From the NCBI GenBank assembly GCA_036172245.1, contig JAYWIR010000004.1, positions 2,170,001 to 2,234,000 on the forward strand: a stretch of 64,000 nucleotides of DNA, given 5' to 3'. This DNA comes from Raillietiella orientalis. Lineage: Eukaryota. This document shows, piece by piece, positions 1-64,000 of the stretch. The position numbers were made by a program, and so were the translations under genes. The notes beneath the pieces were generated by a model. The model was not told the DNA's origin. It searched no databases and worked only from the letters and a program-made list of their open reading frames with translations. Each line of letters opens with the position of its first letter. The stretch's first letter is position 1.

Positions 1-3000
1 GCTATCTTTGCTTTGTAGCCTGCCTAGATAAATTCGCTGCGCCTGACGTCTGGGATTCCAACTCGAAGAAAATCAACTCCTACAGTATCTACCATAATCT
101 CGATAAACACTGGCATTCCTTCCGTTTTCTGAGTCCTGCAGTTTTGATGCTCTAAAGCACTCGAGAGAACTGTTGAAAGCAATGAGGACTGAGGGACTGT
201 CCTCTAGTTGTCGATTCGCGAATCAGTTAAACCCTCTTTTTTTTAAAAAAAAATCCTTGAATTTCTCTTTTCGTTCGTTACATTTCAGTCCAAACCAACT
301 TGTTAATTTGGATTTCCATTACAAATCATTGATTAATTTGGAATATTCCATATCGCCGTTGGACCAGAATAAGAGTAATGCAAGTTCATTCTAAGAGAAT
401 TATACAAAGTTGAATGTAGCAGATTGTGATTGGCAGATTGCAACTGCTAGAAATAATATTAACATCTAAACAGATATTCTGGAAAGAATCTTGTTTACCA
501 CAGATTTCCACCTCAGTTTGCAAATATGTGAAATGACTTCAGCAGATGTGCTTTCCTGGGAAATATTTCATTTTCCGTGGTGCAGATGAGTTTGTATGAC
601 AGGCTTGGAAAGGGAATAAACGTCCCCTGGTGTGCAATCATCATTGATCAAGAAAGAAGTAGAGAACCAGAATACATTGATTCGGATGTCCGCATATGGT
701 TTACAGATTGTGCTCTCATTGTCTCCATTACTTGAGAAAGTCAAAGTCAGTTTCTTCAGTATGGATATTGAAATGACAGATGAGACAATTGTGGTCTCTA
801 GAATGAGGTTACTGCCATAATCAACAGATATGCACGCCAAAGATGCTCAGAATTTCATGGAGTTTTATGCCTTTTTTCAAGATTACTCTTTCAGAACATT
901 AACTCAACTCATCAAAAATGAAAGTCTCATGGAAAAAATTACATTTGAGTGACCTTTGAAATGGCCATTGAGTATGGCGCAGCCACTTGTGATTCGTTGG
1001 GGAAAGGATAAGCTGTAAAAACCTCCAATGTTTTGAGAAATAGAAATGAGAACTCTTGAAACTTTTGACCTCCAAACAAAGATTTAATTACTACCACAAA
1101 TGCAGTTTCTGAGACTAAAGAAGGCACAGACGGAACATCAGATTGGAATTGACCGCAGGGTATCTCGTTACCGAGCTAAAATTCAAGGGTTTGACAACCG
1201 ATGCAAGACTTTCATATGTAACTGCTTTGAATACGACTGTACCTTCTCCAGTGTCCACTCTTTGGAAAGAAGAATTTCACCAAATAAAAAAAGTTCTAAT
1301 GCTGAAGCAGGCCCCGAATCCCAAACAGCTTACCCTAATGTTGTGACAGATTATATGGACGTTGGGATAGCAGTTCTGCTGAGGTGAATTCTATCGTAAC
1401 CTTGCAATTTCAAGCGATCTGTTACTTTCCTTTGGCACTTGTTTCAAGAAAATAACATCATTCGTATTTACTCTAGTGAGAAACCATAATCCATGAACAC
1501 GAAAATCACTCTTTTCAAGCTACATCATCCTCACTTAAAGAAATCATCTGGAACTGTTTGCTAATTATTTATTACTGTTTTCTAATCCTAAACTACCATC
1601 TCACCTCACATCAGATTCGAAACTGATGATCATCTTGGAAGAGAACACATTTGCCTCTTCTTGGAGAAAAGAATAGTCTTCTGCTACCTCAGGATCGAAA
1701 TCGGAGACGATTCCAAAAACTCATTTCTACAGCCATCTTGGAACCAGGTTTCTAAAGCACTTGAAAAAGTTGCATCTGCAACTTTTTCAAGTGTTAAGAA
1801 CAACAGAAGAATAGAGCTGGATAAAGCCTTGGAACTATATGCATGACATCGAATCGAGAAAGATGATTGATTGCTTAGAGGACTCGGAAATATAAGAAAC
1901 TCTTGAAAGCGTGACTCCCTATACTTTTTGCATATTTTTTGCTTTTTTGCGAAGTATACCTTCTCCCCAATGGTAATATGCAATATGCAAGTAGCAGGTA
2001 TTAATTTTTCTGAGTAGCTGATCTGAGCATTGGAGCAGGTGCTGGTGTGACCAATGAAGACTACGCATAGTATATGGAGGTGAAACATCGAAACTGAAAA
2101 CAAAGCACAAAAAAACAAAGAAAACATAACGAAATTAGAAGAAATGTGAGGGGTGAAGAGATATGATTTATTGGCTCGTTGGTTTGTCGATTCTTTTACT
2201 CGTTGTAGTCGCTAAAGACGGTTGTGGTATGATCGACAAGAAATCAGTTGCAATGGTCTAGAGAGTCTTGCCGTAGAGATAACAAGGACTATTCGTTACT
2301 CTCCCCTAGAATGATCGATCAGAATCCCTACACGTGAGACTGCTGATCTGTCTGGTTTGCTCAATTGTCGTGGTGGCTTACAGAGTCAGCAGCTCTTTAA
2401 TAACCTAAGAATCCTTGTTCCAAGTAGAAATCTGGAGGAACCTACATCATAGAAATCAGGAAGTATTTTCATATAGAAATACATTTGTAACCATGGAGCA
2501 TTCCAGGAATGGAAAATCTCGATAAAGAGGTTTTTGTCCAAACACCGGATTTGCAAATAGGACCTATTCAGATGGATATATGCAAAAGGGGTGCTCTTGT
2601 TCATTAATGGGTACGCGATGATGAGGAAGAACTGTGAGATAGTACTGGTCAGTATCACCAACAACCACATCACCAATTTATCCCTAAAGAGAAAAAGAGA
2701 CATGAAACCAGACACTGATTTCCATCTAGAGAAAGGTAGGATGGTTTCGGGATGCAGTTTCCAATGATTTCACATATGGCAATGTACACTAACCAAGATA
2801 CAAAACATCCAGATCAAAGCGCATAATTGGCAAGAAATAAAGAAGAATATGACTGAAAATCGTACTTAGAATTGAAAGAGTGGGAAGGAAATTCATCTAT
2901 AAAATGGCCTATTCAGGCTGCAGATGAAGGAAATGAGGTCGAAAGGAGGCTAGAAAGAAATTGGAGTACTGATATTCACGCTAAATTCGAGTAACGTTCA

Positions 3001-6000
3001 GTAAGAAAAAATTGAGATTCTACAAAGAAAATGAGTCTCATCACTTTCTAGTATGATTACTGTACCGCGATCTTGTACAGTATTGCTCCACGTACTCTTG
3101 GAAACAACATAAAAGGTACACAGTTTGAATGCAAACGTGCTTGCTTAAAACTGATTAGTCCAAAATGTAATGGTTCCAGTGATCAACAGAGATTCCAATT
3201 TTTCAAAATAGTAATTGCCACTTTCAAACGAAAATTCCTATTCAACCCAAGAAACATAAATCAGATGTTGCTGTTGCATCAACATCCCAAGATACAATGC
3301 ATTGCTTAGCTTTATCTTCATAATCACCTTAAGATCGTTCCATACCACGTGTAATTGATAATGAAGAAGAAAGTCTTTGACCATTAACGTCGCATGTTTT
3401 TTCAAATATCTACTTCACCATCTTTCGTTACCCTCCAAGCATAAGAAGTACGTCGAAGTTACTCTTAATTGTCGAAGCAACTCCAAGAAGCCTTAGCACA
3501 TCAGATTATTAGGATGTACGAATTTTCAACAAACAAAGCAAAATGTTATTCCTTGCCCCGATGTTTCACATATCCAGATGTGTATACATGGAGTAAGTGT
3601 AGTTCTGTCTCACCCGTGTTGTAGAATGACGGTAATGATTACTATAAAGACGAAAGTCTTACAGAAAAAGTGCTCTCGCTCTAAAAGCGTGGAATCGTAT
3701 CCAGAAAATTAAATAGGAATGTTTCCAATTTAATAGAAGAAACCACATGGCTGAATTCTTCGGTCTAAGAATAGAACAATGGAAACAGAAGCTGCGGGAA
3801 CAAGCGTTTGTTTGTAGAGGGAACACAGTGATGTACCTTAGGCATATTTCTATATGGAAAATGCAACAATTCAATGCCTTCTAAAAGAATGCAATCAGAT
3901 TGTGCAAGATCTCGATACTGGGACTAATCTCATTGATGTTGATTGCTTGTTCCTCTCCGAGCTTCAGCTTAAAAACAGTCTTTTTTCCCCAAGAAAAATC
4001 AATTGAATGCATTGTATGTCATCTAACTGGAGGGAAAGAAAACGTGAGAGTATATCCTAATATTCTCAATGAGATGATTTAAAAATAATGCATTTATGGA
4101 GCATTTGCACTGCCGGTCAAAGTAATAACATTGCTTCCTGGTCTGTAGACAACAAAACATTGTCTCTTCGTCACCCTGTGGGATAACTGTGCTGATAAAA
4201 CATTCATTTTGCAAACATTTTTTCTCAAACTTTTCTCATCTTTTCCAGTCATTCACTTGGTAGCTGTTCAAAGGTTTTGCAAAAGATTTTGCAGGAAACC
4301 CAAAATATGAGGGCTACTCATGGAAAATTGCCTCAAGAACTAGAGTACGATAGGATACCGTGTGTCTGCTGAAAATTCACTCTTGCCCAGATGCTTTCTG
4401 TGACAGTTTGAGAGCTGTAAGGAATACCATCAGGAGATTTCGAAGATGGAGCAGTACAACTGAGTAAACAGAAGAATTCGTGGGGGCCTACTTTGGTTTA
4501 TAAAGAGGGAAAGGCAAACCAAATACTAGAGGTGCAGAAGTTGAAAAAAGACAACTTTCTTATGTACGCAGATTGTAATTGGCGTTTTATTCTTCATAAT
4601 CTTGTTAGCCAAAAATGAAAACTATACTTCTGCTTGCTTAGGGAAACCTTGTCATCTATTTCAGTGAGTATGCACGCAAAAACAACAACTGTGAAGGTTT
4701 CATGAGCCATACGAGATTTGATAAAGCACCAAAATTACATTCCTCGAATTTAGAGCACTGGGTAGAACGAAAACAAGTTTCTGTTGAGGCTTTTTATTTT
4801 GGAACGGTTACTTGTTCCATTTTACCTTGTTTTTGACCCATACTAATAACCGAGACCTCAAACCGAACGAAACTTTCCAAACATTTCATTGCTCTGCATG
4901 CAAAATGGAAGAAATAAGTACGAAGTGGTCTTTTGACTTGTTCCTAATGATGCAAACATGAAAGTACAAGTCATTTTTGTTGTTCCTATTTATTTATGTG
5001 CATGCAGAGTATAAACCTCAACAAAAGATGACGGCATATTTTCCAAGAACCCTTCTCAAGAAATTTTTGCACGTACATATATGTATGAATGTCCGTATAT
5101 TCGTATAAAGTTAAGACATCAAAAGTACAAAAGTGAGAAGAAAGGAAACGATCAGGACTTCCTCAAAGTTCCACGTTAGCCTTACCAATGTTTTGTGTAC
5201 GCTGAATGTTTGTATAGAATGTAGATTACACTGTTGAGGGCTTTATTCTTAAAATGCAAATGTTGTGGAGATCGCTAATATTGGTAAAGGAAGTTATGAT
5301 TTGGATGTGAGTAAATTGTCCGTGACAGGTAATGTAGGAACTTTGTTTAGGTTGTAAGGAGCCTTTCGGTGGATCATGTCATCATATTGAGCAGTGGAGG
5401 ACAATAGGGATGATATAGTGTTGACATTGAATTGTATGGCGATTAACATGTTTGGGAAAGCGCGTTTTGGAGAGTACAAAATAGAATGCAGTAAACCTAG
5501 GGAAACACATGTTACTGGTGTAATGGCTTTTTCCGAACTTGAGAATTGTGAAGAACAGTGTAAAGGCATTCCACTTCAGATCTCAGTTACGACGAAGCGG
5601 CACCGTGCGTTTACCGAGAAAACTTTCTGTGAATGTTTGCATGAAAAGTACAGAAACGTATTTCGAGCCACAGGCTTTCTGCAGAAATGTTACCCCGAGT
5701 AAAAGTTATGTTGTGTTCATTTAAAAGCAGAACATGGTAGAAATCTGTGATTTGATTTGTGCGCAATTGTAACAGTGGTTTTCTACTCCTGATGTAAATA
5801 AGATGTTGCTGTGTAACCATGTATTTCTCCTGTCAGTGTATCAGTGTCTACGTTGTTTGTTACTGATCGTCACAATGGAAACGATGTCTCGTTAAAAATC
5901 GACTTTAATTGGATGTATTCTCCAAGCAAGTTTCGGATATTTGCTGAATGACCATTGCAATTGTCAGTACAGCTCACATTTCCACTCTTAGTTATGTATT

Positions 6001-6271
6001 GTTCTGATGTGATCAGTATATAAATCACAGGACCATTTTTTTCTTCCTTGAATAGCAATGGCTCTATCCAGCCAAACAAGATTCCATAATATTAAATTTT
6101 AGACCTGAAGTTTGCGTTGTAATAATAACATTGATTTCAGCAGAACGTACTGTAGATATTGCATTGTCTAATTCCTTTTTAATCACATCAGGATTTATTC
6201 GTGATCAGTAGAGTATTGTAATATCAATTATTTATTTCGTAGAAGCAATAAGAATACCTAAAAGTGATTAG

Positions 6272-12794
<6,523 letters not shown>

Positions 12795-15700
12795 TTGTAC
12801 TGATAATCCATCATTGCAAATATTTTAAGTTACATCAACATAATATCATCAGTATTCTTTTGCAGCAGATAAGATTAAGAAGACTGTAATACCTTTATTG
12901 GTCTGTAAGAATTGTATTCTGTTCAACTGCTCTTTGAACCATCCATTCTTCAAATCATAAAAATTCGAAATACTCAGTAGTCAGTACAAACTCTACTTTC
13001 CTGTAAAACATTATAAATATTTGAAGCTTTACTATTTCAATACTCTTCTGACTATTTCAATTGTGAAATGTTAAATATCATGGCTGCAACGTAATAAAAT
13101 TATGAAACCTGTTAATCAGTTGTACATTTAATGTAACCTTTTTCATAATTTCATTCAATTTCAAAGAACTTATTGAAAGTTTCATTAAGGCAAGCTGTTG
13201 TTGTACCATGGGCAAAGATTTATTATTTCCACTATTGTATCAAATTTTCTCTAAAATACACCATTTGTAATGATTTTGTTTTGTCCTAATTATTAAAAAT
13301 TTTTATCTCTAACAGAGCGGATTGCTTCCTTTTGATTTAGATAAAACATTAGTCTGCACTTTCTGCAGAACTCAGTAAATGCTACTTTTACATCAAATTT
13401 TTAAAAGCATATAATTTATTGCAAAACAAAAGAAATAATTAAGAACTGCCATTTGAATGCTGAACAATACGAAGATGGCATAAGAGGGCTTTCAAAATTT
13501 TAAACTGTTAATGAATTGAGAAAACAATAAAAGTAGTCTTAACACTGATCAGTCTCTTATGATTTTATGAATGCTAGAGGAGCCAAATTAAAATGTTTCG
13601 AAAATTTTCACGAGAAGCCAAATAACAAATAAAGTGTCATGTAATATGAACGATAAAAATGATTGAAGAAGAACCACATTCCTTATTCGAGATTTAAAAG
13701 GAACTAACCGAGATATCCCAGTGGTCATTAGAATCCCCTGTAAATGTAATTCTTTTACTTGGTACCCTGAACCCTGTCAAGATTGGTGTCAGAGCATCAG
13801 CAGTTTCTTCGGTAGTAAAATTGTAGCTGTACTGTGAGGAGAAGTAGGAATATAGGCAGAGTATACTTAAAGCTTTCCAAATTCCCAGATCTTTCGTTAC
13901 GACAGGAAAAATTTGATTCAGAGTCGAAGGAGTTGAAGGGTTTCCGAGAAAAATGTGCACTTTCTGTTTATTTATACAAAACGATGTATGTTCTTAATAC
14001 GAAAGGCCCACAATGGGAAAAATTTTCCATACCTAAACTCTTTGTCGATGCATCTTGAAGAACATAATTTTATGGAAACCGAAGAACAGAAATATTTGAC
14101 ATTAACCACGAATTAAATTATAGCCGATACCCATTTGTTTCCTCTAATGCTTTGGAATTGACCGTCCTTTTGGGGGGAGAATGCACTGACGTGTAAAGAG
14201 CACGTTTTTGTGTAGTTTGCATTAGTTAAGTTGGGTACACGGGAGCTCAAATTTGAGGAACCTTATTTTATTGTAAATTGGGTTTTGGGTTAAACGAATT
14301 GGATTTCGAAAACAGTCACAGGGGGTAAGTGCGTTCAACTGAAACCTGTGAATTCACTAACTGTAACTACTATCAAACGAATAACTATCGAAAATCCATA
14401 AATACGAAGTAATATGACGTGCTTCATAAATGAGACAAGTGCATAAATTGCGAATGGGACTTTTTCTTTGTAAGTAAAACAGTGTACTACGACAATTTAG
14501 CAGAAATGCCCTAGCATTACCATTCATCAACATCTGAAGTGTACCTCTATTTTGTTGCAAATTTACGTATATTTAAAGATAATAAAGTGTAATAGCTTTG
14601 GTAGAACTAAATTTTCGCTCATTCTGTTTGCTGCTGAAGGCATGAAGTTTGCTATTGTAATTTGTGTGCTTTTATCATCTTCCAGCTGTAGAAGTGATAT
14701 AGCATTTTACCTTGTTTATAAGTCATATCTCTGAGTGTAAACCACTTACGTAACTTGTGATTTTAATAAAAATAAGAATTACTCGTTTTTAATCAGTACC
14801 AAGCCGTGTTACATATTCAATCCATAGTCTTAGTCCACAGAACAGTTCCTCACCAAACAAATCCTGCTTGTGTAGGTTCAAAAAGGTTTAAGTGAATTAG
14901 TAGGCAAAACAGGAAATGGTAGGTAAACACTTAAACGGAATGAATTAGAGTGCCATAGGATTTGTAAAAATAATTTGCCCATCTGTTCATATCCTGTGTA
15001 TCACAGTTAAGTTATTTTTTTAAGTCCTAGTCATCCAAAGTACGTTCTGAGCTCACTTTATTTTGTGGATTTTAATTTAAACATTTTATCTGCCTGTAAC
15101 ATCAATGCACTCTTGATTGATGATGCAAAAACTAATCAAACATTTGATATATTGGTTTAAGTGATAAACATATGAGCAATAAAACGATTTACGTTCTGTA
15201 AGTCTCTAAATACTTATACTTAAGTATCATAATCTGTAAATTATCGACATCCCATGAATGTAACGGATTTAGGGTGTTGATAAACACCCAAAATCATCAT
15301 GGACATTTGTTTCTTTTGTCGTTTTCAAAAAAAAAATTGGACATTTAGTTATGTTCCAATTCTTATTGTCTCTAGTGGTATTCACATCTTACTAAATTAA
15401 ATAACTGACATTGTTAATTATATAAGTAGTAACTGTAAGAAATTATAAATAAAGATAAATATGCATTCTGACTACATATTTTCCTTAATGTCAGTGCTGC
15501 TTGCCCTTCATGTTTTGGAATAATTGATGTCTGTGTTGAAAAAATTAAAGCATCTTTTTGAGTAACTGCAAAATTTGCAAGTGTACTGAAATAATGCAAA
15601 CCATTAGAATTGAGTGCTGTTCTGTAACATCATTTTATTTCATCCAGACTTTGATGAATAACTTGAAATGTAGTTAGATGGTGTACACAAATAAAACATA

Positions 15701-16119
15701 AAAGCATCAAACTAGACATGTGAATATTTTTAAGTGATGATACTGAGGTGATAGCCAACACATATTTTAGTTTGAGAAAATAGTAGCATTTCTTGGCATT
15801 ATATAAACTTAACTTACATATTCATTTCTTGTAAGACAGTATCAACTGAAGGGCACCATAAAACATGACTTGAAATTCTGCATGCTGTTTAAATTTTAAC
15901 ATTCAACAAATGAATGCTCCTATTAAATCTTTAAAATGATCATTACATTAATCTTATCCTGTAACTATTTCCTGTAACCTCTACTGAGAAAATTGCAGCA
16001 GCTACTGACAATTTGTGAAACTCTTCTCTAGCACGGGTAGTAAATGTGATCTGAAGGCATATTTTGTCATAATGTTGAAACTTATGATTAATTGATCACT
16101 TTTTTGCTGTAATAGTATA

Positions 16120-16836
16120 TCATTGATTTGAGGGATCTTTTCCATTTTCAGCATGTGTACTATGTTCTTCACATGCAATTTTCACACTTGAAGTTTTATC
16201 TTTTGGTGCACAACCTTCTTTGTATAATTTTAATACAGCATTCGGAACATCCTTTTTAAGTTCGGGTGGTTTATAGTTCTTTACATGATCTACTCTAATA
16301 GTTCTGTTGAGAAGCTAACGAGCAGTAAATAACACCTTTCTGCAAACACACTTACTTTTATGCCATTAAAGTTATCAACAGCCAAAACAGTACTTCTTTG
16401 GTCCTCATAGCATAAAAAAGCAAATCCTTTTGATTTGCCAGTTTTTTGATCTCTCACAAGATTTATGTTTACGATCTCTCCGTATCTACAAACTTTCATA
16501 TTAAATAGTATATCACAATTCATTCTTACTGTGAAAACACTGTGATTATATCACCTTCAGTAAGATCAAAGGGCAAACCACCAACATAAATCCAAGCACT
16601 ATCTTTATAGATGTTATGCCAAGATGCTGAACCTTTTATTCCCATTTGTATTTCTTTCTCTGTTAGCTCGTTGATAAGTTTTACTTTGCTGAAAAGTAAA
16701 ACACTGTAATAATACCATTCACCAAAAAAGTGCATACGCATTCACTTTTCATTAGTGCAGATATCTTTCCTTATCATGCTATTACTTTACCACATTGCAA
16801 TTGGGACAAAATCATTACTTACGTTAGGGAATTCAT
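16120..16836 (-). CDS. RBMX2: RBMX2/Snu17/Ist3 RRM protein (RES splicing complex), 165 aa, 4 exons
   Basis: Exons 16836-16823, 16688-16530, 16485-16356, 16314-16120 (498 nt). [13 protein letters not shown]...[86 protein letters not shown] is the RBMX2 signature. Confidence 0.95.
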
Positions 16837-18449
16837 TATCCTCAATACTTTGGTTCCAAATACAAGTTTCTGTTAAAGTAGTTCTATACAATCACAAATA
16901 CACTTCCATTAGATTCTATGTGCGCATTGCTTCATGTTCCACAATACACATGGAATCACATTTCAAAACAACTGCAATCACTACGACTTTTCGAACAAGT
17001 ATACGAATTCAGACTTCTATGTGCTGGCTTACCATAAAAATACAGCATAAATCAATAACTCTCCACGAACAATGACAAAACAAATATCAAATTAGAACAA
17101 AATTATGACAAACCAACGTATACGCAATACTGCTTCATGTAACAAAACAGCAAAGGCCCACTAATGCTTACCGATGACATGGATGGACATGCTCATATTT
17201 AATAAAACCCACTGATTAAAGCACATATTGATTAAAACTCGAACCACCATGATCAAAAACAATTATTGCTTCTTAGTCACTGAATTAATCAATGTTTGCC
17301 GAACTGATAGTTGCAGTAGGCGGCTAATAGTGTACTTAAAACAACGCAACATTCTTTATAAAAAAGACAAATTTTAAATTTGTGATTCTCCCCATAGAAC
17401 ACTTGAATTACACTGCAACTCTATGTCAACTTGAAATCATGAAACATTTTCCCCTATATTCTGTTTCATCCGGCATTGGTCAGGAGCTCTTCATTTAGCT
17501 TGAATAAACGTCAAATATGAAAGATTGAATGCAAGAGTGCATTCCAGAAGTAAACTAAATCCCTTACAACTGAACTTGTACATCACTATGGCAATACTTT
17601 CATCACAGTTGCTGTTATCTGCATCGATTGTGTGGCTTAAGTGCTTAATTCAAAAGAGATTTGGTGATCGCTAAAAACTGAAAAAATAAAAATTTGTTTT
17701 TGATCTTTTGGTTTAAATTTCGTGCAGCGTGCGTTGCAAGCGACTAACGAATCTCAACATACAAAAGGGAAGCTTTCAAACTTGTACTCAAAAACATGTT
17801 TATGAGAAAGCCAGGTTTTGAGATTTGAGGTTGATTTACCGTCTCCCTACCTACTACAAATGCAATACTCCACTACCCAGTGGAAACGAGTGTGAGGAGA
17901 TGATTAAGAAAAAGAAAGGAATCTGAAGCAGAATATGTGCCCTTCCGTGTGTAGGTGTTAGGAAAGTAGCCCAGTTACAACATAAAGTAACAGTACATCA
18001 AAATCACGTAACGTCGCTGAATTTACCACTTTTTCTCTTGGGGACGTATGTGCATCAGTAACTTGGTAAAACGAGTCTGTATTCATTGATTACGGTGTCC
18101 TTGACAAAAAAAGCTATTCCTAGTTTGAAAAAAAGCATTTCTTACTGCTGATAAAACTGTTGAAACTATGCAGTCATGGGAATGATTTCGTAACCTTTGA
18201 ATCTATGTCTACCCAGAAAGTGTCACTAAAATCTATTTTAAAATTCTAATCTAAATTGCTTGGTATTCCATACCACACTCTTTGCTTCACATATTGTAGA
18301 GTGAGAGACATAAGAATTATGGAAGAATTTCCATAGAAAAATCAAGTTTTCTTTAGGGAGTACATGTAAGTGGAGGTATACACTAAGGCGATAGGTTGCA
18401 AATTCTACAGTTCATTATTATACATGATATGTGAAGAATGTTTAAACAT

Positions 18450-19680
18450 TTGCACCGCTCTGGGGACGGAGATGGCACAGGAGTGAAACCAATCGAGTCA
18501 GCAATCCAGCTCACGACTTCGGCAACTCCTGGAAGCATGAAGAACCGGCACGAGCGGCTCTACGTTGCTCAGAGAGCCTAAGGCATAGTCCTGTACGGAT
18601 CCAAAGGCGTAATGAAAGCCCTGGTGGCCAAAGATGACAAGTGAAATTCACTCTATTCCACATAGTCACGGAAAAGGCAGATAGTAAACATTTACCAGCT
18701 GAAAATAGTACTCATGTGAAAAGGACTCTGAGATGAAGAATTGGCTCTTGTGATTTCTGCTTCGTCATATCGACGTGGGGTCCAATGGATACTGAGGAAG
18801 CATATTGCGACATTCACAAGGATCGGAAACCGCCACGAGATGCGGTTCTTCCAGTGCATGACGAACAGGAGAGGTAGAGTGACCTACAGGACCTGGGAAT
18901 TTTGCAAGAATCACAAGAAAAATGGATCATCGCTCAGAGAGCCAACTGGAATGATAGCGTTAGAAGACCGGACGCGGCAGAAGAGGTCGTTATTGCAACA
19001 GTACATCGCTTCCTCACAACTCAAATGAAGTTCAAAGCGATCAGATCGGTGATCTGGGGAATGGACTTACCATTGGACACGATAGATGGGCTTCCGCTTT
19101 TCTAGCAACGAGGTCTCTGTGTGGTGTCCACTCAGACCCTACACCGTGAGAAGTCAGGATGAAACCTGCAAAGCGTGTGGCGAATGGGAAACCCAACACT
19201 TCATGCTCATCTGCCGAACATTGGCCGACGACTGGATAGAGATATGACAGGTGACAGGCCTTCAGAATGTGCTACTAATGGAGATCCCGAGTGGTCTCGT
19301 CCACAGGAATCGAATGGACTCCGCATACAAGCTCATGATGTGGACCACCTTAGCTTTCTTCAAAACCAGCATCATGGTGAGAAGGTGAAAGTTATTCTAA
19401 GAAAAAAAGGGACCGGACCTGGATCTTGCAACCAGGGTGAAGGAGCTCAGGATACACAATTGAGGAAAGGTGCCTACATAGACTCTCGGGCACATCCTGC
19501 AGAAACTGCAGATGACCTGATGAGTGCTAAGCAGCACCACTACTCCTCTCCACCTTTCCAAAAGAGACCATCCGTAAGTGAACAGCGTTAGGACAACACC
19601 GGAATGCGACATTCAGCGTGGCCCTCAGTGCAAAATGTAGTCATTCGCAAGTGTTGTTGAAACTTGGTTAAAAGTGTGTT
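18450..19680 (+). mobile_element. Decayed L1/Tx1-like non-LTR retrotransposon, 3' part of ORF2
   Basis: GC-richer island with stops and frameshifts. It carries a CCHC knuckle TCKACGEWETQHFMLICRTLADDW (~19165-19240), typical of the L1/Tx1 ORF2 C-terminus, and an upstream LYVAQRA*GIVL...KALVAK motif resembling L..P...GGLGL...AL..K. Boundaries approximate. Confidence 0.6.
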
Positions 19681-20161
19681 TAAAGCTCTTTTAATTTTTG
19701 TTAAAAATTAAAGTCGAGATAAATACATGCAACCCGCCTCCTGTCGGACTGAGGAAAACTGTGAAAAATGTTTAATTGAGTGTCGTGTGGATCCTCGATA
19801 AAGCAATGAAATCCCCTTAAAAGCAGTGATATTATGCGAAGAGGATGCAAATATTTCTTTATTATCTTGAGAAAACCGAACATTTTTCATATTGAAAACC
19901 GTGTGATTGAATATTTATACGGTTTCTCCAATCATCATTTCAGAACAGAGAATTGTGGATTTTAAAACTCACTATTTATCAACGCTTCTATAAGAAGATA
20001 GTGGTACCTACTCCTCTCAAATTGCGCGTTTTCAATTGTTGAGTGGTTGTTATACCATACTCTAATGATGGTGTAAACTAATAGTATTCCATTTGGACGT
20101 ACACAGAATTATATTCCTACAAATCCTCTAAATAGCTTGTGTGTTTTATAAGCAAATGATC

Positions 20162-22376
20162 ATGGTAAGTTGCATTTAGCTCCTGTGTTTGTACGCGTGT
20201 TTGCTGTGTTATCCAGATTACATGTTTATGTTTAATTCAATTAAATTTCATGTTTTTAAGGATCATTCTGGTGAACGCTATTCGTTTATAGTTGAATGGT
20301 TTGATAAGCAATCTCAGCTGCATAGAAGCTTCCTGCTAAATTTTTTTTCTAATGATGGAACTGTAGAAATGGCAAGTATTTCTCTTACGTAATGTTATGT
20401 GTGTACAAGAATTTATTTGGAATTTCAATTTCAGTACGATATAAAAAATCGGAAAATATTTCTTAAGCGCTCAAATGTTGGGGCTATGCAACTTAATAAT
20501 TTTTATGTTGGTAATACAATAACTGTACTCACCAGAAAATTGTTAATTAAAGATTTTGCTGATGAAACAACAAAACAAACATTACAAGTAGACATGGAAA
20601 GGTTATACATAATGTTGACTAGTAAATGCTTGGAGAAATTTTAGCAAGAAAATTTTAAACTTTATGTTTGTATATTTAAATGTATAAAGTCTTTTTTGAT
20701 CCATAGTAACAGGCAGCCTTATTTGCATATTTTATTATAGAATCCTTGTATTAATAAAACCAAATGGGCTGAAGCATTTTGGATATGTTTTGCAATTAAT
20801 CCAGCACCTCGATTTAAAAGTTTGCAGAGCAAGAATGATAAAATTAACAGAGTTGGCTATCAAAGAGCTTTATCAAGATGAAGTAAACTCATGTGAGTTA
20901 AAGTGAGTTTTACCATATAGTAGTGCAACGTTATAAGATTGTCTTTAACTTAGAGAAAATTCCGTAATAACTTTGGAGATCTTGGGGAAAAACTCCATCA
21001 GTAAACTGAAAAATCTTTCTGTATCACTGGAAGAAAATGCAGCTGAAATTCCCCTTACACTGAGACCACCTCCTTTGTTGAATTCTCTTAGTGATGCGCT
21101 GTCTTTTTCTTTGGATATTCAGCATGCGCAAAAGGCATGATAGTAGTTTCCTTTTTTATTGGTAACTTGAAAATTTATAGGAATTGGATGTCTTTTTTGG
21201 AAAACACCAGGAAAAAGATTTTTTTCTTGATACTGCAACTTTTGAGAACTGTACTTGTTGCATCATTAAACCAGATGCGATTAGAAGAGGTGAAAAATAA
21301 CAGCTTATGTAATTAAATATTTCTGCTAATTTCAGGATTGGCTGGAAATATAATTAGGAAAATTCAAGATGAAGGATTTGAAATTACAGCTTTGAAGCTT
21401 GTTAATCTTGATAAGGAATGTGCAGAATGTTTTATGGAAGTTTACAAAACTTTGTTACCACATTATCTTGTAAGTTTACATGCATTAAAGTAATAAAGTG
21501 TTATGTGTTTTCTTCTTTCCTTTACCCCTGTCAACTTTCATTTGTATACTTGAAACTTAGGCATTTGTGTCAACATTACCAGACTATTCGAAAATATCGA
21601 AAATTCTGGTTTGTACATCAATTTTGCATTTACTAGAATCTACAAAATTGTGCTATTTGTTGTTCATTGTGTGCTCTGGTGTATAGGGCAACAATTTTCC
21701 ATTAAAACACAAATAATAAATTGGAAAAGACACATTTCTGTTTTGTCAAATCTCTAGTCTGTAGTGGTTTATGGAAGCTTTTACTAATGATTTTTGTCTG
21801 CTGCAGTTTTTTTGGAAATCAGTATGCTTGCATGGCAATTTATTGAAAAAGGAACAAGTTTTAATTTTGCAAGTGAATTTTCAAAATGAAGCAATTTGAA
21901 AGAGAAATGTTTCATTTGCTATTTTGAAGTCGGAAAATTTAGATAAAGCAAATTAAATTTGTTCAAGCTTTCATTCAAACAGGAAGCATATTAGATTATG
22001 ATTCCTTGAAACAGTTCATTGCTTGAGAAGAGTTTATTAGCTAATCAATTAATCATTTAAATCTTTACAAGGGGTTGATCAATGAACTGTCATCAGGACC
22101 CTGTTTTGTGGCAGAAATAGTTGACACTGTTAATGCATCAGATACAGTAAAGAAATTTAGAGAGCTGGTTGGTCCTCATGATTGGGTAATTCCTTTTCCT
22201 TTTTGGATTGTGCATTAATTCTTTTTTAGGAATTGGCATCTATTTTACGACCTCACTCCCTGAGGGCACAGTTTGGGATCAACAGTGTTGAAAATGCTGT
22301 GCACTGTTCTGATTTGCCTGAAGATGGTCCTCTGGACAGTCAGTTTTTCTTTAAGATGTGTGCTGTAAATGAATAG
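20162..22376 (+). CDS. NME7: NME7 (DM10 domain + two NDK domains), ~375 aa, 9 coding exons
   Basis: Exons 20162-20164 (ATG only; another in-frame ATG at 20156), 20261-20371, 20435-20601, 20741-20902, 20954-21134, 21181-21289, 21336-21469, 22072-22185, 22230-22376 (1128 nt). DM10 motif RYSFIVEWFD...DGTVEMYDIKNRKIFLKR; NDK-B motifs CTCCIIKPD, SSGP, SLRAQFG, NAVHCSDLPEDG. Two introns require GC donors. Confidence 0.93.
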
Positions 22377-22434
22377 CCCCAAAGCACTTTCCTGTTCTTT
22401 TATTTGTTATCTTAATTTCATTTCCAATATGTTA

Positions 22435-25400
22435 TTAAAATAATCTAGGAAAACTTCTGGACCTTTTTAGCTGTTCAGTGGGAACCACGTCATTGGCACA
22501 GTCCCACCACACATCTTTTGTGTTCTCAGATCTTTTATCAGTTTTATAATTGTTTCATGAAATAAATTCTGAATTACCTGATTTTTCGTAATTTATCATG
22601 TTGGTCTTGGTTTCTATATTGTTCTCGTGATTTAAGACTGCCTCTTGGAGGCAACCATGCTACATACGACTTTTCATAGACAGTGGAATGATGGTTAGAG
22701 TTTTTTGATTTCTTCAACAATGCCATTCCTAAAGGTAAGTGAAGATCATAACCTAACACCAAACCCAACACCAAACCCAAGATGATAAATATAAACACTG
22801 TTGCTATTATTGGAGCAGGCAGTGCCAAATACCAGGGAAAACTTGCTGTATACAAAGAAAGATAATAAAAGTAATAACGTATTTCACCTACAAGTGAATT
22901 TTTCAATGAATGTCCCAAAGAAAACTCCCAAAGTCCCTCCTAATGAGCCCTTGAAAACTGGAAAAAGCTGAGAGATGGTCTTTGAAAAAGCTTCTGAGGG
23001 GTTTGCTTCAAAGAGCGGATCAACAGAGATCCGTTCAAAATATTCTTCACATTCATCTTTATCTAAAAATGAAAATATATAATCTTTACATGCTGAAATG
23101 CAGCGCCTCCTAAGAAACTTCTGGAAATTGTTATGCACAAATATCTCATAACTGAGGAAATCACTTACAGTAAGTAACATATTTAAGAAATCTTTTGCAG
23201 CACTTGCAATGAAGATAGTGTCAGTCTTACAAAGAATTCCATAAACAATTAAACTACACAGTCAATTGTCACATTACAATGCAATAAATATTTCGGTTTA
23301 TTAAAAAAAAAATAAAAAAAACCTCAAATTTCGTGTAACCATTCCCAAGAATAGAGGCATCACTGTGATTTCATTGTTGCTGGCATGACTGCCACATAAA
23401 GAATTGATTCCATTAGTCAAAATAGGTCATTTCATGTTAAGAAAATCTCTTTATGCTCAACTTAAGGATGCCACTCGGTTTCTTTAAACTTGTACTTTCA
23501 TTATGATTCTTTACTTAGAGCTTATGGCTCTTGTATGCTTATGTGTCTTTGAATAGCTTTCAAGAGTTCAATCTCTTCATGTCAATAAAGCAAGATATGG
23601 ACAATACATAAGGAAAAGTAAATCTATGAACACAACAAAATAAATGAGAAATAAGATGTATTACTTGAATAAACAACAGGAGATTCTCAACATGAAGGAC
23701 TCAAAAAACATAGAACTTAGACTAGGCTCAACTCATGCTATACTTTGAGGGATACAGCTGCATTTTCCAACTTTAGAAAATCAGTAAGTCAGGCCATTCC
23801 AGCTACTTTGCAAATTGGAAAATTGGGTAAGCAATTAAAATGTTCAAAATGATTAATGGTTTCATTTTGTGTGCTGGTTTCAGACACCTCAGATATGCTT
23901 ATTAACAAAATCCAAAGCTGTGTTAGTTTTAAAAATGAGAAATTAAAAAGGAATTTTCTATTTATACATAGTTGAGAAGACAGAAACATGGAATCTTTGC
24001 TAACCTAAGAGAGGGCACTGTTTGTAAATTTCTAAAAGGTGTTTTCCTTTTTCTAATTACATTTATGCAAAATTCAAAAAATGTCAATCAATTCTGATAA
24101 CGCAAATACTAATAATTAGCAAGTCTACAATTACACTCAGCTTATGAAATGCTTATGCTACTTTCTAAGTTCAAAGATCTTTGGAGGAAGCTCTGAAGTT
24201 AAAAACTTTTTACTGTTTCTATGAAACCACAAAATACTGTCCCAGATATTGAAAATGCAAAACTACTTACATGAAAAGGCAGAATACATAAAATGCTTAA
24301 TTTTCTGAAATGAACTCATTTCAGAAAATCGACATGAAGAAGGAATACCTTCAGCATATTTCAAGGTTTCAGCTTGTTTCTTTGATCTTGCAACCTGTTA
24401 AGGAGTCATCAACTACTATGTTATGTTTATAAAAATAATCCTAACACAATAAATATTGTATTAAGAGTACTTCTATTAATCAAAATTTACTTCATTCGAA
24501 GATCGAAATAATAATGTACTCACTGAATAAATATAAAACCAGTTGAAGATGAATGATACCAAAAATATTAAAAACAGACCAACAAAAACTAAATCTTTAA
24601 TGTTACGACATTTGCAAATGATTTGTCTGATTAACAGATATCCACAAATTAATGTGGAAGGAAGCCATGATTTCTGGAACAGAATAAATCTTTAAACATC
24701 CAAGAATCGTTGCATACAAAAGATACCAAAATTCATTCTAGCATAACTATTCTAACATATACTCACAAAACTATTTGCTTACCTGCACAATATACAAAAA
24801 GACATCTAATGCTGAACTGAAAGAACTTTCAGCAGACCAATCTTTGTATTCATGAAATATGTAAGAAAGTATAACTTCAATATCATGTACATGTACTGCA
24901 TTTCCATAAATAAAGCTCTTCAGTTTTAATAGATCTTCTGAGGAAATTTCAGCAAATACTGGAACAACAATCGTATCACCGTTTCCTGAGTCCTGATTTA
25001 ATTTTAAACACTATCTTGGATTTCTACACCTTTACCGATTCAAAAAGTTGAAGAATACTTGCAACTATTCTTCGAACAATGGGCAATTCTCGATGATCTA
25101 CTATTACATCGGATTCCAGAAACCTTTTTTTGACAGTTTCTTCCAAACTTATGTCATTACAAATACGTTCACAATCACAACTTCTACAATGGAGCAAAAT
25201 GGTTGCAAATCATTTATAGCAATTACAGCATTGCAAATTTGTTTGCAATGACATCAAATTTTAAAAAATCAATAAATCATTTAAATCAATAACTTGATTT
25301 AAATGAACCCAGCACAATTTTTATCATGTCCAAGATAAACAAATGAACATTAAATTCAGACAATAGTGAATAAAGAATTTGTAACATGCCATTAGAGTCT

Positions 25401-26558
25401 CATACATATATCAGAAAAGAATGAAAATGAAAATGCAATGTTGATATTTGGTTAGTACTTTGACTGCAACTTTACTAAATGAACTATAAGATGTAGCAGG
25501 TAAATAGAACATTTGATAAGTTTTTCAGTTTCAACATGCCCACTCTTGATGCCAGTCATGCATGAAATGCACTGCTTGCTTGTATAAAACCAAAATGCAT
25601 CCAGTAAGGATTTAAAGATCATGAACCCTTCGATAAACGGAGAACTAATCAAAGTGTAAGTGATTGTGTAATTAAATTAATAGTCATATGCATACACCAC
25701 AACATTAAGCAGCTAATAGATCTGAAATCTCCATGTGAGTGCTCCATTTCTGAACATGGAATTTATCATTTGTGATTTTGAATCAGTCTATCACGATCTT
25801 AAGTTATATGGCAACTATTTATGAACGATTTAACGAACAAATCTGCAAACCAACTTATATGAAAACTGAATCAAATGTACTTGTTCAAAAATGCAAAGAT
25901 TTTGACTTGGAGTTCCAGAAATCAAACGAGTTCCACTGGCCTATTTGAACTAATGCACCTGGTTCCAATACAAAATCTGATAGATTCAGAGCATATCCCA
26001 CCAATACACATGAACGGTTTGGAGATAAATTACCAAAATTAATGGCAGAAAGAACATGAAACTTATTTTAAACATGTATTAAAATCTAGAAACTGTCCCC
26101 AATCAGCAATAGCTCCATTCCTAATTTCTCAATATGAATGCTAAGCGTTAACCAGGATCATAACAGTTTACACAATCTTTCAACACACGCAATGATGCAA
26201 TGAATACTTATTTACACCCACAAAATATCATCTCGAAACGTACCGTTTAAAATAAACTGATTAGCTTTTTAATATTCTCAAACATCACAAAAGTTGATAC
26301 TAAATGAAAGCTTATAGAATTATGGGCAACTATTGCACAAATTACAAGGCATACATAGACATACAGTTTATCCGGTACACAGACAATTTGTTCTCGTAGT
26401 CCAGGTTTAACCCAACTATTTTGATTGATTGATAAAGCACTTTTTCTGGGCTCGAGACGAACTTCGTCATTCTGGGATTCATAAGAATGTTCCAATAGTT
26501 CACTATCTACAGATATTACACCACCAATAAAGTACACTGCACTTAACCACGATCTCAT
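22435..26558 (-). CDS. CLCC1: Chloride channel CLIC-like protein 1 (CLCC1/MCLC family), ~420-450 aa
   Basis: Exons 26558-26365, 25183-25036, 24992-24783, 24673-24524, 24394-24271, 23062-22892, 22845-22578 and a probable last exon 22531-22435 (if unspliced, stop at 22574); frame is continuous. Hydrophobic N-terminus, then PIVRRIVASIL, VSFIFNWFYIY, YKDECEEYFERISVDPLFEANPSEA and a final TM FPWYLALPAPIIATVFIFIIL, paralleling the CLCC1 motifs PVFRRYLNKIL, SLGWNWMYLY and YKDDPCQKYYELLLVNP. Confidence 0.8.
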
Positions 26559-29285
26559 CGCAGCATTAAGATTTCACACCACTTCAACAATGAAGTCACG
26601 GAGCAAGGAGATAATATCTCATGTAAACAATAATAATCATCTTAAACTATTACTAGAACGGAATGTTGATGCATTACTGCTTGGCAAAGCATTGCACAAA
26701 ACTCGAGTTACTACTGAGGTTACGTTTGCGATGCGGTTCTTTCAAAATGTTGACACAGGCTTACCACTGCTTGGATATCGTTTCAAATCCGACGAATTCG
26801 AGTTTTGCTTTAGAAAATTTAACAGAAGACGAAGGAATAGAATAATCTTATAACTTTATGCACATTGAAGTGATAAAGTTGGAAAAACATTTTCTCCTAT
26901 TCCTACTAGGCATGAAACTTACTGAATAAATTTCGTATCCACATGTATTATTTTCGACTGGAATCATTTGGGATGCATATATTACATAATCAGGCATGTT
27001 CATAAGCTATATGTGCTCACAGTGCACATTCTTCAGAAAACTAAGGGAAAATAATTCAATTTACTCTACATTAACTGGAGACGAGGCTGCTTCACGCGTT
27101 ATGAGTTCAAGATTTAATGCAGCACTCGAAACTCGTTTCAAAATTAAATACGCGAGAACGAAAGTGAACAGTTATTTAACAGTTAAAATTTCCTCAGCAT
27201 CATTGAATGCACAATAAAAAATAATGAAAGCAGTTCAAAAAGTCACTTTTAACATCGAAAAAAAGAGTAGCAAATTTTTTTTTAAAGCCAAAAAAAAGTT
27301 TCAGCATCTGCCATAATTACAAGTGCACCATAGTCTTAAATGTCATCTCCATGAAACACAACAAATCTTCAAATAAATGGAATAGAAAGCATTGTAGAAA
27401 CTCAGATAACTTGTGATGATACTATATATTTGTTGACAGTACATCAGATAGTACGTACATCAGTTTGATTTGTTTGAGAATGAAAATCATTTTTGCAAGG
27501 TTTGCATGGAGACAGATATCACCATAGTTTACTTAGAGAGAACTATGTGTTCCAAAATTGAAACCTAGGGTTCGTTAAAGCGTACAGAATAGCCTTGTAA
27601 AGGGTTTTCTTAATTGTAAAACAGAAATAGCTCTTCTACAAAACTGAAATTGGTCACTGTCCATGGGAATATTAACTTGTGAACCTGTAAGTTAGAGAGC
27701 CATCGGGGCACCGAATATTCAGCACCTCGATGAACATTGTACAGAATTTTCCCGAGGAAGTAATTTTAGGATAATTTGAGCAATTAGGAAAAAAAATTTC
27801 ACGAACACAGTTATTCAAGTTTGTAGTATAATACGTTGGATTTTTCAAATTTCTGGCAAATAAGGAAATATCTTGCAACGGAAAAAGTATACTTATGAAA
27901 ATAAATTACAAAAGCTTTAATGCAAAAACTGTTTCTGGTAAGCCTTCTGGTATATCTATCTGATAAGGCTATGCGTAGGAGACGAATTAAAAAGTTATAC
28001 AACAGCTTTCGTTTGTTATTAATGAATGACAATGGATGTGTAATTAATGTCATTTCTGAATTCCTCACAATTGTCAAAAGTCCATAGCTCAGTAAAAGAT
28101 TTTCAAATGACTGCAAATGAGTTTAATATGATAAACATGGGAAAAACAAGGAAAAAATTTGGCAGCTTCCGATAGAGCAGGAGATGGTTTCACAAAACGC
28201 TGAACTTGACGTATTTTAGTACAATAAAGACACACAAAACACATTAAGCATTAAAAGCAAACGAAATGAACCATGTTTTCAAGGAATATTAAAACTAAAA
28301 TTCCTCTCAAGTTATGATAGGATAGAAGAGAAAGGACTGAAGGTAATGAGAAATAGTACAGTTTCCCAACTTTTAAATTAGAATACATAACACAGGGGGT
28401 AATACAGAAAGTTCTGTTTGAAATAAAAAAAACTATGTTTGAGTCCAAAACATATGATCTCACCATGAAGATGACAAATGTTTTCTGTACGAATAATTCA
28501 TTGGAAATCTCGACACTTCACAAATTTAAGAAAATATCTAACAGTTATGAAAACATATTTTATTTACTAATCAGCACCTTATATCACTTGCAATATGCAG
28601 TTGGTATGTAGTTATTGATTTTCCAACAAAAAAGTTTTTTGGAAAGAAAAAACTTTCAAAAATGTAACGTTTTACATGGACTTGGGCTAAATGGATGATT
28701 ACACTGCAATTTTGCCCCACTTCACTGTTTTTTTGCTGGATGTTTTTAGTCTTTAATCTATTTCTCACTATCTTTGCAAGTATTGAAAATAGAAAACCAT
28801 TCATGATTATGGTGCAGAATAGAACGAAAGAGACCACAAATATTTACGGAAGTATGATGTGAAAATGCCCTGAAGTGATTTATTTCACGTACATCTAGTA
28901 CATTTTTAATATGATTATTTTGTGTTTATTTATTCTAAGGAGAAACAAATGTCTAAATGTAAGCTACCCCGTTTAAATTTCGCTGTATATCAAATGATTC
29001 AAGTCGATGAAGCTGTAAGTGTGATTGCTCTTTTTCCATTTTAAGTCTGGGTTCTTTCAGCATATATCAGTTCCTTCAATTCATTCATTAGGAGAGAGAT
29101 TAGAAAAAAAATTAGGAAAAAATATTTTTACAGTCGAAGTTCGGTGGATTTTGGTTGAAACATAGTGTTAGTTCTTTTGGACAGTTTCGCTACTTTTTTT
29201 TGATCTCATAATTCTTTAAAAGATAAATATGTTGTTCAGTTACTGTCACCACTACTTTTCCTCCTTTGAGTATCAGCATATCAAT

Positions 29286-29346
29286 GATCTCCACTTCCCA
29301 GTGGAGATCGTCATCAAATCGCAATGTTCGTACAGTTCTGTTGCAT
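29286..29346. repeat. Palindromic hairpin plus Wolbachia-repeat-like motif downstream of the pdxH fragment
   Basis: Perfect 10-bp stem gatctccact-tccc-agtggagatc (29286-29309). The adjacent gcaatgttcgtacagt (SQCSYS / NRNVRTV frames) resembles, from memory, the motif accompanying Wolbachia palindromic elements. Confidence 0.55.
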
Positions 29347-29348
29347 GG

Positions 29349-29480
29349 TTAAGGATACAGCTGCTCTATTTCCCAGTTGCTTTCTTCAACAAGGGTGTAT
29401 TTAAATCTGGTATGTCCCCTGTGTTCACCTTCCTGCCAGAATTGAATTGTTTTTGGGATTACGCAGAATCCTCCTGCCAA
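29349..29480 (-). pseudogene. pdxH: Bacterial-type pyridoxamine 5'-phosphate oxidase C-terminal fragment (probable Wolbachia nuclear insertion)
   Basis: Minus-strand translation GGFCVIPKTIQFWQEGEHRGHTRFKYTLVEESNWEIEQLYP* matches the PdxH C-terminal motif (G+..P..IEFWQ...RxHxRxxY...W..E.L.P) and lacks the animal PNPO insert. No upstream pdxH sequence was found. Confidence 0.8.
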
Positions 29481-29581
29481 ACCATGATGTAATAAGCAAT
29501 AATGTTTTGAGTGAGGTGTTTACGATAATCTCAGCTTCGTATTTTGAATCTGTTTAATCAAATATACTAAGATACGCCAAC

Positions 29582-32500
29582 ATGGTAAGATATCTTTTTT
29601 TATTCTAATCATAATCTAATCTTGGTATTTCTGTTTATTTTACCGACAGTGTATGTGATGAAATCCAACTCCAGTATCTTAATTACGTTGATATTGATTT
29701 TTTTTTTTTTTTTGTTTATAGCTTTCTATTAAACTGCAAGCAGCAGATGGACAGAATCAAGACTGCGACGCATCACAAATAGAAAAGTACTTAAGACGAG
29801 GCGATTTCGTAGGGGCTTTGAGTTTCCTAAAGGTATATCTGGAGCTGGTGTGTTTTTATGATCAAATGCATTCGGGTATCCGTGGGTATAGATTGTTCAG
29901 TGAATATGATGAGAATTTGTTTTGAAATTATTCATATTTCAATGTGCAGTTCATTTTTTTAAGGTTTTTTTTTATTTATAGTTCACAGGGAAAAGTAATC
30001 ATAACAATGGAAACAATGCATCCCTATGGCATGCATATCTCTTATTTCATTGCGGAGACTACCAAATGGCCCTGTCTATCTATGAGAAACTTTCTGAAAA
30101 AGATTTTCCCATTATTGAAATCAACAAAGCCTGTTGTTACTTCAGGTTGCAAATGTATGACACCGCAGAAAAGGTAGCACTTTGTTGCCGTTTGTAACAT
30201 TTTAAGTTGTACAAGAGATGTGTTTCATTTTATAGATTTAGCTCAATTCACGAAAGCATGGCTTTCGAACTTATTATGGTAAAAAATGAAGATTCAATTA
30301 GAAACTTATGTTTAATGAAAGTGATCACTATATAGTGACTGCATGCACTTGTAATGCATATGTTGCATTGAATGTGTTCTAGGTTGCAGAAGAAAGCAGT
30401 AACTCTGACTTAAGAGTGAGACTGTTATGTCATAGTTCTCTGAAACTGCATAATGAGAGTAAAGTTTTGAAATATCATCATCTTTTAAAAGATTCTATTG
30501 AAAATCAACTAAGCCTAGCTGCTTTACATTATTCAAGATACCACTTTGAAGAAGCCTTAGACATTTATAAAAATATTTTTGTGAACAACAGGTAATTTAT
30601 TTTCAAACGTATCTATAAATGTGTTCATTCAATACACTTGAGTCATTCATTCAATACAATGCATTCATCCATTCATTCAATGCAGAATGACCATAAAGTT
30701 GTGTGCAGTGAGATTATTAAAAAATAGTTTGCATGTTTGCATGTGTGTCTGTTCATTTTGAAATTTGTAATAAGTTGATTAATGAAAGAAATCTTTGTTT
30801 CTCTTTAAGATATATTGCTAAATTGCTTTTATTATAGATTTTGCCGGTTGTGAGTTTTCACTGTAATAAATGCAAGGTCCCTTTTTGCTACTTTTGTCTT
30901 GGCATGTACAAATCATTGGTTGTCACTGCATGGACTTGGAAAGGAAAGTTTGTTGAACAGCTCCAGTTTTCATTTCAAAGTATCTTTGTTCTTTTATTTA
31001 AAGTATTTGCTGTTTTGAAGTATCTTCTGTTTCTATATATCTGTCTCTGCTTATACTCAGTGTATCTTGATTACTAAGATTACTTGCATTTATATCCCTA
31101 CGATTTTATACTTTTTTATGTAATGTTTATGAAATCCTTATCTATTAACTAGTGAAATACCTTTTAGTGTGAAGTAGAAATTGGTATAAATATATCATTT
31201 AAATACACCATCAGTATACAAATAAGTGATTTAAAAACATTTAACCCTAATTTAATTAAAATCTATGGGAAGTAGACTTTCATTGAGAGCAATGGAAATT
31301 TCCATGCATATTTATAGTGTACTTATGCTTGTGAATGTTTGAATGTATTTCAAAGTAAAAAACTATCTTTCCGAACTGTAAGAAAAATATTTTAGTTCAT
31401 TTTGTAGATGTTTTCTATTTGAAATGCAAGGTTTTGTCTTTGGAGTAATTTATTCTTGAACACTTGGAAGCCTCATGAAATTTTAATGAACTGTGCTGGT
31501 TATTTGAAAACTACATTTTCTATTTGTGTGATTGCTTGAAAATAGAAAGGCACAAATTCAGCATGTGAGTTAATGAATAGCAGTTCATTGTGTACACATT
31601 TTGTGTACTTGAGCTCATTTATTTATGGTTGTGCAGTACACAGTGAGGAAAACCCCAAAAAATTCATAATTTGATAAAAATTTTGCAAATGGTCATTCTC
31701 AGTAGCATTGACTGCATGTTGAACGATTATTTGGAATAAATACTATTTCAGAATGGATGCTTTATTATATGCTGGGAAAAATTGTATGTTTGATGTCTAT
31801 GCTGAATGACCAGGATCATTTACAAATCTTCCATATAAATGATTAGCAGTAGTAGTTTGTTAAAATTAAAATTAGTTAAAATTAAAATTAAAGTTAAAAT
31901 TAGTAGCTTGTTAAAATTTTCATGCTTCCTGAAAGCAAGTGTTTAGTGTTTTTTTACCATATTTATAAATTTAACTTGCAAAAGTATGCATTATTTTTCA
32001 AAAATATATATCGCCTTCAGTGTTACAATATTGTTGTTTTCAGAAAATTTTCAGCTCTGCAAATTTACATGGCTTTCTGTCATTATAAATTGGGTAATCA
32101 TGATATTAGTCAAGAATTAACAGCAAGTTATCTTCAGATTTATCCTGATTCTATCATAGCAATTAATTTGAAAGCATGCAATCACTTTTGTTTATATAAT
32201 CGAACAGCTGCCATCATGGAGTTAACAGTATTAAAGGTTTTTATGCTTTATTTATATGTTTGATATCTAAACTGCCCTAACTGATGTAAATATTAATGTT
32301 ATATTTATTTAATATGAAAGTGCTCACTCTGATGTGTAAAGACAGTTGTTGTGTAGAAGTTTTTTAGGTAAAGTCATTTGATGTCTAGTTATGTAGCTTA
32401 GCAGTAACGATAAAAGCAGAAATACGTTCTACTTTCAAATTAAGTGAAATGCATTTTGATCAAACGAATGGAACGTATTTTATTTTAAAAATTAGTAAAA

Positions 32501-35500
32501 GTTCCAAATTTGTAATAATGTAATGAATTTAAAATTCGATAATTCACATTGAATTCAATTATATATGAATACCATTGTTAGTTCATCAATATCATTCAAG
32601 TATGCATATTCCGCATTTGTAACTATTTCAGCACTTTACATAATTACTTGGATTCAGGTATCAAGAAAAATAATTTTATTTCATGATTTGTTCACAGAAT
32701 GAAGTATCCATAAAATTTTGGTATTCTACCTTCTACACATGCATTTGCAAGAATTCACTGAAAAGCATTTGCAAAAATACATTTTTCAGATATTTCAGAA
32801 AATTTGAGGAGAATTGATGTGATGATTTTCTGCAATTTCAGATTGAAAACATTTTTCATCTGACATATTAGATATGATAATTATGTCATTCACTGAATCT
32901 GAATTCTTGTATGCTTTGATTTTGTTCAAGGACTTAACTCACTACACAAGTAATGACTTCAGGTTATGATTTCAATTTAAAAAATGGAAAAATTATTACC
33001 ATGAAATTTGTTATATGAAATTCAGTCAGCTTGCATCTTTGAAAGGGAATCTTTCTGTGATATTGTTATATGATTTCCAGAAAAGCTTATTTAGTTCCAT
33101 ATTTTTGCATATGTGTCTGTTGTTACATGTCAGTTCTGTTATAAATGAATTATAATAGAACTACTTATTTACTCTGTAAGGACTCATTATTATATGTGTT
33201 TTTCCATGTATGAGTGAATAAATCATGTTGAAATTCTGAAAGAAAAATGTAAATTCAGATCCAAAGATAAAACCTTATGAGACATTGCACTAATAACTTG
33301 TTTGTTAGTTTACGTTTTTTTTAAGACTGAATTACTTTTTATTTGTTTTTTTCGAAGCGTATTCTTCCTGTCTTCTTTATACGAAGATTAATCATTCCGA
33401 ATACAAAAATTGCCATATAATATGTATATATATATGCATAAATGTACAGGTTCTACTCAGCAGTTGTATTGCTAAGGTCTACTATCCCTAAAGGATATTT
33501 TCTATAATTTAGGTATTGCCTTCATTGTGATGCTAAATTGTAAGGTTATAGTTATATTTGTGTATGTATCTATATATTCACATAAGTATATAAATGATTT
33601 CTTGCATATCGCAATGTTTCCAATGTAGTGTGATGCATCCTTTGCTTAGGTAATTAATTCTTGTTTGTTCCCATTTGTATGAAGTTATTCAATAGTAAGC
33701 TGAAATGTATTGGTAGAATGAAGTGAACTTTTATAAGTTATTCTGCACTTTGGTAGAATTACAGGTTTTGATTGTATTACATTCCTAATTGTATTGTTAA
33801 AGCTTTTGTTGCGTAATGATCGTGTTTTCAAGGTATTTGAGAAAATTTCAAATTTCGAATGAAAGTTATTTTGCCAATATGTTCCAGCTGTCAGATGTTA
33901 TGTCTGTTATGTAGATCATCGTATAAAATGTATTGAAGTACGTATTTTACAAGATTATATTTTCTTTTTAAAGTAAACATTTAAGGAAAGTATCGTTGTT
34001 TCAAAAGTTACATGTTAATCTTTCAAAGCAGTACTGATTAAGAGAAATCATTCCGAAGTATTGGGTATTTAAAAACAGTTACCCCACAATCCAGCTTATT
34101 GTTATGTACACCAGATGTAGTGCTGGACACTGTTTGCACCATCTTTCTCTTGTTTTCGTCTTAATTTCACCAAGTGAGCCCATCTGATTAAAAAAAATGC
34201 ATAAATATGTACATTTAGCTTAACATTTTAAAAAAGTGTCATTTAACAAAATTATGTTTAGAATTGAAGCCTAACCAAGTAAAGTGTATGTAGAATTGAA
34301 GCCTAACCAAGTAAAGTGTATGTTGTTTCATTGTCAATTCCCAAGTTGCTTTCTTGAGAAATATTTCTGTTTGAAAAGACATTTCATCATGATTAAAATT
34401 GCTAAAAATCTAGAAAAGTAAATCAAATAATTGAGACTTGTATGATGTTATGTGTAGCGATTGTTTGTATTTAGGAAAGACTCTCCTCCACTATTAAATT
34501 TGGGAAAGAATTAATTGAACACAATTTAATTGTATTTCAAGATGGACACAATGCTATGCAGGTAACTTATTACCTTGTAAGATTTTTTAAATGAGAGTTA
34601 TGACATTTCAATTCATTTTGTCTATAAGCATTTTTATTTCAAGGTTCTCCCTCAAATGCTTTCGAGAGTACCAGAATCAGGACTAAATTTAGTAATATAC
34701 TACCTTAAGGAAGACAAACCTTTTGAAGCATTGAATTTAATAAAAGATTTTGAGGATGAATCATCATCTGTTTCTGTTTTGAAAGCTGTAACGTTTGCTA
34801 TCATTGGGCAGCAGAACAATTCAGTAAGTGGCTTAAAGTGCAACAGATTTTGTCAGGATGATGTAGAAAGAGCATTTACAAGAAGCTAAGCATTATTTCC
34901 ATGTAATTGGATCTAATGTGACTGATTGTGATACTGTTTCTGGTCGTCAGTGTATGGCTTCTTATTTATTCCTTCAAAAAAAACTTGACAGTTCCCTTTT
35001 GTATCTCAATTCTGTCAAAAGTTATTTCTACGATGATGATGTGTTTAATTATAATTATGCTCAGGTTTGTTCAGCACTCTTGAAACTGCACATTTCAGCA
35101 AAACTATGGTGACTAGTAATATGTAGGTGAAAGCTTCCCTTGGAGATTTTAAAGAAGCAGAAGAAACTCTTCTCCTGATTCAAAGTAAAAAATTGAAATC
35201 TGATTATACTTTTGTAAGTTGGTTAACTAAGTGCTGTAAGTTATGGAGGAACCAGATAAACAAGGAAAACTTGTTTTCTCCTTCAGATATTGAAAATATG
35301 AAATTTCAGAAAGCTTGGCAAATGTATGAATCGATGAATTCTAAAGATGAACGTTGTGGTATTTTAAAACTTATTTCTAACGAGTGCTATAAAAAAGGCC
35401 AATTTTATTATGCAGCAAAAGCTTTTAATGCCCTTTCAAAATTAGATTCAAGTGAAATTTTTTGGGAAGGAAAAAGAGGAGCGTGTGTAGGACTGCTTCA

Positions 35501-35689
35501 TTTGATTCTAGTTGGACAAGAATCTAAGTATGAAAAAGTATTCTGATTAGATCAATATTGATATTTAGGGAATTATTAAAGGATCTTCGTGGATTTCTTA
35601 CTGATAGCAACTCTCCAGAAACAAAGCAAATTCTTCAATTTTTGGAAAAATTGGATACTGAGAACACAGTTCTGAGAAATTCGAGTTGA
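29582..35689 (+). CDS. TTC26: Intraflagellar transport protein 56 (TTC26/IFT56/DYF-13), ~547 aa, 11 coding exons
   Basis: Exons 29582-29584, 29722-29832, 29982-30173, 30383-30591, 32044-32236, 34475-34561, 34644-34823, 34867-35064, 35127-35235, 35287-35527, 35569-35689 (1644 nt). Motifs ENQLSLAALHY, YPDSIIAINLKACNHF, HNLIVF, CDTVSGRQCMASY, FYYAAKAF...WEGKRGACVG. Confidence 0.93.
34259..34322. repeat. Perfect 32-bp tandem duplication in TTC26 intron 5
   Basis: tagaattgaagcctaaccaagtaaagtgtatg occurs twice head-to-tail (34259-34290, 34291-34322). Confidence 0.95.
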
Positions 35690-38600
35690 AAGATTCATTT
35701 CAGGGGAGCAATCACTTGTTAAGATGAATAAAATATCATTAGTCTTGAATCACTAGCCTTGAAGAACTTAATTTTAAAATAAAATTACTAATATCTCTTA
35801 TTCAAATCAACGGAACAGTACCAGTTGTCACACTGAAAAATACCTCTTTACTACAATGTTTTTCTGTCCTTACATTTAAGAACGTAAATGTATACATTTA
35901 CACTAAAACATCCGATCAAGGCGCAGCAGAATCTTCAACAGAGTACACCTTTTTAAACTTGATTGGCATCAAAAAATGATTTTTGTTGTGAATGGATATA
36001 CATGCTGCATTGAGAACGGTTGTATTTGTTAAAAATTATAAATTACATTTATATATGAATCATGAACTTTCATCTATTATTTCATTACTTGAGGCAAATC
36101 TTGCAATATAACAGATTACTGAGATGCAGGATTAGGAGTGTGATACATGTAATGGGAAACAAAATAACAGGTTGATGATTTTATCCTTTAAATTGTTGCA
36201 ACTAAATTCGACCTTGTACGAATAGAATTTACTAAGCTACCTGTATAAGTTGGTCGATTACAAATCAAGATCAGCATTCTGTGAAACAGCTGGGAAATAT
36301 TTCAACATACGGATTCAGTTTCTGAAAATACTTGACCTTAGAAGGAAAAAAAATACATGAAAAGTTGGGTGTTGATTCAAGCCAATATCGATTTTTGATA
36401 GAATTGTGAACAGTTTTGGTCGGAAACAAGCTTAATGAAGGTACTGTAAGCAGAAAACTGTAACAATGGTGAAAACATTGCGGAACATCACAGAATTAAA
36501 CAAACTCGTAAAGACCATTCTCACGAAACCGTAGTAACAAAAGAAAAATCAAAAGTCGCAGATGGACAGTTTTAGTTAGGCACTTGTTTCGTCTGTTTTA
36601 ACTTCTAAGCTGGCAAAAGTATGGCAAACATTTTTCGTATATCCAGGTGACAACTTCTCGATGAGCACTCAGTAGAACTTTAGCTTAATATGAAGTGCCA
36701 GCTTCCTATTAAATAAAAATGATAATTGTTTTTTGGCTATTTTTAGTTTTTATACATTAAAAACTTGAGAACATTTAAGGAACAGGCGTGCTCAGTAAAT
36801 GGATTTCTAAATATGATTTAACAATACAGTGTTCATAATATTTGCTAGCCAGAGTTAACCGCTGATGTAATTTGAACACGTATGTCGATAAAAATCTATC
36901 AGTTTATGAACCAAAGGTATACAAAATTACAAGACCAATTCAAGTAAAAGGTTTGTATAATTCTTTCACATTCATCTAAACAAAAGGAGTTTTCAGGACC
37001 ATAATTATTAGATCTTTTGAATCGAGCACCGTTAGCAATCATAAGGGGGCACATCGCAAGGAGCAATAAATTGCTTTACAGAGTGTGCTGATATATAGGA
37101 ACATTGAAGAGTTCAAGCTTTTTCATTTTAAACACTGCACAAGAAGATCCTCCATTATTAAATTAAACTCCAGCAGAGTTGAATGTAAGAACTCCAATCA
37201 AATTTTTCCGTTATAGTTTATAAAAAAAACAGAGGTTGAATCTCCAAACGCAGTTTAATGAGTTTCCTAAAGTTTGATTTGCAGATTCCAGCAAGAATAA
37301 AAAACATTATTAGAATTCCAAGCTAATATAAGAAGTGTTTAGCTTCGAAAGGTGCTAGGGGATCTGGAAAGATGAATACCAACCGACATAGGTGGGAAAT
37401 TTCATTTCTCCATTTCTTTAAATTTCCATAAACTTCCCTTGTTCACTAGATAGATGAGTAGATATGATAATGTAGATATAATAATGAAGATGACTCGAAA
37501 TAAAGGGAAGTGCTTTAGCATTAACATTGCGACTTTCTTAACATCAATCAAATTCAATGCATTCTTTGTAGTGACTACCTTAATCTGATGTGCATCCGTT
37601 TATGTTCACGTGATGCTTTCTAAAACTCAGAGGCTAATAAGAAGCTTCATTGTAGAGTTGGTCAGGGGACAATACTAAGATATAAAATATCAATAGCGTT
37701 AGTGTGTACCTCTATGTTTGGATTCAAATTGAATTCTATTTTGATTTTTTATTTAATTTATCCAAAAAGTAGGATTTCCTAAGAATTGAAACACATCATT
37801 ACAAGTTTATGAAAAGCAATGATTAATGAAGATAAAGCTTTGACATATTCACATAGCTTTATTTTCAGCCACTGAGTGTTCTCTGTGAATGCTTGATTCC
37901 ATTTAATTTCTTTTTAAATTCTACCAGAAGCTTTAGAACAGTTGTTTCAATAGAAAATACGGAGAAATACAATGTCAGTTTAATGATGATTTAATGATAA
38001 TTCCATTAATCAGGAAGCATGATTATAAGAATCCTTTGCCTGTAAAAGCCAAAGTCGTTGAAAATTCGGACTTTTTTCTTTAATATTGATCATTATGCTG
38101 AAGTCGATCAACCCTTTAGTTAAAAATGCAAGGAACTCTTTAGGACGAATCTGGAAGTAGTCCTCGTTTTCAACATTTCATTGATTCTCTTTCGTAGAAC
38201 AAGAAAATTGGTTTCCTGCTACCATGGCAGTATTTTCTTAAATTATGGAAATTCAATGTGCAATCAGCGGTTCAAGCTTAAAATCACAGAAAACATCTAA
38301 CAAAAAAAAGGAAAGGTTTGGCCACTAGACAATCCATTTTACGTAATTCTAGAAGCTTTCTTTCAAAGTTTCTCGAGGGAAGCAAGTTATAAGCATGTGC
38401 AGTCTTTTCCTTAAAAAAAAAAAAAATTATTTGCAATACCTAAAACTGATTAATATCAGACAGTGATTGAATATTTTAATCTTTTCTGTAAATTTACATC
38501 AACATATTCAGTACTTGGTATTGGTAGACAGTCTAGTTTGAAGTCGAGATGTGTATACTGCTTTGCGTATGGGACTTAATCAGTCACTTAATAACGTGTC

Positions 38601-38719
38601 TAGAAATATGTCTCCACTCTTCTCTTTCTCGTAATTACAACCGAAAAGGACAAATATGAAAAATGGATATGTTGGGTTCACATTTGTAGCAATTATGCTA
38701 TACATGTCTAAGAATTCCA

Positions 38720-39300
38720 GGAGCATTCCTCTTGGAGACTTCGTGTTCTGCTACAGCCTGTAAGAATTCGCCTGTAAGAATGTACTTATGTAATTCTAGT
38801 CTCTTGCCCTGTAAACTCGGATGAATTAACACTGCTCTAGAATTTGAGCCTGTCCGCACGCTAGACAGTCTCTTAATACTTTAATTATGCTTCAGGAGAT
38901 CTCATATTTGTCCTCTGGTCTTGCCAAACTTTTTCCAAATAATATCACTAAGCTTGGGGAAGATCTCTCTTCATCAGTCGCGACAGTACCGCTTATTGAA
39001 TACTTTCTTAAGTTGAACTTAAATTACTGGGGCTTTCTCCTAAAACACTGCACTGTGCATTTGGATATGAAGAACAGAAAATTGCCATCTATGTGCCGTA
39101 TAGCAAAATCATCTTTGGTTTACGGATGAGTACATTAAGATCTCTGGATTTTCAGTAAAGGCTCCATCTTATGCTTACATGTATCCGATGCTTTCTATCT
39201 TATGAAGTTCCGCGTCTATCACAATCTCCAGATGATGGATTGTTTCTTAGCTCTTTCATTTCCTGTTAAGTTGAATCGTGATCTTGGTTAATACGTTTAC
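38720..39300 (-). mobile_element. Decayed LINE (I/Jockey-group-like) RT C-terminal remnant
   Basis: Minus strand with many stops reads TIHHLEIVIDAELHKIESIGYM (cf. YLG+.+D..L....HI.Y), then HP*TK...IRHI and QLKKVFNKRYCR, resembling post-RT motifs of LINE ORF2. Confidence 0.4.
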
Positions 39301-41024
39301 TAAATTGTTTTTCATTGGAAATACTTGGGATAAACAGTAATAAATACATAAATTACAGCAAATTGTTGCTTCGCTTCAAAAGAATGGGAATTGATGCAAT
39401 ATCTTCACAAAGAATGGTAGAATACTACTTGATTTTAATATTAGAAATCTATTTATTTCACATTGATTTGTTGAAATCAGTAGTATGAAGTGCTATAATA
39501 AAAAAATCACTGGACTGGAAAGCTCAGCTTTCATCGGTATATGTGTTGAGTAGAGTAACTAAAATACATGAATGAAATCTGAAGAATATTCATTTGTATA
39601 TGGGAAAATATCAAAATGAAGTACAATTTATAACTACTCTCCGAATCATATGCGCAAAGTTAATCAAAAATAAGTGATTTACTAATAAGAGTAATACATC
39701 GGAGTCTCATTTCTATCTCAGATACTGCTTTCCGAAGATGTGAAACATGAACACATGATTTTGGAAATTCAGCCTGGAGAGGGCATCCCTGATACAAATT
39801 ATGTTACTATCAAGATGATTCACCTTTATCTGCTTGAAAGGATAATGCCCAGTTTTCATTCGTTGTTTTCAATATTATGGTGTTTATCTAGTCTCAGTAG
39901 CATATGTTTTAGGATATTAACGGTAAAGATTTACATGATTGATGAAACTGCCGTTTCTAAAGATAAATAGATAATAAACAGTAGATCAACTATATTTTCT
40001 TGTGTTATAGCAAGTAAGACATACAATCTAGGTTACCGTGGACAGTATACAGTAATAAATGATTACACTTTAAAATCTTTAAATACCATACTTTCCGCTT
40101 ATGATTGCATGATTGTTTGTTCCTTGCTGTTTGGCTTTCATTGTGTGCTCAAGATTATTTCTCAATAAGAACCAATCTTATTCCAGTTTTTCCACGATAG
40201 CGTTCCTGTTCATGGACTTGGTTTTTGATTTACATAATGGTTTCTACTATATATATGCGTTTTAGCCATTTAATAACCTCGTGTCTATCTATGTATTTAT
40301 GTGTATAAACTAGAAAAATCCAATTTACAATAAAGAATCAGATTCAATGTGATGTGTTTGGGATGAATGCACTAAACCGAAATTCATAAAATTATAATTT
40401 CAAGTTTAATGTTTCGAAAAGAACTGAATTGTTCATGACATGATTTGACTGTTTGAATGTTTATGATTATTGGAATTAACTAGTTTGTATATTTAGATAT
40501 TATTACTACGAATGTAATATAAGTTTTCATCTATAGCATACATGTGTAGGTTTAAATGAAAGTAAAATTCAAAAGAATACTGAAAACTCAATAACAGAAT
40601 GAAAGTTTTATCCCTCACTAAATGTGTTCCATGAAAAGTAGTTGCTATTTATCATTTTTCATTTGACATTGTGCCAGTGACTTTGTATGTGTTAATGCAT
40701 TAAAAAAAAAAACATTTTTGTGCTTAGGGGATTACTGTGCTTTAAAAAGGCTTTAGAAATGTTTATAAAAACTTATGGTTCATTAAAAACGAGACATATG
40801 TATCCATGAAAAAGCGTTTGATGCCTGAAGGTAACTATTTTTTTCAAAAAAATTAAGTGATTCAAATAGATATCTGCAGATCTAATGCATTTCACGTGCT
40901 GAATTATTAGAAATGACTTAATGACTTTTGTATACTTGGAAATTATTGTGTATTTTTAGACCTTTATTAAGTTAATTTATTTTTAAGCAATAATGGTTTT
41001 CTTTAACATTTGGAAAAGCGTTTA

Positions 41025-44000
41025 ATGATGCCAGGGATATTATCAGTGTCCGAATTTCTTGAAGAAACAAGAGATGATATTAATTCTCCTACGACATCAA
41101 ATTTTATTTCAAAAATTCCTCAGTGTCGGCAAACAGTATTAACAATAGAAGAGGTATTTGATTTACATTATAGGCACATTTTCTTTATATTCATTTGAAA
41201 TTTCAATTTAGAATTTGGCACAAGATTATGAAAATTTAAGTAAATTGAGAAAATCTTTAAAGAATCTTCAAAATGGTGGAACCTGTGAGTATTGGAAGCA
41301 ATGGCATATTCTAATTTTCGATATCAGCATATGTTGATAGTGAAATGTATTTCTCCAAGATACTTGAAAAATTGGGTGATAATGCTATGATGCGAAAACA
41401 GGAACCTGATATTCGAGAAGCTTTCCTCAAGTTTTCTGATATGATTAGAAGTCTTGGCACCCTAATGAAAAGTCTGGTATAATCTTTCAATGTGTACAAT
41501 GAACTGTGGGTGTGCATGTGTTTATTTGCCTTTTCATTTCATTTGAAAGAACTCAGTTATAATAATTTGATGTGATATGTAGATGCTAATTTCAAAAAGG
41601 TATAAGGACCTGAATTTCAGGTACAGAATCAGAATAATATTATTCTTTTTCCACTGGAAAGCATTTTGAAGGGAAATCTAAAAGATGTCAAAGGAGATCT
41701 CAAAAAACCTCTTGAAAAAGTTTGGAAGGTATGTATGCATGCTGGAGAATAAAGTTAATTGTGTTGAAGGAGTATGAAACTAAGTACAATAAATTGGAAA
41801 GAGATAAGAAACAGGTAGCTAAAGAAGTTGGCATGATTCGGACTGAAATTACTGCAGGAGAAGTGGCTGATGAAATGGAGAAAGAAAGAAAAATGCTTCA
41901 GCTGCAACTTTGCGAGGTATAGATTTCACAAGATGAAGTGTTAGTAATTTGTATTTAGTATTTGCTTAAAGTGAATGAAATCAAAAATAAGAAAGGAATT
42001 GACTTGTTGTTGCATTTCATTGAATACTATTATGCACAGAGCAAGTAGGTGTGTTAACATAAATACCATAGCTGGTTGTAGTTACTTCCAGGATGGGCTG
42101 AAGACAATTGAGGATTTTGGAAGTTACATTCATAATCTTTCTGTAAAGTTGCAAGAGATTCATCAACATCAAGAGGAAGAGCGTAAAAAGCTCGTGGAGA
42201 TTCGGGGTTTGCTCAAAGAGTCTACAGCTTTAGAGAAAGAGGTTGTGCTAACTATAGTTGTGCTCAAATTAAAAACACGTGTTAAGGCATTTAATGCATC
42301 ACCTCAAGGTTATCAATTGCATCAGCTTCAAGGAAACAAACAATTGGGAAGTCAGAAAATAGGTTACTTGCAGAAGAAGTCAGAAGGAAAAATGCGGAAG
42401 GTATGGCAAAGGAGAAAATGCAAGGTAATAGAGAAGTGTTTAGTTTCCTTAATCTATGTGCTGGTAAGGTACAAGAAGGTGTGCTAAGTATTTATCACTC
42501 TGATGAAACCAAACTGCCTACATGTCTTAATTTAATGACATGTCAGATGAAGCCTATGACAGAAGATCGTCGATGTTTTGATTTAGTCTCTTGTAAGTGT
42601 TCTTAAATTTAATGTAATCACTCATTAACAATTAAAACGTAAAGATAACAGAACATACCATTTCATGGCTGATGCAGAAAAAGAGCAATCAGCTTGGATG
42701 GCAGTGCTTTTGAATTCGAAAGAAGAAGCCTTAATGAAAGCATTTGATGAAAATAGCAAAATGGACAATAGAGTAAACACATAAAGAAAACCATATTGAT
42801 TTTACTTGATGGTAATCATTTTTTTCTTTTCTTTTTTAACAGGGACTGCATCATGACATCATCCGCTGCATTCTGAAGATGAGTGGTAATGACCGTTGTT
42901 GTGATTGCAACTCACAAAATGGTAAAGACGTTTATACGGATTCAGTGTTTTTTACCTAAGCTTTCAGAAGCCAACTGGCTGTCCACCAATCTAGGTATCA
43001 TTCTCTGTATCCATTGTTCTGGAGTTCATCGGGATCTGGGTGTGCAAATTTCTCGGTAGATTAATACTGTAGCAAGCTTGACTGTGTGCATTGCTGCAGC
43101 ATTCAGTCACTGACTCTGGACCATATTGGCACATCACAACTCTTAATTGCACGCATTATGAGCAACGATGGCTTTAATGAAATAATGGAGGAGAGTCTAA
43201 CTTTACCAAAGCTTACTCCTGCTAGCAGCATGTAAGTTTTATATTACCAGTTTGGAATCATGGTTTCATGACTTGTTGGCAGGGAAGAAAGATTTGATTA
43301 CATCCGTGCTAAATATGTGGAACGACGTTTTGTATCTCGGAGCACCAATTCTCAAGAAGAAAAACAACGTCTTCTTCATGCAGCAGTGCTTGCAGGAGAT
43401 ATTTTACGTGTATTGCATGCATTTGCAGAAGGTGCCAATCCTAGTTTGCCACTACCTGATAGCGTAAGTTATTCATTTGCATCAATTGTATATGTCATTG
43501 TCAGATTAGCCCAACGGAGAAACAAGTCTTCACATATCTATTATGCTTGATGCAGGGAATTCTTTGCACATTCTTGATTTCCTAATTCAGAATACATGCC
43601 AGTTAGATGTTCAGACTATGGAAGGAAATACACCTTTGCATTACTGCGTTCTGCACAACCGTAGTGAATGCTTAAAGTTGCTCCTTCGTTCACATGCCAA
43701 TACATCTATTGTCAACAATGATGGTTCATCACCCCAGGACTTAGCTGTCAAGATGCACCTTCCAGTTTGTGAAGAATTGGTACGCATATTATGAGGACAT
43801 AATAAAACTTGTCATTTATTCAGTTAATCCATGCTCAAGAAGGCAAAAAATTTCTCTTTGAAAATGTAAACATGGAATGGGATTTAGTGCAAGATGAGTA
43901 TTCTACAGATTTCTCAGATGATGATGCTATTGGAGAAGAAAGAGTTTGTGTTAAATTTAATTTAATATCCTACGAGTGCTGATTTCGATTTTAGGAAGAA

Positions 44001-44786
44001 CGGAACCGAAAAGTTCGCCCAGCCAGCATTGCCTGTGCAGAAACTTCCAGCATCAAAACTAGTCCTCTTCTTACTGTATCAAGTGGACATTTGGCCCAGA
44101 CTCCTGGCATTTCCACAGGTAAGAAATTCACGTTTGAATTATTATTCAATGTTGTGTTTTAAGGAAAAGGATCTGTTGTAGGCATAGGGAGCCTTAAAAA
44201 ACGAGCTGCTCCTCTTCCTCCAGTTAATGTATCAGATAAAGAAACATTGCCAGCTGAGGGTTCACCTTACAATCCTCCCAATGCTTCAGATTGCGTACGC
44301 AAATATAGTTCAGGAAAAAATCCTTTAAGTTTGGGTAAGGTAATTCAGCAAAGAGTTCAGCTTTTAATTGTTTTTATTATGAATGCAGTGAATACTAGGT
44401 TAGTTATGCCGTCAGCATTAGAGTATCCTGTCTTGAAACCTGTGCCTGATAAATTATTCAACCGTCAGAGACCAAAGATTCCTCCTCCTCCAACTCCTAA
44501 TCGAAGCACTTTTAATAATCAACAGTACCTCAGGACATTGAATGACAGTCCTAACCCCATGTCTAGTCAAACGGTTTTTGCAACTTCTGTCCGTCCAAGG
44601 CGTTGTCAAGCACTGTATAACTGTCAGGCAGAGAGAAAAGATGAATTGGGATTTCATGAAGGAGAAATAATTGTTGTATTCCAAGAAGTAACTGAAGATG
44701 TGCAGTGGATGCTCGGGATGATCGAGTCTGATCCCAGTCGCAAGGGAATGTTTCCTACTTGTTACGTGCACATGCTTCCAGAATAA
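41025..44786 (+). CDS. ASAP1: ASAP-family ArfGAP (BAR-PH-ArfGAP-ANK-SH3), ~934 aa, 19 exons
   Basis: Exons 41025-41153, 41212-41284, 41328-41476, 41621-41728, 41770-41916, 41959-42044, 42082-42241, 42287-42424, 42469-42592, 42645-42772, 42843-42921, 42968-43055, 43100-43231, 43283-43463, 43510-43779, 43824-43943, 43995-44118, 44164-44334, 44389-44786 (2805 nt). [20 protein letters not shown]-terminus, [10 protein letters not shown], ArfGAP CCDC...[16 protein letters not shown], ankyrin GNTPLHYC, C-terminal SH3 RCQALYNC...GMFP. Confidence 0.95.
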
Positions 44787-44821
44787 CAATACATATGTAT
44801 TGACATGTTTCTTTATTTACA

Positions 44822-48432
<3,611 letters not shown>

Positions 48433-48576
48433 GATAGTTGCAAGATTAATGCACAATTATTCATTTATCTTTAAGAATACATAACTACTTAAACTGGAAA
48501 ACACTGTCAAATTTACAGATTATCATATGCAAAACAAACTGTATTTTACATTCTCAAATTGGAAAAACAAAGAACA

Positions 48577-51346
48577 TTAATTAATCTCAATTTTTAAATT
48601 GCGCCTCCCCCAATGGCAATATCTGAAGTTTAGCAGTCCTCTTCCACGGCCTTTAGGCCATGGTCTTTGAGGAATACCTGGAACATAATTATCATTCTGA
48701 AAATGAATTCAAACTAACTTACTGAAATTATGTTCTTGTGAGTTATGGTCACATCTTTTTTTTGCAATTACTTCTTCATCTATCACAGTCAGTTCTGGCA
48801 CGAGTTTGATATCAGAAATAGCATCTGTGAAGAAACAAAAACTAAAGAATACCTTAATTCAATTACAAATAAGCTAACTATTTTTCAATATAATAGAAAG
48901 CAACTTGTAAGAAAAACTGACAGGAAAAGTGATTGAATGATTGAACTGACAGGAATAATGATTAATAATGAAAGGAACAATTTTTTAAACCCTTAAGAAA
49001 AAATTATGAACAAAGGAGAAAGAAAAAAATGAGTACAGAAATTGCTACTCAATATGCAATTCGGAAAGCTTACAAAACAACAAAGACAAGCTTGCAGAGG
49101 TTCATTTTAATAACTAAAATCTTGAAAACTCAATTCTAAATACTACACAACAAAATGCTGTCAAATGAAAATTTTTTATTAAATAAATACATGATAAACA
49201 TAAGAGAAAAAATCTCATCTTTATAATACATCCAAGTATCTGGATTAAAAAAAAAAAAAAATCCATGGCATATAAATGTAACAGATGCTTTAAAAAAAGA
49301 ATTCTGCATAATGGAATTTTTGTTTTGGGGAAACGTACTTTAATGATCTTCAAAAATCTTAAGGATGCTCATCAACAACATTTAAGTAATGATGCTGCTG
49401 AAACAAACATCTAAATTAGTTCAACTTATTCCTATTTACTGAGCTGCACATTAGATCATTTCTCCCTTTTTCATCTCTTTTCAATATATCTTAACGATAT
49501 TTATGAGAAAAAATAAATCATGGTGCGGGAAGGTATGGTACAGGTGCTTGGGATATGTGCCATATAACTGTAAAATACACTCGAAGATGCAAAAAAAAAA
49601 TTGATATACTCATCCATGCTGATGTACCTGATATACAGTCTAATAAGTATTTTTCAGGGCAACTATCCAAATGAGTTTGGAAATGATCGCGTATTACATG
49701 ATGCTGAGCATTGAAAGGGCAGATCATATAGTTGGAGTTGAAATTTCTCTGCAACAAAAATTGTTATTTAGCAATAATAAACAAAATACATTTAATTAGT
49801 ATTCCTAATCAGAAATTTCAAATGAAAACTGTTAGTTCCAAAATCTATTAATATATTTATTATTTAACTGAAGTTTTTGGGTTATTCATACAAATACAAT
49901 ACAAAACTGATTAACAGATACAATTAGCTGTAGTATTTAATTTTAAGCAAGCTAACAAACAATTAAGTAATTAAATGTGTCAATTCCACAATAAGGTAAC
50001 TAAAGGCATATAACAATAGGAAAGAAAACTAATCTTTTTAAATCAGTCAATGCTTTATGTTTCTGCAAGTGTTTACAAATTAGAAATGAAAAGTACAATA
50101 ACAAATGCTACACTCAAAAAGGTCATAACTTTAATCTAAGCTAGTTAGTTTTTAATTTGATAATAAATTTCTTAATTAGGCAAAATCTCAACAAATAGAT
50201 AATTAGATGCAACTGATGAAATTCGTTACAATGCATTCACAGTATCATGGTAGTCGTTTAACAACAGCTAGCACCAGAAATAAACCAAAGTAAACAAAAA
50301 ATGTTTGTTTACTACTTATGGTGACATTTATAATTTAAAACTGCATATATCAATACACTCAATTAATTTTTGTCCTTGATATGGCCTTACATACAATGAA
50401 ACCACTTTATAAACATTGTATGCAATGTTTATAAACACTATAGTATCTGTTACTGGCTTCAATACATAAATAAAAACATGCTAATTTTAGAGTACAAATT
50501 TTCTCTTTCTCTCTAGGATATAACATTACACATATGAGATATATTTGAAAGAAATAAACATTAGTGATTTTCAAAAACACAAACTGTCTATAGCATGGCC
50601 AATAACCCACAATAGACAATTTTGTTCTGCCTTATTGCAGTTATTTCACATTCAGAAATGAACGCACATTAGTTTTGTCACTGTTATTCAGATCCAATCC
50701 TTCAATTTTTTCAAACTAATCATGAATCCACCAGTGAAATTCAGTTTGGAATGTAGTTCACTTTGGCATTATTTTTTTTTTTCATGCTGTTTTTATTAAC
50801 AAGAATTCTCAGGCGCCAATTTTTGTATATGAATTACGAAAAATCAGCATTAATTCTATGAAAGAATAAATCAGCCAAATAATTATGTCTTAAACTTGCA
50901 TATGAAGCAGTACGATAACAAATAACATTTTGTTTCTGCATAGTTATGCTCACTCAACTCAGCTAAATGATTAGATCCATTAACTGTCCCTTAACATTAG
51001 CATTTGCATTCCTAGTCTTTTCAAGGTCCATGCACTAATTATTTTAAACCCCCCATATACTTTCTGCCATGCATCATTATGACGCATGCACATGTTCAAC
51101 CTGATAACTGACATGTTATAATCGAATTATTCAATTCTTTCATTACAACTAAATATGGTAATTAATTTGGCAAAAAATTGTTTAGAATGTTTCGTAAAAA
51201 CATTTTCTTGCAACAACCATAAAATGACAAAATTGCCAAAAAATTGTTACCTTTGCACATTTTTGCAAATGCACCGTAAATTTTTCTTGTTTGATAACAT
51301 GGGATGAATTGTAGGGGCAAACAATTTCCTTTTGCGATGAATACAT
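48577..51346 (-). CDS. GTSF1: Gametocyte-specific factor 1-like (two CHHC zf-U11-48K fingers; piRNA cofactor), ~139 aa
   Basis: Exon 51346-51251 (CPYNSSHVIKQEKFTVHLQKC), exon 49748-49628 (CPFNAQHHVIRDHFQTHLDSC), then 48824-48723 and 48677-48577 (PKGRGRG), 420 nt in frame. An alternative terminal exon 49567-49518 is possible. The 3' structure is less certain than the two fingers. Confidence 0.8.
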
Positions 51347-52999
51347 ATTATTCAAAGCATCATAGCGACACTAAACACTTTCGAATCACTTGAACATTCT
51401 TGATAATGACCGTAGTCTTGTACTGAACAAACAAAACGAAAACCTTGAACTTCAACTGAATTTTTGAATACTAAAATAGTCTTGTAAGCTTTTCACACAG
51501 TTTAATTCTCAGAAATGAATCACATGAGATATGGAAACCCCTAAAGTTTACTAATCACTAACATATCAACAAACCGAAGCACAGGAATGTAAACTTAACT
51601 ATGTAATCATCAGTTCCAAATTTATTCCATGTAAATACTTTTAAACTTAAACCTAGCGATTGGTTTTTAAATAATCTACTAAGTTTTAATGAAATGCCGT
51701 TTTAAATACATAAAATGAATTTCAATTATGTTACCTAGGTTACAAAATTTCTGGTTCTTATTGAAGTACTTTTCCCAAAATTAAGAATCGACAAAATCAG
51801 TTTTGTAAAACCAATGCCTGCCATTTTTCTATAACTTTCACAATTTTTTTTCTTTTTTTAATGAAATGAGTATCACTTTTATATAAATTGTACATATTGA
51901 TTATAAATCTGAACAGATTATTATTCACTAAGGTTAGATTATTATTCACTTGTTGATCTGGACGGCTCTTTTGTCTATTATTCATTTGTTACTATCATTT
52001 ATTAACTTAGCAATGTGTAACCGTGCACCACTCACAATCAAACTGAAATCGCAAGCAAAGTTCAAATTTATTTAGTTTATTGGAGGCCAACGTGTGAAAA
52101 CTCAAATTTACTGCTAATTGCACTAATAATGACACTCGTTGGCACGCTCGACATCTGCTCCAAGAACAACATTCAACTCAGTTTCGCAGTGCTAGCACAT
52201 CTTCTTTCACTTGAGTACGGATTTTAAATCCATTTCTCATCTTTTAGTCTGTTTCTTGCAGTATATTTTTTTAAGTTCTCTGCGAAAAATGCAATAATAA
52301 ATAAAAAATCGTTATTAAAATATTTATTGTTTTATTCTATTTTTTTGGTTCCTTATATTTAGAGTCTAGATGGATGGAATAGTAACTTTTTACAGAGAGT
52401 TAATAATAACCAGGATTCTTCTGAAAGAGTTTCTCATCAGAATTAGAGCCGCAAATAATGGTGAAAAAAACAAATTAAAATTGCCTTTTTTAATCAATTA
52501 GACCATGTCCATTCAGTTATGTACAATAAAGATCAGCTCTGTATTATATACAATAACAAAATTGAACTCATAGAATTATGTAGTAGTAATAATACAGGGA
52601 AACCAAAAACAGCATTGCATATCCTCAGAAATACAGAATTTGCCATAATTTCTAAAAGTTCAAAAGTTCCTGTGCATATAAAAACTGCAATTATTCTCAT
52701 GTTGAGATTCAAGTTAAAGCGAACACGTGACAAGTACGTATCATATTGTTGTTCCCTGTTACAGATACCAATAAATTAAAGTCCCATTTACCTACATATA
52801 CGAGAAAAGATTTTTCTGCTCAGACAGAATCAGGAAAACTTTATCAGGAAAATCAGGAAAATTTAGGCGAAAAACATACTATTGGTGGACGATATTCTTT
52901 CAACAAAGGAAAGGGGGAAGAGTTCACTGGAAAAAATGCTGAACAAGGTATTTCATTTTTTGACAAACTCACAACTCAGATTGTACTAAATTTTTCAAG

Positions 53000-54330
53000 A
53001 AAAGATCCAGAATATTAGTGTGTGTGTTTTTCCCTCATGTTGAACATCATGGATTGAGAATATAGTTCCTTTCTCTTATATTTTCAAAGTAGTTGCTTAC
53101 TTTATAGAAGTGCTGTTTTTATAGAAAAAGGAGTTGATGTTACTCATCATTCGAATATGCACCGAAACATCACCAGTTCCTTCCAAGGCTGCTCCCAGAA
53201 TTTTAGCTGTAGATGCTTCTGCAGGTAGCTAACTGCTTAATGACTACCCAGTCTCAGGTAAGCGTGGAGCATGTAAATGAGAGTGATTATATTTCTGTGG
53301 CTCCACATGAACTGTAAAATTTATTTTGTCTATTACAGTATAATGATGCAGGCTACTTTTGAGTGTCCCAAGATGGAACATGAGGAAATTATTTTGCACC
53401 TTTGGTTATAGGTCTGTTTTGAACGTATTTCAGATTGCTCATGGGAATAACATAGCCTGCTCGGTTCTTGTACATGCTCTTGGAATTTTTGAGCCAGCTC
53501 TGGTTCTTCCTGCCAGTCCAGGATGTCATGAGGAGTTTCGTTTACTCTTTCTGTACCGTAAGCTATCCACATTTCGCGCTTTCCATGCGTCACTTAATCC
53601 ATGCGTATTTCGTTCTCACTTTGATATATTATTTTGTTGTAGGATTTCCATTCAAGACAAACTTTTCGCAATCTTCGGAGATGAAGTGTGTTCGTCTCTG
53701 AAGCCACTAGTCAGTGTAGCTTAGGACTACTCATCAAAAGAGGGGCATCTCGACAAGTTCCTTTTTCTAAAGATTTCTGCTTCTAGAGAAGCATTCTCGG
53801 TTGATTCATATGAGCATCATGTTGCTTTCGAGACCACCAGGGATCACTCTAGGGCTACTCTTTTCCGTTACTCATTACTGCCATCATCAGGCTATGCTTC
53901 TGGTTGAACATGGCGGAATAGGTCCCATTCAACACACATGGCAACTCATCCCAGTTCTGTGTTGTATGGAGGAACTTTTTAAATCAAACTTGTTGCACTC
54001 GCTACAGCTCCTTCATCATAGTGTCGCCAATTTATTTCGGTACATGTGCTTTAAGCGAATTCTTATAATCATCTCTTTCCACAGAAACTTCTGCAATATA
54101 CTGTGGAAGCTTGCTCGAATTTTTGCTGCAATAAATAGCAGGCTCCGCCAAGACCTTTCAATGGAGACCTGTATTTAACAGAATCGCCTTCTTCATGAAA
54201 CTGTAGTCCGAGAGGATGTATTTGCTTTTCTTTTTTATCACTCGAGCCGGGATTTGGTTCCAGTGCATAGAGGGGCATAATGGGTCGCCGATATAGACGC
54301 TCAGATACCTGAGACTCATCCTCATTATAT
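53000..54330 (-). mobile_element. Decayed L1/Tx1-like non-LTR retrotransposon, ORF2 post-RT region and zinc knuckle
   Basis: Minus-strand frames give RYLSVYIGD...HWNQIPARVIKKKSKYILSDYSFMKKAILLN (cf. YLGV.IG...W...LS..GK..L.N), ILQKFLWKEMIIRIRLKHMY (cf. FLW....RI....L) and a degenerate knuckle YSSCGATEI*SLSFTCSTLT*DWVVI resembling the copy at ~19.2 kb. Confidence 0.65.
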
Positions 54331-55663
54331 CTTCGTTGAAAATGGATTAAAATTTGAAAGACTTCGGTAGCCGAGCTAATATAGAGACATATGTTAGCAT
54401 AGTATTACCGTAAAATGTACATCATTTCAAATATAATTATATGTGTGCAATTATACAAAGCATAGACTGAATTCCACCATCATTAGTTTTTCCTTAGTGT
54501 CATGTTTCTATAATGATAATGAAACGATACATGCTTCTCTAAAATGAAACAATGTATGCAATGATCACTGTAAGTTTAGCTTGCCTAATTTCTCGATTAG
54601 CAAAAGGAAATGTGCTTAAGAATTTTTATACATTATTTTTAAAATAAAGATTTAGGAAGGCATCTATCCAAAATTCTTTTTTTAGATTTCTAATGAAATC
54701 GGAATTCAGATTTATTTGCTTGCTATTATTAACCTAAGAGATGTATTATAACCTGTATTATTAACCCAAGATCAGTCTAGAGAACATGAGAGTTATGGTG
54801 TATCAATATGAATGTTGAATATGTCAAAACTTTCCTGGAAGATGATGGGAATACCAAATTTCTTCATTATGCCTTAAATATTTTACTAAATTATTGGTGA
54901 TTTTTTTTAGATGTTGCATAGAACACAAATAAAGGAATTAAACTAATACAAATAACTATTTTTATAACACAAATAGCTATTTTTTGCTTCTAAACTACGT
55001 TTTCTATTATCAGAGACACAAGAATAAAAAACGAAAAAGGAAAACAAATATTTCTGTAGAATTTTCAAATAATTATTTGTTTTACGCAATTTTATTTATT
55101 TTATTGTAATGTAGATGGGAATAAAATCAAATGCTACCTTTCATTTCTTTGCAGAAATACACATATGCTAGTTACGCCCGACTGCAAATTCCTTGAACGT
55201 GTTACAAGCTGGTTGTAGTGTTCCAAGCCGACTGCGCGGTTGGTGGGAGCGGGAGGTTTTGGTAAGTATTTGTTTATGTTACAGTGTTGGAATTTATTTT
55301 GTAGCAGGCATTGTGTTTATTTCAGTATGTATTCCCACATCGTGACAATGATTTTTAAACACGTGTCACTAGCGCATGTTGAATTTTGATTTTTCCTTTG
55401 CAATTTCCATTTCCACAGGGTCTCCCTATGTGCGTTCCCATTTTTCTGCTAGACTGTGTTGCATTGTACTATTTTGTATTATTTGTTTCTGGCATTATTT
55501 GTCATTATTTACTTAAATGAGCTTGTTTGTGAACTTATAAATATAAGTAGGCTTTTATTCCCAGAAACTATGATCATGCAAAGTGTAGTGGATTATGATA
55601 TATGACGAATTTTTCTTTATATATATGACAAATGTAAAAATTACAGTATTAAAATTTTTGTAG

Positions 55664-55762
<99 letters not shown>

Positions 55763-55781
55763 TGAGTAAAGTACATAGTGA

Positions 55782-55910
<129 letters not shown>

Positions 55911-58900
55911 TGAAAGCTGAAGGCTCATGAAAAAGTCCGTTTTTTTGGTTTATTTCAGTAACTGTATTTATAATATTTTGCATCTGTAAAAATGATCAAG
56001 TATTCAATTCTTTGTATTAAATAGTAGCATTCTAAAAGTAAAATCAGCTTTGCTACTGAAAGAATTTTAATCCTGAAGTTATATATTTCATTTATCCTTT
56101 TCTTTAGCCTGCATATTCCTTCAAAATGAATGCAAGCCTTGTTTATGTGATAGAACTGAAGGTGGATTAAAAATTAGACCTTGATCTTAATTAAATAAAG
56201 ATCTACAAACACATCACTATTCAGTACAGTAATGTATTTATAGTAAAATAATTAAAAATAATTAATAAGTAATCAAAAATGTGATGTTGCCAGGATAAGT
56301 TTTCTATTCTTCAAAATAGAATTGCATCATGACAGTTATGCTTTGTACTATGATTCACTGTAGACTGTCTTTAATTTAAGAAATGACCAGTTTTAAAAAG
56401 ATATGTATGCTTGACTTTTCATTGGAAGTTCTTTCAGGTATCCAAGATGATTTGATAGGATGATTTGATGCTTCTCATTTTAATATCACATAACATGAAA
56501 ATTACTACCTAATATATATTCAGCTGGAAAAAAAAAGCACATAAAAAGTAAACCCTATGTAGAACCTCAGTTGTGTAGTTTTCAGTAATTCTTGAGATTG
56601 CAGACGATCTAACCAATAAATTGAAGAATGCATGTGACTTGTACATGTAAATATGACTTGGATATCAGCAGTATGTTTAATTATGCAACATTATTCATTT
56701 ATGTGCTTAAAAAGTGCATTTTGAGACAGATTCTTGAGCATGCATAAACAAATGTGCAGTAATAATTGACCTAGAATTTCAAGAATCTTCTAGGCATAGA
56801 ACAGTCGTGAAATCAATTAGGCATTGATTTTTGAGAGGAACATAAAAGTGTAACTTGAAAGAAGCAAAAAATGTTTTGTTTTTTTGGTAACTTTTTGTGA
56901 AATAATTAGTCTTCTTTCCAAAGAATGCATGTTTAGTATATGTTAAATGTTTTTCTTTCCAAAAGAATGGATATTTTTAGTATTTAGCTGTTCTACATCT
57001 ATCTTCTTAAACAGATGTACAATCAAATTTAAATGTTTCATCTTATAATGTTTCTTATGGCATTTGTTTGTGAAAACATTTCTGAGAAGTTTGTCATCAT
57101 GATAGTTTTTCATTTGGTGAGCAAAATGCATATTTTCATAGGGCATTAATTTTCAAGGTTTTGAAGAAAAACTGACATAAAACTTTGCATGTGCTTTTTA
57201 GGACTGTGTATTAGTTTGTTGCAAGAGAAATCTTCTATGAATGGATCATTTGTGTCAGACTTTTTTGCAGTTTCAAATCACATCTGAACTTTGGCCAATG
57301 TTTTCACATATCTCACCAATCATTTTTTGTGGCATGTAGATGCAGATTTGTGGAAATACCAATGAAACCTATGCAGGGCTTTTCAGTTTTCAGTGAAAAC
57401 AAAAAGGTGCAAGTGTTACAAAATTCTTGCAAAGAGTCTGTTAAATCAAACATAGGAATTAAATGAAAAAGCAATTATGCATTCAGTATTGATATGGAGG
57501 GAAAAAATCACCATAAAAGTTGCCGTAAGAGACACAATGCATGATAATATGAATTGTTTCTTTCTTTCGGGCAACTTTAAAGACAATTGCAACAATGATA
57601 TTCAACGTGAGGTGCTTATGAATGATTGTAAAAAATGATGAGTAGTATACCGTGGAAGGGCACGAAAACAATCGTAATGTGATTTGGGAAAATGGATTCA
57701 GGAAGATTTATAAAAGTGACTAGGGATAGATTTTATTTCTGTCATTGTTTCATACGTACATTTATCAGTGTATTCCGTGAAAATTGGAAGACCAACCATT
57801 TCCGCGCAATTCATGGTGGGAAACTAGTAGAATGTGATGTTTATGCTTTAATTGGCATCGTTTATATTTCACCAGAGTGCTGGATCAACGTCTCTTCAAC
57901 GTTTTACAGGCGCACTGAACAGCTGCGAAGGCGATTTAATTGACAATTATCATACAGTGTTGCCTAGCAAAATTACTGAGTCGCCAGACTGAAAATCATA
58001 AGAGAAATCCAGTGTAAACTCAAAGTAGAACGAACGTTTTGAGTTTAAACAAACTCAAATTAAGACTACTTTAAGATCGTGCAACAAACTCATAGTCTAA
58101 TGTCTTTGATTTACTTTAATCATAGTAATTATGTTCTTAAGTTACTGTTGATCACGGTCGCATTAGAATCACATTGTCGAAGGGCTTTCAAATATTACAT
58201 TTATAAATGCACTCTTGCAAAAACTGATGTGCTTTATGTGTACAAAGCTCTGGGAACGATACCTGTTTGAATTCACAACGATCCTGAAAATTTCAATTAA
58301 CTGTAATTCTTCAGAATACCAAAAATTCACATCAATATTTGCATATGTACCAGATTCTACTGCAGATATATTCATCTGCATTCAATACGCAAAAGTGCTA
58401 ATTGGTAATAGTTGAACAAGCTAGAGATTAACTGCGATAACTTGCACAAATCAGCTGCCGACTGAAACTGTCAACAACTTGCACCAGTTCACATAAAGTG
58501 GATGCACACTTCCTGTAGATATTCATACGTGGAATGGCGATATGTATCCCGAATCTTAGCTGTCAACCATCATAACTGTGACTGATCATAACTATATCTT
58601 GCACTATCAAGTGAATAGAAGGATGAACAAACATATCTATGCCATCGAGGATGTGGATGATTCAGTCACTATTGTGTTATTGTTCTAACATAAAGAATGA
58701 AATGATAAGCACTAAGGTGATATAAAATGTAAGTATGTACAATGATCATTACATCAGTTTTCGCCACATTTTGTATGTAATTGAAATTAAGTATCCGTTT
58801 TTTCTATGGTTGTGCTTATGCATTTCTAATGTTTACCCGTTCCATATATAACTTTTATGAGAGTTTGCGCTGAACTTGCTTTTATCAAACAGAACTTACC

Positions 58901-58959
58901 AAATTAAATCATCTAATTGTTGTCATCTTAAGTCCTGTTTTATTTTTTTCAAACTGTAC

Positions 58960-61955
58960 TCAGAATATTCCAATCAAATCATAAGACTGAAGAATCGCCG
59001 TGACGACATAGATTATCCATAGCGAAAAGAGAAATAATGCACTAAATATTTTCGGTAAATATGGACCGCCCAGTTCGGCACTTCCAAAAAAATTTTTGGA
59101 TCTTCTCAGTAGTAACAATCCCAGCCCCAAACATCCACAAACAACATATACAGCAACATTAAATCCCAGCGTTCCCGCTTGAACAGTAAATGTGCTGTGA
59201 TTAATGCTGTGATACACAGCAGCGATCATCCAAGGAAGCCCTAGTCCGAGGAATACATTGACCGAGTTACTTCCAGTAATATTTCCGATGGCGTTATCAG
59301 CATGCTTTTCTTGAAGGGACGCTGATCTGCTTGCAAACAGATCTGGTAGTGAGGTTCCCATTGCCACCAGAGTTATAGCTAGAGATGAGATGCTCTTTTG
59401 AAGAAGCACGGCCTTTAATATATTACCGGTTATACTGTCTTCTAATCCAATTAGGCATCCAAATATGGAGGCCAAATCTCCGACAATTGCAGTGAGAATT
59501 CCAATGCAAATGAGTGAAATACAGAAAGAAAGCCAACCACCCAATATGCTGACTGGCGGGATCAAAGAAAATAAGACCTGCAACGAAATAAAGACTCAAA
59601 AAGAAAAGCGGTCGACAGCGATAGAACGTGCCTTCCAGCCAAAACTCACGACATGTAGGATATAATCAAGCACCGTTGCGTTTTCTACATCATTTCCGTT
59701 GACTGTTATGGCAGCCTTGATTTGGTCCGCCCAGTTTTCGTGGTACAGACGGAAGCGATCCATATTTGCGTGCGTTTTCAGTATTAGCTGGTTTAGCAGT
59801 GAATTGAATTCTGCATCGAGTCACCCATAAAAAATGCGGACTATTGGCTCCATCCTTACCGTCATCATTAACAATGGTTACGACTGTCCGATTAATGGAT
59901 CCGAGTTTCGCCCCATTGGTAGGATCATAGAGCTCCACTTCGAACCTTTCGTTTCTTTCTGCTTCAAAATCATCTTTGATAGGAATTTCGATATTCATTT
60001 GACACTGCGAATGTAGGTGACTGATGGTTCCATTGATCTTAAGTTTGATCTCACCTCTCTATTCTTAAAGGTGAGAGTTCCTTCCGTGATCACATAATCT
60101 TTGCCTCCTATGGCGGATCTGTCCTTGGTTCTCCATTTAACTGCCACCTCTCCATCGGAGCCACGTGTTCTTAACACAGGAATTGTTACGACTCCTGCAT
60201 TTTCTTTTACTAGGAAAGCTCGTTTCTTGAACTTCAGCACCCCGGGTTCTAGAGAAAACTGATTAGTAAAATATACGGATAGAAGACACCTTACATTCAA
60301 GAGTCAGACCATTTAAGGAGAGACGGGAAAGCAGAAACATCCAGAACTTTAGCCTAGAGCACTTTAGCGCATTCAAGGTTTTCCAAAACATGGGAAGTAC
60401 TTATTTTCTACATTTACAAAGCAAAGACTTAAACGTTCCAGTACTATTAAAAGATCTAAGCATTCCAAGGCTGGAGATCAAGAAGGAGAAGTTTTCCTCT
60501 AATTCTAAGTTCTGAAAGAGAGATTCGTAAAGGAAACAGGAATCCAAATCTTACATTTAAGTTTTTGGAGTCGGGAGCTAACCAGTTAGCAAATCTGGTT
60601 ACTAAATGCTACGAAAATTCGTTTCACAAAACACAAATGCTTTGAAATGCAAAGGGGCTTGAAAACTCTGCACCGGAAACTGGATGCTAGAGACTGAAGG
60701 CCGTTTTAAAGGATAAACTGAAGAGTTAGTAAATAGTTTGATACTGAACCTGGAGCTGATAGTCTGAAATTCGCGATCAAACATGGAAATCTATTGATGG
60801 TTTCCCTGAATGAACGGACTCTGTGTAGCCCACTGCAGATAAGTGCAGCAGCCTGTTGCAACCTGCTAAACTTTGTAACCTGTAGCTAGTTTTTGTAAGA
60901 GCTGCTGCTCCATAAAATGTCATAAAAGAACCTAACAGAGAACATACGCATAGCTAATCTGTAAGCAGTAGGAATGGAAATTCTCAAAGAGCGGCTACCG
61001 TGAGGCCAATGCGAGATCCAAAGGGAACATTGGGAAAGAGTGCAAGAGAGGAGAAACGGAAGACCATCTTGATTCCCATCTCGACACAAAGAGCTGAAGC
61101 AACATTGCCGTGCAGTCACTCTCAGCAAACATCGCATCCACGCCCACTGAAGTTAACGTTGAGGGCAACCGCAGGAAAAACAATACATTCGGAATTCAAA
61201 GGATGGTCGTAGAAGTTTACAATCGTGTTCCGTTTCGACATCGTCAACCAGTTGACTGTAATCTGTAACTATTACGCATTCCATTAAGAAAATTCGGATA
61301 TCTTACATGCGTTTAACTTGGTTCGTCCAAATTGGATAAAGGCGCCGTTCAGCTTCTCTAAGCGCTCCTCAGTGGAAGCAATATACGCAGTATAAGAAAC
61401 AGACAAGAAGCTGAGGGAAAGGGTGCACCTAAAGAAACACATTCCACTTTCTGGAATTCTGAGTGCAAATCGGGTAGAGAATGGGATGTGTACTTGAACC
61501 GATGAGGCGTTCCGATGCAAACCAAAGGAACTAAGCCCCCATTTGATTTAGATGAAAGATCTGAAACCAGCTATTGATACTCCAAAGTAAACCGCAAAAT
61601 GGGGATTCGCAGATTCTGAAGTCAGCTGACTTCCAATTCGAACCGGCATCCAGAAAAGTATCTCTCTGCACCCATATCCACTTTCGGGCACATGCTGATC
61701 ATCAAAGAAAGCTTACCATCATTATCGATGATCGTGACTTCCATGACTGATTTTGGGCCAAGTCGGATGGTGTCGGAATTGCCATCAGGCAGGATGGATA
61801 ACTTGATGAAAAACTCCTCATCCGTCTCGTGAAGCAAATCATCTACGATCTGCACAGGGACCTTGTGTTCCACTTGAAACGGGCGAAAGCTAATGACTTC
61901 GTCTATTGGGACGTAATCCTCGCCGGCTACAGCTGTTCCATCGATGCTGTGCAAC
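58960..61955 (-). CDS. NCX: Sodium/calcium exchanger (NCX/SLC8 family), 3' portion; 5' exons lie outside the window
   Basis: Exons 61955-61717, 60248-60055, 60004-59860, 59810-59632, 59577-59427, 59378-58960. Two Calx-beta segments (DGTAVAGEDY..DEEFFIKL; GSDGEVAVKWRT..SAIGGKDY), alpha-2 repeat AITLVAMGTSLPDLFAS..NITGSNSVNVFLGLGLPW, C-terminal ELGGP. Confidence 0.93.
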
Positions 61956-61989
61956 CTGAAATCGTCGATGGACCCTGTTCACTGCTGTT

Positions 61990-64000
61990 GTTTACTTTAC
62001 TCCTGGCTGTGATTCGAAGCTTTCGCAACAGAATTCTGCCTTCCCGTATGTGCAGTGGTCATTTCGTGCGACCCGTGTTTTCAACTTTCCCGGGATACGC
62101 GAATGAGAGACCCACTACGCGTTTCCCTGGCTCGGTTCGTTGCCATCCATCATTCAAGCATTCGATCTGTTGGTTCGACTCAAGAAATCCACTAAAGGGG
62201 AGTTTCACCTTTCTCTAGTTATAGCAGATACCAGGATCAATACATCATCACCCCAGGATTCATTTCTCCTTCGACTGTTCCAGGATCCTAGGTAGAGGTA
62301 CCAAGGTAGGCTTCAGATCCTCCTCAAGCCATGCACACTCATTCTCACATCTTCCTGACGCTGCATGCAACGGATATCCGAATGATACTACCCCCAGGTC
62401 GCATCACAAGGATTGCTTCCTCCACTTTCCTGATTCTTCTCAAATTCGTTTCACCGAATCAAGGAGCTCCTGTAATTCTTCTTCGAGTCAGTACCACACC
62501 TCCCCCTGCTGAATAAATGCTCCCGGGGCTTTATGAGCTGCCAACACTTTCCCAAGCCTTAGTTAATCTTCAATCTCCTGTGTGTCCACAGGGCAGTGGC
62601 GAGCAATCCTCCAGGCGAACCATCCATTCAGATGAGTTTACTCGTTTCTTCCGAGATCTTTTCTTTAAAGGTCAGGAGGTAGGTGTTTCCATTGAAAATT
62701 CCTTCCTAGGCGTCCTGCGAGCAAATCATTCTTTGAGCCTCATCCGAACCTTCCTCCAGAGAAAGGTGTTTCTTCTAAGCAATCCTTTATCTCAACATCT
62801 TCTTTTGTGCATCACTGAGATGTTGCCTCGTACACGCTGCGCCCCCTTTTGGCTTTGGACGGTCCACGGGGAGGTTTTGGCTTTCCGTCCGAATTCCTTT
62901 TCCCTATAAATTCACGCAACTAGTGAGATGTCCAGATTCCTAAGGCGAGGTTCTCTTGGGGAGATTCGGTCTCGACAGCTGCAGGTTGGAACCTAGATAT
63001 CGGCCAGCACCTTCGGAACTAACCCATACCAGGATAGTCACAGGCGGAGTCAACAGCCCCATTTCTTTTTCATGAATTCTTTTGGCTTCAAATCTTCCGT
63101 CGCAGAACGCCGCAGATCCCTTGACCTCATTCCAGAACGGGACTGCACACGAGGTCACGCAAGACCCGAAGAGTTCAAATCTCCATTGAGCACCAGAGCC
63201 GGTGGGAAGTGTGGGCATCCTTGATTCGTTATGTCCGAGAGTCTGGGGAGTACCTACACCACCTCACACAAACGCGGATGCACACGTGACCTCCAGCCTT
63301 AGGAAGCGTGTCTCACCTTGTCGGGTAGACTTCTGAAGAGTCCACAGCAAGATTCGGGCTTCATGGGGAGCATCGAAATGGGTTTCCGGATGTCACTATG
63401 TGATTTCATCCTCTGCGAGTCAACAGAGAACGCTTCCACGCGACAGCCTTCTATCCCAAGGACTCCGAAGACACACGGACCCCATACAAAGGTGGGAACT
63501 CCGTGAGAACCAGGAAGCGGAAGCAGCAGAGGATCATTAGCCAAAAAAAAAAGATGACGATCCCAGAGCATGTGCAACGAGGCCTGGAGGCATACTTCCA
63601 GGACATCCTTTCAGGGTTTTTCCAGCGAGACAGCGCCTGCAAACCTGAATGATCTTCAGTAGAAGAGCACCGATCCATCAATGCCCCCTATATTCAGTTG
63701 TCTTCCGTCTCTTTCGTTTGTTCATTGCAAGTCACCCTCTGCTGTTTTCATCTCTGCGGGCAAGCTGTGATTCATCACAAAGCACTCTGCTGACTCATTG
63801 CCGAGGTTGTCGTAAATCAAAGCATGAACGGCTGTGGACTCCTCCTGACAATGCTGTGGTTCTCGGAGTCACTTCATCAAAGACGGTAGCCCAACTGATG
63901 CCTCCAGTGTGTGTTCACAGGTTGTGGATGTTAGAGTACACTATTTCTTTTTTGACGTATTCCTCCTGACCCCTAGGGATCTGCAGCTCTTTCATTACTT
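61990..64000. mobile_element. GC-rich patchwork of decayed non-LTR retrotransposon fragments inside an NCX intron
   Basis: Visibly higher GC, many stops and frameshifts. Minus ~62500-62900 is ORF1-like (GIFNGNTYLLTFKE, KCWQLIKPREH). Plus ~63150-63650 is ORF2-linker-like (WEVWASLIRY, IPEHVQRGLEAYFQDILS). Minus ~63720-64000 is knuckle-like (HCQEESTAVHAL). Motif matches are weak. Confidence 0.45.

What the first reader, a model, noticed from the sequence alone, without database searches (positions are those of the whole stretch)
29240..29584. Probable Wolbachia-to-host DNA transfer sitting in the IFT56 promoter/5' region
Seen: a 41-residue PdxH C-terminus with intact stop on the minus strand, followed by a repeat motif and a perfect 10-bp hairpin. 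The fragment's 5' edge lies about 100 nt from the TTC26 ATG (29582). Knowledge: animal PNPO has an insert before the terminal W-x-x-E-R-L-x-P, which is absent here; GFCVIPK..FWQEGE.R.HTRF.YTLVEESNWE.EQLYP matches my recollection of Wolbachia PdxH. Inference: a nuclear Wolbachia transfer embedded in clearly host DNA, placed where the proximal promoter or 5'UTR of a cilium gene must lie, so endosymbiont DNA may now contribute to its regulation.
Basis: partly seen in the sequence, partly recalled or inferred. Interest (0 to 1): 0.78.

Follow-up and report, generated by a model that had tools for sequence, protein, structure and literature searches.

The report
Small Wolbachia DNA fossil beside IFT56
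A 177-base piece of Wolbachia DNA (the tail of its vitamin-B6 gene pdxH plus the spacer behind it) sits in an animal chromosome just upstream of a cilium gene; it is a genuine but ordinary, probably inert, endosymbiont-to-host DNA transfer.

Summary
The minus strand at 29352-29474 encodes the last 41 residues of a pyridoxamine-phosphate oxidase, followed by a stop (PF10590, E 7.5e-15). A perfect 10-bp hairpin lies at 29286-29309.

The Wolbachia reading also holds. Window 29295-29471 (177 nt) is 86-88% identical in DNA to four Wolbachia-family genomes and 85% over 173 nt to a fifth. The match includes 54 nt of non-coding spacer behind pdxH. In a tree the piece nests in a 99/98-supported clade with the Wolbachia of Mansonella ozzardi and Tettigetta isshikii.

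No other PNPO exon and no other Wolbachia DNA is present in the 64 kb. The rest of the window is intron-bearing animal sequence: NME7, IFT56, an Na/Ca exchanger.

The piece has no Met codon, carries changes at conserved residues and sits on a long branch, so it is a decaying fragment, not a gene. One hairpin arm is absent from Wolbachia. I read it as a snap-back repair scar at the junction.

The piece ends 110 nt before the candidate IFT56 ATG. Any regulatory role is untested, and an alternative first exon would make it intronic. No reads could be obtained. This is a known kind of event (nuwt), of low to moderate interest.

The parts
29295..29471 (-). Wolbachia-derived segment (177 nt): the 3' end of pdxH plus its downstream spacer
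   Evidence: blastn gives 88.1% identity to L012 (G049), 87.6% to L010 (G068) and L007 (G079), and 86.4% to L009 (G082), all ungapped over 177 nt; L014 (G065) is 85% over 173 nt (29299-29471). Alignment A1 shows the same. Beyond both ends identity drops to the background of 21-30%.
29352..29471 (-). 40 codons of the pdxH C-terminus (GFCVIPKTIQFWQEGEHRGHTRFKYTLVEESNWEIEQLYP). The Pfam match also takes in one more Gly codon at 29472-29474.
   Evidence: PF10590, E 7.5e-15. Identity to the best 30 genomes is 73-88% over 40 aa. Three of the four substitutions found in none of the 34 compared rows are first-position and change the residue: E10Q, R19G, K34E.
29349..29351 (-). Stop codon TAA, at the same position as the stop in Wolbachia pdxH
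29295..29348 (-). Non-coding spacer downstream of pdxH, homologous to that of five genomes only
   Evidence: 8 differences in 54 nt to L012, L010, L007 and L009, and 12 to L014. The other strains differ at 35-45 of 54 positions, so they are not homologous there.
29314..29341 (.). 28-nt motif that is dispersed in Wolbachia-family genomes
   Evidence: 93% matches at 6 further sites in G049 and at one further site each in G079, G082 and G068. In G049 those sites are the end of a repeat of about 190-360 nt whose copies are 83-97% alike.
29286..29309 (.). Perfect 10-bp hairpin. The arm 29300-29309 and the loop are Wolbachia sequence. The arm 29286-29295 is its inverted copy and is absent from Wolbachia, so I infer it is a junction scar.
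29472..29581 (+). 110 nt of host sequence between the segment and the candidate IFT56 start codon
   Evidence: There is no similarity to Wolbachia apart from 9 of 18 matches next to the junction, which is not significant.
29582..29584 (+). Candidate IFT56 ATG (context caacATGg), followed at once by a GTAAGA donor
   Evidence: Read from the sequence. It is in phase with the next exon at 29722-29832. It is inferred, not shown.
29722..30592 (+). First recognisable IFT56 coding exons (29722-29832, within 29982-30194, within 30383-30592)
   Evidence: TPR hits. 30383-30592 matches IFT56 chain 8bd7_E residues 121-182, E 4.3e-14.
28949..29014 (+). Alternative candidate first exon: ATG, 22 codons, GTAAGT donor, phase 0. 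If used, the Wolbachia segment would be intronic.
   Evidence: Read from the sequence. No homology support.

Best explanation
This is a short nuclear Wolbachia transfer (nuwt). A fragment of Wolbachia chromosome was captured in a double-strand break in the germ-line genome of an animal host, probably an arthropod. The fragment holds the last 40 codons of pdxH, its stop codon and about 54 nt of the spacer behind it.

The donor belonged to the clade that holds the Wolbachia of Mansonella ozzardi and of the cicada Tettigetta isshikii. No sampled strain is the donor itself.

I infer that joining went through error-prone end joining. At the spacer end, the broken 3' end folded back on itself and was extended by 9-10 nt (snap-back synthesis). 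That produced the perfect 10-bp palindrome before ligation to host DNA.

Since then the piece has drifted. It has no start codon and no upstream exons, and it has lost conserved residues, so it makes no oxidase. By chance it lies in the 5' region of the cilium gene IFT56, 110 nt before the candidate ATG. Most likely it is a passive passenger there.

Shown: the Wolbachia origin, the extent of the segment, its isolation in the window, the host context and the anatomy of the palindrome. Inferred: the repair mechanism, germ-line fixation and the lack of function.
For: (1) Origin. DNA identity is 86-88% over 177 ungapped nt in four genomes and 85% over 173 nt in a fifth, including non-coding spacer. 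Protein identity is 73-88% in the best 30 of the 98 family genomes searched. Named Wolbachia G001 and G002 give 83% and 85%; a lower tier gives 37-50%. An ML tree of 31 rows and 123 nt places the window in a 7-row clade with 99/98 support, together with named wMoz2 and wTis. The spacer carries a 28-nt motif dispersed in those genomes.

(2) Host context. On both sides lie spliced animal genes: NME7 at 20.2-22.4 kb, IFT56 from 29.6 kb, an Ank/SH3 gene, a HAT-repeat splicing factor and an Na/Ca exchanger. The nearest Atlas cluster for the exchanger exon is mostly Arthropoda (a lead only).

(3) Isolation. This is the only PNPO-like ORF among 3530. It is also the only Wolbachia-like DNA of note in the 64 kb, searched against 5 genomes.

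(4) Decay. The window's end branch is 0.13, against 0.033 or less for five of its six clade mates. Of the 4 coding changes found in none of the 34 rows, 3 are first-position and non-synonymous, and two of these hit the conserved EFWQ and R-x-H positions. The 56-aa ORF holds no Met. An open frame with the stop kept is expected by chance in 32% of simulations with 14 substitutions.

(5) Junction. Homology ends in the hairpin loop, and the outer arm is absent from all five Wolbachia spacers. Snap-back, in-cis templated synthesis by polymerase theta and structure-driven SD-MMEJ are described mechanisms (PMC4912351, PMC5728401; search listing and the start of each abstract only).
Against: No sequencing run could be listed and no genome is held for the window. 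So neither junction is confirmed by reads, and presence in relatives could not be examined.

Of the 14 coding differences to the clade consensus, 7 are synonymous, where random change would give 19%. Much of the 12-13% divergence therefore arose under selection in a living, unsampled donor lineage, and the age of the insertion is poorly bounded.

The snap-back reading rests on a single junction. Small palindromes are about 6 times commoner in this window than in shuffles, so a chance or later origin of the arm is not excluded.

The host phylum is only a lead.

Two large protein searches did not return Wolbachia PdxH at all; their best true hit was 58% identical. This shows those indexes can miss close relatives. 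By the same token, closer donors may exist that I did not see.
Confidence: 0.86

Rival explanations
1. The piece has been co-opted. The Wolbachia-derived 177 nt now forms part of the core promoter or 5'UTR of IFT56 and influences its transcription. One possible route is the TATA-like TATTTAAAT at 29398-29406, which a substitution in the window turned from the clade's TATCTAAAT.
For: The segment ends 110 nt before the candidate ATG of a confirmed IFT56 gene. No other recognisable gene lies in the 7 kb upstream on the + strand, so the promoter should be nearby. The TATA-like word lies about 180 nt before the ATG and differs from the clade consensus at one base, codon 24 AGA to AAA.
Against: There are no expression or start-site data. 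The ciliary X-box consensus (recalled motif) has no hit beyond chance near the gene: 184 matches against 182 expected, and none with fewer than 2 mismatches in 28600-29800. TATA-like words are common in DNA of 31-34% G+C. IFT56 must have had a working promoter before the insertion. An alternative first exon at 28949-29014 would make the piece intronic.
Confidence: 0.07
2. It is an assembly artefact or contamination. A read from a co-sequenced Wolbachia was wrongly joined into a host contig.
For: Wolbachia reads are common in arthropod and nematode sequencing projects (PMC9894559, abstract start). No reads were available to check the junctions.
Against: The piece is only 177 nt, in the middle of a 64-kb host contig, and there is no other Wolbachia DNA in the window. 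It is 12% or more divergent from every one of the 98 family genomes searched and sits on a long branch. It carries residue changes that no living pdxH in the set has. One junction bears a palindromic filler. A chimeric join would normally bring a read-length or longer stretch of intact symbiont sequence.
Confidence: 0.04
3. It is the terminal exon or a relic of the host's own PNPO gene, and not bacterial DNA. The possible acceptor tttggcag|GA at 29478/29477 would suit a spliced gene.
For: An AG lies just upstream of the homology on the minus strand. Animals have PNPO genes.
Against: DNA identity of 86-88% to Wolbachia extends 54 nt beyond the stop codon. No other PNPO exon exists in the 64 kb. 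Any upstream exons would have to lie antisense inside IFT56. The PDB matches are bacterial and yeast enzymes, not human PNPO.
Confidence: 0.01

Closest known systems
Nuclear Wolbachia transfers (nuwts) in arthropod and nematode genomes
   Same: Wolbachia chromosomal DNA sits inside host nuclear sequence, fragmentary and degraded, without a start codon. [quoted passage not shown] They have also been used as genomic fossils of past infections (PMC4046930 and bioRxiv 10.1101/2025.03.17.643741, abstract starts).
   Different: This one is very small (177 nt) and solitary in 64 kb, whereas many published cases are kilobases to near-whole genomes. It lies 110 nt from the start codon of a conserved cilium gene. 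One junction preserves a clean 10-bp palindromic filler.
Wolbachia PdxH (pyridoxamine 5'-phosphate oxidase), for example the 210-aa ORF L005:1498-2130
   Same: The last 40 residues are 73-88% identical, the stop is at the same position, and in five genomes the downstream spacer is the same.
   Different: Only about 19% of the protein is present (40 of about 200-221 aa). The FMN-binding N-terminal domain is absent from the whole window. Conserved E (in EFWQ) and R (in R-x-H) are replaced.
Templated (snap-back) insertions at polymerase-theta / SD-MMEJ repair junctions
   Same: A short inverted copy of the sequence next to the break sits exactly at the junction, primed from a 1-nt overlap. The mechanism is described in PMC4912351 and PMC5728401 (abstract starts).
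   Different: Here it is inferred from a single natural junction of unknown age. No enzyme or intermediate is shown.

Membership tests
Nuclear Wolbachia transfer (nuwt) | The sequence derives from Wolbachia: nucleotide-level homology and nesting inside Wolbachia diversity | tested here: met
   86-88% over 177 nt including non-coding spacer. Clade of 7 rows with 99/98 support that includes named Wolbachia of Mansonella ozzardi and Tettigetta isshikii.
Nuclear Wolbachia transfer (nuwt) | Physically contiguous with host nuclear DNA on both sides | tested here: inconclusive
   Met at the level of the assembly: spliced animal genes lie on both sides and identity is at background beyond both junctions. 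Read support could not be tested because no run was listed and no genome is held.
Nuclear Wolbachia transfer (nuwt) | Not attributable to a co-sequenced living symbiont | tested here: met
   At least 12% DNA divergence from all genomes searched, a long end branch of 0.13, residue changes seen in none of 34 rows, no start codon, and only 177 nt.
Nuclear Wolbachia transfer (nuwt) | Inherited in the host lineage (present in other individuals or sister species) | not testable with these tools
   No eukaryotic genomes or reads were available.
Functional PNPO/PdxH enzyme | N-terminal FMN-binding split-barrel domain (PF01243) together with the C-terminal PF10590 | tested here: not met
   Only profile positions 171-211 of 211 are found. 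The next best ORF among 3530 has E 2.5.
Functional PNPO/PdxH enzyme | A translatable gene with a start codon or spliced upstream exons | tested here: not met
   The 56-aa stop-to-stop ORF holds no Met, and there are no upstream exons.
Domesticated or regulatory LGT | Evidence of transcription or of an effect on the neighbouring gene | not testable with these tools
   No RNA holder was listed. The X-box scan was at chance level.

The most novel reading that the evidence does not exclude
The 177-nt Wolbachia fossil has been exapted as part of the IFT56 core promoter or 5'UTR. A post-transfer substitution created a TATA-like box at 29398-29406, about 180 nt before the ATG, so a conserved cilium-assembly gene is now partly driven from endosymbiont-derived DNA.
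Probability: 0.07. Interest if true: 0.6.

Novelty: new member of a known kind. Interest (0 to 1): 0.27.

Why it matters
The piece records a past or present infection of this host lineage by a Wolbachia of the clade that includes the Mansonella and cicada strains. Fossils like this are used to reconstruct symbiont history.

It also offers one cleanly resolved junction, with a palindromic filler, that shows how bacterial DNA was stitched into an animal chromosome.

Its position next to the IFT56 start makes it a cheap natural test of whether small bacterial inserts near promoters are tolerated or used.

Beyond that it is a routine nuwt. It encodes no enzyme, and nothing here shows a function.

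Tried and rejected
- **Word-index protein search** of the 42-aa piece against longer proteins: no candidate.
- **Representative search** over 1.84 billion proteins: 66 hits. The two best (P0001, P0002) are spurious repeat proteins. The best true PdxH is only 56-58% identical, and Wolbachia PdxH was not returned. The cluster look-up gave no organism names. Negatives from these two searches therefore proved unreliable for this question.
- **Whole-frame read-through translations sent to Pfam**: Replaced by a profile search over all ORFs and ORF-wise Pfam scans.
- **Own genome**: not held.
- **Sequencing runs**: none was listed, and no RNA holder was listed.
- **The genome search with a locus as 'of'**: parameter error, corrected.
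- **The search for related loci**: the 42-aa query was too short. The 56-aa query found only a Lachnospiraceae PdxH at 45%, because the tool needs exact 8-mers.
- **IFT56 exon search for full-length orthologues**, to settle the first exon: none scored. The exon 29722-29925 gave no meaningful PDB match.
- **X-box scan** (motif recalled from memory): 184 hits against 182 expected, so uninformative.
- **Rfam on 27000-31000**: no match at E<=0.1.
- **Earlier findings of this scan**: nothing by place, sequence or words.
- **Weak Wolbachia blastn hits** at 1017-1054 and 52312-52344 (E about 0.002, 33-40 nt): treated as chance in AT-rich DNA and not followed.
- **Extension of homology past 29471**: 9 of 18 matches, then background. 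Not significant.
- **Flanks as copies of a host repeat**: no second copy in the window.
Full report
**What is there**

The minus strand of the window carries a stop-to-stop ORF at 29349-29519 (56 aa, no Met). Its last 41 residues are a full-length match to the Pfam C-terminal dimerisation region of pyridoxine/pyridoxamine 5'-phosphate oxidase (PF10590, profile positions 2-42 of 42, E 7.5e-15). It ends with TAA at the position where PdxH proteins end. Among solved structures the best match is E. coli PdxH at E 7e-6.

Downstream in the gene's sense lies a perfect 10-bp hairpin, with arms at 29286-29295 and 29300-29309 and a 4-nt loop.

**Is it a host gene?**

I built a profile from 14 full-length PdxH proteins returned by the representative search. 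I ran it with all heuristics off over all 3530 six-frame ORFs of 12 aa or more in the window. Only this ORF scores (E 1.8e-17, profile positions 171-211 of 211); the next best has E 2.5. So no FMN-binding domain or other PNPO exon exists in the 64 kb.

Any upstream exons would have to lie antisense inside IFT56. An AG at 29478/29477 could serve as an acceptor, but nothing supports a spliced PNPO gene.

**Where does it come from?**

The two big protein searches were misleading. The word index found nothing. The representative library returned only hits of 58% identity or less, plus two spurious repeat proteins.

I then reached named Wolbachia genomes with a wsp primer, confirmed that they hold pdxH, and searched the 42-aa piece against 98 genomes of that family. 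Of these, 91 matched.
- An upper tier, which includes the two named Wolbachia (G001 at 83%, G002 at 85%), is 53-88% identical over 36-40 aa. The best is G078 at 88%.
- A lower tier is 37-50% identical.

At the DNA level, 29295-29471 aligns without gaps over 177 nt to G049 (88.1%), G068 and G079 (87.6%) and G082 (86.4%). It aligns over 173 nt (29299-29471) to G065 at 85%. The other strains match only the coding 123 nt, at 72-85%.

The extra 50-54 nt is non-coding spacer behind pdxH (alignment A1). Homology in a spacer cannot come from protein-level convergence or from a eukaryotic PNPO.

Inside that spacer, 29314-29341 matches six more sites in G049 at 93%. There it forms the end of a dispersed repeat of about 190-360 nt, which is a further Wolbachia signature.

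A scan with a pattern taken from the window's stop/spacer sequence returned two named records. These are the Wolbachia of Mansonella ozzardi (wMoz2) and of Tettigetta isshikii (wTis).

I built a maximum-likelihood tree of the 123 coding nt from 31 rows. Four duplicate loci of the same genomes were dropped: L004, L005, L007 and L014. The tree places the window in a 7-row clade with 99/98 support, together with those two named strains and G049, G068, G082 and G062.

**Is it in host DNA?**

The rest of the window is animal sequence with introns:
- NME7 exons at 20.2-22.4 kb.
- IFT56 from 29.6 kb. Its TPR exons were seen. The stretch 30383-30592 matches IFT56 chain 8bd7_E, residues 121-182, at E 4.3e-14.
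- An ankyrin/SH3 gene, a HAT-repeat splicing factor, and an Na/Ca exchanger.

The nearest Atlas cluster for the exchanger exon is mostly Arthropoda (a lead only).

I searched the whole window in four pieces against five Wolbachia-family genomes. This gave only the 177-nt segment, plus two chance-level hits of 33-40 nt. Beyond both edges of the segment, identity to Wolbachia falls to the background of 21-30%. The flanks are not repeated elsewhere in the window.

**State of the piece**

It differs from the majority consensus of its five closest relatives at 23 of 177 positions: 14 of 120 coding and 9 of 54 spacer.

Seven of the 14 coding differences are synonymous, where random change would give 19%. 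Much of this divergence therefore arose in a living donor lineage that is not in the collection.

Four coding substitutions are found in none of the 34 compared rows. One is silent; three are first-position replacements (E10Q in the EFWQ motif, R19G in the R-x-H motif, and K34E). The window's end branch is 0.13, against 0.033 or less for five of its six clade mates. Both points fit relaxed constraint after transfer.

An open frame with a retained stop is expected by chance in 32% of simulations with 14 substitutions. The intact 'ORF' is therefore no sign of function. With no Met and no upstream exons, it cannot make an oxidase.

**The hairpin**

In the gene's sense the sequence reads GATCTCCACT-GGGA-AGTGGAGATC. 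The first arm and the loop are Wolbachia spacer; the five spacers read GATCT(T/C)CACTGG(A/G)AA or close variants. The second arm is absent from all of them, and homology stops there.

The simplest reading is as follows. The broken 3' end of the bacterial fragment folded back, paired through its terminal A, and was extended by 9-10 nt before being joined to host DNA. Snap-back, in-cis templated synthesis by polymerase theta and structure-driven SD-MMEJ are described mechanisms (PMC4912351, PMC5728401). I saw only the search listing and the start of each abstract.

This reading is an inference from one junction. Small perfect palindromes occur at about 10 sites in the window, against 1.7 in shuffles. 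This one, however, is the most G+C-rich and sits exactly on the junction.

**Relation to IFT56**

The segment ends 110 nt before caacATGg at 29582-29584. That ATG is followed at once by a GTAAGA donor and is in phase with the exon at 29722-29832. If this is the true start, the segment lies in the proximal promoter or 5'UTR.

A second candidate first exon lies at 28949-29014 (ATG, 22 codons, GTAAGT donor, same phase). It would put the segment in intron 1. I could not decide between the two:
- The search for IFT56 orthologues found nothing.
- The N-terminal exon has no informative PDB match.
- No RNA data were available.

A scan for the ciliary X-box (a recalled consensus) was at chance level, and Rfam found nothing. 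A TATA-like TATTTAAAT at 29398-29406 inside the segment differs by one base from the clade's TATCTAAAT. I record this only as the basis of the boldest reading.

**Verdict**

This is a small, degraded Wolbachia-to-host DNA transfer next to the IFT56 start. Such nuwts are well documented and frequent (PMC4299567, PMC4046930, bioRxiv 10.1101/2025.03.17.643741; abstract starts in the listing). This is therefore a new member of a known kind.

Four things remain open:
- confirmation of the junctions at read level;
- the identity of the host and the distribution of the insert among its relatives;
- the exact IFT56 start site;
- any regulatory effect, which I rate unlikely (about 7%).

Noticed in passing
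window 28949-29014 (+): A short ORF (ATG, 22 codons, then a GTAAGT donor) lies 280 nt upstream of the Wolbachia segment, in phase with the IFT56 exon at 29722. It may be an alternative or true first exon of IFT56, or it may be chance.
   Followed up: partly
window 20180-22373 (+): The NME7 (NDK7) gene: N-terminal PH/DM10-type domain exons at 20180-20641 and NDK-domain exons at 20700-22373. Two cilium genes (NME7 and IFT56) are therefore neighbours on the same strand.
   Followed up: no
window 22400-28900: About 6.5 kb between NME7 and IFT56 has several 70-125-aa ORFs on the minus strand (for example 22577-23261 and 27814-28843) with no Pfam match. There is also a weak SANT/DMAP1-like hint at 25754-25945 (+), E 0.0014. 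The content is unexplained.
   Followed up: no
G049:C1, six sites (L040-L045): A dispersed repeat of about 190-360 nt, with copies 83-97% alike, in a Wolbachia-family genome. Its terminal 28 nt also occurs alone in the spacer behind pdxH. It may be a MITE or an IS end.
   Followed up: partly
Both large protein searches failed to return any Wolbachia PdxH for a query that is 73-88% identical to it over 40 aa. Short-fragment negatives from those indexes should not be trusted.
   Followed up: yes
window 29295-29471: The segment has 43% G+C, higher than both its Wolbachia relatives (37-40%) and the surrounding host DNA (31-34%). 8 of the 12 window-specific changes are A>G or T>C in the gene's sense. 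The numbers are small and the pattern is unexplained.
   Followed up: partly
window 49521-49763 (-): A CHHC zinc finger of the U11-48K type (PF05253, E 4e-6). It may be a GTSF1/TRM13/U11-48K-like gene.
   Followed up: no
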